A model generated the notes under the pieces. That model was given only the letters and a program-made list of their open reading frames with translations. It was not told the DNA's origin and ran no database searches. From Vitrella brassicaformis CCMP3155 (lineage: Eukaryota; Protista; Chromerida): a stretch of 64,000 nucleotides of DNA. Location of the stretch: NCBI GenBank assembly GCA_001179505.1, contig CDMY01000266.1, forward strand, positions 62,001 to 126,000, written 5' to 3'. Of the stretch, positions 1 to 64,000 are shown one piece after another. Position numbers and translations under genes: made by a program. Numbering within the stretch: the first letter of the stretch is position 1; every line of letters begins with the position of its first letter.

Positions 1-75
1 CTGGCTGACACAGCACACACACGGCTATATCGTGTGTATGGGTGTGCTGTGTACGTGTTGGTGTGTCGGTGTTAG

Positions 76-3000
76 GGAGGAGAAGCGCGCCAAGGCGATT
101 GAGGAGGGGCAATCTGAGGCTGATCTGGACAAGGAGGGCGACCCCTTTGTCGGCCGCCTGGCCGTGCAGAAGGCCCTCAAACGCTGGGGACTCATCGACG
201 AGACCGAAGAACATGAAGACAATATGGATATGCCCCCCCCTGGTGCCACTTCCCCGGCCACTCATCCATCGGCTGTGGATGAGTCATCGGAGCAGAAGCT
301 GATGATGTCCCTCACCACACACCCACTCGACGACCGTGACTGGATCAGAAGCCACACCCTCGTACAAGACCTCGCAATATCTCTCGGCATCGCACACCAA
401 GACCAGCAACACGAGCAGCAACAGGAGCAGCCATCCACTCCTCCGTCGCCCTCTCCTCCGTCTGTCCACCACCTGCCGTCGATGGAGGCTGCCATGGCTG
501 CCCTGCCGCCCACATGGGACTCTGAAGCCGACCTCGGCAGCACCACCGACATGGTGCCCGAGAGCGACATGGACGATGCAGACGGGGGGAGGGACAGGCG
601 ACTGACGAGAGGCCGGGTGATCGGCCGACGGAGGATGAAGGACAAGAAAAGGCATGTTGCTGCTGCTCTTGGTGATGGTGGCGCTGCTCGTGGCGGTGGT
701 GGTGAGCATGAGCTCGCGAGACGGCTCAACGAGGTGGACCTGACTGAAGCAGACAAAGAAGACGCAACGGACCCTCCATCGTCGCAGAGGCGCAGATCCG
801 ACAGTCGGACAGCCCTTCTCCGTTCCATGTCAGCAAGACGGCACCATGACCATTCCCAACCCACCCAACACCATCACCAAGACAACGCAGATGAGTGGCA
901 ATGGGACGAGTCGGTGCCTGAGGCGACCAAGGAGCAGCCTACAAGCCGCTTCCCCTCTGCGAGGGCGGCCTCTCACGGCTACGAATACGACAGCGCCCTC
1001 TCGTTCGAGCACATCCCGCTGGTGGGCGGTCTGACGCGGACAGGCGACATGGGCAGGGGGGGCCGAGATGGTGTTGGTGACAGGGGTGCGAGGAGACAGC
1101 AGATGAGACTCGATAGCCAAGTGGCAGCGCTGGAACAGGTGCGTGCGGGGGGGTGGACAAAAGACGATTGACGCCTCTCTCTCTCTCTCTCTCTCTGCGT
1201 GTGTTCTGTGTGTTAGGGTGAGGACATCTCCGACGCTCGTCCAGTGCACCCGCCCTCTCATCAGCATCGGCCGGCCATCCCTTCAGCAGTGGACGACTGG
1301 CGCGCCGAGCCGATGGGTGCCCGAGGGCTGGCCTTCGACCTCTCCATGACACCAACCGACAGACACGAGCCGGCCCACACAGAGACACCTGGGTCGGCTG
1401 CTGCTGCCGGGAGGATGCCATCACTGCCGCCAGCTGGTGGTGGTCGCAAGTCGTCTTCTCACTCACGGCGGGTCCGTCAGGACACTTTCCTGGAACATGA
1501 AGACCTCATGAGCAAGGTGACGTCTTCACACGCTCAGACGCACACGCATGCACACATGGGTGTGGGGGCGTCCGTGCCTTCTTCGCTCGTCGTGTCCTGC
1601 AGGCCGAGTTGATGTCTGGGAAGCGGAAGCCGATGCTGCGCCACGCCAAGCAGGGCACTCAGCTGTCGGACCCACCTGACCGCACGCAGTACACCGGTGG
1701 GCGGATGTTCCCACCACACACACTCAACATGCACACCAAGATGTTTTGGTGTGTGTGTTGGTGTGTTGTGTGTCGCGTGTTTGGTGTGGCATGTAGGAAC
1801 GTATGAGAGGGATCTGCGTGGCGGCTACGAGCGCAAGTGGCGGATGGAGCTGGACGAGCTCGACGGATCCAAAGCTCAACACAACCTCAAACAACTCACT
1901 GCCCACAAAGAAGGCACGTGCCATTCCCCTCCCTCCCCCTCCCCCCCATACACACACACACACCCACTTTTGTGTGGTGTGCTGCAATGGACGGTATGGA
2001 TGCAGGTAAGGTCTACTCGAGCGAGTCCGGTGTCCTGCTGCCCCGCCGCAATCACAAGCAGAAGCAGAAGCCCACTCCCGCCTCCCGCCTGTCTGCTTAC
2101 GGCCCCACACCGCCGCCTGTGATTGGCGGCAAGCACGCAGGGGACGCCCTGCTCCTCGACACACCCGATGGGCCAAAGAGACCCGGCGCTATTGTGCCAA
2201 ACTACGACAGTCAGTAACACACAGAGAGGGAGAGGGAGAGGGACGAGGGGGAGAGGGAGAGGGCGGTGTGTAAGTGTGTGTGTGTGTAGGTTATGTGAAG
2301 CGTCTTGAGGACCGATTGTACCGCCCGCTGCCATTCATCGGCATCTACAACCCCAGGCACTTCCCGAGAGGCACCAAGAAAGTCTTTGCACTCGGTTAGC
2401 GAGAGAGATCCAAGACACACACACGTAGATGATGCTCATTCACATAAGCTAGCTTGCCGTGTGTGTGCTGTCTGTCGTTGACTGACATCGATCCCATCCC
2501 CAGGGAAGCGCCAGCCCAACATGCCCAAGATGCGTCCGCCAAAGGACATAGCGCATTTCTTCGGAATTGAGGACCGCAAACGGCTCATTAAGGACCGAAA
2601 GAAGAACATCGACAAAGAAATCACAAAGCTCAGGAGGTGGATCAGGAAACACCCCGACAAAGCAAGGTGCGGTGCGCATGACATATATTCATTGTCAGCT
2701 CCCATCGCATCCAAACACACGAGGTGTGTGTCTGTGTGGCTGCCTGTCCTGTATGTATGCTATGCAGCCGAGCGCACATTCCCGCGACCAAGGAAGAGAT
2801 CCTGCAGCAATACGCGTAAGCACCCGACCACCCACCACCTCAACCCGCCCTTCCACCCCTGTGTGTGTGTGGGCCCGTCCACCAATCCAATCCATTCAGA
2901 GCCGAGCAGACGCACCTGCTGTCGAAGGAGGCGGTCCACAAGGCCAAGCAGCGCGCCCTCCGTCCAGCAGGGGCCGGCCACCAGCTCCCCCGGCCCACGA

Positions 3001-3143
3001 AGCTCAAGGAGTTCTTCAAGCGCAAGGGGCCGCGGCTGGAGGACGACACCAAGGAGAGGGACAGGGACTTCGTCATCAGGCAGCTGGCCAAGCAGCAGGA
3101 GGCCAACCTCAGAGAAACCACGACGAAGCACAAACAGAGGTGA
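76..3143 (+). CDS. Hypothetical low-complexity protein, multi-exon, 5'-partial (begins upstream of the window)
   Basis: Phase-compatible exons 76-1138, 1217-1516, 1603-1694, 1797-1913, 2006-~2210 and later ones ending ...ETTTKHKQR* (stop 3141-3143). Splice sites flank microsatellite-rich introns. No domain recognised. Confidence 0.55.
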
Positions 3144-3487
3144 GGAAGGGATTAAGCCTGAGAGGCTTTGGACGGAGGGAGGGAGAGAGGGCGTGTACAC
3201 TTGTTGGATTATCGGCATGCGGCCAGCAAAGGGGTGGTCTAGGTGAGTGGAGGCAACCACGGCACGGTTGGGTTGGGGAGTTCTGTGAACGTGACGGCAC
3301 TTCGTCGAATGCAATGCCGTGCGTTGGGAACGGACAGGACAGGCCGTCTTGATTCGTTCCAATGTCAGTCAGTCAGTGTGAGGCATATGCGTCCATCCAT
3401 CCAGCAGCTATGCATCGCATCCGTCAGAGCAGTCAGTCAGCCCAGGTGCCCACCCACCCACCCACCCACCCACCCACCCATTCACAC

Positions 3488-3787
3488 NNNNNNNNNNNNN
3501 NNNNNNNNNNNNNNNNNNNNNNNNNNNNNNNNNNNNNNNNNNNNNNNNNNNNNNNNNNNNNNNNNNNNNNNNNNNNNNNNNNNNNNNNNNNNNNNNNNNN
3601 NNNNNNNNNNNNNNNNNNNNNNNNNNNNNNNNNNNNNNNNNNNNNNNNNNNNNNNNNNNNNNNNNNNNNNNNNNNNNNNNNNNNNNNNNNNNNNNNNNNN
3701 NNNNNNNNNNNNNNNNNNNNNNNNNNNNNNNNNNNNNNNNNNNNNNNNNNNNNNNNNNNNNNNNNNNNNNNNNNNNNNNNNNNNNNN
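3488..3787. other. Assembly gap (300 N placeholder)
   Basis: Exactly 300 N. The same (CCCA)n-TTCACAC junction lies on both sides. Confidence 0.98.
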
Positions 3788-4519
3788 CCCACCCACCCAC
3801 CCACCCACCCATTCACACATACACACCACCACCGACCTGCCAATCGCCAGCCGTCTAGCTGTCTTCTCACCTGTCTTCTCCGAGCAAAGGTCTAGCTGTC
3901 GGAGCGCGAGGCGACGGCCCGTGCTGCCTGGCAGCAAGTGGTTGTGTGGTCACTCACCGTTCCCATGGCACCATTCGCCATGTCCGTGTGCGCGGGCACA
4001 CAGTGTCACGCGTTGGTCCACGGCACGAACAAACACGAACAGTCGATCGTGATGTAATGGTAACGAGCTACAGACGATGCTCATGAGCAGCACACGTGAA
4101 TGCAATGGACAGGCATGCAGACTGACAGACAGACAGCCATGTCCAGTCAGATGCGGACGGACATCGACTTTGCATTTGGACAGGATTCGCGTTCTGGCTC
4201 GAAGGAGACGGAAATTGTTTGACCGGAGTCGAGAATTCACGCGAGCAATGTTCCACCGCGCGCAGTTCGACGAAGTTCGAGCACATTTCGTCGAAGTGCG
4301 CATCTCCCGCATCTCTTGTGCAATGGCATCGTTGACGACAACGCCTTCCTTAGAGAGCACTTCACTGGGGTCTTCAGGCTGGCTGGGCGAGGGCTAAGAG
4401 ATTCTCCACCGAGATCACCACCCGCATCAAGTAGAGCATTGACAAGCTGTGGTGCAAGCACGGGATCGTCGGCCTCCTGACCTACGACCGCGACAACACG
4501 CGGCCCAAGCGAGAGGAGG

Positions 4520-4562
4520 ATCCCCACTAGCCAGAGATGACCCACCGGTGGCTAGTGGGGAT
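4520..4562. repeat. Perfect 14-bp inverted repeat with 15-nt spacer
   Basis: atccccactagcca (4520-4533) is the exact reverse complement of tggctagtggggat (4549-4562). Confidence 0.9.
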
Positions 4563-4786
4563 TGGCTTCATTCGTCCTCCTGCTGAGGTAAGCGGTGGCT
4601 GTCAGAGCATTGAGAGAATGGTACGGACAGCCTCTGTCTGTCCGTCTGTCTGTCCGTCTGTCTGCCCGGCTGTGCCGCAGTTTTTCTGTCACCTGCTCGC
4701 GCTTGTGAGGCTACTTTTGTCGAGACGGCATTCAAGGACATGCTCCGAGAGGCGAGCGGGGGTGGGTGATAACCAGGGGCGAGCTG

Positions 4787-4813
4787 TGGGCGGCTAACGG
4801 CGTTAGCCGCCCC
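4787..4813. repeat. 27-bp near-perfect palindrome (13-bp arms, 1-nt centre)
   Basis: tgggcggctaacg-g-cgttagccgccca. Confidence 0.9.
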
Positions 4814-7800
4814 AGCGCGTTGGCAAGGGCAGTGGCTGCGGCTTTCAACTGCCGCTCCTCATCACGGCAGACGACGTGCAGCGGGCGGTGGCTGACAAGG
4901 CGGCCTACCTCAACCGCCCATGGCCATCCGTCTGTTCAGCCTCTTCGTCCACCGACTATACTCCGTCGACCTGACAGTGGGAGGTGGACGGGAGGTGTGG
5001 GAGGACTCATCGTCGCTGACCCTCACCTTCCTGGGCGTCTGGCTCCTCTCGCTCATCATCCTGGTGGTGCTGCTGATCAAGACATGCATCATTCCAGGCG
5101 TCGTATGAGTGTGGACCAGCATGTACAACTGCTGCCACCAGATCCAGAGGCGGGTGGTCCAGGGATGGACGCGGGTGGGTGGCTGATCGGATACGGGGGG
5201 AGAGGGGGAGGACGCACCGTGGTTCGAGCGGCACAGCAACAAAAAAAGTGGACACCAAAACAAGGCAGGCGGCTGGTATGTGATGCATGAGCTCGAGTAA
5301 CTCAACCCTCTATTGCTCTGCAGTGTCTCGTGTCAGACCTGCCATCAACGAGCACGCGCCGAAGAAGAGACAGCGGACGAGGAAGTCGTTGAAGAAGGGT
5401 TGAGGGGGCGGATCTGACGACGAGGGCGAGGACAGTCAGCGAGCGAACAAAGAGGCCAAGCAACTGGCCAACAAAGCTAAGGCGGAGTTCGAGAAAATGC
5501 ATATGTGGTCATGGCCTCTGAGCGTGTACAACCACTACACAAACAAGATCGCCGACAATTTGCACAACATAAGACCATCGACATGAAGAACGAGCTGTTT
5601 ATCACGTGCAAGTGTAGGGGCACGACGCAGATTAACGCAGAGAACCGCGGCCGGCTGTTCGCCCGATTCACATCGCTGAGTGCCTCCGCCAAGACGAAGG
5701 AAAACAAGAAGAAGCACAAGCCGTGGCGCGAGGACAAGCTTTCCGATGCTGCTGCGCGCCATGGATCTCATCCGACAGGTCCTCCGCTTTATCGACTATA
5801 CTTCCATCGTAAAGGAACCTAAGCCGCTGATCGTATACCATACGACACTCCATGACGACTGGGACGCACAGTTGTTTCATCTGCCGGTGGCCTTTCACGA
5901 TTGCCAAAGTGAGATGACCTTCATGACCACGAAGGGTGAGGCACTGCCTCAGAGAGTGGTTCTCAGTCAGGTCGTGGGGGAAGACAGAACATACCCGGTG
6001 TGTCGGTTTCAGTCGATGTCATCTATTCTTGGAATGTCAGCCCGCTCGCATGTCACCGAAAGTCGCTGACTTTGTTGTTTTTCTCTGATATCAGGTTTGC
6101 AATGGAGAGAGGGCCGATGCCCATCAGCGCTGCCCATCCTACACCACAAAAACGACAACCCAGCCGAAGGCCCCATTCCTGAAGCGTCATCAACTATTCG
6201 CCACAGTCAACTATTTTAAACAACACGGTGTGGATGGCGGAATCTCGCAGATCTGCATCTACCTCAAGCAGCGCGGCTATACTCGGACCAACCCGCAGGT
6301 GCTGGTCAACTCGGACAGCAATACCGGCGGCCTGGCGCTGGCGGGGATGCAATGCTACATCGACGGCATCATCATTCACGCTACCGGAAATGCTGGCGCG
6401 AACAACGTGGCCTTCAGCCGCCGGACGACATGCCATTGCACTACGTCCAGGCCGGCTCAAGCGACAATAACACTGTCCTCGACTGCGCTTGTTCCTGCAG
6501 GAGGCGAAGGACCGAGCCAACATAGCCCCGCCCAAGTCAGCTATCACACGATGTTCTTCATTGCGTAAGTGAGGGGGATGGAGTCGTGGCTGGAAAAGAC
6601 TGAATGTCCGGGTGAATGTATGTCGTTTTACGGAGCTGAGCATACTGCAGGTCTTCTGCATCATCAATTACTCGCCTCAGGACACCGCGTGTTTTTGTCA
6701 ACTCACTGGGTAGGCGTCAAGCAATGGGCATTTTCTAAGTTGGCGTGTTTCGATGTCTCGAATGGCTGTGTCCGTTGTGCTGCTCATGCCTTGGTCTGTC
6801 AATCAATCAGGGCCCAACACGACCTGTCGTTCATTGGGTCAACTGTGCGAGTCATGTGCGCTCGAGCACGATGGAACAATGGCAGGGCAGAAAACGTCAA
6901 AAAGGACATCCCGGTGAGAAATGCTTAGAGCGACTCAGACCACACAGCAAAGAGAAGGGCTGAGGGTTGATGAATGTGTGTGAGCAGGATGGCTTCCCAA
7001 GCCTTCTTCACTGAGCTCGACGAGACCGACGCCGCCATACGGGAGAAACTGAAGGTCCTGGAGAAAGTGAGAAACGAGGAGGCCGAGAAATGGTGGCCTC
7101 AACGCAACAACGTGGTGATCAACAATATCGACATCGCCATCAGCAACTACAAGAGAGACCGAGCATTCATCAGGCTCTTAAGTATGCATGCACAGAAGAT
7201 GCGCGTGTATACTGCAAAAGTAGCCATTCTTAGATCCTATGCCTGTAAAACAGAGCGCAAAGCAGAAGAAAACATCCTTATACGCAGGAAAAGTAACAGA
7301 GTTCCAAGTGGATCTCAACACGGTCGGTCACAAAAACCTGCAGCTTGACACGGGCGACCAGGGCTATCAGCGCTTTTTCTTTAAAGCGACCGAACTGACG
7401 TTTCGCGAGCTGTACGTACGTATCGGGCGGTGGGCGGTGGAGCGAATAGCGAAGGAGGGCGCATAGGAAGAAGAAAGAGGGGAGGGACACGAGCACCTTA
7501 CATAGTGTCTTGTGTGTATTCATGTATGTGTGTGTGTCAGGTTACCTATGCCTGTCGCGGAGTGCTCTGTGATAAGCAGCCTTCACCACTGACGGCATGG
7601 CCGAGGCGGGCATCGTCCCCAATCCATGGCCACTGGGACGGGAGAGCAACTACGAGGCCTACAAGAACCTCAGTGTGTGTCAGGCACGAGAGTTCAACTT
7701 CTTCATCAGGGACGGCAAGCGCCGGATTGCGGCCGCACTCAAGGGCAAGCCGACAGTGTAAGTGTCTGTCTAGATCATATTACACACTCTGTCTCATGTC

Positions 7801-9875
7801 ACCATCTGTCTCATGCCATTGCCTGTCTCGCGTGTGTATGTCAGGGCGAGTCGGGTGGATCACAGCCTCCCCCCGAGGCTGAATGAGATCCGTATGATGT
7901 CAAATGCGCAGTTCTTGGCGTCTTCACTCACTCCCCTCGTCGATCCCTACCACGCACCGCTGTTCGACCTGCAAGAGGTCGACGAGCTCGGGGGCGCCCA
8001 GCAAGCCAACCACCCACCAGAAGGAGAGGCACCCGCGGTGGCGGCCGGGGTGTTCCCGGGCCATCACGTCACGGGTCACTACTTACTTTCAGGGAGGGGA
8101 TTGAGTATATGAGTACGCATCACGTTTCGCATACACATCATCAAACGTTACAAATAGACATCCACTATAGCAAGTCTCATTGTCCCATCCTAGTGCTCTG
8201 CCTGTTCATCATCTCTTCTCCCATCGCCGTATCCTTTGTGTCTGATGACTCGTATGACCGACAGAGTGCCAAAACATCTGATTGATGAATGGAAAGTCGT
8301 CTGCACATATCGGCCATACACACGACACGCGCAGACACAGCAACATGCACATCGCATGCATCGCATGAATCGATCTTCGGCTCAAGCACAAGCATTTCAC
8401 ACAGCATCTCAGCACCAAAGGACACAGGGGGAGAAGAGAGAGAAGGGGATCTTGCGGGTGCACATGCAGATCGACCTCTGCGTACCTGTTGGCTGGCCAC
8501 ATCAAGCACTGACACACCCGACAAACCATGCAGACCTGACACACACACAACACACAGGGACACATATACAATGGAAACATCCACCCTGTGGCCATTCACA
8601 TACGCCGGACACACACCTAGTAGCAGTGCAATGACGGGCAGTGTGAGCCTCTTGGATAAGTTGGCGTCCACACGGCCTATCGACTGTATGCGCACACACG
8701 CCACCCACCCTTACTTATCCCATCCATCCATCCATCCATCAATCCATCCATCCATCCATCAATCCATCCCACGCATACTTGTGTGGTGGTGCCCGGCACA
8801 TGGGGGGGACCCCATTCGGTCATGCACACACACACACACACACACACACGCGCGCGCGCACACACACACATTCAAACAGACAGCTGAGTGTCTGCACGAG
8901 TGTGAGTGCACACCTTGTTCATGATGACTATGACGGTTTCCTTGCCGGTCCGGTTGATCACATCCAGCGTGATGGGAAACGGCAGCTCCACCTACACACA
9001 TGCATACGGATGGATCCCCATTCATTCATTCATTCATTCGTCTGTCTGTCTGTGTTGGCTCACCCCGACAGTGTGTGGGCACTCCCTCACTCTCAGCTCT
9101 AGACGCTTCGGCTGGATCGGCTGCATAAGTCACCAACACACACATACACACATGCAAGGAGAGTGCCGGCCGCCTCTGTCCGTGTGTCTGCCTGTGTGGG
9201 ATCGCACCATTCTCTCTATTCTGTATTCGTTGTGCACCCCCCGCTCCCTGGTGGATGTGCGCCACTCGAGCAGCAGACGGCCGATCGACGGCAATGTCTG
9301 CACACAACAAGATCAGATCGTTGTCAGTGCACGCGTGTGTCTGCGTGTGTGTGTGTACCCTTCTCGTCTTCCTGCACTGATTCAGCGCTTGATGTGAACA
9401 CCCTATGCACATGCATATACATTTGCACACGCATCTCCACCGCACACACATGAAGGGATGGACACCAGCGCACCATCCTTGTGTGGCCTCGGCGGTTTCT
9501 CTCTTCAGCTCCTCGTCACTACTCGTCACGCACAGCGGAAAAACACGGACACCTGACACACACAGAGAGAGAGAGCCGCACACACGGATTGTGAGCCAGA
9601 TCTGCAGGTGAGATGCGTCCCCGCATAGATTCGCATCTATATGTCCACCTGGCCTTGGGGCGCCGCCTCTTGGTGCATTGCTTCACCAGCAAGCGACAAC
9701 AGTCCATCTGGGAGCTTACCTTCGACCCGAGCTTAGCTTCGACCCGGCTCGCAGAGGCAGAACGAATTGATTCATCGCACGACTCTGTACCCGCCGTCAC
9801 TGCTTGACTCGCAGCCAGCTGTCACCCTCAAGCACAGATCATCCCTCCCCGTCCCTTCGGTGACGACCAATAGCC

Positions 9876-11703
9876 ATGGTGGTGTGGGTGCTGCTGCTGA
9901 CGTCGATGCTGCTTCCATTCATCTTGCCGTCGGCAACTGGGTTCCTCCTGCCCCGTCCGAGTTCGCAACTGAGAGCACCGGCTGCCCAGAAGGTCACCCG
10001 ACTGAGTCAGGAGCAACAAAGGGAGGCTTACGATTGGGCTCTGCCGCACATCAAGGACATCGTATCGCCTCCCTTCTTCATCGAGGGCACCATTGATGGT
10101 GTTGTGCCGGTCATTAGAGGCAAGACAAGAGACTGGGCCCTCGACTTATCAGAGAATCAGGACATGATGATTCGGAAGCTGTTGAGGGAATACTCGTGGT
10201 CTTACAACTGGAATCTGCTTTCCGAGGAGAGTCTGAAAGCTGCCTATGCGTCCGCCAATCAGTCGCCGGTCGGCTTGCTTGGCGAAGAGCCAGGTGACAG
10301 GGTGGATTTTGAGCATCGCAAGTCGAGGGAATTCGCAACAAGCGATCTGCACATACAGGGAACGGTAGCTCCCTGGACGTCTGAGCAGTACCGAGGTAAT
10401 CTTGAGGAAGGTCTGAGATTCAATGTCACTGACAGAACCAATGGCACATGGACTGCCGTCATCGAGGAAATATGTCAAGAAGTGGCCAATAGGCTTTCGC
10501 CGGGCAGCGAAGTCAAAGCAGAACTATACAAGGTAAACGATTCTCGTTGATGCAGCACTTGCGAGACTTGGTGATTATGATCCACATCTATGTTGTCATC
10601 GCAGATGCTGATTTACAGTGAGGGGGACCATTTTGCAAAGCATGTCGACACGCAGCGCTCGGCAGACATGTTTGCGACGCTCATCGTCTCTCTCCCGACC
10701 GAGTACAAAGGAGGAGCTTTTACACTGTGGAAGGATGGAGAGGCTCATAAAACCAGCGATTCTACTTATCGTCAAACCTGGGTAGCCTTCTTTTCGGATG
10801 TCCCACATAGCGTTGAGACAGTTACTTCGGGTTATCGATGTGTCCTCGTATACAACCTCAGCCGCCGGCAGGTTGGAAGGCGAGAGAAGCGAAGAAGCAA
10901 GATCACAGAGAAATTCGTGGGGTCACTGAAAAAGTGGTTTCAGGAGAAGGACAGAGAGGTATGCAGAGAATCTGATGCGTGCCTTACATGCGTGCGTCAG
11001 GGTGCCTTTTGTTGTATGTGCTTTCAGGCGCTGGCGATTGCGCTCGAATATCAGTACACTCCTTCGAGCATTGGCGTGGAGTATTTGAAGGGCAGGGACC
11101 GATTGCTCTATGACATCTTGGCCGAGCATTTCAACGTCAGTCTTGAGATAGTTCATCAGAACTGGAGGGCCCTACCAGCAGATGATGATTTTGATGATGA
11201 GGACGAAGACTATGATTCCTATGAGGACCCAGACTATGAGTGCCCCGTGTTGTGCGGCATGGATATTGTCGACCCGCGTTATCTCGAGCTGCTCGATGAG
11301 AGCAACGACAAGAAAGCGTGGCGCTGGTTTCTCGCCTTGGAGGATGACGAGTTGTGTTCAGGTCAGCGTGTATTCAATGATTGTCAGCCTGAGATTATAT
11401 TTATCGTGTCGTTCTTCTGTCTTTCGCATTCAACGCAGACTACATTGAGAAGTACGAGACACAAATATGCGCCCAAGGCTTTCAATGAGTCACTACTCGG
11501 ATGCACTTTGGTCTGTCAGGTTTGGCAAGAGGAAGCCGCTCGTTGGATTGAATATTGGTCGTCAAGGCGGCGCCTTTCAGCCCGACGATAGGGAAATCGA
11601 GGGCAGAACGGGGCCCACCTTCGCAAAGAAACCACAGACCATCAAGAGAGAGATGGTGCGATTGGGGAATCAGATGGGGCTAGGTGAGAAAGACATCGAA
11701 TGA
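9876..11703 (+). CDS. 2OG-Fe(II) dioxygenase (prolyl-hydroxylase-like fold) with N-terminal bipartite presequence; 3' end uncertain
   Basis: Exons 9876-10532, 10605-10958, 11028-11361 and further 3' exon(s). Spliced product reads AELYK|MLIYSEGDHFAKHVDT...FATLIVSLPTEYKGGAF...PHSVETVTSGYRCVLVYNL, giving the HxD...H iron triad and the 2OG-binding Arg. Confidence 0.85.
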
Positions 11704-12247
11704 ATTCATCGACAGCTCACATGAGTCACCCTCATTTTGTTTGTGTTTCCGATTTGCAGTCCATTTCCAGTATCTGAGCGTCGCCTTGGTCATCCATGGG
11801 ATTGCATGACACGACATTGCTGGGCGGGGAGTTTATTTTTCAGCCGGCCTATTCTGCGTGCAGGGACGCAATTGCTCGATTACTTGAAGCAGTCATAAGC
11901 AGTCAGTATGTGGAAGCATTACAAAACACACATCACTTAAATCTGCCTGCCATGCCGAGTCACTAGTGTCATCTCTCTTCGTTCATGCACACGTAGCGAC
12001 CGACCTACACTCACTCACCTCACCCAGCCCACCAGATGGCTGTGAATCCCTCCCTCCATCCCTGCCTGCCTGCCTGCCGACGCCCCGAAGAGCAAGCTGG
12101 GTATGATAGAGATGGACATACACATACATGGCAAACGACGCCAAGCATGAACGCAGCTAGCCAGCCATCCGTGGATGACACATCGAATTTCGTCTTTCAG
12201 CTCTCGCCAATCTGGTCATTCATTCATTCAGTCATCCATTCATTCAG

Positions 12248-12783
12248 TCATTCCCATAGTTTGTGCTCGAAGTCCCACTGATCCAGCGCTGCAAAATACA
12301 AAATACGGAACGAGGGAGAGGGTGTCTTCTCTCCTCTCCTCTCTCTGCTGCTCGCGTCCGTGTGTGTGTGTGTGTGTGTCTGACCTCCTCCCCCTTTCCT
12401 CTCTGTGTCCATGAACTGCAGCTCGTGGCCATCGCTGCCAATCACAACCACACCTGGCACACCCGCACGACGCGTCATACCCTCTGCATACACGCAACAC
12501 ACACACACACACACACACACATATCCCATGTCCACAATGCAACAGCCGGTTGGCTCGTTCGTACCGAATTTGTGCGATTCTCGTCTTGCCCATACGCCGT
12601 GTTGCCTCTTGAGTTTGTCGGTGAGGGGGTCGTCGTAATCTATCCGCAGCCAGGGGCCGTGTGACGCCTCCATGTGTGCCGCCTGGGACGCATTGTCGCC
12701 GTCCGAGGACACAAAGATGACCTCTATCTTCTGCCCATCAGTGTTCACCTGTGCAGCACCCATCCATTCAGCAGATGAAGGCC

Positions 12784-12816
<33 letters not shown>

Positions 12817-13276
12817 ACACCACACGCATGTGCGTGTCTGTCATGCTGTGTTTTGGTGCTCACGCGCTGATAGAAGCTCCTCAGCACGGGCGTGAATGAT
12901 TGGCACATCGGACACCACCCAGCAGCGAAGTACAGCGCCACTGACTTCCCCTGGAGAGATGCGATGCTAGCGGCCTCGCCCGTTGCCGACTTGATGGCGC
13001 CAGCACGACTCAGGTCGGTCACCACATCACTCACTGACACACACAGGACCGAGGAGCAAAGCTGTCAGCCCATCTTCACCGACGCGTACCGATTGTTGGT
13101 GGCTGAGCATTGCTCATGGCGATGGTGCTGCTTCTGAAGAATGCGCCTTTGTGGGTGTGTGCTGCGGGCAGCCAGAGTCTGAAGGCCTGCACGCTGATGA
13201 AGCCGAAGGCCAGGCAGAAGGTGAGGGTGCTCAGGAAGCTAGTCAAACACGCCAGCGCAGTGGGCGGAGCCGTCAT
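12248..13276 (-). CDS. Thioredoxin-fold oxidoreductase, nucleoredoxin/tryparedoxin type (WCPMC), with signal and transit peptide
   Basis: Exon 1 13276-13090 (MTAPP...SVQAFRLW) splices in phase 1 to VSDVVTDL...GKSVALYFAAGWCPMCQSFTPVL. Later exons give IEVIFVSSD, GPWLRIDYDD, GVPGVVVIG and end DFEHKLWE*. Confidence 0.88.
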
Positions 13277-13405
13277 CTCATCCCACCCGCATCGCGATGC
13301 TCGAGTTGCCCCCATGCAGCCCCCAGTCTCACTCCGAGTCTCCAGTGGTTAGAGAGAGTCCTTCGTTGTTAACCTCACGGGCAACTCCCTCCCTAGTCTC
13401 CCCGA

Positions 13406-16400
13406 ATGGAAGGCGCATCTCTGAGCCCCTCGCCGTATGGCCAGCTCCTGCCGCCGTGGCTCCTCCCACAACCTCCCCCTGCACTGGCAGGCACCACACC
13501 ATACCTTGACGGCCGGGAGGTGGAAAGACTCGAAAGGCGATTGTCCGACATCAAGCTGAAGCGTGGCGTCCGGTCCGATGCATTTGCCAGCGCCCTGCAC
13601 GATCTGGTGGTGCTCGTCAACTCGATGGCCGCCCAGCAGTCGGCTCTTGACCTGAGGAGCGACGCCCTCCGGCTGCTTCGGAAGGCACAGCGGCATGTGA
13701 GACGGAGCGAGTTGGAGGCCAAGGAGGCCGGTGGAGGCCTAGGCTTTTCTCTGCTCGCGGGGATGCTGACGTCTCTCCGGTGTCTCACCCTCAACAACCT
13801 GGCGACGTGGTATCGGAGGGGCGGGCAGATCCGCAACGCTCACGGGTGTCTGAAGGAGGCGCTGTCCCTGCTGGAAGAGCACTCGCCATCCTCATCATCG
13901 GTTGACGACCGCGCAGCCACCCACCTGAGCATATGCGACGTGCTGACCGACCTGCATCAGCCGTGCGCGGCCCTCAGACATGCACAGGAGGCCATCGAGA
14001 TGTGTGAGGGGGCTTTGATGAGGCTGACGCCGTCCCGCCTGACGAATGGCAGCAACAATGGCACGGACACGCTCAACACCAAGACGGCTCTGCTGGCACT
14101 CGGCTACTCACACGCAGCGGCTGCGTTGGAGCGGCTGCCGGGTCAGGGGGATGAGTGTCTCGCTGTGCACCAGCGGGCCCTTACCCTTGCCGGGCAGTTT
14201 CTGGACCCTTCTTTCAAGCCGCTGATCGCCGCTCTGCAGGACCGCTACACGCGCACACTGACCAACATGAGATACAGCAAGACACACCAACAACAGCAGC
14301 AGCAGCAGCACCAACAGCAGCAGCACAGGGAGGAGAGAAGCAAGCGCGTGCAGATAATCAGCACGCCCGTCGTGCATCGGTACCCGCTGCTCTCGTCTGC
14401 CCCGAGACACCGAAGTGACCTGAAAGGGATGATGCCCTCATTGCCGTCATCCCCCGTGCACACGGCCAAGTCGACCCCCGTGCTGCGCAATGCTTATGTG
14501 CCCGTAGTGCATGCCGATGCCCACCTGGGCGGGCCCGTGAGACACCTGCTGGAGATCAAGCGGTCGCCCATTCTTTTTGACAGAAGGCGGTTGTCGAGAG
14601 AAAGGGACAAGGAGAGAGGCAAGGGGCGAGTGTTCAAGGCCAGAAGGACGGCAGCTGCCATTACCATCCAGCGGGCATATAGGCGACTGAGGAGAGCGAG
14701 ACAGCCCACAAGGAGGCCGCCACCACTCCGTGACAATTCCGACGCCGTTGCGGTTGCCACTGCCTCGCATGGTGGCGTGGCAGCTCATTATCATCGGCAG
14801 GAGGACTGTCAGCCACAGACAAGGGACGAGGCGACCGACCGCTGTCGGCCAAAGACAGTCGCTGCCACCGCAGCCACGCCACTTCTTCCCCTGCCCTCTC
14901 TCTCCATCTCACTCGACGCCGGCAGCGGCGCTGGAGGGCCGGGCCATCCCCAACACACACATGAGGACCAGAAGTCCAGGAATAGTCGGCTCATCAGTCG
15001 ACGGACAGCACACCAGAGTATGGCGCCGCCATACAAGAAGACGGCCCTCTCGTCGCTTCCCACTCGCGACACGATGCAGCCGGGGTCGCCCGAAGGGACC
15101 ACAGCCGCGTACACGGAGCCATCGATGCCCACCCCTTTGCCGTCACTGCCCGGCGGCCACCAGACACACATGAGGGAGCAGCAGCAAGAGGGGGTGCAGC
15201 CGCAGCATCAGCTACTGCGTCGAATTCGGTCGCTGACGGGTGACCTCATTGCATTCCCTTCGCTGACGCCCCCGTCACTGCCAATGAGAGGGGGAGACAT
15301 GACGACGGTGCAGGAGGACGGTGGTGCTGGTGGTTGTGAGAGGCGTGGGTTGGATGATGTGCATCCCCTGAGCCCCCTGTCGCCGCCTCTTTCCCCGCCA
15401 CCCATCACCTCGCCGCCCCTCTCATCAATTGAAGTCATGTTCGGTGCGCCGATCTGCCTCTCTGTTCCTCTCTCCCTTGCTTGTATTCTTGATTTGTGTG
15501 TGGGGGGATGCAGGTGCGTGTGTGCGCCCGCTCCCTCTGGTGGTGCCCTCAGATGAGCCCAACGCCTCTGGCTGGACCAAAGTCAAAGACGCCTTCTCGC
15601 CCTCATCCCTCACGCCCATCGTCAACACGCGCCCCAACACGTCGGCCAACTCACCGACCCCAAAAGGCCGGCTGCCATCGGTGTCTTCCCCTCCGTCTCT
15701 GTGGACGTGTGCGGCCTACTGGACGAGGCAGCTGGGCATGTGGCGGCTGGAGGTGCGGACGGCGCAGAGGAAGGGCGGCAAGATCGCCCCACCGCCCGTC
15801 GAGCTGAAAGCCGACGCAGCGGAGCTGGAGCGCCTGGGCTATGAGGACGCTTCCTCTGGTAGACAGAGGCACAACCTCACTTGCACCCCCTTTCTCTCTG
15901 TGGATCGGTCTGTCCATTCTATCAGAGCTGTCGATGCCTCGTCTGCGGCTGCTGGGCGCCCGTCTGCTCTCCGCGTTGGCCATTACCTCCTCCCCCTACC
16001 CGCCCCCTCCCCCACCAGAGACACCAGCGATCTCTCTTGTCCTGCTGTCGAAAGACAGAGTGGACGCCATCGAGAGCGAAGAGCACACCGAGACATACAT
16101 CAACGAGGAGGAGGCATTTGCAGGGGCAGAGGAGGGGGGAGAGGGAGGAGACACCGACAAGGGCGAAGGTGAGACGGGAGAGACACAGGCGCAGCAGAGG
16201 GAGAGGGAGACACCCGCCGAGGAAGGACAAGAACAAGAGCAGGAGCAAGAGCAAGAGCAGGAGCAGGAGCCTTCCTTCAGCCCGTTTGTGTGGACCTGCC
16301 AGCGGGACATCCCTGTCCACACCAACTGCGAAGGCGAGGCCCGAATGAGCAACACCACACGCAGCACCTGCTTAGCCCGCCCAATGAGCAACACCAAGGG

Positions 16401-16656
16401 GTGGCTCGTGACCGTGCAACCACAGCAGCCCCACCACCACCACCAGCACCACCACCAGCCCACATCGATGGAGCGTGTGTTGATGGATGTGCCGGGCGAC
16501 GTCGCTGACCGCGGTAGCGTGACCGCATTGCGAAGGGTCGCTGAATCGCTTTTGGCCAGGGTGGGGGTGCGTGACGGTGCTGTGTTTGTGGCAGAGGGCG
16601 AGGGGCTCCGAGGCGGTGGGAGTGTGCGTGCGGTGATGGTGTGCACACCAAGGTGA
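13406..16656 (+). CDS. TPR-repeat protein with a probable IQ motif and long disordered C-terminus
   Basis: 716-aa first ORF with TPR-like helices (CLTLNNLATWYRRGGQIRNAHGCLKEAL; AATHLSICDVLTDLHQPCAALRHAQEAI) and IQ-like AAITIQRAYRRLRRAR. Downstream exons (~15512-15858, ~15926-16656) are less certain. Confidence 0.65.
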
Positions 16657-17128
16657 TGTGGATGGGGTCGCGCAACGACAGTGCATTGCACGACTGACCA
16701 TTGGATTGGATCTCATTCAATCGCCGGACACACCGCATTCATTCCATCGACATCGGTCCGGCCGCACGTGCACTCGCATACACAGACACACCCACAAGAG
16801 ACAGACGCGTCAGACAATTGCAGCCAGCCGCCACTAAGGCATCCAGTCAGCTGATCCAGTCGGTCAGTCACTCTCCCTATAGCAAGGTATCAAAACCCAC
16901 CCACCCAGCCCAGTCAGTCAGTCAGTCAGTCGAGCGAACGACAGAAAAAGATAGACGCGACACCACAGGACACACTCATGCAGCTAGGTAGGTATGTGTC
17001 TGTCTGTCGCTCCCCGCTCAGTTGATTGATTGATTCCCTTTGGCCGCACGCCTGACTATCTGTCCGTCCTACCTCAGCATGCAGCAGACACTCTATCCAC
17101 TTGTCTGTCTGTCTGTCTGTCGTGTGTG

Positions 17129-20100
17129 TCATTCTTCCTCATCTTCTTCCTCCATCTGCTGCTGCTGGTGCATGAGCCTGCGTCTCTTGGCCTGGCGCAT
17201 CCACCGCCCCATGCGCACCAGCTTGCGGTACTTTGGGGAACACCCACGCATCTCCTCGCGATGCAACTCGTTCAGCTGTAGAAACACACATACACAGACA
17301 GACAGAGAGAGGTCAGTGCATTGGGTCTTGTGCGGTGCGCTGTCTTGTGTGTGTGGTTACGATGGTCCGCAGCAACTGAGCCTTGTCGACACCCATATCC
17401 TCATTCTCATCCTCCCCCTCCCCCTCTCCACCCTCCTCGCCCTCCTGCCCTTCGTCGTCATCCTCATCCTCATCTTCGTCTTCATCCTCATGGCGGCCCG
17501 TCTTGACCTCGCCCAGCATTTCCACCTCAGGAGCGACGGGCGCCGGCTCATATAAGTCGCGCTTGCGCTTGTTGATGTTGCTGGCGGTGGCGCGGGCCTG
17601 CTTCTCGGATGTGGATGGCTTGCTGTCGTCCTTGAGGTGCTTGTCGGACAGGTCGTCTCTGCTCGTCCAGATATGGAATACACATGATGTGTTGTTTGTT
17701 GGTTTGTATGGGTGGGTGAGCGTGTGGGGGATGGGCTGCTTACTCGTCCGATTCCTCTTCCTCCTCGCCCCCTTCTTCCTCCTCTTCATCATCGTTGCTG
17801 TCACTGCACACACACACATACACACACACACACAGTGGCATGGATTAGTGAATGAATCGATATGCTCCACATCTCCTCTGTGTGACTCACTGACCTCTCG
17901 TCCTCATTGATGTCGAAGTCCGCCAACTCCGCTGCCACCCCCAGGTCCGGCTCCTCCTCCCCCTCCTCCTCCCTTCCCTCCCCTTCATCGTCTAGCTCCT
18001 CTACCTCCACACCCCCGCGACCCTTGCCGGCCCTCACACCTTTGCGGCCGCCGGTGGGGCCCTCATCCACATCGGGCGCCGGCTTGATGCTGCACACACA
18101 CACACACACACAGACACAGAAAGAAAGAGAGAATAAGCAGAAAGGTGTGTGCGTTCATTCTGAATCTGTGCGTGTAGTGGCTGACGTACGTGGTTGTGAC
18201 GATGTTGACAATGGTGCCGTCGGGCAGTTTGCGGACCTCACGCGCGACGGTGTACTCGTGGCCCTGGGCCGTCTGATACTCCGACTCGTCCTTGAACTCT
18301 ACACACACACACACACACACACACAGGTACACAGACAGGCGCTCTCTCTCTCTCCCGTGTGAATGAGTGTCGTGTGTACCTTCGCTGTCGATGATGTCCT
18401 GTATGTGTAGGTCGTTGAGCGGGCCGCGTATCACCATGTCCGCCTCGTCCTCGTCATCGGCGCCACTGTCGTCATCCTCATCCATGTCGCCATACATATC
18501 CCTGCACACACACGCAGCACACACATGTCGATCGATGCACGTCGTGACTGACACATGTGCCACGCGCGTGTGCATGTCAGGTGCCTGAGTGTTTCATCTT
18601 CGTCTTCGATGGCATCGTCGTCGAACAGCCCCATCGGGTCGTCATCGGGGTCCTCTTCCTCCTCCTTGTCGTCATCGTCGTCGTCGAACACCAACCTACT
18701 GCAGACATCCACACCACACAGAGAGGCTCATGGACCGGTGCATGCGCCATCCTCCAGAGTGTCCCTGCCTCTGTCTGTCTGTCTGTCTGTCTGTCTGGGA
18801 TTGCGTACGGACCGCCCTCTGAAGGTCATGGTGCCACCGTGGTCGTACGCCGCCAGCGCATCGTCGTCGTCCTCATCAGCATCTGCAGTCAGTTGATGCA
18901 GTGCAGCACACACACATTGCCAGCATGTATATGAGCGAGCGATCGGTCCACGAACAAGTGCATTCCCGCTGACCGTCGTGCTCTTCGTCCTCGTCCTCGT
19001 CTTCATCATCGTCGTCACTGTCGTGCATCATGGCCTTGTGGGACCACTGTGTGGTACGGACACACACACACACACACACAATTCCCATCCATCCATCCAC
19101 TCCAGATGTGTCTTCCTTCCCGTAGTTACGTGGAAGATGTCGTCATCGTGGTCGAAGTCCTCGTCGTCCATGCCGTCGCGGCCACGCTCCTCACGAACTA
19201 TCTCTGATGGACGGACCAGGCATTCGATGAGCCATTAAATGCAATGCATTCTCTCTGTGTGTGGGTATGGTAAGACGACCTTCGATTTCGTCCTCTTCGT
19301 TGCCCTCACCCTGGCCCTCGGGCGCAGCAGTGCCGCCAACTGACAACACAGACAGAGAATTGGGGCATGAGATGGCAGGTGTGTGTGTGTGTGTGTGTGC
19401 GTGGCCTGGTCCTGTGCACCCTTCTCCTTGGTCTCTTCCTCCTCGTCGGGATGCTGCTCGTCGTCGCCTTCACCGGCACCCCCATATTCCTCGCCCAACG
19501 CATCCCTGACAGACCGCAGACACAGTGGATGGTGGCACTGTAGGTCTGTGTGCGTTGCATCATGCTGCCTGTGTGGGAGAGAGGTGGGTGTGTGTCGTTA
19601 CTTGAGTTCCTCTGTGTTGTCCTCCTCTGCCTCCTCGTCGACAAACGCCGCCGCTAAGTAGGGAAGGGACACATCACATCACACGAACCAAACAGACATA
19701 TCCATGGAGGGTGCGGTCTTCTGTCTGGCTGTCTGGCTGCCTGGCTGCCTGGCTGTCTGTCTGTCTGTCTGTCTGTCTGTGAGCCTCTGACCTGCCCGGC
19801 GCGCCTTCTTGAGCCGATGCCGCTTCTCCTTGCGCTTCTCCTTGCGCCCGGCACGGAGGACCACTAACTCGTAGTCCTCACCCTCGTCAGCCTCACCATC
19901 ACCCTCTTGCTGCTGCTCTGCTGTGTTGTCATGCTCCTCCTCATGGTCTTTCTCTGATACTTCGTAGTCGTCGTCATCGTCATCGTCCAGCACCCTCTGT
20001 CAGTCATGAAACGGATGGGCACCACAGCACAACACAGCAGAGCAACAAGTGTATGGGTGTGGGTGTGGGCTGCGGATGGCCCGCTGACTCACCCGTTTGT

Positions 20101-21050
20101 TGTGTTTCTTGCCGATGACGTCCTCCTCGCTCTCCACCGACGCACCGTCAGACTGCCCACCGAACTGCAGATGAATGGACGTCACACACATGCACCCACA
20201 GCACACACAGACATTCGTCCTCTCATGTGACTCGTGTGAGTGTGGGCGGTCGCTCACCGGTTTGTCGGCGGTGCGCGTATCTTGGTGGTATTTGTCGCGC
20301 ATCGCGTTGGCCATGAGGGTATCCAGGTGTGTGCCGTTGAGGGGGGGGGGTGGGGGAGGCGCCGCGTCCTCATGCTCATCTTCCACCTGCAACTCGTCCT
20401 CTTCCCTGCCGCAGACAGACAGACAGACAGACAGCATCCACACGTGGGCATCTTCTGCTTCTGCAGCTTGTGTGGATCGGGTGAGCTCACTCACCTGTTG
20501 TGGTCGTGGCCCGCCACGCTGTCGTATATCTCCCGAGCGTTCACCCCCAACATGAGCACATCCAGGTCGCCACCCTCACGCTTCTCCACCTGCCATAACA
20601 TCACAGACAGACAGACAGACAGTCAGAAAGTCAGACTCATGCATCTATGTGTGTGTGGATCCATCCATGTAAGTGCGTGTGGGTACCTCTTCTTTGAGCC
20701 CTCCCCACTCGCCTTCGTCGTAGGCGTACCGTCTGTTGGGGCTGGAGAGGATGCTGTACGCCCGGGCCAGGGCGCTGAACTCGCCCTCGTCGCCCGCCGA
20801 GCCATCGGGGTGGCACCTACACAACCCATCCAACCAACCAGACCCACAGAGATCACAAATGCGTGTGTGGAGGGGCTCGGACAGACACACACACGCCTCA
20901 CACACCCGCATGCATCTGTGCCCCTGGCTGAGTGTTCCGGGCCCTCACTTGGTGGCTCGCTCCTTGTAGGCCTCCAGTATCTCCTCGGTCGATGACCACC
21001 TGTCAATGCCCAGTGCGGTGTACAAGCAAAAGCGCTCGTGGTCATCCATC
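17129..21050 (-). CDS. J-domain (DnaJ class C) protein with a very long acidic region, many exons
   Basis: MDDHERFCLYTALGID...EAYKERATK|CHPDG...FSALARAYSILSSPNRRYAYD, with an intact HPD. D/E-rich exons follow, and the last exon reads LNELHREEMRG...EEEDEEE* (stop 17129-17131). Confidence 0.8.
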
Positions 21051-21131
21051 TTCTCAGTTGAGCTTGCCGTCAGGCCGCCTAGGGCGCTCCCTGAAACCGC
21101 TGCCCAGTTCGCCAAATCAGGGCAGCAACAC

Positions 21132-23609
21132 ATGCTCCTTGCCAGTCATCTACTGCTGCTGCTGTCCGCATCGCCACAAACCACAATTATTCGACACTCA
21201 TCATCGCCATCTCTCCGCATGTCGATGGCATCATCGTCCCCATTCCGCTACGTGTACCTGCACGGCTGGCTGAGCGGCCCGCAGAGCTTCAAGGGCACCT
21301 TCTTGAAAGACAAGCTCAGCCCCCTCGGTATCGACTTGCAACTCATCGACCTCAACAGAGGGAAGCCGCCGGGCCAGATGACGTATGACGGGGCGCTGAT
21401 TGCCGTCGATGAGGTGTGGGAGAGGGAGGCGGGGGCACATGGCGAAGGGGAGGTCAAGCTGCGGCTGATCGGGTCATCGCTTGGCGGCTACTTCGCTGGT
21501 CGGTGGGTGGATCTGCGTGTGTGTGTGTGCGTGTGTTGCCATGCATCCGTCCATCCATCCATCGAGTGCTCTCTGTGTGTGCTGTGTGTGTGAATGTCAG
21601 CGCGCTATGCGGAGCTGCATCCCAACCGTGTGGACAGGATGGTGCTGCTCTGCCCGGCCTTCGACTTCCACAACCAGTTCAGAAAACTCACAGGAGAGGT
21701 ACACACACACACACACACACACACCCCTCTGACTTCGTCTGTCTGTCTGTCTGCCAGAACACAGTGTTCGGCCCGCCTGACATGGACGGATGGCAGTCGG
21801 CGGGCAGCCGCCCCTTCCCGATGCCCGACGGCTCTCTGGTCGACGTCCCCTTCTCGTTCGTCGATGGCGCGCGGGGCCACCACGCCTTCCCGCTGTACCT
21901 CTGCCCCACCACCATCATCCACGGGCTCGACGACGAGATCATCCCCGTCGACACCACCAAACAGTTCTGGGAAACGGTGAGTCAGTTGCCGAGTGACGTG
22001 AATGCCTGCCTGGGTCGATGGATGTCCATGCTGTTCTCTGTCTGTCTGTCTGTGTGTGTGTGTGTGTGTCTGTGTGTGTCTGTGTGTCGGTCGGTCGGTC
22101 GGTTGATCAGCACGAGGATCAGGGTGAGGTGACCTCTCTGCTGCTGGTGCCCGACCAACACGCCCTCACGGCCCCCAACACCCTCTCCCTCACACTCAAG
22201 ACCATCACCGACTTCTTCAGACTCTCTCACACAAACAAGCAGCAGCAGCAGCAGCAGCAGCAGGATCAGGCCCCCCCACCAGCAGCAGCAGCAGCAGCAG
22301 TCGCAGCAGCAATGATAGAAGTAGAGCGCAAGTTTCCGATGCTGGACGAGAGCGACCTGGAGAGGGCGATAGAGAGGGAGGGGGGGCAGCTGGTGGGCGA
22401 GCAGGCTTTTGTCGACACCTACTTCGACTGGGAGGGGTACCCCCTGACGCTGCACAACTGCTGGCTCAGGAGACGGGCAGGGCTCTGGGAACTCAAGACA
22501 CCGAGGGGCGTTACGGTATGCATGCTACTGGCCCACTGTGTGTGTTTTGTGTGTGATCGATGTCATGTGTGTGCTGATTGATTGACAGAAGGAGGGCGGC
22601 GATCAGTACAGTGGTCATGAGGGGGAGGGCAGGCTCGCCATATTCGAGGAAGAGCTCGATGAAGACAAAATAGTCCAATACCTCAAGGTAGTGTGTGTAG
22701 AGGGATACATGGGTGACGACCCACACACACATTCACACACACACTGTATCTGTGTGTTCTTCTCACACAGACTCACTTTGCTGACCACATGACTTCCGAC
22801 GACCTCAAGACAGCCGTCGCCGAGGAGACCCCAGGCGGCGGAACACGAGCCGGGCTGCAGGCCTTCTGCCACGTACACAAGCGCACGTGTCACACGCAAA
22901 GATCCTGGTGGTGACGTGTGTGATGCATGTGTGTGTGTGTGTACTAGTATGGCACGAACCGGCGCAAGTATGTGGCGGGCGACCCAGCTATCACCATTGA
23001 TGTCGACTCGGCGTCATTTGGCTACGGGTGAGTGAGCGAGCGAGTTGGTGAGATGGACAGACAGAAACAGCCCGCCCATGGACATCTGTGTGCAAATCAA
23101 TAGGTGTGTTGAGCTGGAGCGCATGTGTGTGTCCGACGAGGAGACGGCCGCAGCCACACGGGACATCGACAGCATGGCCAAGCGACTCAACCTGGCCTCA
23201 TCTATCGCCCAAACAGGCGAACACGCCCCTGCGCCTCAGTCAGCGCCCCAGCCGTCCGCGGACGGGCGCAAACTGTCTTTGGGCCTGCCTTCCAGCGGCC
23301 CCCTGTCGCTCGGCATACCGCTCAGAGGAGAGCCCGAGAGCCCCCCACCAAGGTACACCACACACACAGAGAGAGAGAGAGAGGGAGATTGCTGTGCGTG
23401 TGCAGTCGTTGATTGCCTCTATGCTCTTCTGTGTGTTGTGATTGTGCGCATGTGTCTGCAGGGGTGTGGGAGGTGGGCTGCCTTTGGGTTCGCAGGGCGG
23501 CCCGCACCGGGCGGCCATGTCGGTGCAGCGCGGCAAGCTGGAGGAGTGGATAAGGAGATACTCGCCGCAGCACTTCGACCTCCTCAAAGACGCCAAGATA
23601 TTCCAATAA
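21132..23609 (+). CDS. Fusion: YqiA/UPF0227-like alpha/beta-hydrolase (esterase) plus CYTH-domain thiamine-triphosphatase-like domain
   Basis: Hydrolase motifs YVYLHGWLS, LIGSSLGG, HGLDDEII and DQHAL. Exon 22111-22515 continues without a stop through a polyQ/polyA linker into MIEVERKF..DTYFD..WLRRR..WELK. Later exons give RRKY..ITIDVDSASFGY, CVELE and GKLEEWIRRYSPQHFDLL..*. Confidence 0.85.
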
Positions 23610-24289
23610 CCTAGGAATGCGATAGACAGACAGACAGAGAGACATGTAGATGAGTAGGGATGGATGGACATGACATGCGGCTGGGGCTAGCTATTCTCTG
23701 CCATGGGTTGTTTGTTTTTTTGCGGGATGGGATTATCCCGCAGCCTAGGCCTCCCTCGCTGTTTTTCTTATGGAATGGGGAACGGGTACGTGTGATACAT
23801 GTACCATATGAGAGCGAGGGTAGGGGAGTTGTGCGTTGATGATTGGTCTCAGTCGGTTTGTGTGAGTTTTGCAGCTGAAGGGATGGATGGATGGATGGAT
23901 GGACACACAGACAAGCGAGGGAGGCAGGTAGGGTCTCTCTTGGTTCTCCATTGTCTGTGGCGTGTTTTGAGTGAGTCTGTGTGCGTCTCCATTTGACTAG
24001 TGTGTAAGTCTCTTGTAAAGGGGGTGTGTTAAACTAGATGTTAAAGGCACATGGAGCTGAATTCTGTCGGTACTGTCAACAATCCTTCACTTGAATGCAA
24101 CCAAGGAAAGCGGCAGAACGCCTGCCGCCGCACCGCCCCTGCGCGAGCTTGAAACGATCTTGTGGCTCCAGAAAGGAGTCATCGGATGAGCCGCTGTGTG
24201 CATGGTGATGCTGATGGGCTGATACCTCTGGATCCAGACGCAGCTATCTGCCGTGATCTGTCGTGATCTGCCCGTTGCGAGGCAGATCA

Positions 24290-24302
24290 GCCTGTTGCAG
24301 AT
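24290..24302 (+). repeat. Left copy of 13-bp target-site duplication (gcctgttgcagat)
   Basis: Identical 13-mer at 25272-25284. The two copies bracket the retroelement fragment exactly. Confidence 0.8.
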
Positions 24303-25271
24303 GGGGGGGGGGAGAAACTGTCATTAACCGTAACACTCGTCTGTGTGTCCGTGATACTCATACAAATACAGTCCCATCAGCACGCAGAGTCAAACAGGCT
24401 CAAGGGGAGGAGGGATCAATCCCCGCCCCATCAGCACACCCCAGTCCCGCAAACCCTCCCCTCCCTCCCCCACGCAGACAGAAGCTAGTCGCACGCGCGA
24501 GGGCGATAGACAAGCGAGAGCGAATCCATCCAGACACATGACTGAACCCCCGACCCTTCCACCCCTCCTTTTCCAACAGCGCATGAGCCATGTGGGCGAT
24601 GAACACGTTGGCATCGTGTCCCCACACACCGTCACACGTCACCACCAGAGGGCAGAAGGTCACGCGGGAGTCGCAGACGGCCGAGCGGTATTTCTTCTTC
24701 TTGGCGGTCTCGTGCTGCTTCAGGATGGACTTGGTCGATCGGTTCTTGGAAGCGTAAGACGTTGCGTCAGGATCCGTAATACAGATGTCAAACGACGCAG
24801 CCGCCTGCCGCTCCCACACGCCCCNNNNNNNNNNNNNNNNNNNNNNNNNNNNNNNNNNNNNNNNNNNNNNNNNNNNNNNNNNNNNNNNNNNNNNNNNNNN
24901 NNNNNNNNNNNNNNNNNNNNNNNNNNNNNNNNNNNNNNNNNNNNNNNNNNNNNNNNNNNNNNNNNNNNNNNNNNNNNNNNNNNNNNNNNNNNNNNNNNNN
25001 NNNNNNNNNNNNNNNNNNNNNNNNNNNNNNNNNNNNNNNNNNNNNNNNNNNNNNNNNNNNNNNNNNNNNNNNNNNNNNNNNNNNNNNNNNNNNNNNNNNN
25101 NNNNNNNNNNNNNNNNNNNNNNNNAGAGCGCACTCGTCGGTGAGCACGACACGAAAGACGTAGTCCCACTCCATCTGCAGAGACCTCGCCATTGCCGCGT
25201 GGGCCGTGTGTGGGAAGTTGCGGGCAGCAGACATGAGCGCGCGCACGCCGCGCACCCACCCCTCGCCCCTC
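24303..25271 (-). mobile_element. 5'-truncated non-LTR retrotransposon, CRE-like clade with restriction-like endonuclease (REL)
   Basis: Post-RT segment WVRGVRALMSAARNFPHTAHAAMARSLQMEWDYVFRVV. After the gap, REL-type C-terminus GVWERQAAASFDICITDPDATSY..HETAKKKKY..FCPLVVTCDGVWG..WIRSRLSIALARATSFCLRG (stop 24400-24402). Flanked by the TSD. Confidence 0.85.
24825..25124. other. Assembly gap (300 N placeholder) inside the retroelement
   Basis: Exactly 300 N. Reading frames on the two sides do not match across 300 nt, so the true size differs. Confidence 0.98.
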
Positions 25272-25284
25272 GCCTGTTGCAGAT
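25272..25284 (+). repeat. Right copy of 13-bp target-site duplication
   Basis: gcctgttgcagat, identical to 24290-24302. Confidence 0.8.
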
Positions 25285-25334
25285 TGACTGATTGACTGCT
25301 GATTCTCTGATTGATTGAGGCGGTGGTTTGCGCT

Positions 25335-27367
25335 ATGAAGGTGACGGCGAGCCTCATTGTGCGGTTTTCCCTCTTCCTCATCGTCTACTGCGCCCAGCCT
25401 CTCGTTCTCGACATGCTCAAGTTCCAAGGCGCAGCCAGTGTGAGTGAGCAGGGGCATATGCACAGGCTGCAGATCTGAAGGCTCCCCATGTGCATGTGTC
25501 TGTGTCTGTGTGTGTTGATTTGTGTTGTGCAGCCCTCCACCTTCTTGTATCTGTTGCCGCATTACTTGGCTATGGTGCCGGTGGGATTCTTCCCGACAGA
25601 GAAGAAATTCAGGTCAGCGCGAGTATGGGACTCCGAGGCAGTTAGGCAGACAGGGAGGCAGAAATGGCACATCGTGGATCTGCCGCTGTTGCTGTGGCTG
25701 TTGTGTATGAATGTGTGTGTGGTTCCAGTGAGTGCAATTGGTGGAAGGCGGCTGTCGTCAGTTTTCTCGATGTGCTCCACCAGCTCGCCGAGAAAGGTGC
25801 AGAAGAATGATTACTAGACAGATTGACACACTGCATAGCATAGCGTACTTGCCTGTGTGTGTGTGTCTGTGTATGTGTGCATGTCTGTGCCAGCTGGTTT
25901 GGTGTACGCCGGTTCAGCCGTGTACATAGTCATCGGCAGCAGCTCCATCGTCTGGACGGCCGTCCTCTCGGTGCTCATACTCAAAAGGTCTTACACAACC
26001 GCACAGGTACCTACCTATTTACACACACACCCACGCAGGCCAGTGCAACAGAGCCCTACTTGTGAGTGAGACCCACTATGTTCTTTGTGTGTGTCTGTGT
26101 ACTGCGTGTCGTCTCAGTGGTGCGGCATCCTGTTAATCTGTGTGGGTTTGTGCAGCCGTGCGCTGACGCTCAATTTCAGCATCGAGGATGAGGAGTTCTT
26201 CGGAGTGCTGCTCGTCCTGCCGTCAGCCATACTGGTGGGTGAGCGGTGAAAGGATGGGTGTGGACAGGACATGGCGTGTCTGTCTGGTGTGGTGTGGTCT
26301 GATGAATGGCTGGCTGTATGTATGGCTGTATGTATGTGTGGTTAGCATGCGTTGTCGTTTGTGGTGTATGAGAAGTACCTCCATGGAGCTGACGCGATTC
26401 CGGGGACCAAACTGACCGGACTCATGGGGTAAGCGCCAGCTGGGTAATGGGGCGGGCAGCTGCATGGTATCCAACGGTCGAGCTGTCTCTCTCTGTATGT
26501 ATGTGTGTGTGTCATGGGTCTTAGGATAATGTGTGCGGCGGTGCTGTTGGTGTGGACAGGGGTGTGGACGGTCCCGCGGTTCGACACCCTCGTCATCGCA
26601 AACATCAAAGACAAAGGCGGAAGCATATCGGTCAGTCAGTCAGGGATACATCCACAGCACATTGAGCTTACTTACTGTCTGTGTGTGTGTGTGTGTGTGT
26701 GTAGGTGATAGTGTTGGGTTTCATCTTGTTGTATTTTGTGTGCTTCATCCGAGCGAGTGTGCTGTGGTGGATCATCAAGTCACTCGGGGCAGTCTCGGCC
26801 GGCATTCTAAAGGCAAGCAAGAACAACACCACCACCCCACACACGGCTGTCTGTCTGTCTGTCTGTCCGTATGTCTGTCTGTGTGCAGGGCATCCGCACG
26901 GCCACCGTGTTCATTATGGGACACGTGTTGTTTTGTCACCTGCAGCCATCGCAGTGCCTCACGCCGCCCAAGGCACTCGCTGCATCCATCGTACGCTCTT
27001 CTTGATGCGATGCCAACCAATCTTTCGGCACACCCACATGGATGTGTGTGTGTGTGTGTGTCAGTGTGTGCTGGGCGTCATAGTCTATTCTGTGTCGACC
27101 ATCAGCGAGAAACAGAGGGAAGATGAGCATAAGCCGAGCAGCAAAGACGCAATCAAGGTGAGAGCCCACGAACACGCACACTCCATCACACACAGACTCC
27201 GCCACCTGTTCCATCCCTCCCTCTCTGTGTGTGTGTGTGTGAAGGAACGTCTGATCGAGTCAGCTGAGGCGGGCCGGACACTGCCCGCCCCATCGGACAA
27301 CAACAGCACCCCGTCGGCCAAGAAGTGGAAAGCCACACCCTTGGGCGGCTCATTCGCCAACCTCTGA
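25335..27367 (+). CDS. DMT-superfamily transporter (SLC35 / nucleotide-sugar transporter-like), about 11 exons
   Basis: Many hydrophobic exons, including AGSAVYIVIGSSSIVWTAVLSVLILKRSYTTAQ|WCGILLICVGL and VLWWIIKSLGAVSAGILK. Ends GGSFANL* at 27367. Confidence 0.82.
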
Positions 27368-28885
27368 TATATGACCTGGGGGGGCTGGGGAGGGGAGGGG
27401 AGGGGAGGGGGAAGTAGCTGCGCTGCGCTGCGCTGCGTGTGTGAGTGTTTGTTGGTGTAGATATTGACACAGCCGGCCGGCCACGCACTCGCTTAATTGT
27501 GTGTAGAGAGAGGAGACAGACAGACAGACAGACGCCTGAGAGATGGATGGGAGCGTATTGGTTTCGGTCAGCCAAGGCAGCAGCAACTGGGAGGGCGTTT
27601 TAATGCCTCTGACTGATTAGTGAGTGACCGATCGGATCGATCGCAGTGCACAGACATTCTCAGTGGTGACTGACGTTCGTTGTCCATTCAATGGTGACTG
27701 ACTGACAGGCAGACAGGCACACGTCCAAACGTCCAACCAAACAAGAGAATTCGCGACATCCATCCATCCATCCATCCATCGGCCCATAGCCATATAGTCC
27801 ACACACACGCACACTGTCTCAGTGTGTGTGTATGCATGCAGTCAGTGAATGGCAGAAATGCGAGAAGTTGATGTCGGCTGGTGTGTCGGTTCTCTTGGCA
27901 CCCTCGGCACGGTAGCGGCACACCACACGCAACAACACAACTCCATTGATAGCAAGTCGACGCTTCCTGCAGCGTAGGTAGATCGGCGTGGCTGGGCGTA
28001 AGCCATCGTCAAAGCTGGGCAATGCAATGCTGTGTTGCGTGGTCGCCCCGCCCCGCCCCAGCAACGGCAAAGACACCGACACTACCGAGGCAATTGTTTG
28101 ATTCATGTAGACGGATGCTGTGGTACGGTGGATGGACGGGGTGTGTTGTGGGTCTGTCTGTGGCTTGGCTGTCTCTCTCCCTACAGGTCGGCCAGCCAGC
28201 ACGCACACAAATGCAGCCACTCACAGGTAAACCAATCTGTCACTCACTCACTTGCCGCTCTCAGCTCTCTCTCTCTCCCTCTGTCATTAAGCAGATCCCC
28301 CCCGATCACACACAGATGCACAGCACACAAGACACGCAATTCCGCACGGGATGAGAGAAAGGGGCAAAAACGACCACTGGCAGACAGACAGACTGGCAGG
28401 CGGACGGACGGAGGGACCAGCACAAAGCTTCATTTGCACAGGTAAGCGAGCGGGCAGGCAGGTGGGTCTGTGTCTGTCTGCACCGTTGCCGCAGTCAGTC
28501 AGTCAGTGGTCCATACTGATGATGATTTACATACACACACACATGCACATCTGGATGGATGGTGTACAAGAACCCTCAGTCAGCTCCTGGGTGGGCTGGG
28601 CTGCACGGGTCAATTCTAGCCTAGCCACGGCTTCCATTCTCCGACCGACCGATCGGTCAGTCAGTCAGTCAGTCAGGAGACGACAGCAAAAAGAGCGGAT
28701 GGGTGTCACTGGATGGATGGATGGATCAGGCCAACAGCCTGCCGGGCAAACGACCACCTAGCCACACCAAAGACACACACACAGTGAGCACACCCGCCTC
28801 CTTCTCCATCTCTCTCTGTGGCCTCCTCCCTCCGGCTTACTCACCGTCCACTCATCCACCCACAGGTCCGCCAATTACAGCTCGG

Positions 28886-29887
28886 TCACAGCATGCACGT
28901 CTTGTCGTGATGCACCACCACACCGCCACCACCACCAGCCCGCACCCTCGCACCCCTCTCCCTCTCCCGCCCCTTGCCGCGCACCTTCTTCACACGCTCC
29001 CTCTCCCTGTTCCGCCCAGCACCAGCAATATGGTGGTGCTTGGCGTGTTGCCGACAGGCTGCGGGAGGTATGTTAGCGTTGGCTCGGAAGAGCGCCAGGC
29101 CCATCTCGATGTCGTCGTCGCTCTCGCACTCGCTGCTGTCCTCCTCGTGGATGAAGGTGCACGTGGGGATCGGCACGGGGGGAGGCGGAGGAGGGCTGCT
29201 GCGGTCACACGACACACAACACAACACAACACAGCACAACACAACACAAGACAGCACACCACACCAAATGGGTTCCTCTGCGGAGGATGGATACGTGTGT
29301 GTGTGGATGTGGGTTGATTTAATGTGGTTACAAGTGGGTGTGAGCGCGTTTCTTGGCTCGTTCTCGCGAGGACTTGTAGTTGGCCGCTGTGTTGAAATCG
29401 CCCAGGCACACCAAACGCATTGAACCATGACCTGAACACACCACAGACAGACACACGGACGGACAACCGTCGCACACATACAACCTGTGCCAACCAATGC
29501 GTGTAACCGACACCAAAGCCCACCACCCACCTAGTGACGGTGCGGTCTTGACGGCAGCCGCCGATGTGCCCCTCGGCAATAGTGAGGGGCCGACTCGGCC
29601 ACTGATTGAGGGCGAGGCATCGATGGCCTCGCCAGGACGCACAAACAGAAAGTTTCCGCAATGGACGCAATACGCTGACAACCACACACGCACACACGCA
29701 GACAGACCGACAGACAGAGAGGAAAGGCACAAACATTCATCGTGGGGGGTGTGGCCGTGTTTGTTCTCTGTTCTCCTTGTTTCGCTGCCCACTCACTGGT
29801 CTTGCCGTTCTTGCCACTGCACTGCCAGCATATGACGGCATCGCAACTAGCCCGGTCCGCCTGAGTCACTTCCCTCTGGGGCTCCAT
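28886..29887 (-). CDS. Small protein with N-terminal CxxC...CxxC zinc ribbon, acidic patch and basic tail
   Basis: Four phase-compatible exons: MEPQ..VICWQCSGKNGKT|TYCVHCGNFLFVRP..SLG|HGSMRLVCLGDFN..HTH|..EEDSSECESDDDIEMGLALF..KTCML*. Confidence 0.6.
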
Positions 29888-30513
29888 TTATCGGTCACTC
29901 ACACGCAGATCAGCTCAAAAGGCTTCCTTTAGCCACCACACCTCACAGAAGGGATGAAATACACACTCAGACAGTTGGCTTCCTTGCTCGCCCCGCCCTC
30001 CCCGCCCCTGATCAGCTCGCGAGCGGCCGCAGGGAGGCAAAGAGAAGCACCGGTTCAAAAGCTGCGGTGTCCTGCCGCCAATTGGGTCAGTGACTGCTTT
30101 GGCTGACAGGCCGCTGTCTCTTGCGCCAGATGAGAGGCCTCCCTTAGGACAAAGACAGCCAAACCGGCGAGAGGCACCGGGAGGCAGGGAGCGGACAGCC
30201 GTGTGTCGTTGAACTGGCCTTTGAGCGGTGGAGGAGAGGGAGTCGGCCACACCGCTGGCCAGATGTCGGATGGGTGACCGGACTGATTGCTGCCCTTTCA
30301 CTGGCGCAAGCTCCGGATCTTCAAAGGGGACGTACAAGGGGGCGGAGCGATGAGGACGGACAAGCGGGAGAGGCTGCAAACACTGACAGACACTCCCCTG
30401 CCTCTACGCACCTGCTTCCCCGCTTCAGTTGCCTCCCTCTACTCTCGACGATCGTTTTGCATGCTCAGTTCCACCTTCAGCCCCGTTGCAGTTTGCCGAT
30501 CTGCGTCGCCAGC

Positions 30514-32682
30514 ATGGGGGGAGCTAACAAGGACTACTACTTCATCTTGGGGCTGCAACGGTCGACGGCCAAGGATGAGGACATCAAAAGAGCCTACCGG
30601 CAGCTGGCACTCAAGTGGCACCCGGCCAAGTGAGCGCTCTGCGTGTTGCGGGGTGGAATTCAGGCCGCACGGTGCTGATGTTGGTTGTGATGTTGGTTGT
30701 CGGGTGCAGGTATACGGACAGAATAGAGGTGGCTGAGCATCACTTTGCTGAAGTGGCTGAGGCATACGAGGTGGGCCGAGGGAAAGGCAGCGGGGGCCGA
30801 TGGAAAGCACGCACTCATCGTTCCCCGTGTGTCGCTCTCTCTGTCCTGTTTTTTCCTCTCTCTCTCTGTAGGTCTTGTCTGACCGTAGGAATACGAGACG
30901 GGAATGGCTGGCCGGCCATTGCTTGCTGCACCGACTTCGCGTCTCTGTGTGTGTCTGTACGTGTGTGTTCAGCCAAGAAGAGGGCCATCTACGACCAGTT
31001 TGGGGAGACCGGCCTCAAGAATGGCGTCGTCGACCAGACAGGAGGTAAGTCAGACACCCAATGCAACAAACTCCTCCCCCGTGCGCCATGCCTTAATCCA
31101 TTGATGCGTGCAGGCTTCCTTGGGGGTTATCAGTTCACCACGGGGGCCATGCAGGTGTTCCAGCAGTTCATGGGCAAAGAGAGCCCCTTTGGCGCACCTG
31201 CAGCAGGTGTGTCAATGCGTCATCCATCCATCCATCCAACGATCCATCGTCCATAGACATGCCCTGTGTCTGCCTATCTTGCTGTCTGATATCAGAGTTG
31301 GAGGAGGCCTTCACGTGGAGCTCGCTGCACGGAAAGCAGAGCAACAAATGCGACCCTTTACACGTATTTACTCAGATGGACAGACGATCCCGAACACAGA
31401 CGACTGATGACAAATGTGTGCGTGTGTGTGGTTGATTCAGGAGCGTCTCGTGTGCACACTGGAGGAGCTCTACTGTGGCAGCGCCAAGAAAGTCCAAGTG
31501 CAGAGACGCGTAAGCAAGTTGGCATTGTATGTATGCTTCGATGGATGGATGGAATGATCCTCTGTCTGCACACCGCCTGTGTGCGTTGGTGTGTGTGGGT
31601 ATGCAGCGTCTGTCGGCCGACAAGCGCACCACGTTTCTCGAGACGAAATCCTACGTCATCCGCGTCCAGCCAGGTAGGTGTGCAACCAGCCATAGCCATA
31701 CATGCGACGGCACATGTGCGTGTCTGTGTGCGTATGTGTAGGTTGGTGCGACGGCACGACCCTGACGATGGCTGGCGAGGGCAATGAGGAACACCCCAAC
31801 ATGCTCGCCGGTGGGTGACTGTGAGCGTCAACAGACAACCAAGGCCACGCACCCACGCACTCGTCTGTCTGTCTCTCTGTCTCTCTGTCTGTCCGTCCGT
31901 CCGTCCGTCCGTCCGTCTGTGTGCGCCATCCATCAGGCGATTTGGTCTTCACTGTCGAGACAGCTCCACACCCACACTTCACGAGACAAGGTGGCGAAGA
32001 GTGACATCTCTGTGTGTGTGTGTCAATGTGTATGTGTGTGTGCGTGTGTAGGTTTGGATCTGAAGCACGTGGCGTCCATTTCCCTCGTCCAGGCGCTGTC
32101 GGGACATGTTGTTCATGTGGTCAGTCAGCCACTCAGTGACGGACTCTGACACTGCCACCACCGCTCTACCTACCTGTGTGTATGTGTTCATTTTAGCCGC
32201 ATCAGAACGGCACCACTCTCTCCGTGGCCGTCCCTGAAGTCGTCTCGTAAGACAACACGAATCAGTCGATGCACAACCATTCACCACACACACACACACA
32301 CTTTTGCTCTTGTCCGGTGTCTGTTGGTGTCTCCGATGCCCACATGCAGCCCCGACAGTGTCAAGAGGCTCAAAGGGGAAGGGCTGCCAAATCCTGAGAA
32401 ACCCGAAGAAAAGGGTCAGTCAGTTAGTCAGTCTGTCACAGCATCATCACATCATGGCACTTGTACCCTGTGTGTGGATCATGGCTGGGCTGTGCAGGCG
32501 ACATTGTGCTGACGTGGGACATTCGCTTCCCCCCAGCAGTGCGCACCGACCAGAGAAAAGCCCTGGTAGACACCCATACGACAGGGGGCAAGGAACCACC
32601 CTTGTTTACGGCTGCACTGTTTGCTCTCCACTGGCAGGCGCGTATCTTCCCGGAGGGGCCGAGAGCACGCCAGCTGGTGTGA
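30514..32682 (+). CDS. Class II Hsp40, DNAJB13 / radial-spoke RSP16-like
   Basis: [31 protein letters not shown]|..FAEVAEAYE|VLSD|[18 protein letters not shown]. The C-domain contains [33 protein letters not shown] and [12 protein letters not shown]. Confidence 0.88.
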
Positions 32683-33067
32683 AGATTGATTGCTTTGCGT
32701 GGGTGGGGGTCGGGCTGATGGACTGCCTTTCTTTCCGGTGCGAACGACATGACATGCGTCGAGGACACATTTGACTGAATGGATGAGATGATGGCCTGAA
32801 AGTGGTGCACGAGTGCACGAGTGTCAGGGGTGTTTCGTCACACACACATGATATATAAGCGGCTGAGACATACTCTGTATACTTTGCACTTACCGCACCA
32901 TGCTGTCGCACTACTGTACTCTACGGATGTCTACTTGCAGGGCCGGCCAGGTTAAATCATGAGGGGCACCCTCTCTCGGTAACACTGCACACACCAGCAG
33001 CCATAGCAATAAACACATCCACATACATGCATCTCGCCATTCTCCCCTCCTCTGCATCACCCGCATC

Positions 33068-34890
33068 TCACGTACGTTTAGCAACACTCCGCACAAAGCC
33101 AGTAGCCGCTTCCTTCAGCTGCTTCGGCGCTCCCTCTCCCGACGCCATCAGCACACATGTGCGGAAGAAGTCACGCGCATGCTTGATGACAAGCGCAGAC
33201 GGCTCACCGCCCCCATTTCCATCTCCCCTCTCCTCCCCCGCCTCCGGCACGATGGTGTCGATAACTTTCTGGTACCAGGCTCGTATGGCCGCCTTGCTGT
33301 GCATGCGTTTGCCAACACACTCGTCCATGAGAGGCTTGAGCTGCAGGTGGGCGTGGGCTGCGATCTTGTCGGCCTCCTCGACCACGCTGCCGCCACGTAG
33401 TCGTTAAGGGCCTCGGCGCAAAACGCCTCCTTCGCTCCCTGCTGGCCCTGCTCTGAGTGGGTGTAGAGGTGGCTGACGGCAAAGCACGGCGAGGCGGCGT
33501 GGGTGAGCACAGGCGCTTAGCCTTCTTGCCGTTCATCGTCCGAGAAGTCTCGAAGTCGATGGCAGCAAGCTCCGCCGTGTGCGCATTGCGGACTAGAAGA
33601 TTATGCCAGCTGAGGTCTTTGTGTGTATAGCCGGCAGCCGCAAGCATCTCGAGGCAGCGGATGAGATTCAGTACGGCGACGCACCGAACTCGCCAATCGG
33701 CGATTGGCGCATGTGGGTCACCGCAGTGCTCCCCTCTGATCATGTCCAATAGCGTGATTCCTGGACACAGAAACACGCACGCATGTCAGTGGAATTGTGA
33801 CTGCAGGGCGAGCAGGTCTACCTCCTTGATGAGCTTCTTTTCCCGCCGCAACACCACCTTATCCCCCTCCAGCGCACACGACAGCCGACCGCTCTGCTCC
33901 TGTGGGATCAGCTTGAGCTGTGTGATCGTCCGTGCGATGTTACCATTCGATGATCTCCCGACATCTTCCATGACGACACATATGCCCACCCTCCCCTCGT
34001 CATCCACACCATCAGGCCGGAGCCGCTCCACATCAGATGCACAGTGAAAGATGCGTGGGACAGCCAGCGATGAACTTCGGTGGCTTGCCGTCTTGCCGAA
34101 TGACGCGGATGTGCTCCTTGGTCTGGTCCCACTGGAAATGCCGGACCCCAAGGCCACGCCGTCTAGCTTCAGGGACAATTGATGTGCTGACACGCCTTAG
34201 GGCCCGCTCGTAGATGGCAGCGCTCGCAGGGCCGAGGTCCGCCTCGCAGTACTGCTTGCTCACGTAGGCCATAATGTCCTTCCATGCACCTCAGAACGGC
34301 CTTTTCTTCTTGAAAGCCGACCGCCGTGTACCTGGGCAGAAGCAGCAGCAGCGGGCACAGTGTTTGGGATGGATGGGTGAGGCGGAGGCGCTGGCGTGGC
34401 CTGCTGCGCACACAAGACAAGCAGCACATCAGTGCACTTGAAAGAGATCGTGGTGCGTTGATGTGCTGACCACAACGGTGGCTACGGTGGCAACATGGTT
34501 GACGAAGTTGAATACGTACTGGTCGACCGAGATGTTGGTGCACTGATTGATGAGCATGGGGCTCCTGCCTGCCGACAGATGGCCGCACACCAAGATCAAC
34601 ACCTGCAACACAACCAAAGGAACCAAACTGATCAATGAGCGTGTATGCTTGTGGCCCTGCTCACCGTCCTGTCCGCTGGAACTGCCCTCCAGCCTTCTCA
34701 CAGACCTTGACCACCTTGCGGCCCACGTCCGAACAAGTATTTCCTTCCCCACTCCTCGGACCAGGGCATCGCGTACCGAGGACGAAGCCGCTTCTTCCTC
34801 GTCGGCGGCTCAGGATAGGCCTGTCAGTGGGGAGCACGCCCGGTCCCACGCCACGGGATAAACAGGATGCGCCTGACTGTTGAGGCGCCA
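33068..34890 (-). pseudogene. Frameshifted protein-kinase-like pseudogene; 5' limit uncertain
   Basis: Motifs CVVMEDVG, YTHKDLSWHNLLV and AAIDFETSR. Frame switches at ~33510 and ~33385, and a stop or frameshift near 34290 upstream of KDIMAYVSKQY. Confidence 0.6.
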
Positions 34891-35056
34891 TGCAGCTCAA
34901 ATTCACGTGACGGCTAAATCATAAAAAACCAAAAGTTTCCGTCTCCGATTCTCGACAATGTTTGCGAGCTCAATTCGCGCAGATCTGTTGCTTTGCTGCA
35001 TCTGACATTCCGAGGATGTTGGACACTCTGTCCAGGTCGTCTACGACAGACCATGA

Positions 35057-38000
35057 ATGACGACGATGCGTCCCATCAATAAACGCCTCTCATTGCCCTC
35101 CCTCTTCCTTCTCATCCTCTCGTGGCCCTCTCCCCATCGCATCTGTTTTGCGCGTGATGCGGGACTCGATGCGGGAGCATTCACCAGCATCGCTCTGCCC
35201 ATCGAGCAGCGCGTCAACGTTCCTCTCGTCCACCAGCTCATCACCAACGAGACACTCCGAGCAGAGGCCCTTCGCAGCCGCTTTCCCGCCATCTTCTACA
35301 ACAGCAGCGGCGGCAGCGGTAGCAATGAGTCCTTTTCGTTTTCGTTTCCATCCCCGTCGTCGCTGGAGGAGACCAGCCCCCATCACGGCGAGAAGGGCAA
35401 GGCAGACAAGGACAAGAAGCCCACGCGAGAGGTGCTGAGCGTCGCCAACTATGACGACCTAGAGGTAGGCCACACCACACCGCGCGACGCCTCGCCACAC
35501 GACGCCATGAATGCATCCAATGCACGAGTGACTGTGGTTCATGGCTGGCTCTGCAGTACTCGAGCACAATCCATGTGGAGGGGAGGTCTTTTGTGGTGAC
35601 GGTCGACACAGGGAGTTCCTATTTATGGCTGCCGGGCAAGGACTGCCGCGCCTGCGCTGACGTCGACCACGACATCGGCTGCGATGAGTGCGCCGGCTCC
35701 TCCCGCCTCCCCGACTGCACAAACCCGCTCAACGAGCCAGTGGACCTCCACTACGTCAGTGGCAGGGCCAAGGGCGCCCTGTGCAAAGGCAAGGTGGCGC
35801 TGGGCGCATTCGAGCTGACTGAACAGGTGTATGCCCACATATCGAGGACCGACCACGCCTTCGCAGATGGCACTTCGAGCGATGGGGTGCTGGGTTTGGG
35901 GTTCCGGGACGACACTGGCAAGAGCTACCCCACTGTGATGGAAAGCATTGTCGCGCACAAGCTGCTGGACCGGCCGACGATTTCCTTCATCTTGACGAGT
36001 GGAGGGAGAAGAGGGTCTCAGCTGGTGCTCGGCTCACCGCCGTGGACATCACGGTTGGCGGCAACGGCGAGATGGATGTGCATAGAGCACTGCTCACGTG
36101 TGTGTGTGTGTGTGTTTGTGTGTGTTTCAGGTTTGCATACCCTTTGCCTGTGTTGGATCGCGCTCACTGGATGGTACGATTCACCTCTGTGTCGGGCTAT
36201 GTGCCGAACCTCGAACACAACAAAGTGGAGAGGTGGGCGTTCAGACACACACACACACACACACACGTCTGCGTACGGAGGTGTATTCATATGATGACTG
36301 GAGATTGTGTGTGTGTGTGTGTGTGTGTGTGGATTGCAGGCGGCCTCTGCCGGTGGCTACTAGGGCCATCGTTGACACAGGGTCATCGTTGATACACACG
36401 CCGACAGACCCACTCGCATTCCCACTGCTCCTTCAGAACATCGTAAGCACAACACAGCACCCTCATGTGTCATCCATCCACCCATCTAAGTGGCTCTCTC
36501 CCAGGCCCCTCCTGAGCTCGAGCTGCTGACGACTGGCTGTACCAACGTCAAGCCACATGTGCCCAACACGCCCATCCACTGCCCCTGCCACAACACACAC
36601 GCCTGGCGGCCCTTCAGCTTCGACATATGGGACGTCACCTTCACCATCGGACCCAACGAGTACTTCATTCCGGGCCTCAACGACGAGGAGGACGAGACCA
36701 GCTGCACCCTGGGCGTGGTGTCGACCGACGTGTTGGGGGGCCGGGGGGGCGAGGGCGTCTGGCTGCTCGGCGATGTGTTCCTCAAAAAGTTAGTAGTGAG
36801 ACAGAAAGGCGGAAGAAACCTGGAGAGATGCAGTGTGTGAGTGTGTGTGTGCAGGTGGGCATCGACATTCGATTTCGGCATGCGGACGGTGGCCTTCTCC
36901 GGGTCCTTCCCCGGCGGGCCGTGCGACAAGGACAAGAAGCACGACGACAAGGACGACTCATCCGGCGGCTTCAGCATCGAGGGCTGGCTCAACAAACAGG
37001 AGTCCAAGCAGTGCAAGGGAGAGGAGCCCGAGGAGCCCAAAGAGCTCGAGCAGCTGGAGAACAACGTGACCCAATGGCTGCGGCAATATGGGCCCTACAT
37101 CCTCGCGGGGGTGTCGACTCTCGTCGTCTTAGCGGCCATCGCCTATTTCCTGCACAAGCGGGGCCCACAGCCGGTGCCGGACACATTGCCCGTTGTCTTG
37201 TCATACCGAACGCCATCTGTGGCCCCTCTGGCGAGCTACGAGGCGCCCCCGCATTCATCGGTGCCTTCGTCGGCCCCGCCCCCGCCCCCCTCACTCCCGC
37301 CGCCCTCATACATATCATCCACGTACGTCCTCAGCCACAGACACAGACACACAGACGCACAACACATCTATCTGTCCGGTATGTGCATCACTCTGCCTGA
37401 AGGCCTCCCCGTTCGCCTCCTCCCCCACTGCACAAGCCACCGACGCCCCGCGCCGTCACGTTTCACGAGCTGCTGGGCGAGGAGAATGAGCGGCTGGCAG
37501 AGGAGGGCGCGGTGCTGCTGTATGCGGTCCCGGTGTACAATCGAAGGGGCGATCGCAACGTGCCGTGGCGCGCGTGTGACCTGGTCTACTACTCGAGCAC
37601 CAAGAGGGCATGGTGTCGGATCGAGATGGCTTACCTTGAGAAGGACCCTCTCAATGGAGATGTGCTCTTCAGAGGTGCGGTGGGTGGGCATGGCCGTGTA
37701 TGTCGTGCACCATTGTGAGTGTGGATGGGTGGATGTCTGCAGGTGTGCTGCCGTACGAAGACAGCGACGTGGGGACGCCCTTCTACGTCATCGACCGATT
37801 CTCGAGCGACAGGGACCACCCAAACGCCTTCTGCGGTAAGTACCTTCATCGTGTGTGTATATGCGACTGCACACAAGGAAGGCCCCAGTGAGTTGAGTGA
37901 GTTGAGTGCATGAGTTAATGCTGTCGTTCGTGTGATCGTCCACATGCAGGTGAGAGGGAGCGGTCTGGTGCTCTGGATGGCAACTATTACAGTCTGCTCA

Positions 38001-38816
38001 GTTCGTCCATCAACACGCTGCGTGACGGCGACCTGCAGCCACTGGACCGCCTGAAGGAGGTGGGAGTCTTCCTGTACTTCACCCACGCCATCACGATCGT
38101 CGACAGGACAGCCGCCGCGATGGCCGTGCCGCCAATACTGCATTATCTTGACGAGCGCGACGACCAATGGAAGGACCTTCCCTTCGCGTTCAGTGGCTAT
38201 GTTACCGACAGCGGCTTTCACCAGACCAATGGCAGATATGAGAATGACGACAACGTGACGGATGCGGACCAGCCTGAATGGCACTGCCAGTGGAGCGTGT
38301 TGTTGCCAGACATCAAAGGTCCGAGCCACTCAAGACTCCCACAAATACGCCAACACATTACATTCGCGATGGATATACCCGTATTTGTCTGTGTGTGCAG
38401 GTTTGTCGTTTGTGCTGTATCTGCCGCGCCACGACGACCCCGCTTGCCCCAGCCCCCCGGCGCCCCTCGCGCCCCCGCCCACCGACGGTCACTCACCAAA
38501 CGCCCCTCCCACTGCCCAGCACCACCGGCCCACTCACGGCTGGTTCCGCTGCGACGCCACACGGCAGATCGCACTGCGGCCGCTCGCCATCGACCCCTCT
38601 GAGCAAAGTCACCGCAGTGCTGCCAATGGGCAGTCCCGGGCGCTGAGCCGGCCATTTCATGAGGGCCTGCTGAGCTTTGCGTTTGCGCCTTTGTGGGTGC
38701 ACACGCCCGACGGTGCGGACTATCGGATCATCTATGCCGGCACATACGCCATCACCGAGGAGGGCGCCTTATTGGAGGTCTCTACTCAGCCACCCAGCCC
38801 GCCCGCTCCCAACTGA
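35057..38816 (+). CDS. Pepsin-family (A1) aspartic protease, type I membrane protein with a long C-terminal cytosolic region
   Basis: Signal peptide, two catalytic motifs (VTVDTGSSYLW, AIVDTGSSLIH), DGVLGLG and WLLGDVFLK. TM YILAGVSTLVVLAAIAYFL, then four more phase-compatible exons to the stop at 38814-38816. Confidence 0.88.
36233..36339 (+). repeat. Representative intron with 5' (AC)11 and 3' (GT)12 tracts; intronic microsatellites occur throughout the window
   Basis: (ac)11 at 36245-36266 and (gt)12 at 36307-36330, between a GT donor at 36233 and an AG acceptor at 36339. Confidence 0.9.
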
Positions 38817-39199
38817 CGGAACAAATGAGCCAGACGGGTGCTTGCGTGAGTTTTCTAGTTTTCCACCAGTGTGTGTCTGTGAGCATGCAAGGGGTATTTT
38901 TGTCGTGGGTGCGTCGTGCCGATGCGCCCACACATACGTACACTTGTAGGCAGACGGACATACGTCTGTGCATAGAATGTGTCCCACAAAGGCAGACAGA
39001 CAGCCAGGGGCCTTTATGGCCTCTATGGGCTTGGTCAGTCACTTTATTGCGTGTCCGCATCTCTGCACGTACGTGTCATGGCTCGTCCGTGTCATTTATA
39101 TCCACGTATCCATGCCGTGCAGCTGCAAATGCGTGTGCCGTCTTTCTTTGGTCTGCCTATCTGGTACTAGTACGTCGCCACACGCGTGCAGGAAACAAA

Positions 39200-42100
39200 A
39201 CAGGACGCACGTCAACCTGCTTTGAACGTCCAGACGGCCACGTGATCGTGTCATTTGTGCAGCTCGCAATTGTATCGTCCAATTTGCGGGTGGCCAGGAA
39301 GCCTTCAAAAACCCCTTGTCCAGAAAATCGAAGCAGGCGGCTTGACGCGAGTCAACGACATGCTGAGACGAGACGGGCCTCTTGTCGATCGGCCTGTCCT
39401 CATTTCTCGGAAGCCAAGGCTGCATCGCCTTTATGAGCCCACCAATGTCCATGTCACGATTCGCTGGCGTATGCCCCGATGCTCGCGGCCGACCGGGCGC
39501 ATCTGGTGTGATGGAGGCGAGTATGGGCTCACGCTGGTGCAGGGACATGACGATTCGCTGGTGGGCCGGGGTAGATAACGCTGGAGGGGCATGCCGTCAT
39601 GCTCGCGGCTGACCGCGGCATGGGCGACAAGATTGAAGTCGGCCCCCCTCATCCTGGCCCCCAAACCTACCTCGATGTCGTCACAGGCGGTTTGGCTTCT
39701 GCGAGGACACGTTTGAGAACTGCGAGCAGAATAGCCAGCAATGCATCGGCGGCCTGTGCAAGCGCCCCCAGTTCTACACTCACTAAAGACCGACAGCCTG
39801 GGGACTGCCAGCCCTGCGTCGATGGAGATCTCCCCCGCAAGCCCAGAGACATCGACCGCACCAAGTCGGCAAAACCCAACGACGTTTGGTACGCCGACTA
39901 CGGGCCCATGAAGGAGTCGATTCGCCACCACAAGGGCTACCGTGGGCGGGTGCGCCGGTGATTAGCCTGGCCGGTGATGAGCCTGCCCGGCAGCCCTCCA
40001 AGCCTTTCTCGCGTTTTGAGAGTGACGCACCATGAAGTCTCTTGGCTACTCATGTATATGGAGTCATTCCTGGCGCACATCACATTCCCCACACCGGACG
40101 ACAACGCTTCCCGAACCCTGTCTGGCTTTCCCTGCAGGCTTCGAGCTATTTGGTGGAGTTTCTGGTGTTGCTAGTGGAGTCTCATTGCTTGAGAGAGTTT
40201 CTCATGTCGCTAGTCGAGCTAGGCGGCCACGTGGCTGCTCGTGGCGAGACACAGGGCGCTCGTGACGATTGTGTCTATGTCCATTGTGTCTATGTGTCTA
40301 TCAAGCAAGCGTTGGTGCCCAATGCACTCATGAAAGCTATGGTGATACTGCATGGTTATTGCTGTCTTGATAAGAAGTCTATCGCCGTGCAAGATCCTCA
40401 AGGCCAGGTGCAGGCACTCACCTGCCCTGCCTCGACAAGGACGGCGACGACTTCGACCCTCATGGAGAGCACTGCATCTTCGCCATGATCGCCAGATGGG
40501 AGCACGACGACAATACCCTGGCCGTAAGAGAATACGCCAACACACTCATTCATCAACAGTCATTTGCCGCGCATGCGTGTGTGTGTGGTTGTGTGTATAC
40601 CTGCTGGCCGATGGTCACCCCTGACGACATCCCTGGCGTCAAGCCAGACGATGACATCACCGGTGAGAACCCCGTGAGCTGCCTCAAGTGCGAAAAAGTG
40701 ATGCATGGCAGCATCATCAGCTCCGAAGAGAAAAACGGGCTCAACGTAAGCACATAGTCAGATACAGGTATGCTGCAAAACTCACCCTTTTTCTGCAGGC
40801 CTACATCAAGTGTCCCAAGAACTGCCCCATTGGCGATGACAAGGACAACGACAAGGCGTTGCCCGTCCTGATTCTGCACATGCTGGCCGTGGCCGCTGCG
40901 TACATGTATCGCACCAGGGTCGCCAGCGGCACTGTGTACGATATCGAGCAAGGTACCACATATGCACAAACACACACATGCACGCACACCCACACCTCTC
41001 ACACAGCGACGCCTCTCTTTCTGTGTAATTCTCTGTGTGCAAACTTTCCTAGCCCATACTTTTCAAAGGTCAAGAGAGATTTCAGCGATATTATCGATGC
41101 AAACAAGCCCTTTTTCTCACGTGAGCGAACACATGAGGAAGAGCCAGGTGTCACTCTCTGGCGGGTTTGTGTATGGTGTGCCTTTATGTTGGGGTGTGCG
41201 TGTCGTGCAGTCCGTCGGAGGGGCAGCATCCCGCATTTTCTGTCAGATGCCACACGATATGCGGATGGATGCCCGACCGCTTCATCGAAGGCGAACTGTC
41301 TTGGACGTGGATTCACATTGACACCCACTACGCCTTCATGCATGTGCTCCACGCTCGCCTTCACTCACACGTCGACACTTCACAAGAATCACACTCCTTA
41401 TTTTCGATTGGTGCGTTGCACAGGCGGTGTACATCACCAGGGATGTGAAGTTGCCCAAGGGCAATTTCGCCGTCATCCACGTAAGCCGCCCCCTAGACAT
41501 CTACTTCAAGATGCGCGACTATTCCAAATACGACTTCATGCGCATCCTGACCATCGCCCACGACGGCTACGCCATCCACCCGAGCGGCTGCGCCATCCGC
41601 AACATCAGCCGCAAGCCCTCAATGGTGCTAGCCCCTTTCGGCCACAAGCTGCCCTTCGATTTCAACCCCCATCTGATTCGGCCGGCCGTCATCAACTTGG
41701 ACCGCACCGCCTCGCGCTTCTTCGATCCTCTGCCCCTCACAGAGCGTCACCTTACCTAGGACATCGTCGGCGACCACTTCCCTCTAGTGCTCACCAACTT
41801 GTTTGTGCAGAGAGGGGAGGGATGTCCGCTCAGGGCGATGATCACTGATCATCACGATCGAGGTGGGTGTAGGAATAGGTGCATGTTGAATGGCACTGCG
41901 GTAAGAATAATCGCCACGCTCCAGGCTTGTTTTGCAAGGCGCGTGTTACAATACGTGTTACAATGAGCGTGTTGCAGGCCTCCCTCCTGACTGCCAATTA
42001 TACCAACGATCAGTCGTTCGAGTCCTCACTTTCGTTGGGCAGGGAGGTGTATTCCCGTCAAAAGGAGTTCGCCAAGGAAGGGGACCAGCTAACCAGTGTG

Positions 42101-42442
42101 AAGATTCCAGCTTCAATGTCCGATGACGAGATAACTGACTGCATTGCAGTGGTGATTCCCCCGATTGCCCCTTTCAGCCCTTCTCATTCCTTCTGTCTCT
42201 TTACTTTGCGTGACGCGGCCCGGGCGGTCAACAACATAAGACAGCTCTTCTCTTCGCCTCAGCCGGACAACGACCCGGGTATCACCGGAGCGAGTCAGAT
42301 GGATGCCTTCTATGAGACCGCCAACGACGAAGGCAAGGACTTGACACTCCCTGTTATTGACATAGTATGGGAGGACATCAAGGAGATGGTGGCCGAAAAC
42401 GCACCGCTGTCGTCTATCGTCACCCTCCTGACAGCCTCCTGA
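39200..42442 (+). pseudogene. Second decayed coding region of unknown family
   Basis: Protein-like segments (VLAADRGMGDKIEV..WYADYGPMK; CIFAMIARWEHDD; CLKCEKVMHG; AYIKCPKNCP; YITRDVKLPKG..TERHLT*DIVGDHF; VLQASLLTANY..LLTAS*) interrupted by stops and frame changes. Confidence 0.5.
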
Positions 42443-43517
42443 TGACGCTCCCAGGCTTCGGTCTTAAGTTGTCGTTCATGGTGGTGCAGGTCAGTCGATC
42501 TGGGTTACTAATTAGAGGCAATTTATCGGTGTCCTTTCCTGCTGTCTTTTTCTGCTTAGTTATTCCTATACTGTCTCGCCTATTTGAAACCTTCGAAGAG
42601 GATGAGCTATGTCCCAACCCTCCCTCCTCCGCCCCATAAGGTGAAACAAAGAAATCCCCTTCCCCCCAGCCGCATATAGATACACAGAACACATAGAGAC
42701 ACATCTATTTTTCAGGAATCTCGCCGAATGTGATGTACAAGCCTGGCGCCATATCCTTTACGTCCTTGGTGTATTTAGCGACCGGCCCGAGGACCAGCGC
42801 TTTAAAGAATGTTGACACAGTCATACAGCGAGTGAGCCCAAATGCACTGCTTGCGTTCGTGTGTGGTATACACGTACATATCGGTCACATCGATATTCTT
42901 TCTGCCTGGTTTCCCCACATTGGTCAGATTCTCAAGCAACCTGGCACCCAACAGGCACAGAAGGCGTTGAGGAAGAAGGAGCGGCGTGAGGGGTCAAGAG
43001 ACGAAGCAGCCAAAGAGGTAAAAAGACGCAGAAAGCCGAAGATCGTCACATCTCTCTCACTACTTCGTCTGTGTCTCTGTGTCGGTGTGTGTGTATCTGC
43101 ATCTCAACGTGTCTGCGTCTGTGTTCTTGCGTAGGTCTCTGCACCTGATAGGATGGCTTGAGCCATCAGCGAGCCGAACGACAGCCGTCATGCATTCTGT
43201 AGGCTGATGCAGTCTCAGCAGCGCGGGTGTGATATAAATGAGCGAAGGAAGTCTGTGAGTAGACGGTCTAAAGTTGCCCCCAGCCACTAACAGCCACCTC
43301 TGGCGTTAGAAATAGACATCCACCGTAGCGACACATTAGCATGTGAAGAGGTGTAGATTCATATTTGCAGTGGTTAATTTCATGCTTCTGGCGGACAAGA
43401 CTCATTGAATTCAATCAACACACGCATTTCTGCACAGATGGTTCACCGATAAATATACACAAACACGCACACGCAAGCACACTCAATGAGTTCTCTCCCT
43501 CCCTCCCTCTCTGTCAA

Positions 43518-44012
43518 CTACTGCTGGACCCACAAAGCCATCAGGACAGTGGCCACCCCAAGGGCCAGCCACCCGCCCCTCTCGTAGGCATTGGACGCCC
43601 AATTGGTGTTGAAGCCGCTCTTGACCCCCTCTGTCACGGGGGAGTATTTGGACGAGCCCCCAGTGTCGTCCTCTAGCTGCCGGGCCGTCGTGATAGCTAT
43701 GGGACCCGCATTCTCCCGCTCGGCCTCATTGGGCGTCACAAAGGGATGAAGGGCGATGGTGTCGTGAGCCCACTGACACAAAGACTGATGGATGGATGAC
43801 ATGCAGACAGACAGACAGACAGACAGACAGACAGGCGCCAAGGAGAGATGCATTGTATAGGTGTGTGTGTGTGTGTGTGCGTGTATGCGTGTGTTTTTAC
43901 CTGTAGTTCTGTGAACATGTTGAAGTCCTCCTCTGATTTGGTCGCCTGCTTGACTAAGGAAGAGTCCAAAATGGCCCGATGCTGACACACACACACACAC
44001 AGACACACACAC

Positions 44013-44064
<52 letters not shown>

Positions 44065-44948
44065 CAGCGCATTGTCCACTGTGTTCCACCGCCCCACCGC
44101 CCCATTCACCGACCATTTGGGCGGCTTTGTCACCGAAGGCCTCGCAGGCACCCCACATGAGATAGCACGAGCTCTCGTCGATGTTCAACCGACCAATCAC
44201 CTTTGCACCCACATACACACACACAGATTGATTGATGCATTCATGTGAGTGAGTGCAGACGAAGAATCTATGCAACTTACTCACCTGCACGTTGGAATCA
44301 TCTTCCAGCGGCACGAAGGCCACGTACTTCTTCCAGTCGGGCTTGCATCCGAAGCAGATCATGCCTGCGGCGTACTCGGGCACCCGGCTGTAGCATGGCG
44401 CGTAGAAGGCGGGGTCGAGGACGTCAGTGATGCGCTCGACGGCCACGTCAAACTGCTTCTGGTGGTCGGGCGAGGAGGCGCTGTACTGCGCAGACGACTT
44501 GACCTGACACAAGCATGACAACACAAGACAACACAAGAAACAGACGAGGGCCATCTTTCCATCCATCCATGTATTGTATTGTATTGTATCGTGTGTCGGC
44601 CTTGCCTGCATAACGGACGCCTTCTAGCTGGCGAGTCGTCTTATCTTGGAGTCGAGTATCGACCGCCAGAAGTGGTAGTACTTGAGCTGTTCACTCTCCA
44701 GCGTCTACACACAACCGGATGGATGGATGGGCGCGCAGATGATAGATCTGTGTCTGTACCTGGTGGCAGCAGGAGGAGAGTTCATTGTACTGTGGGCAGA
44801 GCTGCAGGTTGGTCTCTATCTGCGGGATGTCGTCGTACGTCTGGATGTCCTTCTTGCCGTACCAATGCGGCTGGAACAGGGGATTCCGGCACGCATCCTC
44901 CAGACCCGCCACACGCTCCCACAAACAACACCAGCCCACCAGCACAAG
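43518..44948 (-). pseudogene. Folate-receptor-like Cys-rich, probably GPI-anchored gene, copy 1 (no start codon, nonsense codon)
   Basis: Near-identical to 46028-47279. TAG at 44624-44626 where copy 2 has TAC. Homology stops just before the ATG. Retains the hydrophobic C-terminus GGWLALGVATVLMALWVQQ*. Confidence 0.72.
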
Positions 44949-44990
44949 AGGATCTGTCGCGTGGGTGCCTTCCCCCTTGCACGTCTAAGC

Positions 44991-45013
44991 TCGCAGGGTT
45001 TGGAACCCTGCGA
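44991..45013. repeat. Hairpin, 10-bp stem and 3-nt loop
   Basis: tcgcagggtt-tgg-aaccctgcga. Confidence 0.85.
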
Positions 45014-45569
45014 CCTGTGGGCCGGGGAGGTTATTTCCCATTGCAATTAAGTGCCCATGAAGGCTGCTGCCGTGCTCACCTGGACAGTAATGACGCGTGG
45101 GGTTTGCGAACTGGGTGAATGCAGGTGTGCAGCAGTGGGCGGCAGACGCACCCAGACATTCACACACACGGAGTTCGACGAGTGTCCGTCGCAGGAGGCT
45201 GGGAGGCCGGGGAATGACTGTTGGTGTGATGGGCTGTGTGTGTGCGGCGGTTGGGCGGCTGGCCTTGCGTGTGTGAGAAGTGGGTATGCGGCAGGGGGGG
45301 TATCGATGGGGTGAGTGCGGTGAAGTGGTGAGAGGTGCAATTTGGTGGAAAGGACGAATAGCGAGGCGGTGTTGGTTGGCAGTCAGAACATCTTGTAGTA
45401 AAGGTATACAGTCAATACTCGTCCTTCCACGGCACCACTAAGTTAGGAAAAAACTCATGGACACAGAGAGAGAGGGAGAGACAACCGATGAGTGCAGCGG
45501 TGAGTGGGGGTGCAAGGGGGTGTCCATGCGATACACACACACACAGAGAACACACACAGACATGCTCAG

Positions 45570-45678
45570 GCTCGGCCCTTCGGGCCTCGCCTTCGCAGCA
45601 ACGGCACACAGACACACACACTTATACACAGACGAGGCAGGTTTCGCTCGGCTCGGCCCTTCGGGCCTCGCCTTCGCA
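45570..45678. repeat. Two identical 28-bp direct repeats, each containing a GGCCC-ttc-GGGCC hairpin
   Basis: gctcggcccttcgggcctcgccttcgca at 45570-45597 and 45651-45678. Confidence 0.9.
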
Positions 45679-45727
45679 TGGACGACATACACTCAGAGAG
45701 AAAGTGTGTGAGTGTGTGTGTGTGTGT

Positions 45728-46027
45728 NNNNNNNNNNNNNNNNNNNNNNNNNNNNNNNNNNNNNNNNNNNNNNNNNNNNNNNNNNNNNNNNNNNNNNNNN
45801 NNNNNNNNNNNNNNNNNNNNNNNNNNNNNNNNNNNNNNNNNNNNNNNNNNNNNNNNNNNNNNNNNNNNNNNNNNNNNNNNNNNNNNNNNNNNNNNNNNNN
45901 NNNNNNNNNNNNNNNNNNNNNNNNNNNNNNNNNNNNNNNNNNNNNNNNNNNNNNNNNNNNNNNNNNNNNNNNNNNNNNNNNNNNNNNNNNNNNNNNNNNN
46001 NNNNNNNNNNNNNNNNNNNNNNNNNNN
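45728..46027. other. Assembly gap (300 N placeholder)
   Basis: Exactly 300 N. It hides the 3' end of folate-receptor-like copy 2. Confidence 0.98.
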
Positions 46028-47291
46028 ATTTGGATGAGCCCCCAGTGTCGGCCTCTAGCTGCCGGGCCGTCGTGATAGCTATAGGACCCGCATTCTCCCG
46101 CTCGGCCTCATTGGGCGTCACAAAGGGATGAAGGGCGATGGTGTCGTGAGCCCACTGACACAAAGACTGATGGATGGATGACACCCAGACAGACGGACAG
46201 GCGCCAAGGAGAGATGCATTGTATAGGGGTGTGTGTGTGTGTGTGTGCGTGTACTTTTACCTGTAGTTCTGTGAACATATTGAAGTCCTCCTCTGATTTG
46301 GTCGCCTGCTTGACTAAGGAAGAGTCCAAAATGGCCCGATGCTGACACACACACACACACACACAGACAGACAGACAAACAGACAGACCGACAGCAGCGC
46401 ATTGTCCATTGTGTCCCACCGCCCCACCCACCGTCCCATTTACCGACCATTTGGGCGGCTTTGTCACCGAAGGCCTCGCAGGCACCCCACATGAGATAGC
46501 ACGAGCTCTCGTCGATGTTCAACCGACCAATCACCTTGGAATGGGAACCATATACACACACAGATTGATTGGTGCACTCATGTGGGTGAGTGCAGACGAA
46601 GATGCAATTCACCTGCACGTTTGGGTCATCTTCCAGCGGCACGAAGGCCACGTATTTCTTCCAGTCGGGCTTGCACCCGAAGCAGATCATGCCTGCGGCG
46701 TACTCGAGCACCCGGCTGTAGCATGGCGCGTAGAAGGCGGGGTCGAGGACGTCAGTGATGCGCTCGACGGCCACGTCAAACTGCTTCTGGTGGTCGGGCG
46801 AGGAGGCGCTGTACTGCGCAGACGACTTGACCTGACACAAGCATGACAACACAAAACAGCACAAGAAACAGACGAGGGCCATCTTTCCATCTCCCCATCC
46901 ATCCATGGATTGTATCGTATTGTGTGTCGGCCTTGCCTGCATAACGGACGCCTTGTAGCTGGCGAGTCGTCTTATCTTGGAGTCGAGTATCGACCGCCAG
47001 AAGTGGTAGTACTTGAGCTGTTCACTCTCCAGCGTCTACACACAACCGGATGGATGGATGGGCGCGCAGATGATAGATCTGTGTCTGTACCTGGTGGCAG
47101 CAGGAGGAGAGTTCATTGTACTGTGGGCAGAGCTGCAGGTTGGTCTCTATCTGCGGGATGTCGTTGTACGTCTGGATGTCCTTCTTGCCGTACCAATGCG
47201 GCTGGAACAGAGGATTCCGGCACGCATCCTCCAGACCCGCCACACGCTCCCACAAACCACACCAGCCCACCAGCACAAGCCACGATATCAT
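46028..47291 (-). CDS. Folate-receptor-like (FOLR/NPC1-N/HHIP-N type Cys-rich fold) secreted protein, copy 2; 3' end in the gap
   Basis: MISWLVLVGWCGLWERVAG signal peptide, then DACRNP..LQLCPQYNELSSCCHQ|..CYSRVLEYAAGMICFGCKPDW..SCYLMWGACEAF. Cys spacing resembles the folate-receptor family. Confidence 0.72.
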
Positions 47292-47554
47292 GATTATTGC
47301 TGCCGAAGAGCCAGATTGGTTTGTAAACGGAATGAACGACTGCAAAATGGCGTGCTTCTGTCCAATTGCTTCTGTCCGTCTCTGACTCGCGGCCTGACTA
47401 TCAGACTGTTGGCCGCATCCGTATAAGGTACATAAACAACACGTACACCTGTGGAGAGATGCGGGCAATGAACCATGCAAACATTCCCATGACTCGTTCA
47501 TGAATCATCATGATGTGCACAAACAGGACGCCATCAACCCAGTCTGTCGATCGC

Positions 47555-50500
47555 TTAGTTGTCCTCTGATCGGCCCTCCTGAGGACCGCCCGCTTCGCCA
47601 CCTTCACTCTCGTGCTCCTCACTCTCAATCTCCTGCATGACACACACACACAATACACACACATGAACGGATACGTACATGCCCCTTCCCCACCAAACAT
47701 AGACGTGTATGCCATCCCATCCACACCCACGTGGAGAATTGCGATGAGCGACTGCTTGATAGCGAGAAATGACGGCCGATCGGCGGGGCTTGCGAAGCAC
47801 TGGGCGACGAGTCGCCGGAGGGATGGCCGCCAAGTGTGAGGGACGGGCAGCCTCTCGCCCTGCTGGCCCACACGATAGGGAATCTCCTCGGGAGATAATC
47901 CTAACCATGGAGGCTGCCTGCACCACACACACGACGACAGTGCACCCATCCTCTTCTTCTCTCCCTCTCTGTTTTTGTGTACAGTATGTATGTGGCATTT
48001 ATGTGTGTCACTGACCCCATGACCATCTCCCACATGTTGACGCCAAACGCGTAGACGTCACTCGCCTCGCTCAGCCCGGCGCCGTGGAAACCCTCTGGAG
48101 GGAAATACGCCAGTGTGCCGCCGACCGACACCGACGCACCCGCACCGCCCTCCTTGGCCGTCGCCAGGTGGTTGGGCGACGTGCTGTGGCAGTGAGAGAG
48201 CGTGTGGCTCAGACCGAAGTCGACGATCTTGGCCTTGATGCTGCTGCTGCTGGTGGTGGTCGTCACGTTGCCGTTGTCAGCAGCAGTGCTAGGGAGAGAA
48301 GGCGTCTGCTCGATGAGGATGTTCATCGGCTTCAGATCTGAAGGACATGCATTCACCGCCCGTACGTCTCTTCTGCCAACCAATCGGCCCATCTCTGTCT
48401 TTCCCTGACTGACCGCCATGCACAATGCGGTGGTGTGCGAGCACGATCATGCCGTTGCAGATCTCGATGGCGATCCTCACGGCCTCCCTGTCGGGCAGCG
48501 GGCGTGACGGCTGGCCCCTCCCCTGGTGGATGAGTGCGTGCAGGTTGCCGCCAGTGATGTACTCGGTCACCAAATACAGCTCGGGGAAGGGGCGCGGCTC
48601 GTGCGTCTCGGGGTCGTGCCAATCGCACGCGTAACCCAGCTGACACAGACAGACAGACAGACACGCATGACAAGCATGATCGGGATGGATGTATTTGTGT
48701 TCCGTTGTGTTGAGTGGAGTGTGTACCAGCAGGACGACGTTGGGCGACCGGACCTCAGCTAAGATGCGGACCTCCTGCACACACACGCACAACCAACCAA
48801 GCAACCAACCATCCATCCATTCACAAGCATGAGGAACCCCCCGTCCATCCCTCCCTGCGAGTGACCGACCTTGAAGAATGAGGACAGGAGGTCGGCGTTG
48901 ATCAGCGTCGTGTCCGTCTTAAGACGCTTGATCGCAACCTCCAAACCTACACCCACAACACACAAACATGGGAAATGCTGGTTGCTTGCAGGCTGGCCGT
49001 TGTCGTTGTCAAGGTTGTCTTACTGCGCCACTGTCCATAGAAGACCTCTGAGAAGGTGCCCTCGCCGATCTTCCGGGTGAAAACTAAATCCTTCGCCTCG
49101 ATATGCAGCGACGCAGGCAACGTGGTCTGTACACATGGGCACAGACAGACAGGCAAGCCATCCCTCGCTGTCCCTTCGCCTGACCTTGAGCCTGGCTGTC
49201 AGGTCTCTGAGTGCGGAAACTTCCCCACCGCCACACACGCCAGCAGCAATGTCCCCTCCCTCCACGCCAGTCGCAGGCTTCCAGTCGCCAGGAGAAGACT
49301 TTGGAAACCCGTCAAGAGGGTACTCCAGGTCACTCAGTGGCGACTTGCCGTCACTCAGACTCGCACTATCATGGTGGTAGGTCGACGGCAAGACGTTCAG
49401 CAGGGGCGGCGCTGAGCGGCGTGGCAGCTGCAGGGGCGGGGGGGAGAAGAGGGACGTGAGCGGCGGGCCGTTGAGGGGAATCGGCGGAGGGAATGGGGGA
49501 AAAGTCGTACGCCGCAAATGCGGTGAGTACTTCACGACCATTGGCGGCGCTTCTCGGTCGCTCTCTCTGTCTGAAGGGGGCTGTGGGGGGCTGCTGTTGG
49601 TGGCATGGTCGGGTACTGCTGCTGCTGCTGCTGCTGTTGTGGGTGGTGGTTCGCTCTGCTCATGGAATTGCAGCCAGTATGAGCCTCCTTCTGCAGGGGG
49701 GGCGGGGGGAGGCAAGAAGGGGTTGGTCGGCAGCAGGGAGGGCCGTCCATCGCCGCTGACGCTGGCAGCAAACGGGTTGGTGAGACGGTCATCATCGTAT
49801 TCGTTGTGTTCCTCGTCTCGCTCCTCGTGCAACGGTTTGTGGTCGTCCTCTTCTCCCTCATCTGTGTCACCAGCAGATCTCTCATCGTCCTCCTCCGCGT
49901 CTTGGCTGCTGTCGTCCGCATCCCCATCAGCACCGTCGTCCTTTCGAAAGGATGGCGGCCGTTTGTCGCTGGCGTGTCCGCCGAGCAACCCTCTCTGCTC
50001 GCCGTCAGACTCATCGTCGATGGGGCTGACCTCCACACCCATGACGTTGATGCGCTCCTTCTCCCTCAGGCTGGCCCATCGCTTTCGCCTCTTCCTCACT
50101 GCTGCTGCCGGTGGTCGCCGCTCCTTGCTCTCAGAGTCGCTGGTGATGGCCGTCATGTCGTGCGGCAACAAGGAGGGGAGCTCCTCCTCCCGCTGCTGCT
50201 GCTCTTGTGCGCCGCCGGGATCTCCCACATCATCACTTTCGTTGCTGCTGACACTGGAAGACGACGAACGAGAACGAGACCGAGAGGGACGTGGACGCAC
50301 ATGTGGATGCTGTGGATGCTGCACATTCACGTGTCTGTCCTCAGGCATCGAGTCGCCGTCATCGTTGTCATCGACAACACGGAGCAAGGGCGCCGGCGGC
50401 TCGTCTTCTGCTGGGAAGATGGGCGGCGAGGCCTCTCCCTTGGATGACTCAGAAGAAGAGGATGAGCTGCGGCTGCTGCGGGGGATAGATGGTGCTTGCA

Positions 50501-50594
50501 CTGGGCGCGTCTCTTTGTTGCGAGTAGCTCGGCGAGCAGAAGGCAGCAGATGGTTCATAGATGCCAAAAGTGCTCTTTCGTTCAAAGCTCGCAT
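47555..50594 (-). CDS. Tyrosine-kinase-like (TKL) protein kinase with a long disordered N-terminus
   Basis: KIGEGTFSEVF, VAIKRL, LYLVTEYITGGNL, IVHG|DLKPMNIL, IVDFGL, GTLAYFPPE, SDVYAFG and RPSF. All catalytic motifs are present. Ends GRSEDN*. Confidence 0.9.
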
Positions 50595-50863
50595 GACTGC
50601 GAGCTAAAACAAGCATGGGCGTGGGTTCGGTACAGCACAGTGGATCTGGTTAAGATCGTGGTTAAGCCGCTGCAGCAAGCCGTTGCAGACGCCATCGTTG
50701 GTGAGAATTCTGATAGAGAATTCACCTCTGTCAAAGGCAGAGGAGTAGCCAGCTGAGGTACGGCAAGCGGAAGAAAGCCACTCGGAGGCTCACAGATCGA
50801 TGAGGCGCCACCGGTGCATTCACTGATATGATGTCCGCGCTGTGTCTGTTTGCAGGTGTGCAG

Positions 50864-51821
50864 ATGTCGGCTGCTGCTTCTGAAGAAGGTGGTGCCTCTA
50901 TAGCTGACGAGCCATCTTCATCCGCTGCGTCGGCCGCAAATGGTACACTAACAGAGGTGTGTGTGTGTGTGATTGCCGGCAGACAGCTGTGTGTGTGTGT
51001 ATGTGTGTGTGTGATTGTATTGTAGGTGCTAGCAGTGCATCGTCAGACCACCAGCAGCTCGCGCTCGCCTTCCTCCCTTCAAAGATGTCGCCGACGCTGC
51101 TTCTTCTCGTGTTGTCGTCGTCGCTGGTCGCACAAGCCTCTCCCTCTCTCAGGCTTGGGTTTGTGCCTGCGCGGCCTGCACGACTACCGGGCGTCCAGTG
51201 CTGGGACGGCATCAGAAGCTGAGAGAGGCTCGAGCCCTCCTCCAAGCTCATCGACGTCTGCACACCAACCGAGGTCGGTTGCACACATGCCAGATGGTCT
51301 GTCTGGCCTTCCTTGCCCCTGACTGCCATCATCTCTCTCTGCGGGCGTGTTCGGTGTGGCGTGTGTCCAGAACGAAGCCACGAAGCGGCCCATCCTCGTA
51401 AAGTGCATTCAATCTGCCCTGAAAGCCCTCACGGAGTGTGCGTGTCCGTCTGTCTGTCTGTCTGTCCATGTGTTGGCGTGCTCATCCATCTGGCAGACCG
51501 AAGATGAGGCCTTGCAGGACTTACTTGAGTGGTGTTGGAATAAGAAAGACGACATCGACGCGCGGCTACAGGATGTCGACGTGGCGATCGAAGATGCATG
51601 CGAGAGGCAAGCGTCATCGGCGCATTATGCACCTAAAGTGTGTGTCGTTTTGCAATGGATTCCATTGCAAATTAATGCAGTGGCAGCAAGATGTATAGGC
51701 CGCTCGTGGGGTACCGAGACGAACTCCAGCGCGTCAGATGGCTCGTCTACTTCACATGTACGTACGTACGCCGATGCACGCATTGCACACAGATTCGTCA
51801 TGGCGTGTGCGCAAGTGCATC

Positions 51822-51860
<39 letters not shown>

Positions 51861-52243
51861 TGTGTGTGTGTGTGTGCGTGTGTTTGTGTCTGTCTGTCTG
51901 TGTGTCTGTGTCTGTGTCTCTGTCTGTCTGTCTGTCTGTGTTTCAAAAAGGGCTAAGCGCGCTTTCCAAGTGCTGCAAAGGTGTGCGCACACAGATGGCA
52001 TACACGTGTGTGCATGCAGCCTTTTCATTTGATGCATTCATTCATTCATTCGCCAGACCCCTTTCAGATGGAGCCAGTGACGCGATACCTTAGCGAAGGT
52101 ACGTACGTACGTCCATGACTCTACAAACACGTGTGTCGTGCGGTCGTGTTCTCTTACCCTCAGACTTCGACAACCGCCCCTTCGCTTACAAGCCTATCAA
52201 GACGCCTCTCCCTCCCGCCTCTCAAGGCGTCTCTCCCGAATGA
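50864..52243 (+). CDS. Hypothetical protein, multi-exon; 5' exon structure uncertain
   Basis: Exons NEATKRPILVKCIQSALKALT, EDEALQDLLEWCWNKKDDIDARL, PLVGYRDELQRVRWLVYFT, DPFQMEPVTRYLSE|DFDNRPFAYKPIK..VSPE* (stop 52241-52243). Confidence 0.5.
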
Positions 52244-52911
52244 GTAGACGCGTGTGCCTCCACGCCTGGATTGTCGTCTGGGGCCGAGTTTCGTGCAGCT
52301 CTTTTTGAGGGGGGGCGGGAGTGTGTGCGAACACGTTTCTTGCATGCAATCATATCCACCACAACACAACACAACTATGTACATATGAGTGAATCACATT
52401 TTAAAGACCAAACCCTGAAACGCGTGTTTGGTGCGCTCTCTGCCCCCGTATCTGTCGCGCCGGATGGATGCCGCAGAGACTGGACGGTACGCAACGGTTG
52501 AATGTCTGCGGATGCTGAAGCCTTGAGTTGGTCGATGCGTCTGCTGCATGAGAAGACATGATATTTATACGTGACGTGAACGAAAGCATAGGTCTTTTTT
52601 CGCGAGTTTGATTGCAAGCCTGGCCTTGCACGTGTTTGTGCAAAGAAGCTGCCGACCATGAGCTAAGGTAAGGCATGCGCATACACGCACGCAATGCTGC
52701 CTACTGAATGAGACGGCACATACACGTTGCCGCCCGGATGAATCTACCCTGACGTGAGCACCAGACTACTCCACACACACCATCGATGAACTCATCTACT
52801 TCTCGCTCCAAACAAACAGCTACAGATTCTCTCTCTCTGTCTCTCTGTCTCTCTGTCTCACACACACACCTACATCATGAGGCCACTCGATCATGGCGAG
52901 TACGTACGTTT

Positions 52912-55900
52912 TCATATCTCAGCCAGCGAGCTGCGTATCTCCACATAAGCGTTCTGCGACTGCCTCCGCAGCTCGCTCTGCGACAGACGCGCAGCGGGCC
53001 GAGGCTCGTCACCCACGAGAGACCTGGGCGAGTCCTCATCCATGTCGGTCAGGTTGTCCCCGACCTTGCCCTCCTCGTGCTGTCTCTGGTCGCCTTCATG
53101 GGTGGTCTCGGTCAACTGGTTCTTGCCTCTTCGTCTCCTTCTTTGTCTGATGGCGAATGGGAACTCCACTAGCGAGGGGACGAGCAGGATGATGGGATCC
53201 AGCATGGGGGTGTATTTGGTGAAGATCAGGATGGCCGTCACGCCGAGGATCTGCAGGCCCGGGATGATCAGCAGCCTGCGCATTTGAAGGCGGACACACA
53301 CGAGAAGGGTGAGACTCGTGTCTCGGGTGAGCCATTTTGCTGAGTGTTTGCGGCCGCCTGACCTGTATGAAAGTCCGAGTGACGACGCCCAGATCCACTT
53401 GCCCACCAACGTGGGCTTCTCGCCCTGCAAACATTCATCCATCCATGCAGTCCCATTGTGTCTCTCTGTTTTTGTGTGTGTCTCCTGCATGTATGCTGAC
53501 CATAACAAAGATGAGCAGCCAGGTGACGGCCCCGAGGTTGGACAGCGTCCAGGTCACCCACCCCGCGATATCCATGGCGTCCCACGCCTGCATCTGGAAC
53601 TTCTTTTCACCGGGCAGCAGGTCGTCCTCTATCACAAACTTGGTGAAGAGCGCGTACAGAACCACCGGAAAAATGAGTGACAGCACGAGGGCCCACAGGC
53701 TGACGAACACCGACGGGAGCCCCGGCATGTATGGAATGGAGGGGGACGAGCAGAGGTCGGTCAGGTGGGCTAGGGGGGAGAATACGTCGTCGACATGGGC
53801 TGCGAGGGCACACTTGTGGTGGAAGAAGAGGGACGCATACAGGAGGATGCCGATCAGGGAGGCCTCCAGCACGGCGAACCGCTGCGAACGGGTGATGAAG
53901 GGATTGTATGCCAGCCTTCAATGGAGGAATGCAAGGGACAGCAGCGGCATTGTCCGTGTCTCCCTTCCTCACTCTGTGTGTCTCAAGGGTGCTTACACTT
54001 TCAGCAGTGGGTGGTCTCGTCTCACAACACGGCTGAAGATCCTCATGTTGGGCCACCGCTGGTACTTCAGCCGGCCCGCAATCGCCTTGGCCTGACCATA
54101 TCAATGGGGACATTACTGAGCGTTCATTCAGCGTGTCCGCCTGACTCTTCAACCTGCATGGTCTGCGCCACGAATGTGTCGCTTCTCGGCGGTCCGTCTG
54201 TGGTGGATGTGGCTGATCGCTGTGTGATGTCTCCCGTGTTGGTGGAATCCATCTCCATCGTGGCCAGCCGGGGCACGTCCTTGTCGTCCGTGAGAGCCTG
54301 CTCGATCGCCTTCTTCAGATGGCCAACCACACGAGCGAAGCCATCGGCAGAGAGGCCATCCAGGAATGTTATCTGACAGACAGAGACACGGGTGTCAGAT
54401 GCGTGAGAGAGTGTGTGAGGTGAAACAGGGCTGGACTCACTTTCACGTCGTCGCCGTCTTTGAATTTGAGATACACCGACGACAGGCCGCTGCTCTCGCC
54501 CTTCTCGATGCGCACGTCCTCGACATCTTCCAGGAAGTGGCCGTGGATAAGGCGCTTGCCTGCATCCTCCTCAGCCGTCGGCTCTTCGCCAGGGACCATC
54601 TCTGAGACATCCACCTTCTCGGTGTTCAACACCTGCGCGCAAACGCAACATCATGCTTCCGTCCCTATGAGTGCGTGCGGTGTGTGCGTGTGTGTGTGTG
54701 TGTGTGCGTCTCAGCAGTGTCTCAGCACGCACCAGCCCGTCGTGGGTCCACCAGAGGTGTGCTGGCTTGTTGTTGACCAGACCTGAAGGCAGCAGGAAGG
54801 ATATCGGTGCAGGAGCGTGTAGGCATGATCGCTTACAGAAGCATGCTGAGCTCGGGATCGGCCCCTCATAAGTGAACCAGCTGGTCTGCTGCTCTGGCGG
54901 CCTCTCCTTCTCATTCCCCCCACTCTCGGCCAGCAGCTGCTTCCACACCTTCATCGCACTCTTGCGCGCCGTCTTGGCCGAGTACAGGAAGCGTTCCAGC
55001 ACTGTCATGCCGCTGGGAACGGTCTGCACGTGCTCGTCCTTCTTGACGTGAGGTGGGGCTAGGTCGAAAAAGTCATATAATTTCGGCCAGATGGGGATCT
55101 TGGACGACTTGCGTCTTCCGGCGTCTGTCTCTGCGTTGTCCTCTGTGTCTGTGGGCTGGGCCTGCTGAGCGAGGAAGTCCAGGTTCTGCTCCATGTTGGT
55201 GGGTCTCAGCTTCAGCAGCAGTGTGCGCTTCTGGGTGACTTCGTCTCTTCCGTAGATGGCCAGAACGGGCGGTGCGGACATCTTCCGTGATGGCGGCCCC
55301 ACCGCCTCCTCGTCTTTGTCTTCGTTGCCCTCAGTGATGCCCCCGATCTGCTCCTGCAGGATCATGTCGATGGTGTCGATGTCGATCACTTTCAGGGGCC
55401 CGCTCCAGTCCACCCAGCCACGCCACTGATAGAGACACATCCAACCGTCGGCGTCTCTCGTGTACGTAGTCATGTATGTATCTGTGTGTGCAAGGCCGAC
55501 CTTTCTCTCTCTGAAGTGTGATGCGGGGTGCAGGCAGAGGTCGCGGCCACTTGCCGACACCCACATGTAGAAGGCCTCCGACCGCTGAAACTCCGCCAGT
55601 GAGTCGACCGGGATCTCACTCGCGTCCGACTCACGCACGTGGCGAGCAGCGATTGCCCGGAGGTCGACGTCTTTCAGATCTTCCTCCAGGCCTTCAATCA
55701 CCTCTACGCTCACAGCCGCCGGGGGCGGGATGGATGTCTCCTCCTCGATGAGCTTCTGTAGCCTTACGTGCTCCTTCTCCTGTGCATTCTCCGTCTGGCT
55801 CTGCTCCCGTCTCTGGTAGTCGGTCTTGGCTAGGTCGATCTGGGCCTGTGTGAGGAGCATGTCGAGCTGTTCGAGACGCTCCTGCTCTTTCTGCTGCTTC

Positions 55901-58900
55901 GTCATGAGGAACCTTTGCCGTCTCGTGCCGTCGTGCACCCGCTGCAGCCGATTCGTGATCTTGCCATACTTCTGCATCTCGATCTCTTTCAGGACTATCA
56001 GCTGAAATGGCGTCACCGAGAGATCGCCGTCTTTGTCCTCCAGCGAGACGGCAGACGACATTCGGCTGTCGGTCACGCGAAGCTTCTCGCGCGCCTTTCT
56101 GTCGCGGCACGCACGGACGGCTGCGAGCGATGAGGCCAGTTGCTTCTGCATGTTGGTGAAGCGGTGCATGAAGACGCTCTTCTTGCTCCGAGGGAAGCGG
56201 TGCAGCGTCACACCCCCCTCGGTCTTCTGGTCGCCGTCTTCCTGTATGGGTTCGAGAGCGCTTCTGGTGTCGTCGAAGCTCAACATCGAACGCATTCTTT
56301 CCGTCTCCTCTGTCTGCCACCGCTGCATGCTCGGTTTCATCGACGCAGACCGCGCCACAGTCATTGTCAGGTCCTGGTCGATGAGCGAGGCCACATCGGC
56401 CTCATGGTGGGCCAGCAGCAGCCGATCGTCGCCGCGCTTATCCGGAGAGATGTCATCATCCCACATATCCCACTGCCACGAGGCGTTTTCGTAGTCGTCC
56501 TCGAGAGGATCCATGTGTTTGGGATGGCGGTAGTCGAAGACAGGCATCTCCTTGGTAAGCTGCTGGCCCTCCATGGCCTGTGTGGGCGACTGGGCGATCT
56601 CTTTGCGCTGTGCGTGTCGGCATCCCCTGGCCAGCCACTTGAGCAGACTCCAGAGGAGGAAGAGAGGCAGCAAGGGGAACAGAATTGCTCGACGACGGCT
56701 CAGGTAGATCGGACCGAGAGACACACAGCCCTGTTGGCGAGAGACACGAGACGAGATGTCTCACTGGTTGTGGCTCCGACATGCACCATGGTTACCAGAA
56801 GTCTCATGAAGGGTATGCATATGCATATCGGAACGTCGTAGTTGTTCCTCTCCCATCTGTCCCTGAAGAAGAATTTAAGCCTGTCTTCCACGGGGACCCA
56901 ATCGAGCCGATCCTGCACACACAGATGAGGCACCACATGTACATGGGCTGCTCTGCTGGTTGGAATCTCGGCTCGGCTCACCCGCAGCCACAGTGAGAGC
57001 ACAGGGAACTTGAACAGAAGCGTCGCCGCGATGGCGTACCAGAAGCCCACGTTTCCTTCCGACACACACCGAGGAAGACATCATCACATACAATGTGAGT
57101 TGGTGAGCTTTGATTACGACTCACCGGCCAGGAGCATATTGAGCAGCACAGTCGTGTCCAACAGTGGTGTCTCCTCCTCCGCTTTGTCCTCGGTCGGCCG
57201 CCCCAGCAGCTCTATCGCCGCAGCGAAGGACGACAGATGTGTGCACGCACACTGGATGGCGTGCGGCGTCACAGTCACCTCACATCCAGCGTCCACAAAC
57301 GAGTCCGACACCTCGTCGAAGTACATACAGTAGGCTCTGCTGTGCTCGAGATCTGACGGCTTCAGGGCCATGGAAGAGGGCCAGAGAGGGAAAGACATCA
57401 GCACAGGCGCGTCGGATGTCAGGTTGACGCTGGGCAGCCGAACACCGTCGATGAAAATGTCGACAATAACAATCTCATTCAGCACGAAGTCGGCTGGGTT
57501 GTCTTTGACCAAGAGTGGGTTCGCAGGAATGGTGACCACGGTGGCGTGCATGTTGTGGGGGATTTGGGAACAGTTCCATGCAGGTAGCAGGGCGAGACAT
57601 GCCGTCGTCAGAGTTGGGATGGAGAGAGGTGAGATCAGCACACGACCCTGGCAGCACAGAGAGATCCATGACAGGCACAGCGGCTCAGTGCGCCTCCCTG
57701 CCTTGTTTGTGTACTCACCCTATTGATGCCATTCCTGACGTCGACGTCGGTGATTAGCCTCATGTAGAGCGAGAACTCCCCTGTCCTGTGCCAAAGAGGG
57801 ATGGAGTGCTCATACGCGTATGTCGTGATGTTCCTGTAGGCCGAGTCCTGCAATCACACAGCGAGCACCTCCATAAATGCACAGACAACGAAACTGGGCT
57901 CTCTCACCATCAGAGACATGGCGTCCATTGCCACAGCGCGTGTTGCGTCGTCAACCAGGGAGTCACCAGACCGCTGATCAGAGGGGAAGATCTCGCCCGT
58001 GAGTGCCGACATGCAGGCGGGAAGGTTCCTAAGCAGAAGTGCCGCATTCTGCCGGGTCGTGGGCTCAATCAGTTCCGTCAGTTTCGCCAGATAGTGGATG
58101 CGTGCTGTGTGCATTAGGGCTTCTCCCGCCAGATTGGCGAGCCTCTCGGCAGCCTCGCCAATCAAAATCTCATCTTCGTCCCTGTTGGCTGGGAGGGGGT
58201 CCTTTGATATGCCTGTCAACAGCCCCAGCATCTCGTCCAGGAGAGTGGCAACTCTATTTCTCTGGAAAATGACAATCGAGGGATGCTTGATGAGCGTCTC
58301 ACACGAAGCGATCACTGCCGAGGCGATTTCTGCCGAGTCATCCGTCTTTTTCATCTCGTCTATCAACTCTTCGATGTCCTCCAGCGTGACATTGCGGTCA
58401 GCCAACGTCACCGCTGCAGAGGGGCAAAGAGAGGGGTTATGGGCATCCCAGCGTGGGTCACACATGGCCACTATCCGCCAGTCGAGTCCGTCTGTCTCTT
58501 CACACTCGAGAAAGCAAGTCGACCCGAGCGAGTCAGTGAGCTTGGAGATGATGTGGTAGTCGCCTGCTTGGAGGTGCACGCGGAGAGACGGCTCGAGGCG
58601 GTTGAAGGACAGGGTCTGTATCTTGCTGTCCCCTGTGATGGGGTAGGTGTCGGTAAGGTAGAGGCTGTATGTGGAAGCACCGCTGACAGCTGCGGCGGGG
58701 TCGACCTCCCACCCATACTGATGGATCAGCGCTGACGACGTGGTATCTGATGTCTCCACATGCAACGAGCCCGCCAGCGGGAAGAGGGCGGCTCGGATGC
58801 TGGTGCTCCACTCGATGGTCTCAGGCTGGGCGACCTGGTTGATGAAGTTAATACGAGACAGCTTCACCTCATAGATTCAGGAGGGATAGAGGTAGCCGGC

Positions 58901-61900
58901 AGGAATGACGCCAGTGACAATGGTGTGCTCGGCCGCTGATGACGCCTGCTCATATGACATGGTTGAAGGCTGTGCCTCAATCAACAGCCCTTCAGATGGG
59001 AAAGCCTCGACTTGTGTACGCTTGTAGGTTGTCACTGGGGTGAGTTTCCATGCCAGTGCCATGTCTCCCCTCACTTGCAGCGGAACAGATATCACCGATC
59101 CGTTGAGCACCACATCTGCGTGGGGGGACACCGGTCTCTCGATGCTCCGGTCCAGTTGCCGGAAAGACGTTCAAAGCCGGACCGCGACACGTGCTGCTGC
59201 ACCGTCACCGCCCCTCCGGCCACAGCGCCCTCCCCCATCGGCTGACTGGCCTCGACGGCAAAAACATAAAGACCCTCCCGCATACCCGCGGTGTCGAGGG
59301 AGAAGGACGCCTCTGTGTCGTTGACAGACATGAGGTCCCTCCTGAAGGCGGCCATGTCGTCGCTCGGCAAGCTGATGTGGTCAATGCAGTCGTGTAGCGG
59401 CGCGTCCTGCTTCAGAGACCGCAGCAGCAGGTCAGGCGCTGAGTGGAAGGGCGTTGACCGCATCGACGACACTGCAAATGGGCGGCTGAGGGGCGTCCAC
59501 ACGCAGAACCAGTCGACAGTCAGCGGCTCGCCGATGTGTTGGCTGGGGTGGGTGATGTCCATCACCAGCGTGACACTGCTCGATGGCGATGGGCGTGCCT
59601 GCAGGCGCAGCTGCAGATGGGGGGCGGGATACCTGTCCATCTTGATCTCAAAGGCGGTCCGACGGGTGCAGTTTGATGAAGATATGTTGGCGTACACGTC
59701 AAACACCTGACCGATGTAGTTGTCGCGGTTGCCGAAGACACCGTTCGTGTCGACTCGCAGCGCAAATTTGTCCCGAGACATGTCTTTGGCCGTCAAGTCG
59801 ATCACCGACTGCGCAGTGCGTGCGTATGCTGTCCAAGTCACTTTGGCATTCTCATGGTTTGACGACTGGCCAGGAAACGCCCGCAACACCATCTGGCCTG
59901 TCGGCGAGAATGACATTGTGCTGTGTGTTGTCCTGACGGAAGGCGCGGCATCGGCGTGGCAGCACTTGTCCTTCATCAGCACCACGGACACTTTGGTGCT
60001 CGCCGAGACACCGAGGTAGTTTGCTGCCGATATCGTCATCACCAGCAGGCTGTCGTCAAGGCTGTTCTCCACCTCATGTATCTTCCGCAAAAGGCATTGG
60101 AAATCTCCAGTGTGGTGAATGGGTCCCGCCAGCCTACACACAAGGATACACACTGCATACGGGACGCTGTGCTTGGCTTCCGCTTACCGGACGCCTGGCT
60201 GAGGGCGTCTGCCATCTCGATAGGCAAAGAGCCGCCACTTTCGACACCGAATATGTAGAAGACCTGCCGACCACCGCTCGCACCAGTGTAGATGTCGATG
60301 TGCAGGGGGGGATCGCCACTGGCCTCAGAGCATAGCGACACGCTGTCAGGCGCCGTCACTCTCAACGTCGGCACGAGTGTGTCCATTGCCGCGCCCACAT
60401 CAAGTGTCGTCATGTCCATGGAGATTAGTGCCGACCTGATGGGCGTGTCGCGGGGCTTGAGTGTGGCGTTTTGTCTTGATATGGCGAGAATGCATCGCTT
60501 GTCGGGTGTGGCCCACACACACAGGGGCTTGCTGCCGAAGACTCCTATGTTCTCGATGGATGAGCACAGCTCGCGGTCGAATGGGGCGGGGAGGATGGCC
60601 TCGAAGCACACCGTGGCTGTTGAAGGCGAATAAGACGTCTCTGCGCTGGTCAGTCGGGGCGTGGGGTAGGTCATGTTGACACTCTCGAGCTTGCAGCGGC
60701 TGTCACATCCATCCTGAGACATGGAAGAGACACACACATAAGAAACACATGCGATGCGTTTGGGTTTCTCCTCCTCGCGACCACTTACCAGGATGGACTT
60801 GCACGAAGGGTCCGACCGCTGGCTCGATGGAATAGTCTGTGCTGTTTGAGCACGATGCCTTGTGCGTCGCGTCACATAGACAGGCCTTGAAGGTGCCCGC
60901 CACTGGCAACTCCACACTCTCACAGAAGAGCTCTTCTGTATGGCTGCCCTCGCCATTGCACTCGATCGGGTAGCTGGGCGAGCTGCTGGGCAGCTTGTGC
61001 AAGGCTGACCCGCATTCGAACTCCCCGTGGTGTCCGACGCTTGTGCCGATGAGCATGAGCTTGTCTCTGTCAGGGTCGAGGTGGTGGCCCCTGACTGTCA
61101 GCTGCAGGGAGCTGGCCGTGTGCGGGGGGTGTCTCTGCTCCACGTATTCGACCGCAGACACGAACCCCTTCTCTGAGAACACGCATACACCGATGACAGC
61201 AGCAATGTACCAGGACACAGTAAGCTGTCCCTTACTTTGGCTGATGGCGAATGTGAATGTGTTTCCATCTGCCCTTTTCGCGGGGAAGAAGTTGTGTCCC
61301 GCGAGGCAGTCGCCCTCCAGTGTAAGTGACGCATCACATTCGCATAGACACAGCAGAGGAGCTATTCGGTGGACTATGGTCGAACACGTGATGGTGTTGG
61401 CGGCCTCGGCGGGCGTGCAGTACATCGGGAAACCCTTGGACGTGGCACATGACCCGCACCCCGCTATCTTGAGCTGGTCGTGGGTCATCTCGAAGCCGTC
61501 CACACTCACGCGTATGACCTGCTCTTCAGCCTCGTTGAGTGTCGTTGGGGTGAAGGCCGTGACCGACAGGGGATCTGTGTGATCGACCGAGACAGACACA
61601 TGCCTATGGTCGGCTCTAGTGCTTCTGGTTTGGAGAGATGGCGCTAGCCTGATGGGTTGACGAGAGGCTGCGGCCCAGGAGTCACGATCTCTTGCATCAG
61701 GGCGGAAGGGTCAGTCAACAACACACTTAGGCTCTGGCATGCGGCAGATGAGGACACCTCTGCACCATTGATCGACAGCTGCCCAGCCAGTGTGGCATCG
61801 GGCGTCGCTGCCAGGAGAGGGGCGCTGGTGGAGAGTGAGATCCATTCCTCATGGCATAGAGCGACGACATAGCCGTGCTCGTTGGTGAAGCCGAACGGGC

Positions 61901-64000
61901 CGCACGAGAGCGTGGTATTGCCTGAGGCAATGCATGGCAGCAGGTAGAACTGGTTGACCACGTTGGTCTCCATCAGCCGCAGCAAGGAGGAAGAGTGCGC
62001 CTGTGGCGAGTCACTCGCGAGAGGGAACAGCATCAGCTCGTCTCCTGGGCTGAGGCCGCTGCCCGTCAGAGTGACTGACAGCTGCGGAGAACAAGCGACA
62101 GATACGTACATGTCTCTGTGTAGTGTGCTCTGTGTGTGTGACCAATTACTTGGAATCCGACGTGTGGCTTCCGTGAGACATCCACTGACTCGACGGTTGC
62201 TTGCACTGCTCAGCGCACATCGCGTGCAACAAGACAGAGAGGCACATCGATTGACACAAAGGGGTGTCCTGTATGTTACCAATGCATGTCTGGGAGTCCT
62301 TGTCAAGTCGGGCGTTGCTGGCACACCCACATGTGAAGCCACCCAGTGTGTTCTCGCAGGTCCCTTCACAGTTGTGGGTGCCCGATGCACACTCGTCCAA
62401 ATCTGAACAGGCGAGACACACTCACCACAACACGCGTGTGTTTTTCCTCTCTCATGGTGACTTACCGTAGAATAGTCCGTGGTACGAGTAAAAGATATTG
62501 CCTGAGCCGTAAGAGTCCTTGACGGTCCCCTCGTTGAGTGTGACGGTCACCCGCCCCTGTGAAGGGACCTGGAGGACTAGGTCCAGATACAGCTGTTGTC
62601 GAATAGTGGCTTCGACCAAGAGGGCATTCGACAGCTGCACACATGCATTCGCATTGATGTGGGAACACACACACACGGTCCCGACCTTACCAATATTCTG
62701 TCGGTGTTGATGTCCCGCACGGCCTCGGAGAAGTGCAGAGTGAGCACATGTCCGTCGCGGCTGATCACAACCGTGTCATTATTGTCGGGGACCAGCACGC
62801 GGGGCGGAATGATCTCTGCACGACAAATAGAGACAGACCCGATGGATGCTTACATGCATCTGGCCAACACATCAGGTGTCTCCCTGCAGATACCAGTCGT
62901 TTGAACCCATTCCCTGCTAGCTTGGTCTGTGACTGTTCCGCCCTCGTCAATCGCAATACACGAGATCGTGTACATCGTGTTCGACAGAAGCCCGGTAAAG
63001 ACAAACTCGGCGGTGAAGTGGTCAAACTCTGACACGGCGGCCCTCTGCTGCATTGGCGAGACACTGGTGGTGGGCGGTTCGTTGACGAGATCGAAGTCCT
63101 GTGGAGTATGTGTGGCTGTGTCGCTGGGTGTGAGCGGCTGGCAGAAGATCTCGGACGTCTCGCTCACTGTCACGGTGACGGTGATGGTCTCCTCAGTCAC
63201 CACAATGGTCGACGAGTCAAGCATTACAGAGGGAGCCGTGATGTCTGCAAACACAAGCAACCAAGAGACACACGACACACGCAAGATGCTGCTCCCTTTT
63301 TCGTCTGTCCTGCCTGCAGGTCTTCCCCCACCGTATGGGATCTCAAACGCCGCTATTCTGTGGTTCTTGTTGCCGGCCATGTCGGTGATGCTGCCTACCG
63401 GCACCGTGACCTCCACCATGCCCTCGCTGATGGCCTTCACTTGCAGGATCTTGGCATTGTCCTGGGAGGGATTGTCGCTCATCGACACTATCCTGGCGTT
63501 GGAGAGGCTGAAGACTTCCTCTGTAAAGGGCTGCACTGGCTCTGACAAGACCATGTCGATGTTGAAGGCCCTGTTTCGTGTGCGGGGGGCAGCGGACGAA
63601 TACATAGTGATCTCAGGCGGGATGGGATCTGTCAAAAGGACGTGGTGACCGCATCCGTCCATCCGTGTGCGTCTCTCACTCACCGTAGAGGACCGTGATG
63701 GTGTTTGACGCGAGATTTGTAAGCCCGTCTGTGTCTTGGACTGCCCCAGCATCCAGCTGCGCCTGCACTGTGCCACCGTCAGTCTTGTCAACGGGCACCC
63801 GCAGCGCAGCCGTGTATGACGTGGGGCTGTTGCGGTCAAGCCTGGTCGCCGTCGTGGGCATGCTGTCGATGAGAAAGTGGTCAGAGAAGTCTGTGGCCGT
63901 GATGGGGTTGCTGAAGGTGATATAAATGTCGAATGTGGCCGTGTTGAAGGGGCTGGACGCAGACAGGGTCGGCCTGGTGATCCACTCGATAGCTTGCGGC
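52912..64000 (-). CDS. Polycystin-1-like / adhesion-receptor-like giant membrane protein (bacterial Ig-like repeats, FN3-like, Ca-EGF, REJ-like, GPS, multi-TM); 5'-partial
   Basis: Ig-like [93 protein letters not shown]-type [27 protein letters not shown] before the TM block. Ends SSLAEI* at 52912. Continuity as one gene is inferred from the exon chain. Confidence 0.78.

What the first reader, a model, noticed from the sequence alone, without database searches (positions are those of the whole stretch)
21132..23609. In-frame fusion of a YqiA-like esterase and a thiamine-triphosphatase-like CYTH domain
Seen: exon 22111-22515 carries the hydrolase's catalytic-His segment (DQHAL), a Q/A linker and the CYTH signature EVERKF (ATG 22312) with no stop. 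Both domains look catalytically complete. Known: THTPA-type CYTH enzymes and YqiA-type esterases are normally stand-alone. Inference: a bifunctional enzyme that might link an orphan esterase to thiamine or polyphosphate metabolism. The N-terminus (MLLASHLLLLLSAS + S/R-rich) may target it to an organelle. I know of no described example.
Basis: partly seen in the sequence, partly recalled or inferred. Interest (0 to 1): 0.75.

Follow-up and report, generated by a model that had tools for sequence, protein, structure and literature searches.

The report
Esterase fused to thiamine-triphosphatase-like enzyme
This alga (Vitrella brassicaformis) has one gene, made as one spliced mRNA, that joins a small serine esterase to a thiamine-triphosphatase-type enzyme; the same join occurs in brown algae and several other algal groups, is already in public databases, and has never been studied.

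Summary
Window 21132-23609 (+) is a nine-exon gene. Exon 4 (22111-22515) is one open frame holding the esterase's Asp-x-His segment, a (CAG)n/(GCA)n-encoded Q/A linker and the CYTH start MIEVERKF.

An intronless 2222-nt transcript contig (L003) matches window 21125-24057 with all eight introns removed. So esterase and CYTH are on one mRNA.

The public protein CEL98256.1 (Vitrella brassicaformis, 559 aa, "CYTH domain-containing protein") equals this model from ATG 21219.

The fusion is not unique. Homologous esterase+CYTH proteins occur in:
- brown algae, Chrysoparadoxa, Tribonema and Nannochloropsis;
- a chlorarachniophyte, with an extra SET domain;
- Euglena longa;
- uncultured eukaryotes, one as an intronless single ORF.

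Across 12 aligned fusions both catalytic sets are invariant. These are the esterase's Ser87/Asp185/His216 and the equivalents of mouse ThTPase E7/E9/K11, Y39, W53, R55/R57, K65, D147 and E157/E159.

The CYTH half is closest to mammalian ThTPase. The esterase half belongs to Pfam UPF0227 (YqiA/YcfP) but is not a YqiA equivalog.

I found no paper describing this architecture. Substrates and organelle targeting remain inferred.

Verdict: a real, conserved, uncharacterised two-enzyme fusion, new to the literature but not to the databases. Moderate interest.

The parts
21125..24057 (+). Extent of the mRNA as seen in the intronless transcript contig L003 (5' end at least at 21125; 3' UTR 23610-24057)
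   Evidence: blastn of L003 against the window gives nine colinear 100%-identical blocks with the eight introns removed. L003 comes from JGI sample 3300017297.
21132..21218 (+). Possible N-terminal extension of 29 codons (MLLASHLLLLLSASPQTTIIRHSSSPSLR), in frame with and upstream of the database start ATG 21219
   Evidence: ATG 21132 is nt 8 of the transcript contig and is the first ATG in it. The public model starts at 21219. Its use as a start and any targeting role are inferred.
21219..21498 (+). Exon 1 from the database start: HG oxyanion motif (YLHGWLS) and nucleophile elbow GSSLGG (Ser87 codon 21477-21479)
   Evidence: Pfam UPF0227. H15, G16, G85, S86, S87, G89 and G90 are invariant in 12 fusions.
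21601..21698 (+). Exon 2: esterase core strand and helix after the nucleophile (ARYAELHPNRVDRMVLLCPAFDF)
21758..21976 (+). Exon 3: cap insert and the catalytic Asp loop IIHGLDDEIIP (Asp185 codon 21932-21934)
   Evidence: Aligns to the HGxxDExVP loop of ABHD10 6ny9. D185 is invariant.
22111..22515 (+). Exon 4: the junction exon. It holds the esterase C-terminus with Asp214-x-His216 (His codon 22159-22161), the linker, and the CYTH N-terminal third
   Evidence: Single open frame. Pfam CYTH. ThTPase alignment. 100% match to P0001 residues 200-334.
22240..22311 (+). Q/A linker encoded by (CAG)8...(GCA)n microsatellite; predicted disordered
   Evidence: Sequence. pLDDT below 50 for residues 241-266. 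Linkers of other fusions differ in length and sequence.
22318..22332 (+). CYTH signature E-V-E-R-K (E269, E271, K273 of P0001, equivalent to mouse ThTPase E7, E9, K11)
22589..22687 (+). Exon 5: CYTH strand with invariant Glu355. The neighbouring, otherwise near-invariant Tyr is Phe353 here
22771..22872 (+). Exon 6: CYTH helical insert
22948..23027 (+). Exon 7: strand ITIDVDSASFGY (D419 and D421, equivalent to mouse D145 and D147) and R406
23104..23352 (+). Exon 8: metal-binding VELE (E431 and E433, equivalent to mouse E157 and E159), a helix, then a P/S/G-rich insert shared in the 12-protein alignment only with P0005
   Evidence: pLDDT below 50 for residues 466-531. The role of E157/E159 is stated in PMC7456500.
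23462..23609 (+). Exon 9: end of the insert, the conserved C-terminal helix RGKLEEWIRRY, and stop TAA 23607-23609
   Evidence: G535 and K536 are nearly invariant. Helices 536-554 are confidently modelled.

Best explanation
Window 21132/21219-23609 is a single nuclear gene of Vitrella brassicaformis. It is spliced from nine exons into one mRNA and encodes a two-enzyme protein of 559 aa from ATG 21219, or 588 aa from ATG 21132.

The N-terminal ~240 residues are a small Ser-Asp-His alpha/beta-hydrolase of the UPF0227 (YqiA/YcfP) family, with Ser87, Asp185 and His216. A ~25-residue disordered Q/A linker follows. Then comes a triphosphate-tunnel (CYTH) domain of the thiamine-triphosphatase subfamily.

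It belongs to a conserved family of esterase-CYTH fusions found in algae with secondary plastids: ochrophytes, a chlorarachniophyte, a euglenid and this chromerid. The CYTH tree is consistent with a single origin of the fusion.

Most likely working (inferred): the two domains are independent hydrolase sites on one polypeptide.
- The CYTH half uses the Glu pairs (E269/E271, E431/E433) to hold Mg2+/Mn2+. It uses the Arg/Lys tunnel (K273, R319, R321, K328, R406) to bind a triphosphate. It cleaves the terminal phosphate with the Tyr303-Lys328 pair. The conserved Trp317 (mouse Trp53) favours thiamine triphosphate as substrate.
- The esterase half cleaves a carboxyl- or thio-ester that is still unknown.
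- N-terminal hydrophobic or presequence-like extensions in Vitrella and most relatives suggest delivery to an organelle, plastid or mitochondrion. That is where thiamine triphosphate is known to accumulate in plants.

My odds: real single-gene fusion 0.95; both sites active 0.75; thiamine triphosphate as the physiological substrate 0.4; organelle targeting 0.45.
For: Shown, one mRNA:
- L003 is 2222 nt and intronless. It is colinear with 21125-24057 with all introns removed and encodes the 559-aa protein in one ORF.
- The public protein P0001 (CEL98256.1) is identical to the hand-derived exon model.

Shown, domain identities:
- Pfam on P0001 gives UPF0227 at 42.8 bits (cut-off 21) and CYTH at 33.8 bits (cut-off 23.2).
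- By PDB sequence search, mouse ThTPase scores E 3.5e-12 and ABHD10 scores E 2.3e-5.
- The AlphaFold2 model has mean pLDDT 75.6 and pTM 0.78. By Foldseek its CYTH half matches mouse and human ThTPase at target-normalised TM-score 0.77-0.86, E 4e-15. Its esterase half matches small esterases including ABHD10 at target-normalised TM-score about 0.7.
- In the ESM Atlas, residues 6-240 match bacterial YqiA/YcfP clusters at target-normalised TM-score 0.87-0.93 (the ortholog P0007 gives 0.88-0.94).

Shown, conservation:
- Homologous esterase domains (E 1e-31 to 1e-61) lie upstream of CYTH in Laminaria, Discosporangium, Undaria, Scytosiphon, Ectocarpus, Chrysoparadoxa, Tribonema, Nannochloropsis, Amorphochlora and Euglena longa, and on environmental eukaryotic contigs.
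- One of these is an intronless 475-aa ORF on a 575-kb eukaryotic contig.
- Catalytic residues of both domains are invariant in 12 aligned fusions.
- All 20 fusions fall in one well-supported (SH-aLRT 95) 36-row clade of the CYTH tree.

From the literature:
- Trp53 stacks on the thiazole ring, and Tyr39/Lys65 form a catalytic dyad (PMC8615392; PMC8233210).
- E157/E159 bind the essential metal, and thiamine triphosphate accumulates in plastids and mitochondria of Arabidopsis (PMC7456500).

Inferred, targeting: N-terminal extensions with hydrophobic segments occur in Vitrella, the P0016 group, Amorphochlora, the euglenid-like P0025 group (two hydrophobic segments) and several brown algae.
Against: - No enzyme assay exists for any member, so substrates are unknown. 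CYTH relatives with similar motifs hydrolyse inorganic triphosphate, and plant TTM1/2, which also carry the Trp, prefer pyrophosphate (PMC8233210).
- The otherwise near-invariant Tyr next to Glu355 is Phe in Vitrella.
- The transcript is a short-read assembly. Another assembly of the same locus, P0002, is a chimera, so assembly artefacts do occur here.
- No targeting predictor could be run. The database model starts at ATG 21219 without the extension. The Vitrella extension is short and has no Phe after the hydrophobic stretch.
- A few short, non-fusion CYTH proteins sit inside the fusion clade. A single origin is therefore consistent with the tree but not proven.
- No inter-domain confidence map or coordinates were available, so nothing can be said about contacts between the two active sites.
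Confidence: 0.75

Rival explanations
1. These are two neighbouring genes, an esterase and a ThTPase starting at ATG 22312, wrongly merged by gene prediction because a CAG microsatellite happens to keep the frame open.
For: The Met at 22312 aligns with the very start of mammalian ThTPase (mouse residue 5). The CAG/GCA linker is open in all frames by nature.
Against: - The esterase frame has no stop codon before the CYTH domain.
- One intronless transcript contig spans both halves.
- The same join is found in at least 20 other proteins with unrelated linkers, one of them an intronless single ORF.
- The Met is not conserved at that column in the other fusions.
Confidence: 0.03
2. The fusion is real, but a separate stand-alone CYTH protein is also made from the same locus, by an internal promoter or by initiation at Met267 (ATG 22312).
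For: There is an in-frame ATG exactly at the domain start. The MMETSP ORF P0002 carries the CYTH half without the esterase.
Against: - P0002's first 118 residues map to another contig (C929:96237-96808). They join this gene inside a shared CAG run, so P0002 is an assembly chimera and not an isoform.
- The internal Met is not conserved.
- No transcript start was seen inside exon 4.
Confidence: 0.1
3. The CYTH half is a general inorganic triphosphatase, polyphosphatase or NTPase, not a thiamine triphosphatase. In that case the fusion has nothing to do with vitamin B1.
For: Tripolyphosphatase is regarded as the ancestral and most widespread CYTH activity (PMC8615392). Plant TTM1/2 carry the Trp yet prefer pyrophosphate (PMC8233210). 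ThTPase activity has so far been shown only in animals.
Against: - The best sequence and fold matches are mammalian ThTPases.
- The equivalents of Trp53, Tyr39 and Lys65 are invariant in the fusion family.
Confidence: 0.35
4. The esterase half is a non-catalytic scaffold or regulatory module, a pseudo-enzyme.
For: No substrate is known for any UPF0227 member in eukaryotes. Pfam UPF0227 covers only profile positions 2-106 of 187.
Against: The HG oxyanion motif, the GSSxGG elbow, Asp185 and Asp214-x-His216 are invariant across 12 distant fusions. That pattern is what selection on catalysis would give.
Confidence: 0.07

Closest known systems
Mammalian 25-kDa thiamine triphosphatase (THTPA; PDB 5a64, 5a65, 3bhd, 3tvl, 2jmu)
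   Same: It is the best sequence match (E 3.5e-12) and the best fold match (target-normalised TM-score 0.77-0.86). Conserved features are EXEXK, Asp37/Tyr39, Trp53, Arg55/Arg57, Lys65, Asp145/Asp147, Glu157/Glu159 and the C-terminal helix.
   Different: THTPA is a stand-alone cytosolic protein of about 225 aa, known from animals. Here the domain is the C-terminal half of a 559-588-aa protein in an alga. It carries a 65-residue disordered insert before the last helix and has Phe in place of a near-invariant Tyr at position 353. Its activity is untested.
YqiA/YcfP esterases (Pfam UPF0227, PF05728; E. coli YqiA; PDB 4fle, 9bi7)
   Same: UPF0227 is the top Pfam family, above its cut-off. The HGF/WxS start and GSSLGGY elbow are the same. 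Bacterial UPF0227 clusters of 212-232 aa match residues 6-240 at target-normalised TM-score 0.87-0.93.
   Different: It is not a YqiA equivalog: NCBIfam gives 20 bits on exon 1 against a cut-off of 252, and no hit for the whole protein. It is longer than the roughly 190-200-aa YqiA-type chains because of a cap insert (residues ~116-165). It is fused to another enzyme.
ABHD10 (mitochondrial acyl-glucuronide esterase, as titled in PDB 6ny9; S-depalmitoylase activity is from my own knowledge)
   Same: It is the closest solved structure by sequence for the esterase half (E 2.3e-5, residues 81-232 against 94-243). The Asp loop HGxxDEIVP is alike. Foldseek target-normalised TM-score is 0.68.
   Different: Identity is only about 20%. 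ABHD10 is single-domain. Nothing shows a shared substrate.
Described multidomain CYTH proteins (CYTH-CHAD YgiF; plant TTM1/2 kinase-CYTH; HD and exopolyphosphatase fusions)
   Same: In each, a CYTH domain is joined to a second domain acting on phosphate or nucleotide compounds (PMC8233210).
   Different: None of the listed partners is an alpha/beta-hydrolase. Here the partner cleaves esters, not phosphoanhydrides, and sits N-terminal to the CYTH domain.

Membership tests
CYTH / triphosphate tunnel metalloenzyme superfamily (PF01928) | Profile match above Pfam's gathering score | tested here: met
   P0001 scores 33.8 bits against a cut-off of 23.2, residues 267-458 to profile 1-169. Exon 4 alone scores 23.1 bits.
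CYTH / triphosphate tunnel metalloenzyme superfamily (PF01928) | N-terminal EXEXK motif | tested here: met
   E269-V-E271-R-K273, at 22318-22332. It is invariant in 12 fusions.
CYTH / triphosphate tunnel metalloenzyme superfamily (PF01928) | Eight-stranded beta-barrel tunnel fold | tested here: met
   The predicted model (strands 268-436) superposes on ThTPase crystal structures at target-normalised TM-score up to 0.86. This is a prediction, not a solved structure.
Thiamine triphosphatase subfamily (THTPA) | Trp53 equivalent (thiazole stacking) with Arg55/Arg57 | tested here: met
   W317, R319 and R321 are invariant. Their role is described in PMC8233210 and PMC8615392.
Thiamine triphosphatase subfamily (THTPA) | Tyr39-Lys65 catalytic dyad and Glu157/Glu159 metal site | tested here: met
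   Y303, K328, E431 and E433 are invariant. Their roles are described in PMC8615392 and PMC7456500.
Thiamine triphosphatase subfamily (THTPA) | Specific hydrolysis of thiamine triphosphate | not testable with these tools
   This needs an enzyme assay.
Thiamine triphosphatase subfamily (THTPA) | Stand-alone ~25-kDa single-domain protein | tested here: not met
   The domain is the C-terminal half of a 559-aa fusion.
UPF0227 (YqiA/YcfP) alpha/beta-hydrolases (PF05728) | Profile match above Pfam's gathering score | tested here: met
   The score is 42.8 bits against a cut-off of 21, but it covers only profile positions 2-106 of 187. Abhydrolase_1 and Hydrolase_4 score nearly as well.
UPF0227 (YqiA/YcfP) alpha/beta-hydrolases (PF05728) | Ser-Asp-His triad in the canonical order with a GxSxG elbow | tested here: met
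   S87 in GSSLGG, D185 and H216 are all invariant.
UPF0227 (YqiA/YcfP) alpha/beta-hydrolases (PF05728) | Whole-domain fold match to family members | tested here: met
   Atlas models of bacterial YqiA/YcfP clusters match residues 6-240 at target-normalised TM-score 0.87-0.93. Both sides are predicted models.
Esterase YqiA proper (NCBIfam NF008291 equivalog) | Score above the equivalog cut-off (252 bits) | tested here: not met
   Exon 1 scores 20.3 bits. The whole protein gives no hit at E <= 0.001.
Esterase-CYTH fusion family of algae (database-only, unnamed) | Homologous esterase domain directly N-terminal to a THTPA-type CYTH domain on one polypeptide | tested here: met
   phmmer with each half of P0001 finds both halves in order in at least 20 non-identical proteins. 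Alignment A1 shows 32-41% identity over both halves.

The most novel reading that the evidence does not exclude
Algae with secondary plastids share an organelle-targeted bifunctional enzyme. Its THTPA-type half removes the thiamine triphosphate that plastid or mitochondrial ATP synthases make. Its esterase half acts on a linked, still unknown (thio)ester. If so, specific thiamine triphosphatase would not be an animal invention, and this would be the first candidate organellar ThTPase of phototrophs. The fusion would then be a 'Rosetta stone' assigning the orphan YqiA/YcfP esterases to thiamine or phosphate metabolism.
Probability: 0.25. Interest if true: 0.65.

Novelty: new variant of a known kind. 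Interest (0 to 1): 0.4.

Why it matters
The physiological role of thiamine triphosphate is an old open question. Reviews treat specific ThTPase as an animal acquisition (PMC8615392). In plants the compound accumulates in plastids and mitochondria (PMC7456500).

A conserved algal protein that keeps every ThTPase signature residue gives a concrete, testable candidate. It often carries an organelle-type presequence and is welded to an orphan esterase family (YqiA/YcfP). Conserved fusions usually mean that the two activities serve one pathway.

Against this, both domains are ordinary members of known folds. The proteins are already in public databases with their domains auto-annotated. Nothing about the mechanism is unusual. 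So this is a useful lead, not a surprise.

Tried and rejected
- Word search with exon 4 found nothing. Its length window of 74-236 aa cannot see the roughly 500-aa relatives, so the blank means nothing.
- Word search with the whole P0001 returned only itself and P0002 among 8000 scored candidates, probably because of its poly-Q/poly-A words. I repeated it with an alignment that omits P0001.
- The bacterial promoter/terminator scan is irrelevant for a eukaryotic gene and found nothing beyond chance.
- P0002 (MMETSP Transcript_5697) at first looked like evidence for a separate CYTH transcript. I rejected it: its N-terminus maps to contig C929 and the junction lies in a CAG run common to both loci.
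- 'ABHD10-like rather than YqiA-like' was considered. I softened it after the Atlas structure matches to bacterial UPF0227 clusters. Both statements hold at different levels.
- Other THTPA-type proteins with CYTH at residues 230-630 (molluscan and environmental) were checked for the esterase. They have none, and no Pfam domain at all in their N-terminal parts.
- Own-genome scans found no second CYTH or UPF0227 locus. This is only a lower bound, because the scan works exon by exon.
Exons were searched one by one by reference. The only joined sequences used are the ones the tools returned: P0001 and the transcript contig L003.
Full report
**What is there**

The window belongs to a 72.7-Mb, 1064-contig eukaryotic genome. 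The protein look-up identifies it as Vitrella brassicaformis CCMP3155.

Reading the three forward frames across 21050-23700 gives a nine-exon gene with GT..AG introns rich in GT/TGTC repeats:
- E1 21132 (or 21219)-21498
- E2 21601-21698
- E3 21758-21976
- E4 22111-22515
- E5 22589-22687
- E6 22771-22872
- E7 22948-23027
- E8 23104-23352
- E9 23462-23609 (TAA)

Each exon was searched by reference. The joined sequences used below are the ones the tools returned.

**Check of the observation**

Exon by exon, Pfam finds UPF0227 in E1 (E 1.6e-6, above the cut-off). It finds the first 60 positions of CYTH in E4 (E 7e-5).

E4 is one 135-codon open frame. It contains ...LLVPDQHAL..., then KQQQQQQQQDQAPPPAAAAAAVAAA, then MIEVERKF (ATG 22312).

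PDB sequences align E4 residues 64-133 with residues 2-69 of mouse and human thiamine triphosphatase (E 3e-7). E7 (DPAITIDVDSASFGY) aligns with ThTPase 140-154. E3 carries the HGxxDEIIP acid loop and aligns with ABHD10.

One caveat. The linker is a CAG/GCA microsatellite, which has no stop in any forward frame, so its openness alone is weak evidence.

**Is it one gene?**

Yes, on four lines of evidence.
- The exhaustive representative search with E4 returned P0001. This is a 559-aa public protein (CEL98256.1, UniRef A0A0G4EN47, 'CYTH domain-containing protein'). It is identical to my exon model from ATG 21219.
- Its look-up gave L003, a 2222-nt JGI contig with no introns. blastn shows it colinear and 100% identical with window 21125-24057, with all eight introns removed at exactly the boundaries above. 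One mRNA therefore carries esterase and CYTH, with a 3' UTR of about 450 nt.
- ATG 21132 is nt 8 of that contig, in frame and 29 codons upstream of the database start. The hydrophobic extension MLLASHLLLLLSAS... is therefore inside the known transcript. Whether it is translated is not shown.
- A second public ORF, P0002 (MMETSP), has the CYTH half behind an unrelated 118-residue N-terminus. That part maps to contig C929, and the junction lies in a CAG run present at both loci. P0002 is an assembly chimera, not an isoform.

**Is the architecture unique?**

No. In the same search, ten full-length representatives and two fragments matched across both the esterase C-terminus and the CYTH N-terminus. 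Further checks:
- Pfam confirms UPF0227/Abhydrolase plus CYTH in them.
- phmmer with each half of P0001 finds both halves in order (esterase E 1e-31 to 1e-61) in at least 20 non-identical proteins.
- Named sources are Laminaria digitata, Discosporangium mesarthrocarpum, Undaria, Scytosiphon promiscuus, Ectocarpus fasciculatus, Chrysoparadoxa australica, Tribonema minus (truncated model), Nannochloropsis oceanica, Amorphochlora amoebiformis and Euglena longa.
- One environmental member is an intronless 475-aa ORF on a 575-kb contig whose neighbours are plainly eukaryotic: RCC1/BTB, TFIIH, a protein kinase and ribosomal protein L2. There the fusion does not depend on any splicing model.
- In a CYTH-domain tree of 97 rows, all 20 fusions fall within one well-supported (SH-aLRT 95) 36-row clade. 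The label needs only three changes, against a shuffled mean of 12.9. This is consistent with a single origin plus losses or truncated models, but does not prove it.
- No large ESM-Atlas cluster has the architecture, so the family is small.

**What the two halves are**

CYTH half:
- The best sequence relative is mammalian ThTPase (E 3.5e-12).
- An AlphaFold2 model built on the 12-protein alignment has mean pLDDT 75.6 and pTM 0.78. It is disordered only in the linker 241-266, a loop at 333-348 and the insert 466-531.
- The model matches ThTPase crystal structures at target-normalised TM-score 0.77-0.86, E 4e-15.
- From the alignments, the mouse residues map as follows. E7/E9/K11 map to E269/E271/K273. 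D37/Y39 map to D301/Y303. W53 maps to W317. R55/R57 map to R319/R321. K65 maps to K328. D145/D147 map to D419/D421. E157/E159 map to E431/E433.
- All but D419 (nearly invariant, 90% or more) are invariant across the 12 fusions.
- The literature assigns Trp53 to thiazole stacking and Tyr39/Lys65 to a catalytic dyad (PMC8615392; PMC8233210). It assigns E157/E159 to the essential metal (PMC7456500).
- Vitrella departs in two ways: Phe353 stands where the others have Tyr, and a 65-residue P/S/G-rich insert precedes the conserved C-terminal helix.

Esterase half:
- H15-G16, G85-S86-S87-x-G89-G90, D185 and D214-x-H216 are invariant.
- UPF0227 is the top Pfam family, at 42.8 bits.
- Atlas models of bacterial YqiA/YcfP clusters (212-232 aa; Myxococcota, Acidobacteriota, Cyanobacteriota) match residues 6-240 at target-normalised TM-score 0.87-0.93.
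- It is not an equivalog of E. coli YqiA.
- The nearest solved structures are ABHD10 and cinnamoyl/feruloyl esterases.

**How it probably works (inferred)**

There are two independent hydrolytic sites on one chain, joined by a flexible linker.
- The tunnel domain binds a triphosphate through its Lys/Arg ring and two Glu-held metal ions, and removes the terminal phosphate. The conserved Trp points to thiamine triphosphate, but inorganic triphosphate or another substrate is not excluded.
- The esterase cleaves an unknown carboxyl- or thio-ester.
- Most complete models carry N-terminal extensions with hydrophobic segments. Vitrella has 29 aa from ATG 21132. The P0016 group has MRRFFLLMLLSNL. Amorphochlora has a signal-like stretch followed by an Arg/Ser-rich stretch. 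The euglenid-like P0025 group has 136 aa with two hydrophobic segments. Several brown algae have MRKWGLIVAAG...GFVLP.
- From my own knowledge, these resemble the presequences used for complex plastids. No predictor could be run, so this stays a hypothesis.
- It fits the report that thiamine triphosphate accumulates in plastids and mitochondria of Arabidopsis and depends on the proton-motive force (PMC7456500; PMC8615392).

**Comparison with what is known, and novelty**

Reviews list HD, exopolyphosphatase, nucleotidyl-kinase and CHAD as partners of CYTH (PMC8233210). They treat ThTPase as an animal acquisition (PMC8615392). My paper searches found no description of an alpha/beta-hydrolase-CYTH fusion.

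The proteins themselves, including this one, are already in public databases with both domains auto-annotated. I therefore rate it a new variant of a known kind: real, conserved and uncharacterised, of moderate interest.

**Limits**

- No assay, localisation or long-read data exist.
- The transcript evidence is a short-read assembly.
- Absence from Chromera, dinoflagellates, diatoms or primary algae was not tested.
- The scan had noted the same stretch in an overlapping window (s1-233312), with no follow-up.

Noticed in passing
window 20940-21049 (minus strand): A divergent gene starts at ATG 21049 on the minus strand. Its product begins MDDHERFCLYTALGIDRWSSTEEILEAYKERATK, which looks like a J-domain. 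That is only 82 bp from ATG 21132, so the two genes must share a very short bidirectional promoter region or have overlapping 5' ends.
   Followed up: no
P0002; G000:C929:96237-96808 (L006, L008): MMETSP ORF Transcript_5697 is a chimera. Residues 1-118 come from a three-exon gene on contig C929 (...LWMVGMDGPAWQQQQQQQ). The rest is exons 4-9 of this gene. The two are joined inside a shared CAG run. This is a warning for transcript assemblies across microsatellites in this genome.
   Followed up: yes
P0151 (Amorphochlora amoebiformis, 947 aa), P0005 (1351 aa), P0033 (884 aa): A sub-clade of the fusions carries a third, C-terminal region of about 400 aa. Pfam SET was confirmed in P0005 and is listed in the precomputed domains of P0033. 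P0151 aligns over the same region but was not scanned. The result is esterase-CYTH-SET triple fusions.
   Followed up: partly
P0041 (Patella caerulea, 557 aa), P0054 group (Pomacea-like, ~594 aa), P0039, P0043, P0050, P0059, P0097, P0102, P0140: Many THTPA-type CYTH proteins, some molluscan, have 230-400-residue N-terminal regions with no Pfam domain and no similarity to the esterase. They form their own cluster in the CYTH tree. THTPA-type domains are therefore less strictly stand-alone than assumed.
   Followed up: partly
window 23215-23352 and 23462-23560 (P0001 residues ~466-531): A P/S/G-rich, predicted-disordered insert lies between the CYTH core and its conserved C-terminal helix. It is absent from all but one (P0005) of the aligned relatives.
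   Followed up: partly
window 22634-22636 (P0001 Phe353): The Tyr two residues before the invariant Glu355 is Phe in Vitrella, although it is Tyr in all 11 other aligned fusions. By my own count it corresponds to mouse Tyr79; no tool alignment covers that stretch.
   Followed up: no
window introns 21499-21600, 21699-21757, 21977-22110, 22516-22588, 22688-22770, 22873-22947: The introns are short (59-134 nt) and dominated by (GT)n, (CA)n and (TGTC)n tracts. This is the same habit another first-stage note recorded elsewhere in this window.
   Followed up: no
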